Position numbers and translations under genes: made by a program. A model generated the notes under the pieces. It was not told the DNA's origin. It did no database searches and saw only the letters and a list, made by a program, of their open reading frames with translations. A stretch of DNA of 64,000 nt from Larus michahellis (taxonomy: Eukaryota), in the NCBI RefSeq assembly GCF_964199755.1, contig NC_133896.1, positions 203,335,471 through 203,399,470 on the forward strand. Reading direction: 5' to 3'. Positions 1 through 64,000 of the stretch are shown piece by piece. Position 1 is the stretch's first letter. Each line of letters starts with the position of its first letter.

Positions 1-36
1 TGGGGAGGAAAAAAAAAATTTCTTTTCATTTTGAAG

Positions 37-181
37 GAAAAAACATGTGGTGTCCAGAACAAAAGATGGAAATTTTAATGGAAAGTGAAGACCATCACAT
101 TGATCCTTTATGTGTGGAAAGTGCAGATCTCTCTGAAAATCCCGGCGGAGGAAAAGATTTGTGGACTAATACAGAGGAAAG
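37..181 (+). CDS. CENPJ: Candidate CENPJ internal exon. The only open frame reads NMWCPEQKMEILMESEDHHIDPLCVESADLSENPGGGKDLWTNTEE. Its splice phase does not join directly to the next recognised exon
   Basis: Acceptor ttcttttcattttgaag|g and donor aaag|gtaattc; single open frame; same strand and upstream of the unambiguous CENPJ exons. I did not verify homology from memory. Confidence 0.4.
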
Positions 182-1767
182 GTAATTCAGGCCATTATTA
201 TGCACTATTTATCAAATAGATAATATGAATTTTGTTGAATTCTGAGTCGTCATTGAAAGAGTCTGCTATTCTTAATTCGTGTAGCTTTCTCAATCAAGGA
301 TTCCATATTGCTAGGTACTGTGGAGACCTGCAGTAAGAGAGGCTCTGGCCTGAAATTGCTTATGCTGTTAAAGATGGGGTGTTGTGTATTGGCTGAAGAG
401 GTGTGTGCAGCCTGGAGTAATGGTAGTTTAAAAGCACGTTTTAGGATAGGTTTAGTATATAAGCAGTTATAATTACTGTTCCCAATTTGCTTTATTACAA
501 CCTCCTATCCACTGTTATGTGGCAAAAGTAGTAATGTGGAGTGAAAGGCTGTGACTTTCCAGTTTATTACCAGGAGTTACGTTTGTTCAAAAATCGGTTT
601 ATGGCTAAGAAGGAATAATAGTACTTGTTGCAGAAGCCTTCTCATGTATGGTAAAAGTTTTGTTTATGGTGTTGGTAAAAGAAAAGTAGTGGTTGGCATT
701 GTTTTAAAGCTCTGCCTTGTCTGCCAGCTCATCACAAAAGCAAGAAATACCTGTTCCAGGCTGTGGTGGGTTGAGCCCAGCCAGCTCCTAAACACCCACC
801 CAGTCGCTTTCTCACTTTGTCCCCCAGAGCAGAACAGGAGAGGGTATCAGGGGAGCAAACTCAACAGACTTGTGGGTTGAGATAGGAGGAAGGTGGGGGG
901 GGTGGGGGGAAACACTAAGTGATGCGAAGGCTGTCACTCTCCACCTCTCACAAGCAGACTGATGCCCACTCGGTTTCTGAGCAGCAGAAACTGAGCTACT
1001 TTTGGAAGACCAAGCCCCCAGTTTTTACTGCTGAATGTGATGTTATATGGCATGGAATATCCTTATGGTCAATTCACATCAGCTCTTCTGACTGTGTCCC
1101 CTCTCAGCCTCTTGCCCACTCCCAGTGTAACTTGCTGGGGGTGGGGGAGCAGCACGAAAAATGAAACACAGCCTTGGTGCTGTGGAGGCAGTGTTCTGTA
1201 ATAGCTGAAACATTGGTGTCATATCAACGCTGTTGTAGTCACAAATCCAAAACTCTGCACCATATGGGCTGCTATGAGGAAAGCTTGCTCCTTCCCAGCC
1301 AGACCCAGCAGGGGGCTGTGAAGGAGGATGAGTATCAATGAGAGAGATAAGGAACACGATCTCGGTATCATTACTGAGTAGGAAGGTGATACTGTAGTAT
1401 CATACTGCAGTATGACTAAAATATGAGTGAAAGTTTGGTGTTCTGGGTAGAAGAAAGGGTCATTGAGAAAAGCAGTGAAAGAAGAAACAGCAAAACCTGC
1501 ATGCAGTATCTTTTAGATATGAATATTAACTATAGCAGGGATTTGATAAACCGTTTCTCAAAAGATAAACAGCTAATGTTTTAATGCATTTCTCAGATTA
1601 ACTGACATTTAAGTACGAAAGTACCTCATAATTTGTCATCTTTTGTGTAATTACACCTTACGTCTTTGAATAGCAGTGACGTTAAATACAGTTATTTTAT
1701 ATAGAAATGTAAGACTTGATTTTTTTTTTAAAAAAATTACACTAGACCTATTAAAGCTGCAATTCAG

Positions 1768-1851
1768 GAGAAGAAACAGACATTTGAAGAATACCTGGAA
1801 GAACAGATACAACTGGAAGAGCAGCGTCTGGAGCAAAACCAGAAGTTACAG
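1768..1851 (+). CDS. CENPJ: CENPJ coiled-coil exon (…[28 protein letters not shown]). An alternative acceptor at 1757 is possible
   Basis: Heptad-like charged frame, donor cag|gttatt. It ends in phase 0 and joins in frame to the exon at 2147. Confidence 0.55.
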
Positions 1852-2146
1852 GTTATTTATTTATTTTCTAAGCTTTATTATTCTTTATATATTGTGCAAA
1901 GATGTGCTTTAAAAATGTACAAGGAAGATTCTAGCATTAAAAGCTAACATTGAATGCAATAGTGACATTCTTAAAAATAAAACAATAATCCCCTAGTATT
2001 TCAGTTGTTTAAGATGTCTTTAGAAATCCCATAGAAATGTACTATAAAAAATCCTATTCCTGTGTGGGGTTTATTTGGAGAAATCTTCGAACTGTGTAAG
2101 GGGCTCTTTAACTTTTTGCATTTTGCTTTTCCTTACCCCTTTTCAG

Positions 2147-3770
2147 GAGACAAATGGATCAGCCATTCAAAAACCAGTGATCAAACGACCTTTCCTGAAA
2201 AGAGGTGAAGGCTTAACAAGATTCACTAATGCCAAATCTAAAATCACAAAACTTGGAGAAAACACCCCAAAACTTCAACAAAGGTCTTCAGATGACAGAA
2301 ATGTTATTAAAGTGGACAGACCACAAATGCAGAAGAAAACTATGCCTCCTGGCAAAGAACTGGTTTCTGAGAAGCCTTTTGCACAATGTAAAAAATACAA
2401 CCACCCTGATAAAGCAAAACATCACCCTATCCAGAAGACCCTGGTATTCAGGAATCACAATGGAAAAAACATCTCGCTATTAGAAACAACAATGCAAACA
2501 GGAAAAAATCATGATGGACAGATGAGAGATTCCTTCCCATTAGAAATTAACAACAAAATAGAAAACAAAGAGAATGTAGAAGAATTTGTTAAGTCTAACA
2601 CTGGAAAAATTGGAAACAAATTACCTGGCACAGAAAAGCCTTGGTTATCTCCCGAGCTGGCCAGTGCCTTTTCTAATTCTCAGTGTCCTATAGGTCACCC
2701 TGCAAAAGATCCAGAACTGTCTTTTGAAGTTTCGTTTCAGAATAAGCTGGAAAACTGGGAAAAAGAAAAAGAAAAAGAGAATCTAGAATTAGACGAATTC
2801 TTGTTTCTAGAACAAGCTGCAGATGAAATATCTTTCTCAAGTAATTCCTCATTTGTGCAAAGGATCTTAGATCAAGATCAGCAAACTTTAAAAGGCCGTA
2901 GAATGTCTTCTACCCCTATCAAGGCAAAACAGCAGCAAGTAAAGGTGCTGGCTGTTGAACTTATAAATAGGAAAAATATAAAGGCAGACTGTATGACACA
3001 GGGAAATACAAATGATAGAGCTGTTAGGCACACAGCCTCAAACTCAGGAACAGCTTTTAGAATGAAGGATTCATTGAATAAAATGGACAGTGTGATATTT
3101 TCAGCTTCTTCCGTGACAGCAGCTCCTGCTTTAAAAAGTAATCAATGGATTGTAAATGAAGATAAGAGTGAGGACGATGATGATACTACTACAGATTCTG
3201 AGAGTGAATTTGAGACCACATTAAAGCATGAAAATGAAGGTGTTAAGGCATCCTTTATGAGCCGTAGAGAAAGTGATCCAGAATTTTTTGATTATGGATG
3301 TTCTGTTAAAGACGTCAGCAAAGAAAGCAAAAATGGAGATGCTGACCTTGGCTTGTCAGACAAAGATTGCAGTGCACTGTCAAAGCAAAAGATGAGAAAA
3401 GCTTCAGACCATCAGAGAAGCATGTCTTGTATAAGTAGGAGTAAGTTTGAGTTTGATGATGAAAGAACATGGAGTGATCTTGATGAAAATTATGTTAACG
3501 GTGATTTACCTGAAAAATATACTAAAATACCTTTACAGATGGACTTGTCCAGTAAGAACGATACAACTGTCCCAGATAAAGCAATGAAGAGAAAAGTTGC
3601 CTCAAAGAGGGGAGATGAAATGTCCAAAGAGTCTGCAGTGGACAGTGACTCAAACGGACCTCCTGTATCAAACCTGATGATGAAACTGTTTCCTTCACTG
3701 AAACCAAAACAGAAGGCAGGCTGTCATTCAGAGCGCGAAACCAAATCAAATGTGGAACAGGAGCCAGCAG
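2147..3770 (+). CDS. CENPJ: CENPJ large central exon, the ~1.6-kb low-complexity basic/acidic region ETNGSAIQKPVIKRPFLKRGEG…VEQEPAG. An alternative in-frame donor lies at 3788
   Basis: Polypyrimidine acceptor ccttaccccttttcag|gag. The frame stays open for about 540 codons. Donors cag|gtgaaa (3770) and ctg|gtagga (3788) are both phase 1 and both join to the exon at 5212. The large-exon architecture matches the known CENPJ gene structure. Confidence 0.8.
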
Positions 3771-5211
3771 GTGAAAAAACAGCAACTGGTAGGAAATGTT
3801 GAAGACGACATCTATTACAAGTCTTCTCTTCTAACCCTTAAGCTGTAACCTGACATTACACTAAAGGGTGCTGCAGGGAATGGCCCTGTTCTTGCCTTTC
3901 ATCTCCTCTCCTGGTTGCATGTCTCGTGTCAGATCTAAAAACTTTGCATCTCGCAGAATGAGTACAATGGGTGAAAACTACTTTTTTGGTTTAATTTTTT
4001 TTTTTCTTGGAGGCTAGTTTTCTATCAGACCAGCTCGTTGCACCAACTTGATCTGGATCTGCTTGATCACTGTTTCCAAATCAAGGAAAGTGTCAAAGGC
4101 ATGCCAAAAAAGAAGTGGTACCTCCCTTTTCCAGTGACAGTGTGCATTTACACCACAGTAGGGTAATGCTATGCCCTGGTAGGTTAGCTTGTTCCTCTTA
4201 GAAAGTATGAGGAGGCAGCAGCCCTGTTCATGTTTTCTGACAGTAGTATAATATCCAGAGAATTCATCTGGAATATGGAAACGTGGATTCATTTTTCTGC
4301 TTTGCCCAGGTTGATTCCAACCATATACTTATAGTCTGGGGAAGAACTGCCTCTAAAAACTCCTGTTGAAGCTGTTGCATTTATGTGGGATCATTAAAAA
4401 TGCAGTTGTTCAGTGAAAGCATGGTGGCATAGCCTAGCATTTAAATCTCTTCTCTGTAGAGAAGGTGGTGAGAGCTTGGTTTCAAGCTCTGCTCCAATGA
4501 ACAGGATCTAGGTTTTTATGAGAAGTTCTTATGAAAGCTGCTATTTCTGCCTATTGTCGTGTGGAGAATTGACTTTGTAGGGTTGCCTGAAGGTGCCTGC
4601 TAGATGTTGTTTGCAGGAAGAGGGGTAGGGTTTTTTTTTTTTTACTGAATCTCAGAGCATTTAAGGGTGAATGAGGCAGCTACCTACATCAGTATTTAGG
4701 CTCTTCTCTTGCATACTCAGAAGCAGACTATTAAAACCCTTTAAGTGGTGGCTGAACAGGAAACTTGGAGGGAGAAAAAACCCACAAATCCTATTATTGG
4801 CCTCTGCAATAGATTTCGCATCAGTGATGGATGTGAACAGACTTAGTTGTGAATAAAACTTGGAAAAACTTCAACCATAAACTTCTCTGTTTGATGCTTG
4901 GCCCTTGTACCTTCATTTAATTTCTCTAGCCTGACATGAAGCCCTTCACATTAGAATTCCTAATATATATTTAGTTCTACAAAGATGATGGATATACTCA
5001 ATATTTGAGGTACTTGAGTAAATAGTGCAGAGTGCTTTAAAATGTCACTTGTGTTATTTGAATAGTAGAGTTTTTTTTTTTTGCAATACTACTACTATCT
5101 CTAAAATAGTATCACTTGATTTTTATTTTTTTTTAACTGGTTTGTGATAATTGGTTACTTCAGTCTTACGGATGCTGCTTAGATAACTTGTCCATGGCTG
5201 TTCTTTGACAG

Positions 5212-5344
5212 GAAACACTGTTCCATCCCAGGTGCTGAGAGATACACTCACCGAATTGGAAACTGAAATAGCGAGATTCAGAGCTGAAAACACAACTCTA
5301 ACTAAACTCCGTGAAGAAAGAGAGCATGCCTTGGCAAATATCAG
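5212..5344 (+). CDS. CENPJ: CENPJ exon (GNTVPSQVLRDTLTELETEIARFRAENTTLTKLREEREHALANI)
   Basis: Acceptor ttctttgacag|g and donor atcag|gtaattt. It closely matches my recollection of the human CPAP coiled-coil segment (…ELETEIEKFKAEN…LRIERE…). Confidence 0.8.
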
Positions 5345-6177
5345 GTAATTTTTAATTGAAACGTTTTCGTGCATTAACTCGCATGGTATGTTCCAGACTA
5401 TCATAATGTCCCGTTACCAACAGCAGAGGCAAAGTGCTGTGTTTCAGTTACAGTGGAGACACAGGTTAAGAAACTGGTTGTTGCTCTAGGTGTATACCAA
5501 ACTGTAATTATTACTCACAAACTATAATATTAAGAACCCCTGCTAATTTAATGTGATGCCCTTAAAGGCTATACATGGGAGAATTTGTGTATTTTTGTTC
5601 TGAGTGATAACGCAGTCCTAAATTGGTCTTGCAAAACTGATCTTCGTGCCAATGATTGATGCTCTTCTTTTGGATTGGAAAATATTTTCAGTTGAACTGC
5701 AGGACTTATAAACGACATATAGAGCAGAATAATTATACCTGTTGACGTAAATGTGGCACACCTATTCCTACCAAAGTCACTTCTGTTTTGTTTGGAAACA
5801 GCTTTGTGTTGTTGGCTAATACTTCATTTGTGACCTCCTGCTGTTAGCAGATTCTTTTTCCCTGGTAATTTTGGGGGAATGAATGGTGTTCTACTGCTTT
5901 GAAGAGTGTTGGAAGATCTTAGCCAAAGCTTTATTAAATTCAGGATAACTTTTGTGACTAGAAGATATGAAAATAGAAATTGTTGGACTTCAGACACTAG
6001 CTGTGTGACAATTTACTCCTTAAATAAGGAGTATCATTTATAGGTAAGTCTTCCTGGGGGTAACAGGTGCTGGATTGGAATCAATGACCACAAAATTCAG
6101 ATTCTTCATTTTCTTCCTTAAAATCTAGACTTGAACTAGTTTTGGGCTAAAACAACAATTTTGTTTCATAATTATAG

Positions 6178-6343
6178 GAAAGAAATTGCAGACTTTCAAC
6201 AGCAGAAAGCCCAAGAACTGGCTGAAATAGAAGAATATAAAAAAAGGGAAATAAAAAAACTGCAAAAGGAGCGTAAAGTTTTTGAAAAATATACCACAGA
6301 AGTTAGAGCAATTCCAGATAAAAAAGAACGTGATGAAATTCAG
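6178..6343 (+). CDS. CENPJ: CENPJ exon ([56 protein letters not shown])
   Basis: Acceptor ataattatag|g and donor ttcag|gtataa. It matches my recollection of human CPAP (KEIADFEQQKAKEL…[17 protein letters not shown]…DKKEREEIQ). Confidence 0.85.
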
Positions 6344-7382
6344 GTATAAAAATTATGTTATTCTTGTAGTCCACACAGGAACACTTAAAATCGTTTAAAG
6401 GCAGTCAGTTAAATTCTAACTTAATTGAAAGGTTGCAAGTGATTTTAAGATGGGAACAGTTACTAGATATGGCCTAATCGAGGAAGGAACTGCAGCCTTC
6501 ACAATGTTGTTTGATGGCTTTAAGGCAAAACTCCCTGATGAGCAAATCTGTTTGCCACGTTTCCAAACTAAAAACTGCCCATGACTATGGTAGAACAATC
6601 TTCAATTTTGACAAAAAATTTCTGTAGTTAATCCTATGTCGTAAATTTTCATTTGTGGTAGCGGATCAAAGCACAAACTGGAACTGTATTTGAGTTTTAG
6701 TCTGTCTATAACTGCTGTACAGTAAACGTAGTAATCTTCTACAATTTTCAAAGTTACATTTTGTTATTACTTGTAGGTCTTTGGGTATCGGAGATGTAAG
6801 AAACAAGATTTGTTTGTTTCTTCAGTGTCAGGATGTGTGGTACATGAGGTGTACAGACAAGTTGTATTAAACATCACACATGGATTTCCTTCCTCCTTCC
6901 CTACAAATTTTCCTAACGTAACTTCAACAGATTGAAGTAACATTTGCTAAACTGCGGAGGCAGATTCATGTGTATTTTATGTCACTGTGTCCTCCCTATT
7001 TTCCTGTCCCAAGATTTTTGAAGGGTTCTCTCATGGGCAGCCTTAAAGATTTCATGTTTCTGTCTCAAGTGTATTTGTACTGGCCAATCTACAAAGTGTC
7101 AAGGATACCAAGAGGGCAATAAAGACACTTCCTATGATCGAAGCAGAGCTTTTAAAGTTGGTAAAGTAAACAATATCTCTTTAGGGAAGAAAACTTCTCC
7201 TACCTCTCACTCTCTGCCCCATTAAGCTGATCTTATTTTTTTTGCCACTCTGATGCTTTTTTTTGTGTGCTAGTATTTCTATTAGAACATTAAAATCTTT
7301 TAAATTAAACATTAATTTAACATTAAAATCTTTTAATTTTTCAATGAAAGCTCTGTAATTTATAAACATGCATTTTTCTAAG

Positions 7383-7622
7383 GCTTTAAAACAGCAGATT
7401 GCAGAGCTACAGGAGGATTTAAAACGAAAAGAGGCAAAATGGTCAACCACCCATCGACGCCTGAAAGATCAAATAGAAGCTTTAGTAAATGAGAATATGG
7501 AGCTAAAAGAGGAAGTCAAAATTATGGAGAGGTTTCGTCTAGAAGCCTGGAAGAAAGTAGAAGCTGCTGAAAACAAGAGGAAAGTAGAAAATTCTGGGAT
7601 GACTCTAAAAAGAGCAGAATCT
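7383..7622 (+). CDS. CENPJ: CENPJ exon ([58 protein letters not shown]…)
   Basis: Acceptor catttttctaag|g and donor tct|gtaagt. It is 80 codons in phase 0 and closely matches my recollection of human CPAP (…[26 protein letters not shown]…[21 protein letters not shown]). Confidence 0.85.
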
Positions 7623-8237
7623 GTAAGTTATTAATCTTGGTGTTTTAAACTAATCTGTGTGAATACTCTTGAGTTTCGGACCATAAATTTGGAATCTAAT
7701 GGCTACAACCTAGATGTTTACTTTTAACTTGCTGATCTTGGGACTCCAGTAGTAGTGACAGACACAGAATTTTGTTAATGTCACATTCTCTCCAAATGTG
7801 AATGTTCCCAATATGCAGTATCCATTCTGTTGAGGAACTCGTCTTTGAAATACAAAATGATACAATTATAAGAGAAAAATCATAGATTGGATCTAACCTG
7901 TGAACCTCTGCACCTTAAGGATCAGCCAGGCAAACCGGGCAGTTCACCATTATCTAAAGCAGCTGTATTTCATTTTGAAACTGTAACTATTATTCTGCAT
8001 TGCTTGCACAAAATTAACATTCTGCAGTGGTTGGTAGCGAGGCAGCAGACAGAGTTCCAAAGTACAGCTTGGGCTACTTCACACAAGCCCTTCTGATGAC
8101 TAAATCTCAAAAATGTATAGTCTGTGCAGAGAGCTTCCAGTAAATTTTCATGTCACATGGTGTATACGTTTTTTGCTGCTGTATGAACGGTTATGATTAA
8201 ATGTCACATAAACCACAAATAACTTCCTTTCTTTTAG

Positions 8238-8337
8238 TGCCTACCAAATAGAGGCCCAAAAAGTCAAATCGCATCTCTGCTTCCTCCAGTACAGAAGTGC
8301 AGCAAGATCGATGGCAAAAGTTATTCCCAAACAAAAG
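8238..8337 (+). CDS. CENPJ: CENPJ exon (CLPNRGPKSQIASLLPPVQKCSKIDGKSYSQTK)
   Basis: Acceptor ttcctttcttttag|t and donor aaaag|gtataa. It is phase-compatible with both neighbouring exons and resembles the human LPMQGNPPRRSKSAPP segment. Confidence 0.6.
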
Positions 8338-9296
8338 GTATAAATGTCTGTCTAATCAGAGAATTCTGTTAACTCTTTTTAAAAGAAAATTTTCTTTAAA
8401 AGAAAAATGTGGATTTTTGCTTTTATTAGAAAGAGCGTGTCACCACCTCAAAAGTAGGTGGAGAATAGGTTGTAATGGACTCACTGAGCGTATGGATAAA
8501 TACCTCGGAGGGTAAGATTCTGGCCACAGCTGTGATGAGACCATTCCGGTCACGTTTGGTGCTCTGGAGCACACCAGAAGCTGCATCATAATCCCAAATG
8601 GCTTTCATCGTTGACGTTCTTCAAGCCATGGATGTTGATTAGATGACTATGTTGATAGCATTGGAACTACTGTGTCTCTTCATAACCTTCTTAGCAGGAC
8701 CTGTACTCGTACGGTCAATGCTGTAGCGGGTGTTCCTTGCTCACAGTTAGGAGCAAAGGCTGTCGGCAGATACATGCCTTCCTAATGCATGATCGCATAC
8801 GGAAAGTAACGGCAGGGTACTTTTTTGACACCCCTGACAGCTCAAACAACCGTTACGTTATCTGTTAGAGGAGTATGTTCCAGAATTGAAGCCCTTGCTG
8901 GTTTTATTTTGGTAATCTCTGTGGTGTGCTAGGAGAGACATGGAAAAAGTCTGCCCGTCAGTTCCTGTTAAAAGGTTACATTTAGCCTTCCTTCCTTTAT
9001 TATAAAGGCATAACTAATAATGTTGTCTAGATCTCTAGGGGTGGGGAAAAAATCCTTTGTGAATCTTCAGAAATGAAACAAGAAAGTGCAAGTATTATAC
9101 CTATTGCAGTGATTCTTCAATGATATACCTGAGGGAGCTGGCTTATGCTGATTGTTTTCATAAATGTGCTGCTTTCAGTTTCTACTGCACTGAAATGTAG
9201 GTATCCTATACAACTTGACCTCCTATGTAATTATAACACTTAAACTGTACTTTAATTTTACTGTCCAAATTAACTTTATTACATATATCTGAGCAG

Positions 9297-9391
9297 GAAA
9301 GCTTTCTAGAACACCTGCATCAGGACCTGCTAGTGATGGAAGCAACTCTGAGACAATGACGGCACTAGAAGAATCTTCTAAGACTTTTATG
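9297..9391 (+). CDS. CENPJ: CENPJ exon (GKLSRTPASGPASDGSNSETMTALEESSKTFM)
   Basis: Acceptor atatctgagcag|g and donor ttatg|gtagtaagt. It is phase-compatible with both neighbouring exons. Confidence 0.55.
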
Positions 9392-10120
9392 GTAGTAAGT
9401 ACTGGATCCTGATTTGATTTTTAAGGAGGGAGGGGAAACCCAAAATAAAACAATAGTTACTTACACTTAAATGACTATCTGGAGGGTGACTGGTGAAGCT
9501 GTTGACTCAACCGCTATTGCTCTTCAACTGCAATTTTGTTGTCGTACCAGCAAATGGCTATGTAGTAGCCAATGCAGAATGTTTTACCCGTGCCTAGTAG
9601 TTGCAATGTTCTTTGGCTGAGGAAAGAAAATCATCATCTCCTGTTCCCTTGAATTTTGGGAAATGTTTTACGCTTTTGAGGGAGGGGAAAAAGATGGATG
9701 TTTATATGCTCCATGTAGGGAAACCGTGCAGGCATCTTGTAAACAGTTGGATTAATTCTCAGATTAATTGCTGTAGGTAGCATTCAGGTTTTATGAAACT
9801 TCATCAATCATTTAATACCTTGATATGGATGACTTAAGGCGCAGTTGAGCACCATGCTACAACATACTACTAAATTCCACTTTAGTCCATACTACAGCTG
9901 ACTACGGACAATGAACTACTACCAAGTCTCAGTCTGTCTTACCACTTGAGTTACACCTAGGATTTAAATAAACCCCAGATTGTGTTTATGCCTTCCTATA
10001 CTCATCTTCCTCCCCTGATGCTCCTCGTTTCCTAAAATACCCGTCAGCCTAGACAAAAACCACATGTATAAAACCAAAGCTTTATTTCAGTTTATGCTTA
10101 GATTATTGTTGTCATTTCAG

Positions 10121-10219
10121 GACACCTCTCCTCATGAAGCTCATGTGTCACTACCGTCTGGACCTGCATCTACAGACAGTGAAGAGATACAGAGAGAAAC
10201 TGCTTATCCTGATGGAAAG
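10121..10219 (+). CDS. CENPJ: CENPJ exon leading into the G-box (DTSPHEAHVSLPSGPASTDSEEIQRETAYPDGK)
   Basis: Acceptor ttgtcatttcag|g and donor ggaaag|gtaaaa. It ends with YPDGK, which continues into VEKV… in the next exon, as in human CPAP (HPDGKVEKV). Confidence 0.8.
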
Positions 10220-10326
10220 GTAAAATGAGAGCTTGGCACTCTGTAATTCCACAAGGCAGCTGTTGTGAAAGAGGAATGGGTATGTGAGTGTATTGGTTCA
10301 ATGCTGACCTCGAATGTATTCATTAG

Positions 10327-10467
10327 GTTGAAAAAGTTTTGAAAAATGGCTGTCACCTCATATTTTTTCCCAATGGGACATGGAAAAAAGTGGGTTCTGA
10401 TGGGAAGACCATAACTATAACCTTCTTCAATGGAGATGTGAAGCAGGTTATGCCTGATCAAACAGTG
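10327..10467 (+). CDS. CENPJ: CENPJ TCP10/G-box exon ([47 protein letters not shown])
   Basis: Near-identical to the human CPAP G-box ([47 protein letters not shown]). Acceptor cattag|g and donor acagtg|gtatgt. Confidence 0.92.
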
Positions 10468-10579
10468 GTATGTATCCTACACCTTCTGTGCTTTTCTACA
10501 ACAACTTATTTATGTGCATGTGTGTACATACACATAAGATTTATCACTAGTTATGATAACTCCAAACTATTTTCTGCAG

Positions 10580-10664
10580 ATTTATTATTATGCTGATGCT
10601 AAGACTACACATACTACATACTCTGATGGCTTAGAGGTCTTGCAATTTTCAAACGGACAAATAG
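10580..10664 (+). CDS. CENPJ: CENPJ G-box exon ([28 protein letters not shown])
   Basis: Matches human [28 protein letters not shown]. Acceptor tttctgcag|a and donor aaatag|gtaaag. Confidence 0.92.
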
Positions 10665-10763
10665 GTAAAGAAATCATCCAACTCGACCAACCCTCAAAAT
10701 TGCTGCCCATATATATATACCTGCATTTATGTAATAAGCATATTGTCTCAAAATACATTTCAG

Positions 10764-10884
10764 AGAAGCATTATCCTGATGGCAAGAAAGAAATTACCTT
10801 CCCTGATCAAACTATTAAAAATTTATTTACGGATGGGCAAGAAGAAAGTATCTTTCCAGATGGTACTATTGTTCGTGTTCAGCG
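10764..10884 (+). CDS. CENPJ: CENPJ G-box exon ([41 protein letters not shown])
   Basis: Matches human [41 protein letters not shown]. Acceptor catttcag|a and donor agcg|gtaagc. Confidence 0.92.
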
Positions 10885-11507
10885 GTAAGCTTTCTCTTTT
10901 CGGGTACCCTTGCCTGTTGCTGGGGAAAGCAGCAGTTAGGGCTCACTGACAGGCAGTATGTGGGCACAGATTTGTTTCTAAAGTTTGCATTTGAATGTAC
11001 TGCAACCGTGTATTTACTGTTTGAAATTTTATTTGTTTACATCTTCTCCAAGCTACAAAAAGACTGAATGCCTGTGTGTGTCTTCTCATACCCTAACCTG
11101 ACTTTTCCGATTTGTGCGTAATTCTAGAGAACGTGTGAGAACCTAGCTGGGGTGGCAAGCAGGTCAGTCTGACTGAGAGTGCTCAAAACATTAGGTTTTA
11201 AACGTTTTGTGGATTGGTGCTGCAATAGATTTAGCGCAGAGAAAGGGCAGCAGAGGCTCTCAAGTATAAAGAAGTCATGTCAGTTCTGCAGAAACGGGTT
11301 TTTGAGTACCAACCAGCTGGGATGGTATTTAACAAAACGGGCTTTTCACAAACACTGTATTTTTTTTTTTTTAGTTCTTCCTTCATTTAGGCTTGCATAT
11401 TTAATGTTTGTTCTGAGATTAAGCTTAAGCCTATGTCTAGTCCTTAGAGGGTCGTGGTTGTTTGTTTTTTTTTTTTTTAAATACTTACATGCATTTATTT
11501 AATGCAG

Positions 11508-11700
11508 AGATGGAAGCAAAACTATAGAGTTCAATAATGGCCAGAGAGAACTACACACACCACAGTTCAAGAGACGGGAGTATCCAGATGGTACTGTCAA
11601 GACTGTGTACGTGAATGGACAGCAGGAAACAAAGTATGTCTCTGGGAGAGTAAGAGTGAAGGACAAGGATGGTAATATTATCATGGACACTAAGTTGTAG
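11508..11700 (+). CDS. CENPJ: CENPJ terminal coding exon (…[63 protein letters not shown]), with TAG stop at 11698-11700
   Basis: Matches the human CPAP C-terminus ([63 protein letters not shown]). Acceptor ttatttaatgcag|a. Confidence 0.92.
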
Positions 11701-11817
11701 GTAATGTCCAAACTGTTGGGAGTGTTGGCATATCAGCAAAAATAATGTACATTCCTGTAAACAAGAAGTGAAACCCCTTTGTGCTTGTCGTGTATATATT
11801 GTTTATAGTTCTCCTGA

Positions 11818-11823
11818 AATAAA
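11818..11823 (+). other. CENPJ: AATAAA polyadenylation signal, about 120 nt downstream of the CENPJ stop. It is the likely CENPJ 3' end
   Basis: Canonical hexamer in an AT-rich context after the stop codon (…ctcctgaaataaatttatttttcag). Confidence 0.5.
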
Positions 11824-12814
11824 TTTATTTTTCAGTGGATATATTATATCTGAGCTGCTTCTATTTTTTTTCCCATTTCTACTCTTAAGCAACAGTTTTT
11901 TACTGAGTCAATATTCTGTTCCTGTGTGATTTAAAAAGGATGTTTTTTTAAACCAGCTATCTATTACCTTATTTTAGACATCTAAGAGAAGATTCCTTAA
12001 TCCAAGGTAAAAAGTGCTGTTGGAACCCCTGCTGTGGTGAAATCATGAGTCTGTGCATTGGTTAACTTATTGCTTGACTTCAAAGTGTAAATGAATGGCA
12101 GCTTTCCTTTTCAGTTAGCCTTAGGCTGTTCTTCTTTCTTCATAATCTTATTTCTTCTTCATCTCACCCTTAGAAGGCAATAGCATTAGCAGATCCCAAA
12201 CTCTGTTCTGTAAACTGCTCATCCATCTCCCTAAGGCCAGGAGAGGTGAGAGTGGGGGATGGGTTACTCAGGCATGTGGGAGGAAACACTAGAAATCAAC
12301 AAAGGTCATCTCATCCCATTCTTCCACTTAACAGGCATTTTTAAGTTGACTTGTCTCTTAAAATCCTATAGTACCTACAAGCAAAGTGGTACCGCTAGAG
12401 TGTCTGCTCTAACTCTCCATTCTAGCAGCTGCTGAAAAATTGTATTCTCTTGCAGAGCTGAAGATACTCACTTTCTTCCCTTGTCCCCTCTGCCCCCCTG
12501 CCCTTCTCTGCAGTTACTGTGCCTGTGCTTTTTTTACTCAAGGTGTAAATCAGCTTGCTCACTCACAACTAGAAGTTAAGTAATTTGGAGCTAAATCCCT
12601 TTCAAGATGGTTGATGAACAACTTTGGAATGTGTTTCTTTCCTTATTTTAATTAAAAAGATGAGCATGTAACAGCTCTATAAGGTATCTGTAACAGTATA
12701 TAAAGCTCTCCTTGCAGCATGCCTGAGAAACACTACTGAGACATTTTGTACACTTGCTTTCATGTGATCTTGAGGGCAGAGACATGCATAAGGGTACATG
12801 TGTATGTGCATAAA

Positions 12815-13000
12815 CATGGGAACAAACTGAAACACAGGAGCTTCCCTCTGAACCCCAAGAAACACTTTTTTACTGTGAGGGTGACTGAGCACCAGAACTG
12901 GTTGCCCAGAGAGGTTATGGAGTCTTCAGCATCTATGTTTTTTCCTTACTTATCTAGACAAAATTCTCCCTGGGGAGACTGAAAGGGGCTGAGCTTTAAG
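12815..13000 (+). mobile_element. CR1 LINE 3' fragment (ORF2 C-terminus …[22 protein letters not shown]…) in the CENPJ-RNF17 intergenic region
   Basis: Encodes the conserved CR1 ORF2 C-terminal motif [23 protein letters not shown] seen in other copies in this window. Confidence 0.7.
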
Positions 13001-14536
13001 CGTAAATGATATATCACACTAGTACAATAAAGACATCCAAGAAACCTTACACACTATAGCAGTAAAGGAAAAGAAGCTCCTCTTTATTCCAACACTGTCA
13101 AATGAACACTGCAATTCCTGGAGATAAGGAGGTGCAAGGACACCTGAACCACATCCATCTCCTTATGACTGAGAACAGCAAACACAGCAGCAATGCAAAC
13201 GTTCCAGAACAAAGATAGTAACACTCCCCCACCCCCAACTGTTCACTCTGCGCTTCAGATTCTGATACTGGAGAAGTCTGTCACCAAATATGCTCAAAAC
13301 ATAAACAAGAGTTCCATCACAGTAATAAAACTATCACCTTCCAAGTCTTCTAGCAAGATACTAGAACTAAAATAGCTTTTTCTCTATTTCTTTACTACCA
13401 CACGTTAATTCCATCCACTGTTATGAAAAGGATATCACAGAACAATACTTCAGTCTCTAAGGTCAAAAGAGATTGAGATGTGTGTATACAGTTTCACTAT
13501 TTCAAGATTCAAGTGTTGGGAACATTATCTGTAAAAATAGATTAGAAGAGCGCTTATTAAATGGGAGGGAAAAGAACTACTTAACAGAGTTGGCAAAGAA
13601 ATTTGAAAATCCACGTCTCCGGTATTCTCTGTAGACAACACATATGGTAAAGCTTCTCATTTAAAGTATTCTGTGTTTGACTAGATGTATGGACGTCCAG
13701 ATGTTATCGTGGATCTGAGAACCACTGGCACTGGACACTGAGATCAAAAGCTGAAAGTGAAGAAAAACAATTAATTTTGATTGTTTGGGCAGAATACACT
13801 GCCACACATCTGCAAGTTACCTTCCTCAGTTACTAGCAGCAAAAGCTCTTTCTGTTATACTGCTTTAGGGCTCTCTGTTTCAGTACCTGCTAGTTCTTAA
13901 AGCTATATATACTGTGGGCTTCAGTAATGTGTATGTAAAAAAATTCTATTTTTCAAATAGCATTTTATTTTATTAAAAGAGTGGAAGTATGGACAGAAGG
14001 GTTTTTTTTTTTAAATAAAGTCTAGTTGTCAGCATTACTGACAGTTAAGATTTTGCTTAGAACTTTTGAAACCACACCTTTGCAATGGTATGAATTTGTA
14101 GTTCATATTCACTGTACTTACATGTTACTCATCCAAATCCGCAAGTCCCATTTCTATTAGTTTCATATGAACTAAATTTTCATCATCTTCATACAAAGAA
14201 ATGGTGACCTCTGGTGAAAAAGCCTGAAAACCAGAAGTTGGACAGAGTTTTGACAGTAACAGATTTAAATCTCAAGCTAACCAATAGTAAAAGTTATTTT
14301 ACTGCTATACTCACTGCCTAAATGGAACTATGAATATACAAAGAATATGTTTGTTTTCAAGTAAAAGAAACTGGTAACAGAATACTCAGGAACTTTATCT
14401 GCAGGATTAAGAGCACCACAAGATTTGCTCTCTTCATCAGCATTCCTTCACGGTAAATGATTCACAATTTTAAGTTATGAGGGTTCACAGTAAAACAAAT
14501 ACTCAGAAATTATACTCTTGAGTGCTAGTAAGAACT

Positions 14537-14771
14537 TTAGGCTGCACAAGAACTCGGAGAAAAGAAGGAAGCGTTTCTCACAAGTATGGAAGCAGAGAGC
14601 TGTTTTCCTTCAACGCACTCCATCATAGCCCATAATGCTTCCACACTCCACTCTGGGGAATACGGAATTCTTTCCACGTTTTGGTCATATGAAGCAGGTT
14701 TAAATCCAGTCAAAAAAGCTCGTACTGCCTGAACGGGGTACTTCAGCAGATGATAAGGTATCTGACGCAAC
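14537..14771 (-). CDS. RNF17: RNF17 terminal coding exon, the C-terminal part of the last Tudor domain (…LRQIPYHLLKYPVQAVRAFLTGFKPASYDQNVERIPYSPEWSVEALWAMMECVEGKQ…SSCAA*). Stop codon at 14537-14539
   Basis: Minus-strand acceptor ttttgttttag|g. It joins in phase to the exon at 16043-16178, giving …VVPTDR|LRQIPYHLL…, the canonical Tudor post-core segment (L..LP.QA..C.L.G..P). The frame runs to TAA. Confidence 0.75.
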
Positions 14772-15416
14772 CTAAAACAAAAATGAAAAACACTTGCCTG
14801 CAACAACCTGCAAAACTATCAGTATGGACATAAGGATAGCTTAATGGTTCATGCAGTAGTTTTACGGTGTGGAAGCTGGTATCAGAGTCCCTGGTGTCAG
14901 ACCAAACAATTGCTCAAGTAGGGCTAGGCCCTTCTAAAGGACTTCAACGCAGTAACTATCAAGAAACAGGCCAGTACCATACAGACCCCTCCAGGCACAC
15001 TGGCTCCCCATTACAGTGCCTGGGGAGGAGTCTCAAGTGCCTAATACAGATTTGAGCTTTGGAATGCAAGCGCAAGTCATCACAATGCAGGCTCCGAATC
15101 TGGTGCATCTAGAAAATGACACAGACCTTTGCGTTCCAAAGTGCTTCATGCCTGGATGTGCTCTAGACACACTACTGGAAACAGGTACCTTGGTTTTATA
15201 TTATCATCTCCCCATTCTTCTTTCTATCCCAGAACCAAGGGAATGGGGAAGCAGAGTGGGAAGTGCAACTCTGAAGTAAAACACACACTCTCTCCCATGA
15301 CCCTAACAATCTGTGAAGCAGGAAATCTTTTAAAATTCCTATTTTTCCTTATCTGCAGCAAGGACCTGTAGAACCCTCAATGAGCCCAAGAGGAAGCCAA
15401 TGTGATTAAGCAGTGT

Positions 15417-15437
15417 GTATATATATATATATATAAA
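15417..15437. repeat. (TA)n dinucleotide microsatellite
   Basis: tgtatatatatatatatatataaaaag. Confidence 0.9.
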
Positions 15438-16042
15438 AAGTGAAAGTGCTTCACATGGGGGGACCCTAAAAGCCTGGAGTGTTTGAGACACTTAGCTGAC
15501 ATCCGTGTGCCAGCACAGGGGCAGTTTCTAGAGCACCTCAGCACCAGGCAGAACAGGGCTTTGAACCTCCAAATTCCACACAAGCAGCCTGGGGCGTGTC
15601 CCACTCAGATACTCCCTTATCTTATTCCCCAGCTGTCTTCTACGCAGACTGCAGTACACAGGATCAGAGGATTTGTTTGTACACCTGAAGGGTTCAGTCC
15701 TTACTTTGTGTAAGCTTCTTGGGTGCAAAAGCAGATTACAAGCTTGAGCCTACTTCACAGGTTAAGTAACCTGAAGATGGAGAAATCTGACAGTGTAACA
15801 ACGGGCTCCTCAGAACAACCTGAGAAAGAGAAGCACAACCCTATACCCTGCAGACTGAAATTATTTAACCAGCCAACTTTCTCTCCAACTGAAATCTAAT
15901 GCTAAATTATTAATACCTCTGTAGTTATATAAAAATAAATAATAAATGTACATACACTTATTTATAAGTACATACTTTATAATGTAAGTGTATACATACA
16001 CACATAAGACATTTTACATGCATTTTTTTCTTACGTATTTAC

Positions 16043-16178
16043 CTGTCTGTTGGGACAACTGAAAAACTACCATAGTCAACAAATTGAACCAGGATCTTAA
16101 CAGGGTTAAATTCTTCAATGGAGAGGAGCTTTCCTCTATACCATAAACCATCCTGGTATTCTACAAGGCAAGGCATTT
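16043..16178 (-). CDS. RNF17: RNF17 exon, Tudor core ([46 protein letters not shown])
   Basis: Textbook Tudor core motifs (C.A.Y.DG.WYRG…V.FVDYG…V). Acceptor cttttttacag|a and donor gacag|gtaaat on the minus strand. Confidence 0.85.
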
Positions 16179-17029
16179 CTGTAAAAAGAGAAAACCAAAC
16201 CATTGAACGCCTCAAAATATACTCCCAGTGCAGTACAAACTAACTGAACTTGAAAATCCCTTTTACTTTGTGACCAAGATTAAGTTTTTTCTTCCTTCTC
16301 CAATTCATGCTGCTATTGTGTTCTATGCATCCTCCAATTCTCTCTGAACTCCCATTCACAATCATCAGCATGCAATTTAAGTCACGTGGGTCTACCTCAC
16401 ATGGCAACAATAAGAATTAACAGAAAATTGCTTGGTAAAGATAGCGATCCAAACTGTTTAACATTTAAACTTTTCAATTTCAACTCAATTGCACATTTCA
16501 GTTAAGTAAATAGATTGATCCGTAAGAGAATAGACAATACTCTGGAGGACACAAGGCAGATGCTGCCTAAAATCTCAACCAGAATTTTACTAGTTGGTAG
16601 AACCAAATACTAGCAATAACTAGTGTCTTCACAAAGTATTAGACCCACATACTTCATGTTATTTTATGCCCAACAGCTGTGGACAAGAGAACTGAAGCAT
16701 ATCTTTTGCCTAAATGGAGAAATCCAGAATAAAGTGAAGTGATGCTCTTCAGGGTTCACATAATTTCTAACTCTCGGTAACATGATTTTTCTGTATGTAA
16801 CTTCTGTCTTGAATATTTAATAGCAAGATTTTCACAGTTACAGCGTCAGTGACAGTCACCTCAAGGGAAAAGTTTTGTTTTTGACACATGCAATCTAAGA
16901 TCAGTTCACCAACTTTAGCAGGCATCAGAGTTCTTTCCATCATTTTCCAGTGGAGCAGAAGGACACAGCAGTCTCGATTTCATCAAAAGTAAAAACATGA
17001 TTATAGAATAGAAGAATCATTTAAATTGG

Positions 17030-17395
17030 AAAAGACCTTTAAGATCACAGAATCCAACTGTTAACCTAACACTGCCAATTCCACCACTAAACCGTGTCCC
17101 TAAGCACCACGTCGACCCGTCTTTTGAACACCTCCTTCAGGGATGACGACTCAATCACCTCCCTGAGCAGCCTGTTCCAATGCTTGATAACCCTTTCGGT
17201 GAAGAAGTTATCCTAATATCCAATCTAAACCTCCCCTGGTGCAACTTAAAGCTGTTTCCTCTTGTCCTATCGCTTGTTACTTGTGAGAAGAGACCAAGCC
17301 CCACCTCACTACAACCTCCTTTCAGGTAGTTGTAGAACGCGATAGTCTCCCCTCAACCTCCTTTTTTTTTACACTCCTGATTATAGCGTAGTGTT
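17030..17395 (-). mobile_element. CR1 LINE 3' fragment, minus orientation
   Basis: Reverse complement of the CR1 3' region (…ggaaaagacctttaagatcacagaatccaac…cctccctgagcagcctgttccaatg…), as in other copies. Confidence 0.7.
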
Positions 17396-18249
17396 ACTCC
17401 TTACTCTCCAGAAGTATTATTGAAAGATTCACAGAAATATAGTTATTCCTATTCTTCAGAAATAACTTGGGGCATTTTACATCCACATGAAACAACAGGG
17501 AAAATAAACACACTAACACACCTGTTTGGAAGTGTGTTAGAAGAGGAAGAGACTCCACGCTTTTATTGCACCATTTCAGGGCTTCATCAAGGCACACCAC
17601 CTCCGAGTCACAGCTGGCATCTCCTTCTGTGGCAGACTGCATCCTAGGGTTCTTAGAAGGATCAAGGCAAATATATACCTACTCAAAGAAAAGACTCTCA
17701 TATTACAATCTTTGCAGACTTCTTAGAACCTTCAAATTCCACCAGTGATCAAGGGTTATCAGATTACTTGTTCCTGTCTTCAAAGGGTTCAGCACATACT
17801 TGCTCCCCTTTCTTATTTCCTCAATTTATGAATAATTTCACATTTACACAAAATTTTTCCCAAAAGCACAAGAGAGTAATGACTTATTACAATCCACATT
17901 TCAGTGTTAAAAAGAATATAAGGAATGCACATACTAAAGAATACACCCATATAAGATTTCACAGCTGTGTCTTATTAGGATTCCTCCCTTTTACTACTTG
18001 TTAAATAATCTCACTTCATAATATCAAACTAGAGATTAATTTTGAAGTTAATGAAATAATAACTTTTGAAATGGTGTTTTGTTTGCTATGCAGACATTCC
18101 TGTCACCTAATTTACGACTGGGTCATCAGTATAGTGCTATAGGTCAAAGAAATGAAAGCTTAAACAACATGCACAGCCGAATTAACATCTACGTAACAGC
18201 TTCTGATTTTCATTTTTTTTTTTTTTTTTTGAACCAAGCCACTTCAGAA

Positions 18250-18980
18250 CATTACGATATTTTCATAGAATCACAGAATCTTCATGGTTGGAAAGGACCC
18301 TTAAGATCATCGAGTCCAACCAAACAACCTACAATCTCTGCCACTAGAACATGCCCTGAAGTACCACATCTAGACGTTTCTTAAATACCTCTAGGGATGG
18401 TGACTCCACCACCTCCCCGGGCAGGCTGTTCCAGTGCCTGACCACTCCTTCAGTAAAGTAATTCTTCCTAATATCTAATCTAACCCTCCCTTGCCTTCCT
18501 AATTTTCTCTCTGTATAACCTAACGAGATATCCGTATTCTTTCTGCGTTGCCTGTCCCTTCTTCCAAAGGTGGTAAACTCTCCTTTTATTCCTAAGTCCC
18601 ATCAGAAGTTCCTTGTCCATCCAGGCTGGCCATTTTCCCCGCCCTTTAGACTTGCAACACTTGGGGACAGCCTGCTCCTGGGCCTTTAAGATTTCCTTCT
18701 TGAAGAGCATCCAGCCTTCCTGGACCCCTTTGCCCTTCAGGACTGTCTCCCAAGGGACTCTCTCAACCAGCGTTCTGAACAAGCCAAAGTCCGCCCTCTG
18801 GAAGTCCAAGGTGGAGGTTTTGCTAACCCCCCTCCTTACATCACTACGAATTGAAAACTTGACCATTTCATGATTGCATTTTACCGATAATCCAAACAAA
18901 TCAATGATTGGGCAATTATTTTTTCTAAACTCAGAATTATAATTCAGTAGCCAGAAAGAAAAATCAATGTTCATTTTCTA
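18250..18980 (-). mobile_element. CR1 LINE, minus orientation, internally deleted (ORF2 N-terminal segment joined directly to the 3' end)
   Basis: 3'-end signature catagaatcacagaatc…ggaaaggaccc…atcgagtccaacc at 18255. The minus ORF 18480-18974 (…VPWETVLKGKGVQEGWMLFKKEILKAQEQ…[17 protein letters not shown]…) matches the ORF2 segment of the CR1 at 61003. Confidence 0.75.
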
Positions 18981-21900
18981 ATTTGTACACAATATAATCA
19001 AGCTGCAACGCCATCATGCAACTGCTACTTAAAATCTATAGGATTCCAGAGTAGGATCTAGTGTTAACAATTATATACCATGTTCAAAAGCAAGAATTCA
19101 AATCATTTGCACAAAATGAACAAAAAATATTCATTATGTTTCTCCTGTAAGAGAGGAAGCAGAATACACAATTTAAGAAAAGCCCTTTTCTAAGATACCC
19201 AAACACTTCCATCTTGTGTTAGTTAGAACAGTTTACACAAAAATCAATAATCAATCAGTGACCAAAGGCAGTAAAATCTGGCTGTTACAGTCGTAAAGTG
19301 TGCAGGTTACTGTACAACGTTCCAGTAATTTTACTTTTGGAGCATAAAGAAGAGATAAATCATTATTGTTACATATATTTTCTTATTATACAAGGTAAGT
19401 ACCAGACTACAATATTGCAATTCTTAAAATTCCTTTTTGTAGGGAAACAGTCAGTATTTATTTCTCTGCCCCCACCCAAGAGGGTATTTCAAGTAAGGTT
19501 TCATTCACAGTTGCACTGCACAACCATCTGTATCAATAACGCAGTAGTATTTTACAACCTTATTAATACTTTTTTTATATTCTCTAAAATTGTTAGCCAT
19601 GATTTCCTTTTCACCAGCATGACGGGACTGCAACAGTTCCTTTCTGCAATATATACGAGATGTTTACAAAATGTACCTCCTTAGGGGACACCAAATGCGT
19701 AACTCTGACAGGAAATGTATCTCCTGGAACAGGTAGTGGTGGCAACGTGTATGAAGTCAAAACAGGAACATCTCCTAAAAGTAGCTCCTAGACCAAGACA
19801 GACTTTAGTCAATAATCAGGAGTTCTCTGATAATGTAAACAGTGTGTCTTTGATGAAAAAAAAAAATAAATTAATCAACATTTCCTTTCAATACTTAGTA
19901 GGGGTCTAAAAGCAGCTTTAGCTGAAAGTTAACACAACAGAACTAGTTAATTAACACTTTCAAAATATAAAGCATAAATCTTTGAAATGATCTTAGCATA
20001 CTGACTTGCTAACTTGATAGCTGTTAATTCAAAAATGCATTAAATATGGAATTCCCTTTAAAGAGAGAAAATATTTAGAAAGAAAAACTAAAATAATAGC
20101 AATTAATTAGCACAGATTAAACCTGAATGCCATGCCTAATGTTACTGCTGTTTGTCAGAGCAAATTATTCCTTAAGAGAAAGGCAAAGGATAATTTAACT
20201 CCTTAGCCACGAGAATTATCTCTCCTTCATAAGATAACAGATTTTCTCAAGTAGTTACATATTGTCTCAGTAGCATAGCATGCTCCATTGTGTCTTCTTC
20301 TAAAGCCACATTATTTACAGTTTGAGTTCTACATGCCATTAACTTGTTTGGTTCATGACAAAATAAACCTTCATGCATTAAGTTTTGTGTTTATAAGGAT
20401 GTATAGCACATAGCTCATCTGGGTCATAGGTCATGACTTCACTATAAAACATAACAAAACGTACAATTTCTCTAAAAGTCATTTTATTTTTACACATCTA
20501 TTTGATGAACAGTTTTCATCATGTCCAGACCAAAAAAAGAAGTGGAAACAACCAGATACAGATAGCTGCAAAACAAAACAATAAATTCTGACCTTTTCTT
20601 CGCCCTGCATCATCTGACATAGGATACAATACAAAACCCCATTATTTATGCAGACTTAACTAGGAAAAACCAGCTTTTCCATTGGAAGTATGTACTCCTA
20701 AGATTAAAAAAGACAAAACACCTATCTTTATAAAATGCTAGTAAAGAAAGGATGTCTAACTGCACCATAGAGACATACAATCTAAATGCCAGATTTCCCC
20801 AAAACAATCAGGAGCATTGTGACAGGCCACCTGATTACACCTGGCTCTAATGATTTAACTTAAATTCCAGCTCATTCCAACTGAGCACTGCACGTAGCTC
20901 AGCTGGGTATCTCAGTCAGTTCTTATGTGTGTCTTGGAAAGAAAAATTGCATTCACATTTTTGTTGTTAATGTTGACAGTCTTTTCTTATTGTCAGTAGA
21001 TTGGTTACTGCTAGACCTACCACACTTAGGCATAGACAATCCAGTTGTAAATACTGATACTAAAACCACATCTTTAGGAGTTACCTATTTCAAACAGTTG
21101 TCCCCACCCTTTATACCTCTGTTCTTTAAAAATCTAAAATGGCTTACATTCCTTATTACATCTATAAAGCCACAGCAGAAATTATGTCATTTATAGTTTT
21201 CACATCACGTAACACAAGAGTGCTTTTCAGCATGAAGAATTTAATCCAAACTAAGTAAATGGTAGGCTGCAGTGCAGTGTGTTATACTGTACTGCCTTCT
21301 CTACCACATGCAATGCTTTGTTTATGAACAGCCTACAGGAGCCCACCCAGTAGTGTGGGTCATTAAAGACATCTTATCTTTAGGATGACGAAGACAGAAG
21401 TGACAGCCTGGCAAGCCTCAGATTCTGTATTTCCCTGAAACAGACAGGGTACCTTACATGTTACTCTCATATTGACAAAAGGAAAGCAGGAAAGGTCCTT
21501 CTACCTAGCTGTTTACAGAACACTTTTCCACTAGTCTGCTGCAAACATCAGTGACAGAACAGGACTTCGTGGTGTCAGAGATGGTAGGACTTACGACCAA
21601 CACAGCTCGCCTTCAACCCACATGGCTGGCCTTCAACATATATCCACAGTTAACTGACATCCCCATCCTTCTTCCAGGCCTGTCCTGATATGTTCCTAAC
21701 AGGTTGTCTGGGGGGCCAGTATGCAATGCAGTTAAATACAAAAATAGTCTGTATAAGGAATTTTAAACTGATTTTGGTGCAGGTGGTTGGAAATAGTTTG
21801 TAGTCAACTGCTGTAGAAAAAGTCATTCTAAAAACAATTGTTAGTTAAGCCTGAGCTCAGAACAAAGAGATTAAACTTGTCTGTCAAATGAAGCAACGCC

Positions 21901-22994
21901 ATAGTCCCATACACCTGAACATATGAGCACAATGCAGCACCTGGCTACTCAGTTCTGACACACAGTGGCAGAGAAACAAGCAAAACCAACCAAACAGAAA
22001 ACCTCCATCAAAAAATACCACAGTATAATGGTCTTGTATACATAGGTGAGTATGCAAGTGTGTATATGTTTATACAAGTGAACACACATATATGCACACA
22101 TACACTTAGAATGAGATTCACTGCTGTAAGCTCACCATGGTTCGTGTTCTGGTGTAGTTTCCTACTGAGAGACTGATTTACAATTAGGTATTCCGTGGTT
22201 ACTCAGTTCTAATATACACTGAGAGATTTTTATAACTGCATCACAAGGCCACTGGTATACATGCCAAGACTTACATCAGCAGTGACAGCAGCATGGTCTA
22301 TATTGTAAAATTATTTTCTGAAGCAGAGACTCATGTTGGAATGAAAAATACATTGGCAGGCTTGAACAGAACTAAGCAGAAAAAATGCAACAAAGCCTTA
22401 ATAATGTAAATAAACCTGATTCTCAGATTTCAAGAAAAAAACCCAGAGAAATCACTTATCTAATTTTTTTATGTTAAGACAATGAAGTCTGGTGAAAATC
22501 TCAATCCTCCTCTAAAGAACACCAGATGAGTATCTCAGACACTTGAAATGAAGAACCTAGTCAACTTCCTTGGAAATCACTAGGTTTATGTTAAAATACT
22601 TGATTAAATTTACTTTTTAATATCTCCATCCTTGGATACATTTCTAGGAATAACTAATCCCTTCAAGTGATAAAAATATTATCCTATCCCTATCCTTTTA
22701 AGTTTTAGAGGAACAGAAAAACTAATTGGACTTTAAAAAAAACCGGAGAAATCTCTTTTCAGTAAGGAGTCCAAGAACAAAGTCTTAGCTAAGATTGTAT
22801 GGAATAATGAATTGCAACACATCATATCTACACTTGTTATGCTACAGCGCTACGTACTTAGTCTTACTGCTGTTACATCACAAAACTGTACAGAAATGTA
22901 AAAAGAAATAACAAATCAAAGGTCACAACAAGCAACTGAGTGATCTTTTTAGCATCGAAATACCACCAGCAAAACACAGACACACAAATCTCAC

Positions 22995-23110
22995 CAGCTT
23001 TAATATGTCCTGACAATCTTCAGCCACACAGTACTTCTTGTATGCCATGAAGGAAGAAAGCGACATTCCACCAAAATACAGGCTGATGGACAATTTGCCC
23101 CATGGGTTAT
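22995..23110 (-). CDS. RNF17: Candidate RNF17 exon ([38 protein letters not shown]). Only one frame is open
   Basis: Acceptor gaattaccag|a and strong donor aagctg|gtgagat. It is phase-incompatible with the exon at 24062, so at least one small intervening exon is still unfound. Confidence 0.4.
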
Positions 23111-23294
23111 CTGGTAATTCCTACTTACACAGGAAAAAATAAGTTTCTAACAGTAACAGCGTGACTGAGGTTTTAGAAATAGTGACCAGGAAGTTCAAAC
23201 CTGTCATTCCTATATGCACCATACTCATTCATCAAAGATATAAAACCAGTAAGGAGGGCTACTAACATCACTTATGACACAAATGTGGATACAC

Positions 23295-23650
23295 CTATCT
23301 CACAGAATCAGAGAATGGTAGGGGTTGGAAGGGACCTCTGGAGATCATCTAGTCCAACCCCCCTGCCAGAGCAGGGTCACCCAGAGCAGGTTGTACAGGA
23401 ACGTGTCCAGGCGGGTTTTGAATGTCTCCAGAGATGGAGACTCCACCACCTCTCTGGGCAGCCTGTTCCAGTGGTCTGACACCCTCAAAGTAAAGAAGTT
23501 CCTCTTCATGTTTAGATGGGACTTCCTATGCTCAAGTTTCTGCCTGTTACCTCTTGTCCTGTCGCCGGGCTCCACTGAAAATGCACCTCTGGAATGGCAG
23601 CACCAACTACCCAGTCTAATACCGAAACATTCCATGTTTGCTCACTCAAC
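23295..23650 (-). mobile_element. CR1 LINE 3' fragment, minus orientation
   Basis: cacagaatcagagaatggtaggggttggaagggacctctggagatcatctagtccaacc… The minus ORF 23345-23635 encodes …[32 protein letters not shown]…. Confidence 0.8.
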
Positions 23651-24061
23651 AATAAACCCTTCTCTTTCACAATTTAATAATTAGAAATTAAACTATCTGA
23701 AATTCCAAATTATTAGACAATACAGATATGTTTCCCTATAATTTAGTGTATTAATTTAAGCATGTCCATATTTAATTACACCAAATTTTAAGCACTTAAA
23801 ATTGGATTTAGAAGAATTTATGTTGTTGGTAGGTTGCTTGTCAGAATGACAACACAATACAAATAGGACCTAAAAATACTAATACCTCTAAAGGACACAA
23901 TTGAGACCTGAAAACTATAATAAAGGTAAAGTCACAGGAGAAATAACTTTAGCTTTGGATTTTTTTTAAGGAATACATTTAATGCTACACTCCTTCATGT
24001 GTTATTCTTAATGCAAGAAAAAAAAAAGCCTCATTCCACATTTATGAATAAATTAAGCTAC

Positions 24062-24142
24062 CTGAACATGTATTTCAACCTCTTCATTTGTAAGCAGTTC
24101 TTGAAGGCAATCTACTGCATCCTGCTGCCAAAAATTTCCAAT
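24062..24142 (-). CDS. RNF17: RNF17 exon, Tudor C-terminal tail (IGNFWQQDAVDCLQELLTNEEVEIHVQ)
   Basis: Acceptor caccaagtag|a and donor gttcag|gtagct. Phase 0 at both ends. Fits the Tudor post-core motif (W…A…F..L…). Confidence 0.6.
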
Positions 24143-25139
24143 CTACTTGGTGAAAAGCAAGAAACCCCCACATGTTAAGACGTTGACAATTAATACTCTT
24201 ACTATTCTTAATGTAGTGAGATAAAAATAACACAATTATTGAAAAATGTATTTGAAAACACACATCATTAGTTTGATTTGTCTACAACAATTTTAATATT
24301 GTCTATTTGGTACACCAAAACTTACTGTGTGACAAAGCTGACAGCAATTTTCAGATCTTGAAGTGGATCAGAAAGAGATGCTGCTAGCCAAGTCTAAACC
24401 TTACTATCTACGTAATAGTGTATGCGTGCACAATCACACGAAGCATAACCCAAAGAATTATACTTGAAGATAACAGAAAAAACAGGATGCTTTAAATACT
24501 TCTTTTATTCCCCGACATATCTGTTTGCATCCCAACCCATAGGCTTATAAGCCTGTCTGTTTTAATCTATCAGTTGAACTGCTGACAACGATAAAAGGGT
24601 TCTTTTAAAGTAAGTTTAAAAGTAACCTAGTCATTTCAGTAATTCACGTTTACTAAATGCACCATTCAAATTTGAGTAAGATATGATATTGTGAAGATAC
24701 TATTTACATATCGATTACTAACAAACCCCCTAAAACAATTCACTTGTATTGCTTTAGTGTAACAGATTGCTTCCTACACAGCGAAGTTCAGAATGACAGA
24801 AACACTTTTGCAGGACTAGAAGATTTAAAATTCTCTGGCCATTTTGCATTAAGTAATCCAGGCCTTACTTCTTGTTGCTGCTATTGCAAAACTAACTACC
24901 ACTTCAGAGTATCATCCTGCCAACTACTGCAGTGTCTCACAAAGATTTAATTCCAATGACAGCTGCTTTTGAAGCATGGTCACTTCATAAAGCAATGTGG
25001 CATTTCCTGATAAAAGTCTGCCTTGCTGATACGATCCTTACTGGCTATTCTCTGAATCCTCATAGGCAAGAAAAAATACCAGGAACTAGTCTCAACCTTT
25101 GCATGACTAAATAGTGTATCGATTTAAGTAACTACCTAC

Positions 25140-25289
25140 TAAAACATCTTCAAATTTACCATTACTCACTGGTATCGTCTTGTAAAGCTGACATGGTATG
25201 CAAAAGGGAGGAATACCAGTATATGATGTTGTTGGATACAGATGACACTGAGGAATCCTCTCTATGTAGCCACGGTCTATGTACTGTAC
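25140..25289 (-). CDS. RNF17: RNF17 exon, second half of a Tudor core (VQYIDRGYIERIPQCHLYPTTSYTGIPPFCIPCQLYKTIPVSNGKFEDVL)
   Basis: The V.YIDRG…E.IP…L…P.QA/C.P.C.L motif. Acceptor ttttcttttcttgtag|g and donor gtttta|gtaggt. It follows …GGSTLQ of the exon at 26402-26565 in frame. Confidence 0.75.
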
Positions 25290-25839
25290 CTACAAGAAAA
25301 GAAAAGCTTTCCTGAAGTAATTTCCATTTTTTAAGTCGAGTTTAATAAGAGAAAGGGTTCATTTACAGCATTCATTTTTCTGGAGGAAAACTAATGGTTT
25401 GCTGGTAAGTGATATGACAAAGTGGAAATGAGGGTAAGGATTAAAAAAACGGTACGGCAGATCGGAAGTCCAGCTTCTAAACTTGTCTTGCAAGAGATCC
25501 TACCTTTTGTGTAATAACCTACAGCAGTTTGAAATCGAGAGAAATAAAACATTTGTGAACTAGGATAGCATCAGACTTGCAAAACTATATTCAAAAAGCT
25601 TCCTCAGACTCAAGAGTTTGGACAAGATTAACTGCTAACTAGAAAATTTTCAAAGCATTCCACATACACTAACAACAACAACAGAAGAAAAAACCTAAAA
25701 GGGATTACTTACAGGCAATTAAGGGTAGCCTTTTACTTAAGAACATTTATCACCACTAGGAAAACTATGGGAAAAACTGTGATAACTAAAATAGGCAGAT
25801 CGAATTAATCTTTAAAATAAATGTCAAAATCAGGACAGC

Positions 25840-26260
25840 TATCACACTTTTATGCCGCGATTGAGAGACGGGACGCTGCTTGATGCAAGCAAGATGTCGG
25901 TTTATTAGAGGCGTCGGAAAGCTTTTATACAGCTACTTAACAGTTACATAAATTACACAAATTCTATCATTTCTAATTGGCTTAGCTCTAAATGTTTCAT
26001 TACAATAATCCCTCCTACCTGCGGTTTCGCTATGTGCTAGAAGCTACAGTTTTGGAATGTGCTAAAAGCTACAGTGATAACTTGTTGCCTACTCCCTACT
26101 TCTTCAAGGTTATTTATCTCAGACCTGCAAGGCCAGTTGTTCCCTGGCTCCTCAGATTTATTTGTCTCAGGTCTGCAAGGTCGGCATACCCTCGAATTTC
26201 TTGCATACTTGTACTTTTCTGCTAGCCGCCCCCAACACTTTTAAGCAGAACAAGTATCTG
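25840..26260. repeat. CpG-retaining, internally repetitive block of unknown family inside an RNF17 intron. It has two imperfect ~45-bp tandem units (…atctcagacctgcaaggccagttgttccctggctcctcag / …gtctcaggtctgcaaggtcggcataccctcgaatttc)
   Basis: Several CpGs in ~400 bp (gccgcgattg, gacgggacgctg, ggcgtcgg, gcggtttcgc, ggtcggc, agccgcc) in an otherwise CpG-depleted AT-rich intron. Duplicated motifs tgctagaagctacagt / tgctaaaagctacagt. Confidence 0.4.
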
Positions 26261-26340
26261 GATAGTCAGGTCAGCAGAACAACAAAGAAGGTGTGATCAT
26301 GAATTTATTTCAGATAATTATTTTCAGAGATTATTTGCCA

Positions 26341-26370
26341 CCCCCCCCCCCCCTTTTTTTTTAAATACAT
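26341..26370. repeat. Homopolymer C run (~14) directly followed by a T run (~10), adjacent to an RNF17 Tudor exon
   Basis: cacccccccccccccttttttttttaaat. Confidence 0.9.
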
Positions 26371-26401
26371 GCAAACACACACAACATATAATCCAACTTA
26401 C

Positions 26402-26565
26402 CTGGAGAGTACTACCACCAATTTCTATAACTTTACCTCGATACCACATGGTATCTGATCCTCTTACAACACAAGCTTCTCCCTTTTTCCAGCAGTATGA
26501 CTCCAGAAGACCAAGGCATTTGAAATTACTTTGTATTTCAGTCATCAATTTGTTTAGTTCAATTT
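26402..26565 (-). CDS. RNF17: RNF17 exon, Tudor core first half ([55 protein letters not shown])
   Basis: Tudor core K.G..C.A.FS.D..WYRG.V. Acceptor ccctcccccccag|a and perfect donor ctccag|gtaagt. It joins in frame after the exon at 27768-28075. Confidence 0.85.
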
Positions 26566-27767
26566 CTGGGGGGGAGGGAATAAAATTCAAAATAGTGTAT
26601 AATGTATTAGTGCAAATTCTTTGAATCACTAAAACCCATCAGATTCAGATGAAAATATGTATAAACATAAAACACATGTGCTGCTCCAAAAAATGTTTTC
26701 CAACACTGATACAATACGTATATTCAACTTCTAGTATATGCAAACAAGTTACTACTAAAACAAAAAGTAAACTGCATTTCCAATTGTGAAGCCATTAGTA
26801 ATTCTGGATTCTAATCTCAGAGAAGAAGGGTCTATAAATTTTGCAGCTGGCACCTTGGCAGCAATAATACAAGAGCCTCTCCATGAATAAGAAAACAGAT
26901 TCCCAGAGACAGTGGTAGGACACCGTGAAACAACACAAAACAGATGTCCTGAAGACCCTCTTCTGCTGTGGGTACAGTTTACAAGAAGAATACATTCTTG
27001 GGCAAGTGAGATTACTGCACTTCGAATTTCAGATTTTTATGATATGATCTAATAGGTAAATGTATTTTAGAGTAAAAAGAAAACAACCCCAGACCAAACC
27101 CGTTCTCATATGGAAACATTTCTCTAAGGCGTAACATATTACCATGGTACCATGGTACTGAAGCCTGACACTGCATCTGTCAAATGAAAATGTTTTTTTC
27201 AAAAATAGTACAAACAATAAGTATAAAGAGATACAGAATCTATCACAAGACAATAAAGAGCCCAAGGAAACTGGGTACTGATCTCACACTGAAGGAAAAA
27301 AAAATCCAGTAATATTTGAGAACCAGGGTAACATCTGAGTATTTTTATGATTGTATCTTCATTATTATCGGTAAAATGTACCATAATCTCAACATTATAA
27401 AATATAGCACTCCCAATGCTGCCTAGAGAAGAGAGGCAAGAGACCCGCTCATCCAAGCCCTGGGGGTGTCTGGGTGTCCTGGGAGGTGGGGGGAGAGGAG
27501 AGCTGATGCAGAGGGGTTACAAGACAGGGGCCACTTTCTGGCACCTGGGTCCCTTCCACCGGGCAGCTGCAGGAGCCCCGCCACCGTTGTGCTGCAGAGC
27601 AGGGTGTGCCTGGGCATGCACCCCCCTCACCTCCAACAGCAACCCTCCCCAACAGGAATCCTCCAGAACTGTGTTCTGATACAGAACATGTATACTAGAA
27701 CACATATCTGCTACAGTCCGATATACCAAGGCTGTCACATTCAGACATAAACGTATTTTTTTCTTAC

Positions 27768-28075
27768 CAAGTGATTTTGGTATTATATAAATAGTTCCAT
27801 CATGTCCAACGCAACTTACTACTGCTTGAAAAATTTTTGCTTTGGGTATAGCAGGGGATTTATACATTTCATCCACTCCTGACTGAAGCAGTGCCTTATA
27901 TGTTCTGCACAATTTCTGTTCACTCTCTGAAACAGCGCTGTTTTCCTCGGCAGCAGTGTCTTTTTTTGCACGTGCAGTTTCTGAATTACAACCATCCCGT
28001 TGTGTGTTCTCTTGCTCTAAATGCACTTTAAGATGTTCTCTGGAGTCTGTGTAAGCCACATCAGCTTTCTCAGTT
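27768..28075 (-). CDS. RNF17: RNF17 exon, linker plus Tudor N-terminal extension (TEKADVAYTDSREHLKVHLEQENTQRDG…CRTYKALLQSGVDEMYKSPAIPKAKIFQAVVSCVGHDGTIYIIPKSL)
   Basis: 308-nt open frame. Acceptor ctctgctag|a and donor cacttg|gtaag. It carries the extended-Tudor motif F.A.V…G.IYI. Confidence 0.7.
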
Positions 28076-28396
28076 CTAGCAGAGTCAATCAAATCATATC
28101 AACATGTTAACTGATACAGAACTTGAAAAGTGCAAAGGAATAAGAATAAAGTGCAAAAGAATATAGACAGATAGCAAATACTTGTTAAAATACTGTAAGT
28201 CTCATCTACCAACTTAGAGAACTGAAATGTCCAGTGGATACAATTAATTAAAGTTATACGCAAATAAGTTCACTGAAGATTGAGTTCAGTTGCTACAGAT
28301 GCCGTAGAGGACAGTCCAAATTTTTGTTTTACTTATTAGCTTATCACAATGTGAATATGAGAGTCTGAAAGCATATAACAATAAAAGTATCCAAAC

Positions 28397-28512
28397 CTTC
28401 TGTTTCTAAAAGCCAAACCCTTTTTAATAAGGTGTTGTGAAATATCAATCAATTGTCCTGTTTCATCTTTGCAAAGAATGTTCACAGGCAATGCACAAGC
28501 CACATCACTTTC
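28397..28512 (-). CDS. RNF17: RNF17 exon, Tudor C-terminal tail of the preceding Tudor unit (ESDVACALPVNILCKDETGQLIDISQHLIKKGLAFRNR)
   Basis: Excellent acceptor ttttttttccag|g and donor agaag|gtttgg. It is phase-compatible with the exon at 27768-28075. Motif V.L.D…G..IDI…LI.KGLA. Confidence 0.75.
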
Positions 28513-29352
28513 CTGGAAAAAAAATGAGAACGTTGGACAATATATTACAATATGCATTTCCTCTACACCACAGGCGTATTTTTCATTTTATTGGTACTGA
28601 CTGCAAATCAGACGTTGTTGAACAACTGATGCCCACATCAGAAGACACAAAACTTATTTAATCCATGTAACAGTTCCCATCATTTTACCAACTGTTCTAA
28701 GCATGACATTAAAAAAAAGTAACAGAGTAAAACCTTGCTTCTCCCCTTAGCTGTTTTATTAGAATGAACTGCCAAGTACTTGTTTTCCTCCAGCAGGAGC
28801 TTTAAACCCACTCATAAATAACTTTGCTCATCAGTGCTTTTATTTCCAGACACACTGTAAAACCTCACTGGCAGCTGCCGACAAACACTAAGCAAATCAA
28901 ACCCTCATAATAATTCAAGGGGTTTTTTAACCAGTGGAAGAAATCAATTACTAACGATGTCTGTACAGCACCAGACTCATTCTTTTGGTTTCTGAGGCTT
29001 TAAAACTAATATAGTAGCTACTGAAACTCATCAAGAAAATGAGCATCTTGCTCATCTGTCCATAGGAGTTGCCAGCATACAGTCATCCCAAAGATGTAAA
29101 TATTATTCTTCAGTAAATAAATATATCTAGGATTGTGTTCTTTCCATACTGGGTAGCCAAATTGCTCTAATGCTCCAGTGAAAAACAAAATAAAGCAGAA
29201 AGAAGAAAAAGCATCTTTTTCCCTACAGCAAATAGTAATCTAAGCAAGTTCCACTCAGGACTTTTTTGAAGAGTCAAAGTATTCAGAAAAAAATTTAAAG
29301 TAACAGACAGCCTGACTGAAATTTTACAAATACCTCTGATTTTGTTTACAAA

Positions 29353-29496
29353 CCTGTATAATTATTTTTACGTGTGCCCCAGTTAGGTAATCGGATAAAA
29401 ATTCACAGACTGTTGCTGTCCACTGCATGCTTCCACCTGTTGGTCTAACATAGAACAAATTATAATCTCCTTTAGTACAAGGGAATTTGGCATCTC
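29353..29496 (-). CDS. RNF17: Candidate RNF17 exon (DAKFPCTKGDYNLFYVRPTGGSMQWTATVCEFLSDYLTGAHVKIIIQ)
   Basis: Acceptor ttgattttag|g and donor atacag|gtttgt with an open frame between them. Its Tudor-like character is weak. Confidence 0.35.
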
Positions 29497-30230
29497 CTAA
29501 AATCAACCACAAACCCTTCCCTTTAGTGAGTTTTGATTTTTTTGAAACTGCCTGTACTGTCAGAGAAAAAAGACAATCTTCATTACAGTCAACGGTAAAA
29601 AGAAATGGTTACTAATATCTGGATCTATGACAGGAAGAATTCAAAAATAAAACCCGACAACTTCAAGACGGAGGAGGATCATAAGTTCCAAAAGTATGAT
29701 ACCTCTCTTAACAGCACAAAGGAAAATCCATACTTATCTGCAAATTGAGCTTTTTATATTCATTCAGGGAATGAGTATTATAAACATGATTATTTTTTCT
29801 TCACAGTATAGACAGCACCAAACAAATGCACGGGAGAATGCCCCTGTTCTCCCTCTTTTCTACAGCCTAGAAAAGAGAGACCTCCTGTGCATTTTCATTG
29901 AGATCTAGTTCATCTCAAATTCTGAGCCAAAGAAACAAAGCATTCAGTGAAATAAAGAAAAACTTCTATCATCTGTCTAGGATTTTATAATTCATCCTAT
30001 AAATATTCTTTCTTTCGATAGCACAGTTTCTGCTCTACTCGTATGCAGTATAATCCTTAGGAAAAAAAAAATAATTTAAAAAACGAATTACAGCCATCAT
30101 CCCATTCCTTCTTTATTCAAAAAGCAAACCACATCCAGAACTTAGACAATCGGTTGCTAACACAGGAAAATATTAAGTTATGTCATTATTAGGTTTCTAA
30201 TACTACTACTCAGTATAAGAGAAAGGCTAC

Positions 30231-30349
30231 CTTATATCTGCCAAGGAACATTCTATTGCTAATGTCTTAATTATCTTCAGATTTTCCTCAAGTTTTCTTA
30301 GGCAGGTGACATCCACCATTTTTTCAGCTCCAGAATCATACAGTATTAC
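30231..30349 (-). CDS. RNF17: RNF17 exon, Tudor C-terminal tail ([39 protein letters not shown])
   Basis: Acceptor cttgtctgtaacag|g and donor ataag|gtagcc. Motif V.LYDSG….D…L. Confidence 0.65.
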
Positions 30350-31490
30350 CTGTTACAGACAAGAAATGAAATGAAACAGAAAAAAATGAAATGAAACAGA
30401 AAAAAAACCAAACAGTTCTAAGTGTTACCTTTAGCAAATGATGGTTCAAAGCACATCTGAACAGGTAAGCAAAACTCAAATAAACATTACCAGTATTCAA
30501 GGAATGGCTTTTGCACAGAAGTACTCCATCACACAATACAAATGACTACCACAGCGTACGAAGAGGAAAAAAGACACAAAGGTGCTCGAAGGGGTTAGAC
30601 AACTTTACAGAGGCTGTTACTTATGAGAATTTCTTTTTCCCTGCTCGTTAGGCTGGTATATTTAAAGTTGTAAACCTAGAAACGCTGAAACAGCTCCCCT
30701 CCACCCGTTGCTTTTTATTCTGACGTGGTTAAATAGCTCTTTGATGGCTCTTGGCCTTAGGAAAGCAGATGATGCAAACCAGAAGTATAGAAAGTCACAC
30801 TTCTGCTTTCTACTAACAAGACCCACAGGCATAATCTGATGATGGTGGAGAGAACCAATGATATTCCATTCCTGGATTATCTGTATGATTAAAAAACCAC
30901 TCTTACTTTTGAGGCAAGTAGTTATCTATTCACAAAAGGCCTCTTCTGATGCTCCTTGCTCTTTTCAAAAAAGTATGTTTAAAGCATCACTGTGTGAGAA
31001 GTTACTGTGCAAAATGTCACGCCTACACGGCACAGTGAATCACCATCAGTTTAGGGTTCAAACTATAGCATGACTACACGTGTTTCTGTGGTGCTGCCAG
31101 TTTAACTGGCTTCATCTTTTGGCAACGTTCATTAAATTTGAATTAATGTGACCCTCAGGTTCACACAATTTCTGTAATCTAAGGTAAACTGTTAGGCTAC
31201 AGCTCAGGAATCTGTGCTATGTTGTAAACCGTAGTGTACACATAAACAAATTCAACCTCATGAGCCTTCCTCAACTACCAGGTTCCCTGCTAAAGGTATA
31301 TGAGCTTTGATGAGACAGTAATCCTATTGGCAGCAATGTACAACCTAACTTAAACTCTCGACAAAAGCAAAAGGCTGTATGAGAAAATATTAACACATAA
31401 GTAAAAAGCGAAGATTTGACATTATTTTGATCAATGAACACTTACAAACTTTAGAAATAAAAGCATGAACACTCATGTTAACAGATTTAC

Positions 31491-31634
31491 CTCTGCGCTT
31501 GTTTCAGAGACAATCCTGCTTATTTGACCTCTTTGCCACTGTTTCCAATCATGTACATAAACAGCACAGTGCATACTACTTTCCCACTTCACAGACTGTG
31601 GCTGAGATTCTTTATAGATGGTAACCATCTTCTC
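31491..31634 (-). CDS. RNF17: RNF17 exon, Tudor core (EKMVTIYKESQPQSVKWESSMHCAVYVHDWKQWQRGQISRIVSETSAE)
   Basis: Tudor core signature C.AVY..D..W.RG.I. Acceptor gttagtttgcag|g and donor gcagag|gtaaat. 48 codons in phase 0. Confidence 0.75.
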
Positions 31635-33036
31635 CTGCAAACTAACATTCAAAAAAACACTCTTCCAGTGGTAAAATTTTATCCAGTGAATAAAGGGCTT
31701 ATTTAGTCCATTACTGCTTAACTAGCACACAGTGAAGTTTTAGTAACTATTTAACAGGCACACAGTATTGTAGTTTTTCTTCATGACATGAGAGAAATAC
31801 ATTAAATGGAGCTTCAAAACACATGCCATCTCATTAAAATGCTATAAAACTATCATGTTTTCTTAAACAATGGAATTAATCTGAGCAATCCTGACCCTTC
31901 TGTATAGTACTCTTTGAAAGATGCACTATTTTCTCTCGACAACTTGAGAGCGTGGTACTCATATAGTGGCATGACTAATTCAATGGGTAGCTACATGCAA
32001 GAAGGTAAAAAGATGAAAGAAAGAATAGGCAGAAAATAAGCAACTTGCACTAAGCAATGAAATTTCCATTTAAGTGCCTTCAAACACTACATATACACTA
32101 TTACTTAAGTATCTACCAAAGGTTGATACACTGTGTCTAGAAATTGCCTTACCAGTTTCCTAACAGCATACCAGAATCACGTTGAAAGAAATAACTTTAC
32201 TGAAGTTCTGTAACTTTGGTCATATAATAATACCGGTACTATTTGACAAAATTTCTAATGAAGGAGTGGAGAGGAAAAAGCAAGAGCAGAAAGATTTAAT
32301 CTTTCAGGACAGTGTTGCATTTGTCCAGCCCCAATACTTACTACATTAGAACTGATTTGAAATAGATCATGTACTTGATTTGGAATCACAAATATTTAAT
32401 AAACCACAACATCGTGCCAATCTGTCTTCTGTTCCTATACTTTCCTCAACAAAGCAACGTAAGTCAACAGCATTCCAAAAGAGAACCCAGTGCCAAACGC
32501 AACCCTAATCAGAGTTTAACTATACTTCACCAGTTTTTAATAAGAATACCTTAACTCAAGAAAAATTCTTTGAATTTTAGTACCTTTTCAGTATGCTTTC
32601 TGATGACAGCCACTGTACAAAAATTTTACTAGGAGACACAACATGACTAATTCTCGCTGGTAGCTCTTTCTTAGAAAGTGATTTGAAATCTCCTTCATCC
32701 ACAGGTTCCATGTCTACAGAATTTAAAGCTTCTGAGGTTTCAGGAATTTCTTCTAGAGGAACATCCCAGATTTCACTGTGCCTTACGACAGTATTTTTAG
32801 TGTACCTGTAAGGAGCATAAAGTAATTAGAATGGAAAGTTTAAACTCATTTTAAACCAAGTGAAAAAGCTCAATAATCACAGTTCAACATGAGAGGAATG
32901 ATTCAACATGAAGAATGAAAAATAATAACTTAGAAAAGCAGAAAAAAATCCCAACAAAAGACAAAAACATTTCTAAATGCTACTTTTGAACTTTTGAACC
33001 ACTCATGATTAGTAACTGATTTTTATCTTCCTTCAG

Positions 33037-33288
33037 ATGGCACAAAGTGTACCCTCAGCAAGTTAGCTGATGATACAAAACTGGGAGGGGTGGCTGACAC
33101 ACCAGAAGGCTGTGCTGCCATACAGAGAGACATAGACAGGCTGGAGAGTTGGGCAGAGAGAAACCTTATGAAATTCAGTAAGGGCAAGCATTAGGGTGCT
33201 GCACCTGGGGAGGAACAACCCCATGCACCAGTACAGGTTGGGGGCTGACCTGCTGGAGAGCAGCTCTGTGGAAAGAGACCTAGGAGTC
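33037..33288 (+). mobile_element. Older CR1 LINE, plus orientation, left piece (ORF2 …[17 protein letters not shown]…[19 protein letters not shown]…[12 protein letters not shown]). It is interrupted by a younger CR1 and its right piece is 35901-36585
   Basis: CR1 RT C-terminal coding sequence. It ends in agctctgtggaaagagacctaggagtc, the same 27-mer that restarts at 35901. Confidence 0.75.
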
Positions 33289-35900
33289 ATGGAATCACGG
33301 AATCTTCAGAGTTGGAAGGGACCTCTAGAGATCATCTAGTCCAACTCCCCTGCTAGAGCAGGATTGCCTAGAGCACATCCCTCAGGGCTGCATCCAGGTG
33401 GGTCTTGAAAGTCTCCAGAGAAGGGAACTCCACAACCTCCCTGGGCAGCCTGTTCCAGTGCTCTGTCACCCTCACTGTGAAGAAGTTTTTCCGTGTATTT
33501 GAACGGAACTTCCTATGTTCTACCTTGTGCCCATTGCCCCTTGTCCTGTCACTGGGAACCATTGAAAAGAGCCTGGCTCCGTCCTCCTTAAACCCACCCT
33601 TTAGATACTTGTAAACATTAATCAGGTCCCCCCTCAACCTTCTCTTCTCCAGGCTAAAGAGTTCCAGCTCTTTCAGCCTTTCCTCATAAGGGAAGTGCTC
33701 CAGTCCCATAATCATCTTGGTTGCCCTACGCTGGACTCGCTCCAGTAGTTCCCTGTTCCTCTTGAACTGGGGAGCCCAAAACTGGACACAGTACTCCAGT
33801 TGTGGCCTCACCAGTGCAGAGTAGAGGGGCAGAATGACCTCCCTCGACCTACTGACCACACTCTTCCCTATGCAGCCCAGGATGCCATCGGCCTTCTTGG
33901 CGACAAGGGCACACTGCTGGCTCATGGATAATTTGCTGTCTACCAGGACCCCCAGGTCCTTCTCCTCAGAACTACTTCCCAGCATGTCCGCCCCTAACAT
34001 ATACTGGTGTTTGGCATTCTTCCTTCCCAGGTGCAGGACCCTACACTTGCTTTTGTTGAACCTCATTAGGTTCTTCTCTGCCCAGCTCTCCAGCCTGTCC
34101 AGGTCACGCTGGATGGCAGCATGATGCTTGGTATCATCAGAAAACTTGCTGAGGATACACTCTGTCCCCTCATCTAGGTCATTAATGAATATATTGAACA
34201 AAATTGGTCCAAGTATTGACCCCTGAGGGACACCACTCGTTACAGGCCTCCAACTGGACTCTGTGCCGCTGATCACAACCCTCTGAGTTCTGTCACTCAG
34301 CCAGCTCTCGATCCACCTCACTGTCACCTCGTCTAGCCCATACTTCCTCAGCTTCCTAATGAGGATGTTATGGGAGACAGTGTCAAAAGCCTTGCTAAGG
34401 TCAAGGTAGATGACATCTACGGCTCTCCCCTCATCCAGCCAACCAGTTATAACATCATAGAAAGCTATCAGATTGGTCAGGCATGATTTGCCCTTGGTAA
34501 ATCCATGCTGACCACTTCCAATAACTTCCTGTTCCTCTATGTGTTTGGAGATGACATCCAGAATGAGTCGCTCCATTACCTTCCCAGGGACAGAGGTGAG
34601 ACTAACCGGCCTGTAGTTCCCTGGGTCCTCCTTCTTGCCTTTTTTGAAGATTGGAGTGATGTCAGCCTTCCTCCAGTCCTCAGGCACCTCTCCTGTTCCC
34701 CATGACCTTGTAAAGACAATGGAGAGTGGTCTAGCAATAACATCTGCCAGCTCTCTCAGCACTCGCAGGTGCATCCCATCAGGGCCCATGGATTTATGAA
34801 TGTCCAGCTTGGCCAAGTGGTCTCTGACCCGGTCCTCCTCAACTGAAGGAAAATCTTCCTCTCTCCAGACCTTCCCCCTTGCCTCCAGGGTATGGGATGC
34901 GTGAGGGACGGCTTTGTCAGTGAAGACCGAAGAAAAGAAGGCATTCAGTAACTCTGCCTTCTCTGTGTCTTCCACCACTAGGGCACCCGTCTCAATTCAT
35001 CAGTGGCCCTATATTTTCCCTAGTTTTCCTTTTTCTGTTGATATACTGGAAAAATCTCTTCTTGTTGTCTTTAACTGCAGTGGCCAAGCTGAGTTCTGAT
35101 TGAGCTTTGGCCTTTCTAATCTTCCCCCTGCATAGCTTTGTTATATCTTGATAATCCTCATAAGTTGCTAAGCCCCTTTTCCAGAGAAGGTAAGCCTTCC
35201 TTTTTTCCTGAGGTCCAGCCAAAGCTCTCTATTTAGCCAGGCTGGCCTTCTTCCCCGTCGGCTCGTCTTTCGGGACATGGGGATGGCCTTCACCTGCGCT
35301 TCTAAGAGCACCTGCTTGAAGTATGACCAGCTTTCCTGGGCACCTTTGCTCTTCAAAACTGCCTCCCAAGGGACACTCTCAACCATGCTCCTGAACAGGC
35401 TAAAGTCTGCCCTTCGGAAATCCAAGGTGGCAGTTCTGCTGGCTCCCCGCCTCCCTTCACCAAGAATTGAAAACTCTATCATTTCATGGTCACTCTGCCC
35501 AAGACGACCTCCAACCTTTACATCCCCCACAAGACCTTCTCTGTTAACAAACAGTAGGTCCAGTAGGGCACTTCCCCTAGTAGGTTCCTTCACCAGCTGT
35601 GTTAGGAAGTTGTCTTCCACACACTCCAGGAACCTCCGGGACTGTTCCCTCTCTGCTGTGTAGTATTCCCAGCGGACATCCGGGAAGTTGAAATCCCCCA
35701 CAAGAACAAGGGCAGATGATCACAAGACCTCTGCCAGCCGCTTATACAATACTTCATTGGTTTCTACATCCTGACTAGGGGGTCTGTAACAAACTCCCAT
35801 CATGATATCTGCCTTGTTGGCCTTCCCCTTGATTTTCATCCATACACACTCAACACTGTCATTCACACTGTTGAGTTCTAGACATTCAAAACTGCCCCTA
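33289..35900 (-). mobile_element. Young, near-complete CR1 LINE ORF2, minus orientation. It has an endonuclease C-terminus plus an intact-looking 536-aa reverse-transcriptase ORF and is nested inside an older CR1
   Basis: 3'-terminal signature (rc) atggaatcacggaatcttcagagttggaagggacc at 33289. ORF 33368-34978 carries the RT motifs (…FDTVSHNIL…FADD…) and the C-terminal [27 protein letters not shown] 35168-35701 carries the endonuclease GDFNFPDVRW. Confidence 0.85.
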
Positions 35901-36585
35901 AGCTCTGTGGAAAGAGACCTAGGAGTCCTGGTGGACAACAGCATGATCATGAGCCAGCAAAGTGCCCTTGTGGCCAAGAAGGCCAAGGGCATCCTGGGGT
36001 GCACCAAGAGTGTGGCCAGCAGGTGGAAGGAGGTCTTCCTCCCCCTCTACTCTGCCTTGGTGAGGCCCCATCTGGAGTGCCCTAATCCAGTTCTAGGCTC
36101 CCCGGTTCAAGGACAGGGAACTGCTGGAGAGGGTACAGCAAAGGGCTACCAAGACGATTAGGGGACCAGAACACCTCTCTTATGAAGAAAGGCTGAGGGA
36201 TTTGGGTCTCTTCAGTCTGGAAAAAAGATGACTGAGGGGGGATCTTATCAATGCTTATAAATACTTAAAGGGTGGGTGTCAGGAGGATGGGGCCAGCCCT
36301 TTTCAGTGGCGCCCGGCAACAGGACAAGAGGTAATGGGCACAAACTTGAACATAGGAAGTTCCACCTAAACATGAGGAGGAACTTCTTTACTTTGAGGGT
36401 GGCAGAGCACTGGAACAGGCTGCCCAAGGAGGTGGTGGAGTCTCCATCTCTGGAGACATTCAAAACCCACCTGGATGTGTTCCTGTGCAACCTGCTCTGG
36501 GTGACCCTGCTCTGGCAGGGGGGTTGGACTAGATGATCTCCAGAGGTCCCTACCAACCGCTGTCATTCTGTGATTCTGTATCCTT
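35901..36585 (+). mobile_element. Older CR1 LINE, plus orientation, right piece (ORF2 C-terminus and 3' UTR) ending in cattctgtgattctgta
   Basis: …[25 protein letters not shown]… then [32 protein letters not shown], then ggttggactagatgatctccagaggtccctaccaacc…attctgtgattctgt. Confidence 0.8.
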
Positions 36586-37849
36586 GCACATCTTACTAAC
36601 AGATGAAAGCACTATGCAATATAGGCTGCCAGCAGAAAAGCGAGCCTGACACAAATGGACTGCTGAATGTTTGTGTCTGCCTTAAAAGACATTAAATTAT
36701 TAATATGATGCTTCTGGAAATCAACGTTGCCTCTGAGTGGAAGCTGCAATGTTCAACTTCTAAGATGTGTAAATACTCCTTCCAGAAGACTATTAACATT
36801 AGTGAAACATTTACCTTTCTAACATTCCCTGAAGATATAAATGCAACACAATTGGAGCTAGCTCTTTCTTAAGTAGAACACTGAATAAAGTACGGTCGTC
36901 ATAACACCTTGATGAAGTTTTTTTAAAATTGTGTGAACTGGATATGGATAAAATAAAGCTCAACAGCAATTAAGAACTGGCTGGTATGTATTTTGAGCAA
37001 CAGCCCAGCTTAGTACAAGCCTGTGTGAATTGTGCCAACTAGAGAAATAAGGGATTGCAGCTTGAAAAAAAACAAACCACCAACACAAAAACCTAACCGT
37101 TAATGCAAAAGAACTGGCTTCTTGTAAACATTACTGACTAAAGGAGACAGTAAGCCTGAGTTTAACTGCTGGCCATTTCTGGGCCTCCAGGAAGAAACTC
37201 TTTCCTGTTTTCAGAAACCTAACGCCTGTCTTTTCCTTCACAGGAAGGAACAAGCTGCTCTGTCAGAGAGATCATCCACTATACACCGCTACACAATTAT
37301 TTATGCAAACCTTCCCGATGAAGATATTTGGAAACTGCTGGGTTAAACAGCTAACTTGTAGAACCAGGAAAGAAATGAATGCCATGACTCATGAATATGC
37401 TGAACATGCTTACCTTGCATACAACTAGTCTGAACTATGAAATGGACAAAGGCAAGAGATCTCCCAAGTGAAACACCTCACCTCACAGGTCTTACAGCCC
37501 CCTCTCTAGTAACTCCAGTATAGCATTATAATTGCAGATCCATCAGAAAAACCACTCAATTTGGAATGAACTTCAGACTCCAAGGTTTTGTCCTGGAATT
37601 CTGTATGGACTACTTTCCATCCTAATGCAAGAGTAAGATTACTGATGTTTGCTTGTCTGAAAGTCAGCTTCAGCGGAGTGCTGTGCTCTCCTACTTATAT
37701 TGTTTTACATTAGTTCAGAGCTGGCCTGGGTATCCCTCAACAGCATTAAACATGGAAGAATAACCATAACACAAATGGGATTCTAAATGACCTAAGGTAG
37801 GTTTAAATTATTCACCGGTCTCTTGCCTTTTTGCAGGCAACCATCTTCA

Positions 37850-38700
37850 CAAATGGGAAATACAGTGAGAAAGCATGACAAATGAGCTCTGGAGGGCTTG
37901 AGACCTATGCCCATAGAAAAACAAAGTGAGCCAAAAACCCCCAAAGCCTCCCAGAGGAAACATCATTCCAACTACAAGACATGGTGCACTGGGTGTAGAT
38001 GTCCAGAGGTCGGTAGCTGGAGAGAGTGGCTCCAGAGGTGACCAGAGAGAAGAGTCCAGGTGCTGCCCCGGTGCAGCCCGTTCCAGCTGTCTCTGCAACA
38101 GACCCCCCACAGGACATGGCTGAATCTGTCAGTGAAGCTGGTGGCAACTCTAATTTAATGAAGGGCTGAAAATGCCAGGGAGAGAGAGGAGGGAACAGAA
38201 GAGAAATAAGATGGAGAACACCAACATCAAAAGAGTAGAAGGCCTTTTGTGGATGAAGAGGCACACTCCTGAAGGGTCTGAGACCCGCGGAGGGCCCGTG
38301 CTGGAGCACAGGAAGAAAAGAATAAGAGGGAAGGAGCGGCAGGGAGAAAGTGCAGTGTCCTGACCTCAGGCCCTGCACTGCTCCCTGCAGGGACAGAGTG
38401 AAACCAGAAGGCAGGAGGGGGAGAAGGGTGCTTAGAATAAACTTGAGCCTGGGAAAGGGCAGGTGCAGATGCTATAAATATTTGTCTTTTGTGTCCCAAA
38501 GCCTGAATCAGTAATTAAATATTTATGATAATTAGTAATAAACTAAGTTAAATTAAGTCTGTTTTGCTTGCAACAGTACTTGGTAAGTGATCTCCCTGTC
38601 TTTATTTTGACCCATGAGTTTTCTTGCTCCTGTTTCTTCTGTTTTCTCTCCAGTTGAACTAAAGAAGGGGAAGTGAGCGAGCGACCAAAAAATCCACATT
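37850..38700 (+). mobile_element. GC-rich LTR-like block. It may be a solo LTR of an endogenous retrovirus, but the family is unknown
   Basis: An abrupt rise in GC, overlapping ORFs on both strands with no coding character, a TATA box (gctataaatatttg, ~38470) followed about 60 nt later by AATAAA (~38540), and no CR1 signature. Confidence 0.3.
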
Positions 38701-40984
38701 AATCAAGTTATGTGTTACACAGCAACTTATATTAAAGTAACACACACACTCGATCGCAAGCAGGCATCTAAGTATAGCTGCAACACAACAAAATACCCTG
38801 GTGACAGTGACAAAACAATTAGGCTGTTCAAGTTTAAATAAAGCTGCTTAACTTTACAAAAATCTTACTAAAAATTGTGACCAGCACAAGAAAACCATTA
38901 GTGGTATTTAGTTGCATTTCTGAGCTAAGAGATGAAAATCCACTTATTTGCTTCCTCCTGAAAAAAGCAAATTGAGGAATTCCCTTTTTTTTTTGGAATC
39001 AAAACTTCTGATTTAACAATCTGTTTCATCAATATCCAAAATTATTAATGAAGAATAATTATTGATTTTCAGTAATAGAGCCCATGGATTATCTTTTCAA
39101 GAAGCCAATACATTAAATGCAGCAGTGTTATCTCTGTATTTTGAGTTTCTGTTTTTTGAGTATTTGTTTTCTAATAACAGACCTTCCAAAGAGATAACTT
39201 ACCTTAGGTGCATATTAAACACTCAAAAGTGGTATTTCTTTTCTTACTACCTGAGAATGGGAACTTTAATGATAACCAGTTTGGGAAGATTTGGCACTTA
39301 AGCACATTGAAGCATGATGCAAACATTTCATCTCCAACTTTTGAATCAATTACAATTTCAATACATGTTAGTTAAGATTTAGTTTGAGAATTCAGCTATG
39401 CCAAACTGCAGAGTTACACTCTGTAACTTATGTCAGTTGATGAATGTGATCTGTAGTAAATTTATCACAAGTGGGCAAATTCCAGCCACTGGAGGTGACA
39501 TACTAAAGCCAGTAATTTTGTTACACAAATTCAGTATTTCCAAATACTTACATTATGCACAATGTATATAGAAGTTATGCACAGTGTATTTACCCAGGTA
39601 TGTAGGATGCTAGGTCTTCTTTAACTAGCTGGCAATTAATACTAAAGCTTCTTCCGTGAACAGCAGAGAAGTCAAAGAGTTCAACAGATAAGACGTTATT
39701 ATCTAAAACTTCTGTGAATGAATAACGTAAACATAATTAGTGCAAATCAATGACAGTATAAAGACCATTTATGGTTTTGGAGGCACAGCAACCAGTAATA
39801 AAAGACAGAATTTTGTAAAATTGCATTTGATTTATAAAAGAATTTATTCCGAACATCAACAATATGTGGAGGCTTAGCTTTGCATGTATCTATAAAACTA
39901 ACTTAAAATACACCAATAATTACAAAGTATTTTTGTAAAAGAAACCAACCAGTACATGTAATTTCATTTATTAGATGGATTCCAAACCACCATTCCACAG
40001 TTGAAAAGTAACTATCTACATATTAACAATAAATGGTAGTGAGAAAAATCCTACTAAGGCATGTATCTGTTATATGAACTTTTTTTTTTTGGTTGCGATG
40101 TTTTAGAGCAGCAGTGATCACACTTCCACCTGTCCATAAAGTCAGGAAGAGTGAAGGATAGCTAGTACTTTTGGAAACAATCCCATCTTAATAAACCAGG
40201 ATACTTATATCACTTAATGCTGGTGTGGTCTGTAAGAGAAGACATAAACAGAGCTTTTGTCAGAAGTTGTATCTGTTATGTCTACTCCAATTAGTCCATG
40301 TTTAGATATTCTCACTGCAGGCTACCTGTTGCAAGTACGAACAAAAGCATTTCAAATAAATACTATTTAAAATACAGAAGTGCATGTTTCTACATTTGAG
40401 TCAATTTAATAATATTTAAATATAAATAAATACACTCTTGATAACTTACCAACAATTGAACACAGCGTAAGTTTATCTTCGGTCATTTCTGCAAATCTTT
40501 CTTTGGCTTTCCCGTTCCACTCATTTGCCTCTTTGTAAGGCTCAAGGTAAGCCAGTCTGCACCTGATTGCCTGAAGAATAACTCAAATTATGTATTGACT
40601 ACCACATATGAAGACCATCTCATTATAGCCAAATCACAGCCTTTACTTTCCACCATGAGGACAGCAAGACAGCATGACCTTGGCTTCTGGTTCCACATCA
40701 CCATTATTTGATTTGATTTAAAATGACCACCTCCACCCCATGGAGAACCTCAAATTAAGATACATTCCTGCTGAAATAGAAAGAGCTTACTTCTTGCTTC
40801 CCTTTATGGTTAGGCATAGAATTAACATGACTACACCACTGTAGAAGTCTGAAGGACTAAACACAGGGACACCAGAGTACCATGGGACCTGTGTCAGAAA
40901 TTCCTGCCAGATTTTTGAAAGCTATTGATTACGAGACAAAAAAAAAAAAAAGAAAAAAAAAAAGACACACACAGGAAATCAGAA

Positions 40985-41280
40985 TAGTTCTCCCTGGTGA
41001 CAAGTGATAGGACGAGAGGAAACGGGCTCAAGTTACATCAGGGGAGGTTTAGATTGGATATTAGGAAACATTTTTTCACTGAAAGGCTTATTAAACATTG
41101 GAATAGGCTGCCCAGGGAGGTGGTGGATTCACCATCCCTGGAGGTGTTTAAAAAAAGGGTAGATGGGGCACTTAGGGACATGGTTTAGAAGTGGCTCTTG
41201 TCAGGGTAGGTTAAAAGTTGGACTTGATGATCTTAAAGGTCCCTTCCAACCTCAGCAATTCTATGATTCTATGATTCTAA
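40985..41280 (+). mobile_element. CR1 LINE 3' fragment, plus orientation
   Basis: …[53 protein letters not shown]… then ggacttgatgatcttaaaggtcccttccaacc…attctatgattctatgattcta. Confidence 0.85.
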
Positions 41281-41604
41281 ATACTTTGATTAAAAGAATT
41301 TTTGTTTAACAGCTTTATTGCAAACTTTGGTGGCTACACTGTGGCTCAATTTTAAATTAACTGCAAATGTTATTGTTTATTGCACTGAAAGAAAGAAGAC
41401 TAAACACAGGTGGGAGGAAAGGCAGAGAAAGGAAATAAAGACAATAGAAATAAGAATGTTTTGTCAAGATATTTTTGGATACAGACAGTCAGGAATATGA
41501 AAATGTGACTGACTGACAGGTTACATAACCATTAAAAGAAAGGGCTGTGGATGACAAAGCCAACACTATGTTAAGCACAAAACCAATTCTAGTCTTGGCC
41601 AAGA

Positions 41605-42065
41605 TATATGTCATATGAGGAGAGGCTGAGGGAGCTGGGCATCTTTGGCTTGGAGGAGAGGAGGCTGAGGGGAGACCTCATTGCCCTCTACAGCTACCTG
41701 AAAGGAGGTTGGAGAGAGGTGGGTGTTGGCCTCTTCTCCCAAGTGAATAATGACAGGACCAGAGGAAATGGTCTGAAGTTGCGTCAGGGGAGGTTTAGAT
41801 TAGACATTAGGAAGAATTACTTTACTGAAAGAGTGGTCAGGCACTGGAACAGCCTGCCCAGGGAGGTAGTTGAGTCACCATCCCTAGAGGTATTTAAGAA
41901 ATGTCTAGATTTGGCACTTCAGGGCATGCTCTAGTGGCAGAGATTGTAGGTTGGTTGTTTGTGGCTTGGTGTTTTTTTTTCTTTTTTTTGGGGTGTGTGT
42001 ATGGTTGGACTTGATGATCTCAAAGGTCCTTCCCAACCATGAAGATTCTATGATTCTAAGATTTC
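41605..42065 (+). mobile_element. CR1 LINE 3' fragment, plus orientation, young subfamily
   Basis: …[32 protein letters not shown]…[29 protein letters not shown]… then ggttggacttgatgatctcaaaggtccttcccaaccatgaagattctatgattcta. About 95% identical by eye to 62690-63110. Confidence 0.85.
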
Positions 42066-45000
42066 CGTACCACTCAAGTCCATTAAAACCCCTACAAACT
42101 CTATTAACGGGCTGAAAGAAGTCTGACTTCTCTTGTAACAGCCTAATTCAAATTTCTTCACTAACTTACATTTGAGGCAATGCCATATGTGATCATGTGT
42201 GAAGACTTAGTAACGCTTACACACAACAGGACAGAGCTGCACAAGCAACCCTCCTTCTGATACTCTTACCTTCTGAATGCTTGATTTTGCAATTTCATGT
42301 TTCAAAGAATTTTAAATCCTTTAAAATTATTTTTTTTTAATATGGAAAAGATTTGAAACCATAGCAACACATAAGCAGACTCAAACCTACTGATCTATTA
42401 CTTGCATTAAAATTAATAGCAACAGGAAGGTGTTATTTCTTATGCAAACTTCAAGCATAAACACCTTGCCAGAGTGTTTCACCATAACCTATATATGGCA
42501 TAAGAATGCTGAAATTTAAAAATAACTGATGGGTTCAGGTTTTTTTAGACCATTCTATAGCGATCACATACCCATCTGTACGCGTAACTAAACTTTTCTC
42601 CTTTATCATCAAAGTGAGGAGGCCTAGTGGTACGTGGCCAAGAGCTGACAAACTCTTTACCAGATTTTTCTGAGCATTTATATTTGGTCTAGAACAAGCA
42701 TCAGTTGGAACGATGCGATAATACACATCAAAAATACCAACACCTTATTCATTAGCCGCTCTGATCTGAAGCATTAAGACATTGCAACTACAAGAACATT
42801 TTGCCATTTTCAGAATGTTTCCTCTCCCTTGCTGTCAAAAAGGCTCAATTATTTTGGCTGAAACTTTCCCCAGAAATATCTGCTCAAAATATAAACAATT
42901 AAATCCTTTTCTCAGTAAAAGACACTGGCCAAACTTAGTTACAACAATCACTACTTCTGGTGCCTACAACTGGTTAAAAAACGCTTATCAACATATGAAG
43001 TTTTAAAAAGATTAGCTTCTGGTCAGCAAAGAGAACAATCAAAAGAATAGCTGAAGAAAAAGAATTATTTTCTACTTATGTGTGTTTTTTATTTAACAGA
43101 AATACTTTGCCATTTACTCAGTTTTTCTCCTTGTCAGAAGGCAAAAACTCCTACAATACCTAAAGTTAGGAAAGCATCAAACTTTAAATGCCATAAACCA
43201 AACAAAAATATGTATTTTTAAGAGACCATTATTAGATCATTATTTGAAAATGAAAGAATGTAAAAATTCAATTGGCTTACTATGGAGTAAAAGAAGGTAT
43301 TTGAATAAAACACACACACACAATGTATATACACCTCCTTACTGCAAGGTAACATTAAATTTCATTTAAAACCAAATGATACAAAAAAAATAATTAAAAG
43401 AGTTTTCAATGTGCACCCAAAACATAATTAATCATAAACCCATGTGGAAAAGAACTTGCTTAACATTTTATTTACTTCAGAATGTTAATAACCCTCTCTT
43501 TTCCCTTACATCTATTGAGATTCTATTAAATTTGAGTATTCAATCCAGGCAACCACTTATTTACCTTTTCTGGGATGCTCAGAAACTCCTTTTTTATTCT
43601 GCGTATGTCACTAAGAGTTAAGTTGGCAACGTTGCCAAAATCAATATATTTTACTGTAACTTCTTGACGACTTGGCAGCCCTTCAAGAAAAACAACCCAA
43701 GCTATTAAAACAAAAAAATAGTATCTGATACAAGTTAAAGCACCAGAATTTCAGAGCAAAATCCACATTTACACCGTATAATCATAATAAACCACATTTT
43801 CCAGTGTTCTACAACACAATTCAAAAAACGATATTTTTTAAGAGCCAGCTCTTTTGGGTTCTTGAAATGACAGAGTTAGCATTTTGATCCCCTTCCATCT
43901 AACCACTTTATGAGACACTGGCACGTTAAACACATGCCAAGTAGACATGTCAGCATATTGGCATGCTACAACTGCCCATACAGGCAACATACAGGTCAGT
44001 ACAAGTACACCCCCCCATCTCCTTCAGAATTACTATAGGGAATTATTATCCCGCACTAGTTACACCCAGAGGTGACTATAACAGATAAATCTGTAGTTCA
44101 GATCTGTAATAGTAGGTGAAACATTAATTAAAATAATTACAGAATAGTATTTCAGTATAATATAAAAACTGAAGCATACCGCTTTTCTTTTAAAAAAAAC
44201 AAAACTGTATAAAACACTCCATTAATAGCAAAAGAATATAACACAAATTAGTTCTACTGACTTTATGAACCTACCTGTCAGTATAAGAATGCCTAGTAAA
44301 AATTATGGCTGTTTATTACTATGCATATCCAGCACAGGACTCTGATCTAGTACCACATCTGATTTTGCAACCTAGCATCAGAGTGAAAGAATCAATACTT
44401 CACCTATAATCTGTGCTCTGTACCAATTCCCATCTTCCTGTTTTGCAATACAGGCTTGGCCTTCAACTGGGCAGACAATTTCCAAGTTTTTCCTATACTC
44501 ATGTTTATATACCTCCTGAATTTTCTTTGAAAAAGATAAAGAATCCAGGCTATCTCTCTAAAATAAGAAAAACAAAACACACGTGTACACCAGATGTTTC
44601 TTTTTTTAAAATGGCATTTTTGCTCTTCTAAGGAACATTTTTTTTCTAGTAGTGTACTTCCTAGTCTTCACCCCCAAACTAAACAGTGGTAAATTCACGT
44701 GAAGTGAATTTAAAGAGCCTAACAATTGTTGAATATTGCTCTGTTCAATCACCACTCTGAACAGTTTAACACTACATACCCACATCAGAATTAAACCACG
44801 TAACAAAACTGACAAAAAAAAAGTTAACTTTCTGGAATTCTAAGAATTTCTGGAACTAATCTAGGATTCATCTAGGATTGTAGGGATTAATCGTGTCTAT
44901 TAATTCAAAGAATCCTAAAACTGGTAACAAGAGACAGAAGTTAATGGAAATCGTAGCTTATTTAATGTGGACTACAAGTACCTCAACATTAAAATGTTCA

Positions 45001-47813
45001 GTTTTACTAAACTTATTTCTAAACTTACCAACTGGAGATAGAAATCACTTGGACTATTAATGTGACAAACTATAACACAGACGACTTCTCCTTCTTGTGG
45101 AATCTTAGGTGGACTATACTGCAAGACGGTATTATTTTCTAACTGACTGGGAAGCTGTGATCTAAACCTAAGGTAAACAGAATGAAATTCTGAATAAATT
45201 TTATCAAAATTTACTGAGAAGGAACCCTTTTATATTCAAATATCAAGTTTCCCATGAAAAATGCAAAATGGTCCTATAAAAATAACTTGATTCATGTTTG
45301 TATGAATAGATTGAACTTCCTTCTTGCATTTGGTGCAGCCAGTTCTCCCTAATGCTTCTCCCATCACAAATGTAACAACATATGAAGAATGATATATGGC
45401 AGCTGGCTCCTAAAAAGATGTTCTTATTTGGGATGCAGTAGCGTACATTAAAATTGTTAAAAAAAAAAAAGTGTAAGGCTAGAATCCACTACATAGACAA
45501 AACCATTTTCTTTTAGATTTCCTTTTCCTCACTTTAAGGAAAAACCAATTACCTGAGGAACACAGATGCAGTAAAAAAAACACATCTCCTGCTGTTCTCA
45601 CCACCCTAACTAGTTATGCTCAAATATAAACAAAGACCTTTCTTTGTGTGCAGCAAAATGAACTGTCATTTCCTACACATTTGCATGCCATATCCCTGTA
45701 TCCAAACAGCAGAACACTCATGTTCTCTATCTCCTGCCTCTTCCACTGGTCCCTCCAAAGCAGCTCTCCTCTGTCCTAATGCCAACATCAAGCTCCCTCC
45801 CCCTTATGCCCTATCATTGTTTCTCCTATTCGTTGTGCTATATGCATCATGTCACCTGCCTGGTTCAGAGTGCTGACTAGCCTGGGACTGCCTACCAGCC
45901 ACATCAGATACAAGGCCAATTCCTGTATGTTTTTCTGTTCGTGGCAGACACTAAGGGCTTCTCCTTTCACCTCTTGTTACTCTAATTTGGACAAAAATTT
46001 AAATTTTGTCATTTTCTATAATAAAGCTCATTATCCACATAAAGCCCTGACTAGTTCAAAAGAGCACTTATTAGTGAACGTGGAAAAAGGAAATCAACAG
46101 AAATCGCTGAAGGTGAGTACATCACACATCAATATATCAAACACTGCAAAACCAACTTGCTTGGTAAAACTTCACTTGATAGGTATTATGCTGTTATCAT
46201 TTATGGCATAAGAGCATCAACCAAAGGGAAACACATACCTTGCCAAGTCTAAGAAAACTAATGCATCCTTGAGAGACACTGGCATGTTATTGCTTATTTT
46301 ATTAAATGGAGGTTTTTTCAAATCCACAATGAGAACACCATCCTCTTCTCTAAATATGGTCATTAAAACAACTTTATTATTGACCATTCCTAAAAATTTT
46401 GTCGTTGCTTCCTCTCCCCAACCTTCATTCTGTGTTAGGAAGAAAAAGGTAGTTACTGAAGATGTCAGAGAATATTAAAACAAAAAACCCCACAATTAGT
46501 AATTAAAAAAAAAAAAAAGGCAGCAAGGAAGGGAACACAGATGCATCTGAACAGATGAAATACTGAACACAGACTGCCTGGTCCATAGCCAGGACAGCAC
46601 TAAACAGTATTCTTCTATGATGGATTTATAAGTGTTTTTAATTGTATAAAACTGAGTCAGATCAAAGGGCTGCAGTTTCCAACATGTTTCTTTTGAGAAT
46701 TCAAGATTTCATCCCCTCTGATTGTTCTGATAGATAAATCAGAGTTGTCATACGCCATTTCATCTCATGACTTACATTTCTGCTCTCCCAATAAGTTTGA
46801 AAGTTTACTCCTGTATTTTCGTGTCTTTATACAAATGTACAACATATTTTGTTAATTTACACATTCCTCCTCTCCACAACATCCTTCTTGAGGGTTTATC
46901 TACCTTGAAAAAGTCTGTCTGAATTTATTTCTCTTGGATCAAGTTAATGCATTTCTCATTTGATACTGCAAAAATCTGTGCTTTTTAGGTGGGAAAAAAA
47001 AATAAAAATAAATGAAAGTGCATGTAAGGAAGACATTTTACCCACACCGGTGAAAACTGTTTCAGATCTTCCCTATTTAAAGCTATTTCAGACAACATCA
47101 GACTGGCAAAAAAAAAAACGCAACCCAAAAAAACCACAAAACCAACCAGCAGTTCTACTGTCAGAAACGCACAGCTGCACTGGACACAGTTCATTCCCAC
47201 ATGAATATGGCAAAAATAAAGAAAGCCTAATAAATAAGTGAATAATGAAGAAAATAATGCTGCAACATATGTCCTTTTTCTAAGGGGATAAAGACTGTCA
47301 GTACTTTTATTTATCATTATACTGAAAGAGAACACATAGCACTTTTCAACATGTTGCAAAAATTTTAAGTAACAAAGACAATCCTCGAAAAGAGTCTCTT
47401 AAAAATTCTCAAACCATTTTTTCTCTGGAAAAAGTTACTACTTTCTCTGGAAAGTTACTACTTGCATAAAGTTACCAGACAGACACGAAATAAGAGTATC
47501 AGGTCTGTACTTTGTTTTTAAATTTGACAAAAGAACATGTCTAGAGTAAGAGTAGTGAGATTTAAGCTTGAAATATGTATTCATAAACCCAGAGGCTTTT
47601 AAAGACAGTCTGCCATAAGCTTGTTTCCTTTCCAATGAAAGCAATGCAACCCATCATTTTACAAAAAATAAAATATACCCTGTACTCCTCTCAAGCTTCC
47701 TTCTGCTTATACTGGAATAAGATCATTGTAAATTATGTATGTAAGTTCTTTAATATAAATCTTAGGAAGAAAAAAAAATATCTCCTGAAATAGTACCAAC
47801 AGCTTTTACTTAC

Positions 47814-47979
47814 TGCATTTCTGGGAACAACATCCTTCAACGAACACCGTACTGCTAAAGGAGGAACAGCTGCAAGTTCTGCCTCAATATGCTGATCAGG
47901 TTTCCTTACAAACAAACAAATGTCATCTGTTTCAATAGTTTCCTGAGTAGCAGTTTTGGGCCTTTCAGTGTGAATGTAT
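47814..47979 (-). CDS. RNF17: RNF17 exon, Tudor second half (YIHTERPKTATQETIETDDICLFVRKPDQHIEAELAAVPPLAVRCSLKDVVPRNA)
   Basis: Acceptor cccattgacaatag|a and perfect donor aaatgca|gtaagt. Motif LP.LAV.C.L..V.P. Confidence 0.65.
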
Positions 47980-48426
47980 CTATTGTCAATGGGAAAAAAA
48001 GCAGTACTAGCTTTAAAGAAAAGCAAAACCCCAACGCCAACCCCCCGCACCCAAATCAAATGCCTGACTTAAAATAAAGGCCATTATTGCAATAATAGAC
48101 ATAATGTCATTGAAACAAAACTAAAAAGTCTCAATGAAATGCCTTTTTTTTTTTTCTTTAAAACATTGAGGACTCACGTGTTCTCTTTTGCAATGCAAGT
48201 TTAAGTTAAACATTTGAAGGTATGAAGGCTTGTACACTTGTATACTTACATACACTGACACTTTTCTTGTGGGAAATACATATGTACAAAACATTAGTGT
48301 CATTTGTGTATCTGGTCATCTGCTTGCGTGAAGCTGATGGAGGACTTGTTTCTTAGTAGAGATCCTCTTGAGTAGCAACAGTCAAGGACAACAATCGAAG
48401 ACAAAAAACTCTCTCTGTAAACATAC

Positions 48427-48616
48427 CCTGAGAAAACGAGAACTACAGAGCTCCCAAAATCTATCAGGAATACTTCCAGCAGTGCAATATCACAAACTTT
48501 GTATCCTATCGGACCACAAGACTTCCTCTCATTTTCACTTCTTAGGGGAATTAGTCCAGTGATAGTTCCACGGCACCACATTCCAGTTTCCTTACTCTTA
48601 ATGAAAGTTCTACCAC
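48427..48616 (-). CDS. RNF17: RNF17 exon, Tudor core (GRTFIKSKETGMWCRGTITGLIPLRSENERKSCGPIGYKVCDIALLEVFLIDFGSSVVLVFS)
   Basis: Tudor core G.WCRG.I… plus V.LIDFG.S.VV. Acceptor gcttccgtatag|g and donor tcagg|gtatgt. Confidence 0.8.
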
Positions 48617-49779
48617 CTATACGGAAGCAAATTAAAAAGACACCAAAGACTAAATTCAGCATTTGCAGGTATTTCACACTGGAAGCATTATCAGAGTTCT
48701 GCATAATGTTCCATTGTTGCCTATCTTCCACACAGGTAGTAAAGAGTGCTACTGATAAAATAAAGACATTAAAAACTTTGTCTTGATAGCCACCAGAAGT
48801 TTTCTCCCTCATTTACACAATGCCTGTAAAGCTAGGAGGTGTTAGGCTTCTGCTGAGAAGTAATTTCTACCTACCTTTCTATACCTCTTAGTAAAGTGGC
48901 AAAAACCCAATGAAGTTGAGGGCTATTACATACTTTTTGTAAGCTTTCTAAACACCTACCAGAAGCGAGTAACAGTGTCAATGTGTGGGCTAGAAAATAA
49001 TTTTAAATGATTTGGCAATGCATTATTGTCATTGTCTTTCGGTTTTAATTCCAGAATAGTTTCTATCCAGTTAGTGAACTTTAAAAAAAAAAAAATACAT
49101 CCACTCAAAGGGAACGTTGCTTGCATGCAAGAAAGCTAATTTACTGAAGTAATAGAAGAACTAGGCTACTCATTAAAATAGGTACACTGAAAAAAGAACT
49201 ATCAGTTAACAATTACCACCTAATGCTGGAAAACAGTCAATTTACAGTCAGGTGTTTCAACTGCTGGTTACTCTAAGCGCTCAATTTGCTGAGGCTAAGA
49301 ACCGCAGAGTCTTTTTTACTTCTACTGTTTTCATTTATATGATTTAATAATAGTTTAGTTTATCGAACAATGTGTACAATGTTCCCCAAAAGCATTAATT
49401 GTAGATCCCAGGACAGACAAGCACTGCTTGACTATGTGAAGGCAGAGGTGGGGAGGGGGGAGGAAAAAAAAAATACTACGGAAACATACTACAAGACAGT
49501 ATTTTAAGCTACTGTAGACCTTTAGAAATTAATAATTTACCTAGTTGCAAAACATCTGAAGGCAAGAGATATGAACTCTTATTACAACAAAAGTTTTTCA
49601 ATTTCTTCTCCAAAACCCCTGCTTCTTTCTTCTGTGAGTATCTCCGAATATAGAAGTGGCATGGATTTATAACATGGCTAACAATCACTAGTTCTGTCCA
49701 ACCTGAGTAAGACAGAAAACAGATTATCAGCCACTCTCCAAGTGACTCCGACCGGTGTTATTAGACAGGTGATTAGGTT

Positions 49780-49990
49780 TATGAGGAGGGCCACGACGAT
49801 GATCAGAGGGCTGACCTTTGCTATGAGGACAGCCTGAGAGAGTTGGGGTTGTTCAGCCTGGACAAGAGGAGGCTCCGAAGAGACCTTATAGCAGCCTTCC
49901 AGTACCTACAGGAGGCCTACAGGAGAGATGGGGAGGGACTCTTTATCAGGAAGTGTAGCAATAGGAGAGCAGACCCGGGAGTGTTTTTGC
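49780..49990 (+). mobile_element. CR1 LINE internal fragment, plus orientation
   Basis: …YEDSLRELGLFSLDKRRLRRDLIAAFQYLQEAYRRDGEGLF… matches the CR1 ORF2 C-terminal region ([28 protein letters not shown]). Confidence 0.7.
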
Positions 49991-51552
49991 AGAGCAAAAC
50001 TGCTGGTACTAAGAATGACATCTGCACTGTAAGCACCTCCCAGACTAGTTTTAACTGGAAGGAAATCAATTCGTGTGCCCCAAGTCTGCTCTTACACGTG
50101 AGCAAATACATGCTAACTAGAGACAGTCAGGAGATCTTCTTCCTAGTACGTTCCTGACCTCAACTACAATGCTAACGTACGTGTCCAACCTCTCCAAGAA
50201 ATTCCAATGCCTGCTCTCGCTGCTTACAAGATGGGTCTCTGTTAGTAAACTAAACCATTTACCAGATAGGAAAACCACTAACCAGCTTTGTGTTGAAAAG
50301 GTGTTTCCTTCTTGAAGAGTTTCTTCCTCTGTTCACCAGCATGATATTCTGCAGGAAACTCTGTTTGTTTATTGTTTTAGGAAAAGTTTAATGAATTAGG
50401 TTAGTTAAGCATTTATATATATATGCAGTAAAGCAGCAAACACAGTAAAGAGAAATTACATGTGTCTGTAAGGGTACTGCAGAGGCAAAATCTCTCCTAT
50501 TTGATGCAACCGAAACAGATGCATGCGCAGTCCACGTGGCCAGCCCACATGCTACCTCCAAGATTACAAAACTATCATTAAAATTTGTAGATTCAAGACA
50601 CGCAAAACCCATAACACTGTGGTTTGAAGGAATTTTGTTCTGACAGGAGTTTTGTGAAATCCTCTGGGATTCTGGAATATACTATTTCAGACACTCATGC
50701 CCAAGCTCTGAAATTTATTTTCCCTTGATCACAGCTATATGCTAGCACAATTACTCTCACATACCACCCGTACCCGCTCCCTCATCCTCCCCAAGCATTA
50801 CTCATCACAGGAATTTTCTAGGTACGTTGTGCACATAAGCCACTCTGAAGTTAAGCATCTTAGTTGTACTGTGGGAAGCATCTAACTATTATATATCCTA
50901 TTATCTAATTGGATTTTTTTATGTTCCAACCTGTTCCTAACGCCTTCAGCCCTATCACTCAGCACCTCCTGGACACCAGCTTGGTAGGCTCCACTGGACT
51001 CACTCCAGTATGACAGTGACTTTCAGTACTGCAGGGTCCAAAACTGGACACAATACTCCACATTCAGTCTCACAAGAGCCTGAGAGGGGAAGGATCACTT
51101 CCTGGACCTGTTAGTTACACTCTTACTAATACAGTTCAGGGAAAAGCTGACAACAAGCTGAAGAACCTAATTGTTATTGCCAGTTAATGTAGAACAATAC
51201 CCCAGAAGATGATTCAGGAAGACAAAGGAACTGCCAGAAAAACATACTGCAGGAGCCACTGCCAGAAACTCTGAGGAGGACTGTAATAATTAAGAGTCAA
51301 ATAGAATCATCCAGGTAAACACAGGAACTCATGACCCCTCTTCGAGAGAACTTGGGAGAAAGTTTTCACTAAGTTAAGCTGAAGGAGGACAAAAAAGAAA
51401 CAATGCTAACTGGAAGGAAGATAATGTGAAATACAGACATCATTAAAGAACTTATATGAGCCAAGTATAACTACAAATGGACAACATAATACAAAACACA
51501 TAAATAACACCATGCTTAACAATGGAACACTTAAAGGTATTAAGAAACTTAC

Positions 51553-51880
51553 TTCCCAGGTCATCTTCAAATATTTCCTCTATTATGACATCAGGACTGG
51601 ATGGAGACTTGGGCAGAGCAGGAATACTCTGATGACGTATCACAGGAACTGTTTCTTGTACTTGAGTATTTTTCACTTCTTTGTGAACACCAAGTTTATT
51701 TGCAAGAGCCTTTATTTCCCTTTCTCTGCTAAGTGCTGGAAACATATTCTCTACAGATGACTGAGTATCACAGCTTGGCATTTCTTCTTCAGCATCAAGG
51801 ATAAGAGTATGTTGTCCATTATCTTCACTACATTTGGGAAAACATTTATTTGGAGACAAATTACTGTAATCCAGTCTGTT
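51553..51880 (-). CDS. RNF17: RNF17 large inter-Tudor exon (…CFPKCSEDNGQHTLILDAEEEMPSCDTQSSVENMFPALSREREIKALANKLGVHKEVKNTQVQETVPVIRHQSIPALPKSPSSPDVIIEEIFEDDLG). The 5' boundary is uncertain by up to ~70 nt
   Basis: Long minus-strand open frame with Ser/Glu-rich linker composition. Perfect donor ctgggaa|gtaagt. Three possible acceptors (aaaacag|a, ttacag|t, aaatgtag|t) cannot be resolved by eye. Confidence 0.55.
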
Positions 51881-53984
51881 TTCAGAAAAGCACACAAGTC
51901 AAAGCAGAGGTTTTATTAAGAATGTATCACTATGTTAAGCAAGCACCTTGTAAGAGCTGGTTGAAAAAAACTGTATTATGTTCTAGAATACCAAGACAAC
52001 AAACACAATAACAAGATTTCTGAAACCTAAAAAGGATTGGCACAGAAATGGTACATATTCTCGCACACAGCTCAGTACAAACAAGAGCCACCTCTGCCTA
52101 AATGATCAGAGACCACAGATATAAATACAAATCATCTGAAAAAACACATTAATGATGTGATAGTTAAAAACGAAAGACATCAGATGCTTTTGTACTAACA
52201 GCTACTCTTCACTGTAATCTGCAGGATTTTCAAATATTACAGTATGCAATATGCTTTTTTTTTTTTAACATAACCAGTGCTAACTACAATGACCCTAACA
52301 GCAACTCCATTCCATTTTCTCAAGTTTTTTCAAATATTGCAGGGAAAAATAAAGGGGACTAATAAAATAAAAGCAATTGTAATTTTAAAAATAAAAGTTG
52401 TGTTTTTCCAGGTTTAAGTTCATCTTAAGTAATTTCTTTTGGCATTTGACGTAATCGGCATTTAGACTGTGAAGTGGAAATACTATAATTTTAGTATTTG
52501 CTGTTGACTTTGGAGGTTTATTTACACTTACATGAAGTAACTTTTATATGGTGAAATAATAAACAACTCTATTGTATCACTAAACATCAGCCAAAGCTGA
52601 AAAAAACCCACACATAAGAAAAGCAAAGCAAGAAAACCCACAAGCATAAGAAAATCTTAGTAACTTAACTGATACAGTGAAATATAGTTGGGTGAAACCC
52701 CAGTAAAACTGAAATGTCAGAACGGAAACGCTAAGTGGATGAACTGGAATGCTGACTGAAATACCAGCATCTGAAGTTTTCCTTCGTGTCATTATACTCT
52801 TAGAAACCAACACACACATGCAGTTGGTTTTTTTTTTTTATATTTAATCTCCAATAAATATTTAACGATTAGAAGAACAGGTAAGTTACTGTATTCATCC
52901 TCTTTATTAAAAAAACATACTTACTGCCCTGTTGTTCCCCATTCAATCTTGCCCAGTTTTTTAAACAAAGATGTAATCTCATCAGTGTTTAGGAAGAATC
53001 TCGAGAGAAGAGAAGCAGCATTACAAGAAGCACCACGAATACCTAAAATCACTCTGATGGTTTGAGATGTACAGTATTTTTCAGCACAATATTCATGGAG
53101 GAGCAAAATTAAGAGATTAATTGCCTACTCCAGGTTCATTCTTCCATGCTTATTAACACAGGTTTGGTTGCTCATTTATCTTCACATTCATACTTAAAAA
53201 CTTTCTTGCCTTTTGCTTTCTTTCTCTCTCACGCACTGAGTCCTCCAGCATTCACTGAGTCTTCACACCTAAACTCAGTTTAGTTCAATAAATTATTCTG
53301 CACAGAGATAAAGAATTCTCCAACAGTCATGAAGAAAAAACCAGAACTGAAGTCCAAAATGCATGTTCTTTTTGTTCTGTTTGTTGTTACGCTAATAAAC
53401 AGCTGTTTCCTTTACCAATGAAATCTAGCAAAATCTTTTAAGTACTTCTACAGTTAGGCTAACACAACTGTCAATATAACATCATTCAATCACATCCTTA
53501 GCTTTGTTGTCCAGTTATAATGAACAATTTGTGAAAACTGAGATGTAAGCAGTATTGAACAGCGCATCTTTTCTTCTCCCCTGGCCACTTTCAGGAATCT
53601 ACTCATTGTTCTACAGTATTTTAGGTTTACAGAATGCGCCTCAACTCTTATGCACTTCCTAGTTGTGATTTTTTCACCTTTGGTGCTATTTTGGGGTGGG
53701 ACCAGCATGTGAGACCTTTATACTTACCCTCCATCTCCTTTCTCCCCATTTTGTTCAAGTTCTTAAAAGGTCTTCCAATGCAAAACAAATTTGATTTGGT
53801 CATGTTTTATCTTTCTTCTAGGTTGGGAGATTTTGCCATTGTGCATTTAATAGGCTTCTCTGAAATTCTCATTCACCACTGACATTACCTACAAAACAGG
53901 CCCTACCTACCAGGTCACTAAGTTTACTAGAAGATTCCTTTATCCATATTCTAATGGCTCAACACACGACAGGAGGAGCCATAA

Positions 53985-54140
53985 CTTTTGTCAAGCTTTG
54001 AAACACAGTACCCAGGGAAGCGGTTGACTAGACATCGTGCTTAGGGACATGGCTTAGTGGTGGACTTGGTAGTGTTAGGTTAATGATCGGACCTGATGAT
54101 CTTAAGGGTCTTTTCCAACTTAAATGATTCTATGATAATG
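53985..54140 (+). mobile_element. CR1 LINE 3'-terminal fragment, plus orientation
   Basis: …ggacatggcttagtggtggacttggtagtgttaggttaatgatcggacctgatgatcttaagggtcttttccaacttaaatgattctatgata. Confidence 0.75.
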
Positions 54141-56345
54141 TTTCACTTTGCACGCAGGTAATCAACTCTGAGCTTCATTCCTCTGCGCCAGTCACAATCT
54201 GATGGCACACAACCACTCTATCACCCGGTGTGCTTCCATGTCCTGAAATATAATGGGATCCCAGGAAGTTCCAACGTAACACCATCTTTGTTCCGTCCCT
54301 CCTTCATCGTTCCTTAATGTGGCCTTTATACACTAGGATTACAGTACTCTGACCAGCCTTACGACCAAGCTGCATAGGGTCAGCTGTACCATATGACAAA
54401 TTCTGTTGCTCATTTCTGGTATAGAAACCATATTTGTCATTTCCAATGAGCGCAACATGGTAACTGGGTTTTTCCACAAATTTCTTCTTAGACATCAGTG
54501 CCCCAAAACACGTTTAAGTCTCTCCTGAAGGTGAGAAATGAATTAATTTAAAAAAAAATAATTAAGCTATTATTGCCCCAATTTATTTCTACTTACAAGG
54601 GCAGGAGGGGAAGCTTAAAAGTGGCAGAAGTCTGTCAAAAATTTTTAAATGCATATATATTTCTTTACACCACAGCAAATTGTACGTGCTTTCTCCCTGA
54701 TGCCTCAGATGAAGGCTATTGTGTCTCACTGTTAGTGATGAGTTTATATACATCTGAACTAGTAGTTTATCAGTAAAACACAAGCAAAGCAGCTCGATTT
54801 CTGCTCTTTAACTGTTACACGAACAGTTTTTGTAATTAAGATAACCAGTTCATCCATTTACCTCCCAATATACCTCCCGCTGCAGTTGTTTACCTTGGAG
54901 ATATTTTTTCCTTCAAACTATTCACTCTTGACAGCTCAGCCTCAACTGGCAACTTCAAATTATACAACACCTGAAATTAAAAAGTACAGTCTCAGCTTCT
55001 ATTAACACAAAAAGGAGATTATACAGACATCTATTATCTAAAACATGACAGAGTATGACATCTTTGATTTTAGAGAAAGAAACAACAATTTACTCATCAG
55101 CAGACAAAAGCCAATTCTCAATTGTCGTCTTACATTGTTAAGACCTAATGATTAGAGATTTTGTAATGTTAGCATGTACGTAGAAGGAGGACTCAAATTC
55201 TCCTTTTATATGAACTGAGAAAGTAACTTCTAAGTAAGAAGGCCGATGTGAGGACAGTGGTGGGTACCAGCTCCCAAAGGTCACACTGGACAAGATAGAC
55301 GCAAATGCCAAAAAAAAAAAAAAAAAAAAAGGAGGGATCAGACTTCTTTCCTGGGTCAGATGAGAAAGACTATGTTTCTTCACATGGAAAGTGACAAATG
55401 GATGCAAGGAACATGACAGTCTAAAAATCACACTACTTAAAAAAAAAAAAAAAATTATGAGACCAGTTATTCATCATTTTTCTCAATAAAAGACTACCAA
55501 AGCTCTAAATGAAACAACTGGGTAGCAGATTTAGAAAGAACAGACATAGTTGTTTTATATACGCCTCATTTTAAATATTAAAAGATGGAGCTCACTGCCA
55601 CTGCATATGAATACATACACACACACATACATACTGCCACAAGCATTATGAAGACATTCAAGAAAGTGTTACACAAGGTTGTGATACAATGAGGAAATGT
55701 TTAATACATGTATGTAATGACCCTAAAGTATCCTACAGATTATAAAATCTTTAACCTTCAACTTCCCATACTCACTAAATACCCAGGTTCTTGGATTTTT
55801 CCTCCACACATCTTTTCCTCTCTGTTATCAGAGACAGGAGACATTACTGGATGGACCTTTGGCCTGATACAGCACAGCAGTTAGTATGTGTTTCTATGAA
55901 CAGCTGACATGAGGAGGAGGAAGAAAGGAAGTAAAGGCCTGGGACCAAGAGGCTCAAGAGAGCGTGGCTATCAATTCTGGAGTAGCTCAGTGAGAAGGCC
56001 GGAGACGTGTGGAATAGGAAAGGCTTGAGAGAACTCTTAAGTGCTGAAAACACTGCCCCTTTCACTGATCGAGTACCGTGTCACAGTTTCCCTGCCCTCC
56101 CTCTCCATTTTCCATTTCAGATAGCAAGCTCTTTTTTGTTTCACATCAGTCACCAGACACTAATTTGTGGCCAAGACCAAATATAAACCGGGGGTGTGCA
56201 TGTAGAGGTGGGGTAAGAATACATTACTGCAAAAATCTCAATATTCAAGTCAGCAAACTGAAAGACGGATCACAGAAACTTCCAATCCAAATTTGAATGT
56301 ATTCATTAAAAATAGATTATTTCACAGTGCAAGAATATTAACTAC

Positions 56346-56517
56346 CTGAGCGAGATCACAATAGGCTCTTACAGAAGGTGTAATTTTTAATTCCTTTGCA
56401 ATCCTAATGACACCAGCCAAGCACTTTTTCTTCTCTTCAATGACTTCCTTAGCTTTTGCAATGCCAGCACTGTAGTGGTTGATGCTCTTCACTAATTCTG
56501 CACACAACTTCCTTTTT
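56346..56517 (-). CDS. RNF17: Candidate RNF17 5'-region exon (KRKLCAELVKSINHYSAGIAKAKEVIEEKKKCLAGVIRIAKELKITPSVRAYCDLAQ)
   Basis: Acceptor ttaatacag|a and donor ctcag|gtagtt with an open coiled-coil-like frame. Family assignment rests on position and strand only. Confidence 0.45.
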
Positions 56518-58720
56518 CTGTATTAAAAACATTACTTTTCAGAATTTAATAAGCACTCAGCCATACAGATTCAACCTTCAACTATAACACACAACTGTCA
56601 GTCATACAACAATACGAAGTGAATACCTCTCACACAGAAATATCATCTTCATTAAATGGTGAAAAGTGGAAAGCATGGAAAACACACTTACTAAGAGGAA
56701 CCACAAAAGCTAAGAGTTCACACTGAAAACCCACTTCATTTGGAGAAATGTTTTTTTATTAAATGTTTAAAGTACTCTTCCATTTTTGCCTCCGGATATT
56801 TCCATACACATCCAACTAAAAACTGGATAGATGGATTTTACAATTCAGTCTATTAAGATACCCAAATCCCTACTTGGATGCTCTTCTGGAATCCTAAACT
56901 TTGACAGCCCTCCCCCTCTTAAATCTAAAGATACAAATATTTTTGAAAATGAAGAAATAAACTGTTCTTGGGCTTCTATCAGCTTGAAAACTTGCAGAAA
57001 GTTAATTTTTAAAAAAGTTATTCCTGCTGTTAAACTGATCATCCACTAACGGCAGTATTAAGAAAACCTCAAAAATGAGCTATTTCAGAAAACTAACATC
57101 ATTAAGACTACGTTTTTTCTTTTGTTAAAGAGCAGCGGCTCTGTGTAAGTTAGTGTATTCCAACCATGCAAACCAGCTCAAGATGCCACTATGAAAGGAC
57201 AAAAATAATTAAAAAAAAATTAAAGGCAGGTATTACAAAACACTGCTACGAGGAAGACTGAAATTTTATTTAGAATTCTTTCATCTGAATTAGAAACAAC
57301 TTCTTGATAAAAATAACTCACCACCACCATGCTACAAACCAGATTACTACCTTGAGAGGAGAGAAGTAATAAGTTCATCAAACGTTCTATCTGCATTTTC
57401 TGCAACTCTGTCTCCTTCATGCTTCAATTTCAATTCCAAGTATTTCAGCATCTATTTAGTTCAGTATAGAATAAAAATGCATTTACTATTTCATTTTAAT
57501 TATTTCATTATTCTCACATTATTTTTTTTTTTAAATTCAGAACAGAAGCAATGAACAGTAAGACAGCGATCAATACTCCAAAAGAGTGACACTAAACCAC
57601 TAAAGATTGACACTTAAGCCAATTATAGCTCATTAATCCCTTTGTTTTCTCTAACTTCTAGTCAGCTTGCACTGTCTGGACTCTCATGTCAACTGAAGTC
57701 TATATATCTACGAGGCAAGAAACACAGAGATCTGGGGCCCACTGCCTCACTTCCCTTACCTAACATTAATATAGCACCATATACAGATAACTAGCATGCT
57801 AAGATTTCTACTGTATTTTTAAATTCATTGTAAGCATAAAGGAAAAAGAAAGATTCTTCGCTCTGGCTAAGCATCAGTTTTGTTGCTATAGTTACTTTTA
57901 ATGAAAAGACTATGGGGAAAAAAAAATATCTCATTAATGCAACCCTGCTTTGGCAATTCTCAGTCTTTGTTGAAAAGCTGTTGGAGGACCACAGTTGTAT
58001 GCACGAATTATTACATTAGAGGTGTTGAAATATAGGTTTTTAAAAGATGCTGTTAGTATATGAATTAGGTATTTAGCATAACTTTAACTGACAGATTGGC
58101 CACTACAAGAAAACAACTTCGAAAGGGAATGGAGAACAGGTTTTAAGGATACCTCATGCCACACTTATTGGAATGAATTTGCTTTAAGCTTTTGGATCAT
58201 TAAACACTTCTGTGCATCTTAGAATACATGCATTACTTGATTTACATGTTTTGCATATTGTGCCTGTTAAAATTATTACTTCTATTGCCCATATAATTTC
58301 TTTTCCACCTTTAAATCCAGAAAGGGGCACAAACTAGAAAAGTTAGCATAATTACTAGAACAAAAACAAATGCTGAATTTTACCCAGATCCAAGGAAACA
58401 CAAGCTTAGTATTTGAAAGATTGGCTTATATACGGTTCTGCTAAATAATATGAGTTGACCTGTTAACTTTAAATTACGCATAGGCTCACGTACTCCTTTA
58501 CAGACTACTCCTGTAGTTTGTGAACTCCAAACTATAGCCTGGAGTTTAACACTGTATATTTACAGAAACAGCACAACAGTTGAAGGAAAAGAGGATGTCA
58601 AAACAAAGCCAGTAAAAGCATGTTTAAATAGCATGTTAATTTGTGACTACTTATAACAAAAAGCTTCAATCAAGGACAGGACTTGGTATTTCGTGATATA
58701 TTTAACTTATTTTCACCCAC

Positions 58721-58801
58721 CTCATCTGCATCATGTAAGTGGCTGAGATTACAAATAGCTATGCATAAAGCTTCATCGATAGCTTCCATAGTTTTGCTGT
58801 C
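58721..58801 (-). CDS. RNF17: Candidate RNF17 5'-region exon (DSKTMEAIDEALCIAICNLSHLHDADE)
   Basis: Very strong acceptor atctttccccag|g and donor gatgag|gtgggtg. 27 codons in phase 0. Confidence 0.45.
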
Positions 58802-60664
58802 CTGGGGAAAGATTTGCCAGTGAATGTTAAGCTGCCTGTATGTCTAGAAGAAAAGACAGGCTATACACATTTGCTGTTTTGACAAAGAGGCACTTGATCT
58901 ATGTAAGGCTCTGAGCAGATTTCTGAAACGTGGATTCTAAGGTTTTTTTGTTTGTTAAGATACATGCAATTTATTTGCACACACACATACACACAAAAAA
59001 CAAGATAGTACGTGAAGGAAAAGCAAATTAAAGTTATAATACAGAGGAAAGAAAACATGCAAGATTGAAGAATGGGAATACTGCAGCCTAGAAAAAAGTA
59101 AAATATTTAGTAATATCACTTGGGGAAAACCAACAAAAATTTAAAAAAAAATAAAATGTAATAAGCTCCCAGTGTTATTCTGATGCAAGCAAAGACAATA
59201 AAATACTTGCATGTGAATTGGCACGAAAGCAAATGTACATACAGAAATGTCTTAAAATTTTGTCACTGGCACTACTGAAACTAGCGTTAAGAGTACTGAT
59301 TAGAGTGCTGGCATTTTGCTAAAAGCAAAATGAGATCATCAGCTGGGGATGCCCCAAAAAGTCAGGGATGAAAAGAAGTGCTGCCCACAATCTGGGAAAG
59401 ACCTGTTAGTCACACACATCATTATGGAGTTTATTAAAGACATTTGTTGTCACCTTCATCTCTAGAACAACTTTCCAATTAATGTATCTCAACATCTCAG
59501 ACCAACTGCATCCTTCCTAGGAGCAGAAAAAGGAAGATAACCCTCCTCCTATTATGACTTGGATTTTGAGCAGATGCAACGAGACATAATAGTTAAAAAT
59601 GCCATGGAATTACATTGCTCTCTCTGTACTTCGTAGTTCTCGTTATGACCAGTGACACAGTAATAAAAATCCTTCCAAAACTGAAGAGACATGGATGTAC
59701 TCATTCAGTGGTGTAAGAAATGATACTGCCAAAGACCTGGTAATCACCCAAGCACAAAATAAAGTCGTCTGAAAAAAAACCTTAAGAAACAAAAAGTAAG
59801 CAGCAGTGAGACTATGACCTCAATAAGTGTAGGTTTTCACACGAGCTCGTTCTCAATAACTTTCTCCAAAAAAAAAAAAAAAATGTTCTGCCAACAGAAC
59901 AGGTAACTACCATAAAAATATTACTTACTACCTCGAACTCAAGACTCTTCAAAGATAACCTCAGGCTATTTTCTTTAATAGTTTGTCAACAGTAATATAC
60001 TGAAGTTTAGGGTAACACAATACAGCTTTATTTTAAGCAGACTATTCAAAAAGATGTTCAGAAAAAAAAACATTTTCAAACTTTAATGGGCAGTACAACA
60101 AAACTACCTAAGAAGCCAAGACAGACATGAGCAAGTTATGATTCTTTCAAGGTAACTGTTTAGGGCACTCTCAATAGAAGAAAACAGGACTGGCACAGGA
60201 TGTATCATTCATTTCCGTTTCATTCTGTCATTTTAAAATATCCACATTAGTTCACTTGTCCTAAAATGTCACAAACCTCGTTCAGGAAGATCACGTTAGA
60301 AACTTAATAGAATGTTTCAAGAGAGATCCAGGTGTCCAACAACCTTGCTGTTGTGAATGAATACTTTAGAGATGTATTGCATTAGCCTTCCAGCCGTCTC
60401 AAATTTCAAAAGAAATAAAAAAGCCCCAAACCCAAATATTGTGAAGCCTCAGGTGCCTTTTAAGACAAGCTAAATTCAAAATACATAGTTTCACAGCCAG
60501 CTGAATACACTAGCCCTCCTCAGCTATGATCTGGTTGGGTTTGAGCTGTGTTCATTTTGTCAAGTTACTTTATTAACACTGTAGCTGCACATCAATTCTG
60601 TAATAACATGGAAGAATAGCGTGTAACTACTAAGGCTGCAGGTTTCTGTGTTTTAAGAACACAG

Positions 60665-63110
60665 CAGAGAGCAGGCAGGCTAGGAGGTTCCTTGAGTGCA
60701 TAGAAGATAACTTCCTGACACAACTGGCAGGGGAGCCTACCAAGGGAGCTGCCTCACTAGCCCTACTGTTCACAAACAGAGAAGGACTAGTGGGAGGTGT
60801 GGTAGTCAGAGGCCATCTTGGGTTTAGGGATCATGAAATGGTCAAGTTTTCAATTCGTAGTGATGTAAGGAGGGGGGTTAGCAAAACCTCTATGAAACAT
60901 ATGAAAACCCACTAATTAATGTCTATGTATAATATACACTACATGGAAGGGAAATTCCTTTCTAAAATGGGCGGACTTTGGCTTGTTCAGAACGCTGGTT
61001 GAGTGCCTTGGGAGACAGTCCTGAAGGGCAAAGGGGACCAGGAAGGCTGGATGCTCAAGAAGGAAATCTTAAAGGCCCAGGAGCAGGCTGCCCCCAAGTG
61101 TCACAAGTCTAAAGGGCAGGGAAAATGGCCAGTCTGGATGAACAAGGAACTTTTGATGGCACTTAGGAATAAAAGGAGGGTTTACCACCTTTGGAAGAAG
61201 GGACAGGCAACTCAGAAAGAATACAGATATCTCATTAGGTTATACAGAGAGAAAATTAGGAAGGCAAAAGCCCAGCTGGAGCTCAACTTGGCCACTAACA
61301 TTAAGGACAACAAAAAAACCTTTTATAAATACATCATCAAAAAGAAAGCCAGGGAGAATCTCCATCCCTTACTGGATGCTGGGGGGAAAGTTGCAACCAA
61401 GGACGAGGAGAAGGCTGAGATACTTTGCCTCCGTCTTCAATAGTCAGACCAGCTATCCCCAGGGTGCTCAGCCTCCTGAGCTGGAAGATAAGGATGGAGA
61501 GCACAACAACCCACCCATAATCCAGGAGGAAGTAGTCAATGATCTGCTTCTGCACCTAGACGCACATAAGTCTATGGGGCCGGATGGGATTCACCCAAGA
61601 GTACTCAGGGAGCTGGCGGGAGAGCTCACCAAGCCTCTCTCCATCATTTATCAACAGTCTTGGTCAACAGGGGAGGTACCAGATGACTGGAGGGTGGCTA
61701 ATGTGACTCCCATCTACAAGAAGGGTTGGAAGGAGGATCTGGGGAACTACAGGCCTGTCAGCCTGACCTCAATACCAGGAAAGATCACAGAGAGATCATC
61801 TTGAGCGAGCTCTCTCGGCAAATGCAGGGCAGCCAAGGGATCAGGGCCAGCCAGCATGGGTTTAGGAAGGGGAGGCCCTGCCTAACCAACCTCATCTCTG
61901 TGACCATGTGACCCGCGTTCTGGATGCGGGGAAGGCTGTGGACGTTGTCTATCTGGACTTTGGGAAGGCTTTTGACACCGTCCCCCACAGCATTCTCCTG
62001 GAGAAGCTGGCGAATCATGACATAGACAAGTGTACTCTTCGCTGGGTTAAAAACTGGCTGAATGGCCGTGCCCAGAGAGTTGTGGTGAATGGGGTGAAAT
62101 CCTTTTGGTGGCCAGTCACCAGTGGTGTCCCTCAGGGCTCAGTTTTGGGGCCGGTTTTGTTTAATATCTTTATCAATGATCTGGATGAGGGGATTGAGTG
62201 CACCCTCAGTAAGTTTGCAGATGACACCAAACTAGGTGGGAGTGTTGATCTGCTTGAGGGTAGGAAGGCTCTACTGAGGGACCTGGACACGCTGGATTGA
62301 TGGGCCAAGGCCAACTGTATGAGGTTTAACAAGGCCAGGTGCCGGGTCCTGCATTTCGGTCACAACAACCCCAAGCAACGCGACAGGCTTGGGGAAGAGT
62401 GGCTGGAAAGCTGCCCGGCAGAAAAGGACCTGTGGGTGCTGGTGGATGGCCAGCTTAACATGAGGCAGCAGTGTGCCCAGGTGGCCAAGAAGGCCAACAG
62501 CATTCTGACTTGTATCAGGAATAGCGTGGCCAGCAGGAGTAGGGAAGCGATCGTGCCTCTGTACTCGGCACTGGTGAGGCCTCACCTCGAGTACTGTGTC
62601 CAGTTCTGGGCCCCCCTGTACAAGAGGGACATTGAAGTGCTGGAGCGTGTCCAGAGGAGAGCTACCAGGCTGGTGAGGGGTCTGGAGACCAGGTCATATG
62701 AGGAGAGGCTGAGGGAGCTGGGCATGTTTAGCTTGGAGAAGAGGAGGCTGAGGGGAGACCTCATTGCCCTCTACAACTACCTGAAAGGAGGTTGGAGAGA
62801 GGTGGGTGTTGGCCTCTTCTCCCAAGTGAATAATGACAGGACCAGAGGAAATGGTCTGACGTTGCGTCAGGGGAGGTTTAGATTAGATATGAGGAAGAAT
62901 TACTTTACTGAAAGAGTGGTCAGGCACTGGAACAGCCTGCCCAGGGAGGTGGTTGAGTCACCATCCCTAGAGGTATTTAAGAAACGTGCAGATTTGGCAC
63001 TTCAGGGCACACTCTAGTGACAGATTGTAGAGGGTTTTTTTTGTGTCTGTATGGTTGGACTCAGTGATCTGAAAGGTCCTTTCCAACCATGAAGATTCTA
63101 TGATTTTAAG
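60665..63110 (+). mobile_element. Near-complete CR1 LINE ORF2, plus orientation (endonuclease C-terminus, RT, 3' UTR), with a few frameshifts
   Basis: Consecutive plus ORFs: 61003-61443, 61376-61804 (…[20 protein letters not shown]…), 61908-62300 (…[18 protein letters not shown]…FADDTKLGG…) and 62319-63017 (…[32 protein letters not shown]…). 3' end ggttggactcagtgatctgaaaggtcctttccaaccatgaagattctatgatttta. Confidence 0.9.
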
Positions 63111-64000
63111 TGCAGTATTAAGTATGCATATACAAAAATAATGAGTGAGAATATAAGGAAATTCCACATAACACACCACGTCTGCTGATGGAGCTATAGC
63201 TGGTTTATCCTTCAGCCCACCATTTGAAGAAACTGGGTGCTGAACATTTTTCTCTTCAGTACTGTGACAGAAGGGCCTGCAAAAGAAAACTTTAAGGAAA
63301 AAACCTACACATTTTAAATTAACTATCAAACTTCACACAAATACTTTAGACACAATCCGAGTATTTAAAAATCTCTCATTAAAAACACATCTATTTCTGA
63401 AATGGTAGAATTCATACTGTGATATAGTACAGATGCCTCATTTTTGAAAAAAAAAATAAATTGCTTTCTACTAGCATCATCTTAAAATTCATCTTCAGTA
63501 ACTCTTTTTCATCTGACAATTTTGGCAAGGCTGAACAAAACCTTAGTAGGTGGTATTGATTTTTGTCCTTAGTGAGAGTAAAATGCATTACTACTAACCT
63601 TCCAGGATTAATTTCTCATTTGTTGCCGAAATTATTTTTTTTAGATATCCCATCAGATATTGATTAGGCTGTTAAAATCTTACAGATTACACTAAAACCA
63701 TCTACTGACAACCTGTTATGAAGGCTCTAAAATGCTGTTGTATGATCACCCATACCTGCTCTTCATCAAGATACACGTGGATCTAAACAGCTGTAAAGAC
63801 TCACAAAAACAGTCTGCATAAACCAGCCCAGTTACAGGAAGGAATCACTGTGTTCTTTCTGTGCTGTTTGTTGTTTCTGATGGAACTGTGAAAGGACTTG
63901 GAGAACACTGCTGCAAAGACTGACAGCCATACATGAAGTCTTGAGTTTCTATTTTACTTTGGGCAAGGTTAGCGATGCACGCTACCCGCACTGATCTTGG

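Follow-up and report, generated by a model that had tools for sequence, protein, structure and literature searches.

A nested CR1 insertion flanked by an unusually long target-site duplication of 25–27 bp

CR1 elements have been described either as lacking target-site duplications (Kriegs et al. 2007, PMC2169234) or as leaving none or only very short ones, of <6 bp (Suh et al. 2011, PMC3265382), and the L2 and CR1 clades peak at 3–5 bp in the nested survey of Ichiyanagi & Okada 2008, as summarised in Yamaguchi et al. 2014 (PMC4245944). The 64-kb stretch of DNA analysed here, which is called the window throughout, includes a CR1 bordered on both sides by the 27-mer AGCTCTGTGGAAAGAGACCTAGGAGTC, present on the + strand in two exact copies at 33262–33288 and 35901–35927. 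The question raised by this locus is whether the repeat is a genuine target-site duplication and, if it is, how an element of this family could have left one of such length.

The repeat itself is unambiguous. A search for the 27-mer with up to three mismatches returned two matches in the 64-kb window, both of them the exact copies, and no matches in 100 dinucleotide-preserving shuffles, in agreement with the earlier note, which had placed the same 27-mer at both junctions. The copies are identical at 27/27 positions. Both the base that precedes them (c vs a) and the base that follows (a vs c) differ between the two, so that the exact repeat is 27 nt long, with no extension on either side; the 31 nt with one mismatch given by a mismatch-tolerant repeat search for the same pair arise because TGG happens to come after both copies. 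The last two bases of copy 1 (TC) can equally be read as the GA of the terminal octamer of the inner CR1 and are thus possibly derived from the element, for which reason the length of the duplication is given as 25–27 bp. The features of the locus are collected in Table 1.

Table 1. Features of the nested CR1 locus, in window coordinates
Feature	Position	Strand	Description and basis
Host CR1, left arm, 5'-truncated within ORF2	33041..33288	+	inner-CR1 coordinates 1730-1958, 77-84% identity
Target-site duplication, copy 1	33262..33288	+	27 nt; adjoins 3' end of inner CR1
Inner CR1, 2612 bp, 5'-truncated inside endonuclease domain	33289..35900	-	translation, Pfam, homologous proteins
3' octamer microsatellite, inner CR1	33289..33304	-	sense GATTCCGT GATTCCAT, ATTCCRTG variant of ATTCTRTG
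3' UTR hairpin, inner CR1	33308..33348	-	GAGUUGGAC...GUCCCUUCCAACUC; stem predicted by folding
Reverse transcriptase domain, inner CR1	34001..34636	-	Pfam RVT_1, E = 2.9e-34, residues 115-326 of 536-codon ORF
Apurinic-type endonuclease domain, C-terminal part, inner CR1	35477..35800	-	Pfam Exo_endo_phos_2, E = 1.8e-9; alignment with full-length CR1 proteins
Target-site duplication, copy 2	35901..35927	+	27 nt; adjoins truncated 5' end of inner CR1
Host CR1, right arm, to own hairpin and octamer 3' end (...CATTCTGTGATTCT)	35901..36577	+	inner-CR1 coordinates 1928-2609, 79% identity

Translation of the reverse complement of the 2612-bp insert yields CR1 ORF2 over almost its entire length, in a minus-strand frame that ends in ...LRDVL-stop and is nearly open, being interrupted by about one nonsense codon and by two frameshifts with a short stretch between them. 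A 536-codon ORF occupies positions 33368–34978. In full-length CR1 proteins, the counterpart of the first translated residues is the VRECLDSLELN segment, a part of the endonuclease domain, which places the 5' truncation inside that domain, with no obvious extra bases at the junction. At the opposite end, the sense strand reads ...GAGTTGGAC...GTCCCTTCCAACTC TGAA GATTCCGT GATTCCAT, i.e., a hairpin followed by an 8-nt microsatellite and no poly(A), and the octamers directly adjoin the left copy of the repeat at 33288/33289. A hairpin and an 8-nt microsatellite are the known form of CR1 3' ends (PMC8665684), the octamer having been reported as a family feature also elsewhere (PMC2612034). The hairpin is called from its likeness to the conserved CR1 hairpin, its predicted folding energy being no better than that of shuffled sequences, and an Rfam search of the window found no RNA family.

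The inner element thus shares with avian CR1 an ORF2 that encodes an apurinic-type endonuclease and a reverse transcriptase, the 3' hairpin with its microsatellite, the 5' truncation, and an octamer-like target. It differs in the octamer units, in which C replaces T at one position, as well as in the duplication, 25–27 bp long here as opposed to the published none, <6 bp, or 3–5 bp peak. Since a short duplication is a typical property of CR1 and not its definition, the inner element is nevertheless assigned to this family. Searches with its protein sequence retrieved thousands of homologues from birds and turtles, the most similar of them from Rissa tridactyla (87%), Calidris (83%) and Limosa (81%), as well as from kiwi, and the closest CR1 relatives found are those of shorebirds and gulls, from which the galliform origin implied in the earlier note receives no support. 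(A protein-motif count over CR1 homologues was too coarse to be of use, its regular expression having missed 63 of the 116 proteins.) At the DNA level, a CR1 copy of Rissa tridactyla is 91.3% identical to the inner CR1 over 2222 bp; the flanks of that copy are unrelated to the window, and it is therefore a paralogue of the same subfamily. The two Pfam domains, the CR1-type 3' end and the 91% match in Rissa all uphold the description of the insert as a 2.6-kb minus-strand CR1.

The element that received this insert is a plus-strand CR1 spanning 33041–36577, approximately 0.9 kb long without the insert, with limits defined by the alignments of the outgroup flanks (see below), which stop at 33040 and restart at 36578. 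In a BLAST comparison of the inner CR1 with the window, inner coordinates 1730–1958 correspond to window positions 33036–33292 and inner coordinates 1928–2609 to window positions 35901–36576, the two halves of the host sharing inner-CR1 coordinates over the repeat only. The host is more decayed in appearance, with several stops and frameshifts in 0.9 kb, compared with the nearly open 2.4-kb ORF of the inner CR1. Over the CR1 region present in both (1730–2609, ~880 nt) the two are 77–79% identical; the same region being found twice at this level of identity, host and inner element are independent copies that belong to different subfamilies.

For the DNA alignment, the host halves were joined with a single 27-mer and compared with the inner CR1, the CR1 located at 60.6–63.1 kb, and the Rissa copy. 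The joined host is collinear with all three, with no gap across the junction, and the homologous segment occurs once in each of them, which indicates that the 27-mer was single-copy host sequence that was subsequently duplicated; the single-copy state before insertion is thus deduced from paralogous CR1 copies. These alignments agree with the claims that one CR1 is nested within another, the reading of the host resuming once the insert and one copy of the repeat are taken out, and that the 27-mer belongs to the host CR1. The two circumstances that would have undermined them, namely a CR1 that already carries the 27-mer twice and an inner segment that is a rearranged piece of the host, find no counterpart in the data, since no CR1 copy examined has the segment twice and the shared region differs between the elements to the extent given above. 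With the repeat adjoining both ends of the insert, and with the host collinear to other CR1s after removal of the insert and one copy, the 27-mer is a genuine target-site duplication of the nested insertion, 25–27 bp in length.

The window includes CENPJ exons on the + strand (CPAP tubulin-binding region, Tcp10_C) and a Tudor-domain exon on the − strand, which, from known synteny, is presumably RNF17. As the nested CR1 sits between minus-strand exon-like ORFs, it is probably located in an intron, that of the Tudor-domain gene adjacent to CENPJ. A homology search with the minus-strand exon-like ORF provided orthologous loci, the matches being ORFs from assembled bird sequencing runs. These loci (L002–L004 and L005) represent two related bird species and share 96% identity with one another and ~81% with the window; their flanks are contiguous and the entire 33041–36577 block is absent. 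The host insertion is consequently lineage-specific and the inner one younger still, so that the latter dates from after the divergence from both outgroup species. In the outgroups, the unoccupied site of the host CR1 reads ...CCTTCAGAAG^GTATCCTTGCAC..., which gives the host a duplication of its own of 0–1 bp.

Lacking the host CR1 as well, the outgroup loci date the host and not the inner element, and neither they nor three further searches yielded an empty site, orthologous or allelic, for the inner insertion. An exact look-up of a nearby 157-aa ORF of the window had nothing on record, a search with the reconstructed uninterrupted ORF of the host returned paralogous CR1s only (≤77% identical over the full length), and a metagenome scan with the central 20 nt of the repeat produced three matches attributable to chance, none of them similar to the window and two of which read as bacterial. 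The probability of observing no difference between the two copies of the repeat is ~exp(−54d), where d is the per-site divergence of each copy, and it falls below 5% once d exceeds ~5.5%; the 27/27 identical copies and the near-open ORF2 fit a fairly recent insertion of the inner element.

The length of the duplication can be compared with published values as well as with other insertions in the window. In chicken DT40 cells, duplications of 1–8 bp were reported for 93% of the inserts made by ZfL2-1 (Yamaguchi et al. 2014, PMC4245944), and species-specific CR1 insertions of coelacanth (n = 13) have duplications of 2–10 bp (PMC4255032). For three other CR1 insertions in the window, empty sites are available from the two outgroup bird species, and their duplications amount to 0–1 bp (the host CR1), 0–2 bp (the CR1 at ~40986–41278) and 5 bp (AAGAT, the CR1 at 41606–42057). 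In a crude scan of the 12 CR1 copies with intact 3' ends that the window and the Rissa locus contain, the value for the inner CR1 is 27 nt and those for all the others are ≤9 nt. Both parts of the earlier assessment are thus borne out: according to the literature cited above, CR1 leaves either no duplications or very short ones, and the present one is unusual, lying outside the published CR1 range and outside the 0–5 bp of the three window insertions. No explicit report of a duplication >20 bp for an avian CR1 was found in the literature searched, in which the 2008 survey is represented by later summaries.

Among the target-site alterations of LINEs, duplications >20 bp (L-TSD) are already recognised as a category of their own (Yamaguchi et al. 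2014, PMC4245944). The inner CR1 resembles inserts of this category in having a >20-bp repeat around an ordinary 5'-truncated insert, outside the main peak, and differs in being an avian CR1, while the assays of that study were performed in cell culture with L1, ZfL2 (zebrafish, L2 clade) and Nimb. Its duplication, several times the CR1 norm in length, is one outlier within this known class and not a new mechanism. The approach used here, in which a pre-insertion target is rebuilt from the consensus of a known repeat, follows the logic of TANT (Ichiyanagi & Okada 2008) and of TinT chronology, with the difference that TANT yields a genome-wide distribution and the present case is one locus.

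The arrangement was very probably created by two successive CR1 retrotranspositions, in the second of which target-primed reverse transcription placed an element of a different, younger subfamily into an older CR1, the two lying in opposite orientation. In the first event, a ~0.9-kb 5'-truncated plus-strand CR1 would have entered an intron-like AT-rich region with essentially no duplication (0–1 bp). The target subsequently offered by this host would have read ...CTGGAGAGC AGCTCTGTGGAAAGAGACCTAGGAGTC CTGGTGGAC..., with one 27-mer, and its plus strand would have been nicked after ...CCTAGGAGTC (33288). Read in the sense orientation of the element, the target begins with GACTCCTA and matches the octamer GATTCCAT at 5 of 8 bases; homology between CR1 octamers and integration sites has been reported, and the octamer-like target at 33288 agrees with this site preference (PMC2612034). 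The free 3' end of the plus strand may then have served as the primer from which the CR1 RNA was copied, beginning at its octamer tail, with reverse transcription presumably halting after 2612 nt, within the part that encodes the endonuclease. The minus strand would have been broken opposite 33261/33262, between ...GGAGAGC and AGCTCTG..., about 27 nt off compared to the usual ~0–6 nt, and fill-in of the staggered ends would have duplicated 25–27 bp of the host CR1. The order of the nicks and the staggered break follow the standard model in this scheme and are to be read as such. The first strand fits ordinary target-primed reverse transcription, the complete 3' end of the element being attached at 33288 to the 3' end of the plus strand.

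The distant second break could lie in the stochastic tail of cleavage by the element itself, result from a nick that was already present, or be the outcome of processing by a host nuclease. The view that this one case is informative about the way the second strand is cleaved was overstated, since one locus cannot decide the cause of the distant break. With 27 bp, far beyond the range reported for CR1, there is room for a second-strand break of a non-standard kind.

Several other explanations of the locus were considered. One of them, which we regard as unlikely, keeps the insertion real and attributes it to capture of cDNA at a pre-existing staggered break, a stalled fork, or a pair of nicks that set the 27-nt stagger. 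The distance of this stagger from the 3–5 bp mode of CR1-clade elements, as summarised from the 2008 survey, would agree with such an origin, as would the practice of keeping duplications >20 bp apart from the main distribution for other LINEs (both PMC4245944). A complete 3' end located at an octamer-like target is, however, what normal nicking and priming of the first strand characteristically leave behind, and just the second break need be unusual. Furthermore, endonuclease-independent LINE insertions, as known from L1, typically have no duplication and are often 3'-truncated. The inner CR1, with its complete 3' end, octamer-like target and duplication, does not belong among them. Target-primed reverse transcription might alternatively have followed a minor, distinct CR1 route, with the second-strand break placed ~25–30 nt from the first nick, in which case long duplications would form a discrete class and not a random tail; we consider this quite unlikely.

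It is improbable that the host, with the antisense CR1 already nested in it, was formed elsewhere and arrived as a unit, either by retrotransposition driven by the host 3' end or by segmental duplication. The absence of the whole 33041–36577 block from outgroups with contiguous flanks would be equally well explained by one insertion of 3.5 kb, and CR1 mobilisation is thought to need just the 3' hairpin and the microsatellite (PMC8665684). Nevertheless, such an arrival is less parsimonious than two successive insertions, the host looks more decayed than the inner CR1, and the window contains neither a second composite nor any further 27-mer. Even then, the 27-bp repeat would remain a CR1 target-site duplication, recording an event that took place elsewhere.

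The possibility of an assembly artefact, in which repeat-induced misjoins would have put a foreign CR1 between copies of a short shared sequence, has to be weighed because no repeat is commoner in bird genomes than CR1, and we judge it to be highly improbable. A misjoin via shared sequence would leave that sequence once, not twice; the 27-mer is absent from the inner CR1, in which the homologous segment differs at 6/27 positions and lies on the other strand; and the junctions consist of a complete CR1 3' end and a 5' truncation, as in a real insertion. Finally, the idea that the inner segment is an inverted or otherwise rearranged part of the same CR1 copy, produced by twin priming or by a later inversion, accounts for two CR1s in opposite orientation but has a practically negligible probability, as both elements cover the same CR1 coordinates at only 77–79% identity and the inner one is collinear with other CR1 copies throughout and has its own 3' end. 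The ~880-nt overlap in coordinates at this identity is likewise not that of an L1-type 5' inversion.

Two successive insertions, the second with a remote second-strand break, thus remain the preferred reading, and the long duplication is supported as unusual, yet mechanistically conventional. One such locus neither establishes a frequency nor alters a model, and its value lies chiefly in prompting a genome-wide survey of CR1 duplication lengths. The length of a target-site duplication is currently taken as a fingerprint of the position at which the LINE machinery breaks the second strand, and in CR1-clade elements this position is reported to be no more than a few bases away from the first nick; a clean case of 25–27 bp indicates that CR1 second-strand breaks can occur much further away. 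Should a secondary peak near 25–30 nt prove to be real, it would tell how the CR1 integration complex is arranged in space, or how a host nuclease acts on the displaced strand. For bird phylogenetics, in which CR1 insertions are commonly assumed to lack direct repeats and hence not to be precisely excisable, the locus serves as a warning.

The inner CR1, the younger minus-strand copy nested antisense within the older, plus-strand host CR1, finds its closest protein matches in Charadriiformes (Rissa, Calidris, and Limosa) and in kiwi, and not in galliforms; no identical or near-identical ORF was found in the protein collection searched with this element. Its reverse transcriptase (RT) catalytic box reads FSDD, changed from FADD, and, in comparison with the closely related copy from Rissa tridactyla, about 10 codons immediately following this box are lost in frame (~34130-34160, minus strand). 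As judged from its sequence, this copy could not be autonomous. At the 3' end (33289-33304, minus strand), both terminal copies of the octamer, the 8-nt microsatellite of CR1, have the form ATTCCRTG, whereas the 91%-identical Rissa copy keeps the usual ATTCTRTG.

Two CR1 3' fragments located elsewhere in the window (see the table) are absent from both outgroup species and thus represent lineage-specific insertions. The target-site duplication of the fragment at 41606-42057 is AAGAT (5 bp), with an octamer-like target (AAGATTTC vs ATGATTCT), and that of the fragment at ~40986-41278 amounts to 0-2 bp. Two further pieces on the minus strand, 18266-18486 and 18492-18877, are separated by a gap of 5 bp and together cover CR1 coordinates 408-792 and 2391-2611. 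They are most simply described as a single CR1 with an internal deletion of ~1.6 kb, two insertions being the alternative. The deletion in such a single element could have originated either in a template jump or in a later loss.

The 1.09-kb segment 37764-38857 is shared by the window and L005, the locus of one outgroup, and is missing from L002-L004 (at ~3927-3931 of L002); this distribution points to a deletion in a single lineage, that of L002-L004. Inspection of the ends of the segment revealed no repeat or transposon features.

Features in the window, with corresponding sites in the orthologous outgroup locus L002
Feature	Position	Strand	Remarks
575-codon ORF	2075-3802	+	matches CPAP tubulin-binding region
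ORF downstream of 575-codon ORF	10553-10888	+	matches Tcp10_C
Tudor-domain exon	26327-26629	-	Pfam TUDOR, 1.9e-5
Further exon-like ORFs	27517-28092, 47733-48059, 48300-48812, 51452-51895	-	
CR1 3' fragment	~40986-41278	+	missing at the orthologous locus in both outgroup birds; L002 site 1723-1959
CR1 3' fragment	41606-42057	+	missing at the orthologous locus in both outgroup birds; L002 site 1393-1397

Judging by their matches, the two plus-strand ORFs at the start of the window are exons of CENPJ/CPAP, so that the 3' part of CENPJ fills the first ~11 kb. From human synteny with CENPJ, we take the minus-strand Tudor gene to be RNF17/TDRD4. If this identity holds, the nested CR1 would lie in an intron of the putative RNF17/TDRD4, with the inner CR1 in the same orientation as the gene.

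The antisense placement of the inner CR1 within its host gives the nested locus long imperfect inverted repeats (33036-34171 vs 35901-36557), with arms of 44-262 nt that are 77-85% complementary and spaced 0.65-2.7 kb apart. If the intron is transcribed, these arms could form a long double-stranded RNA stem.
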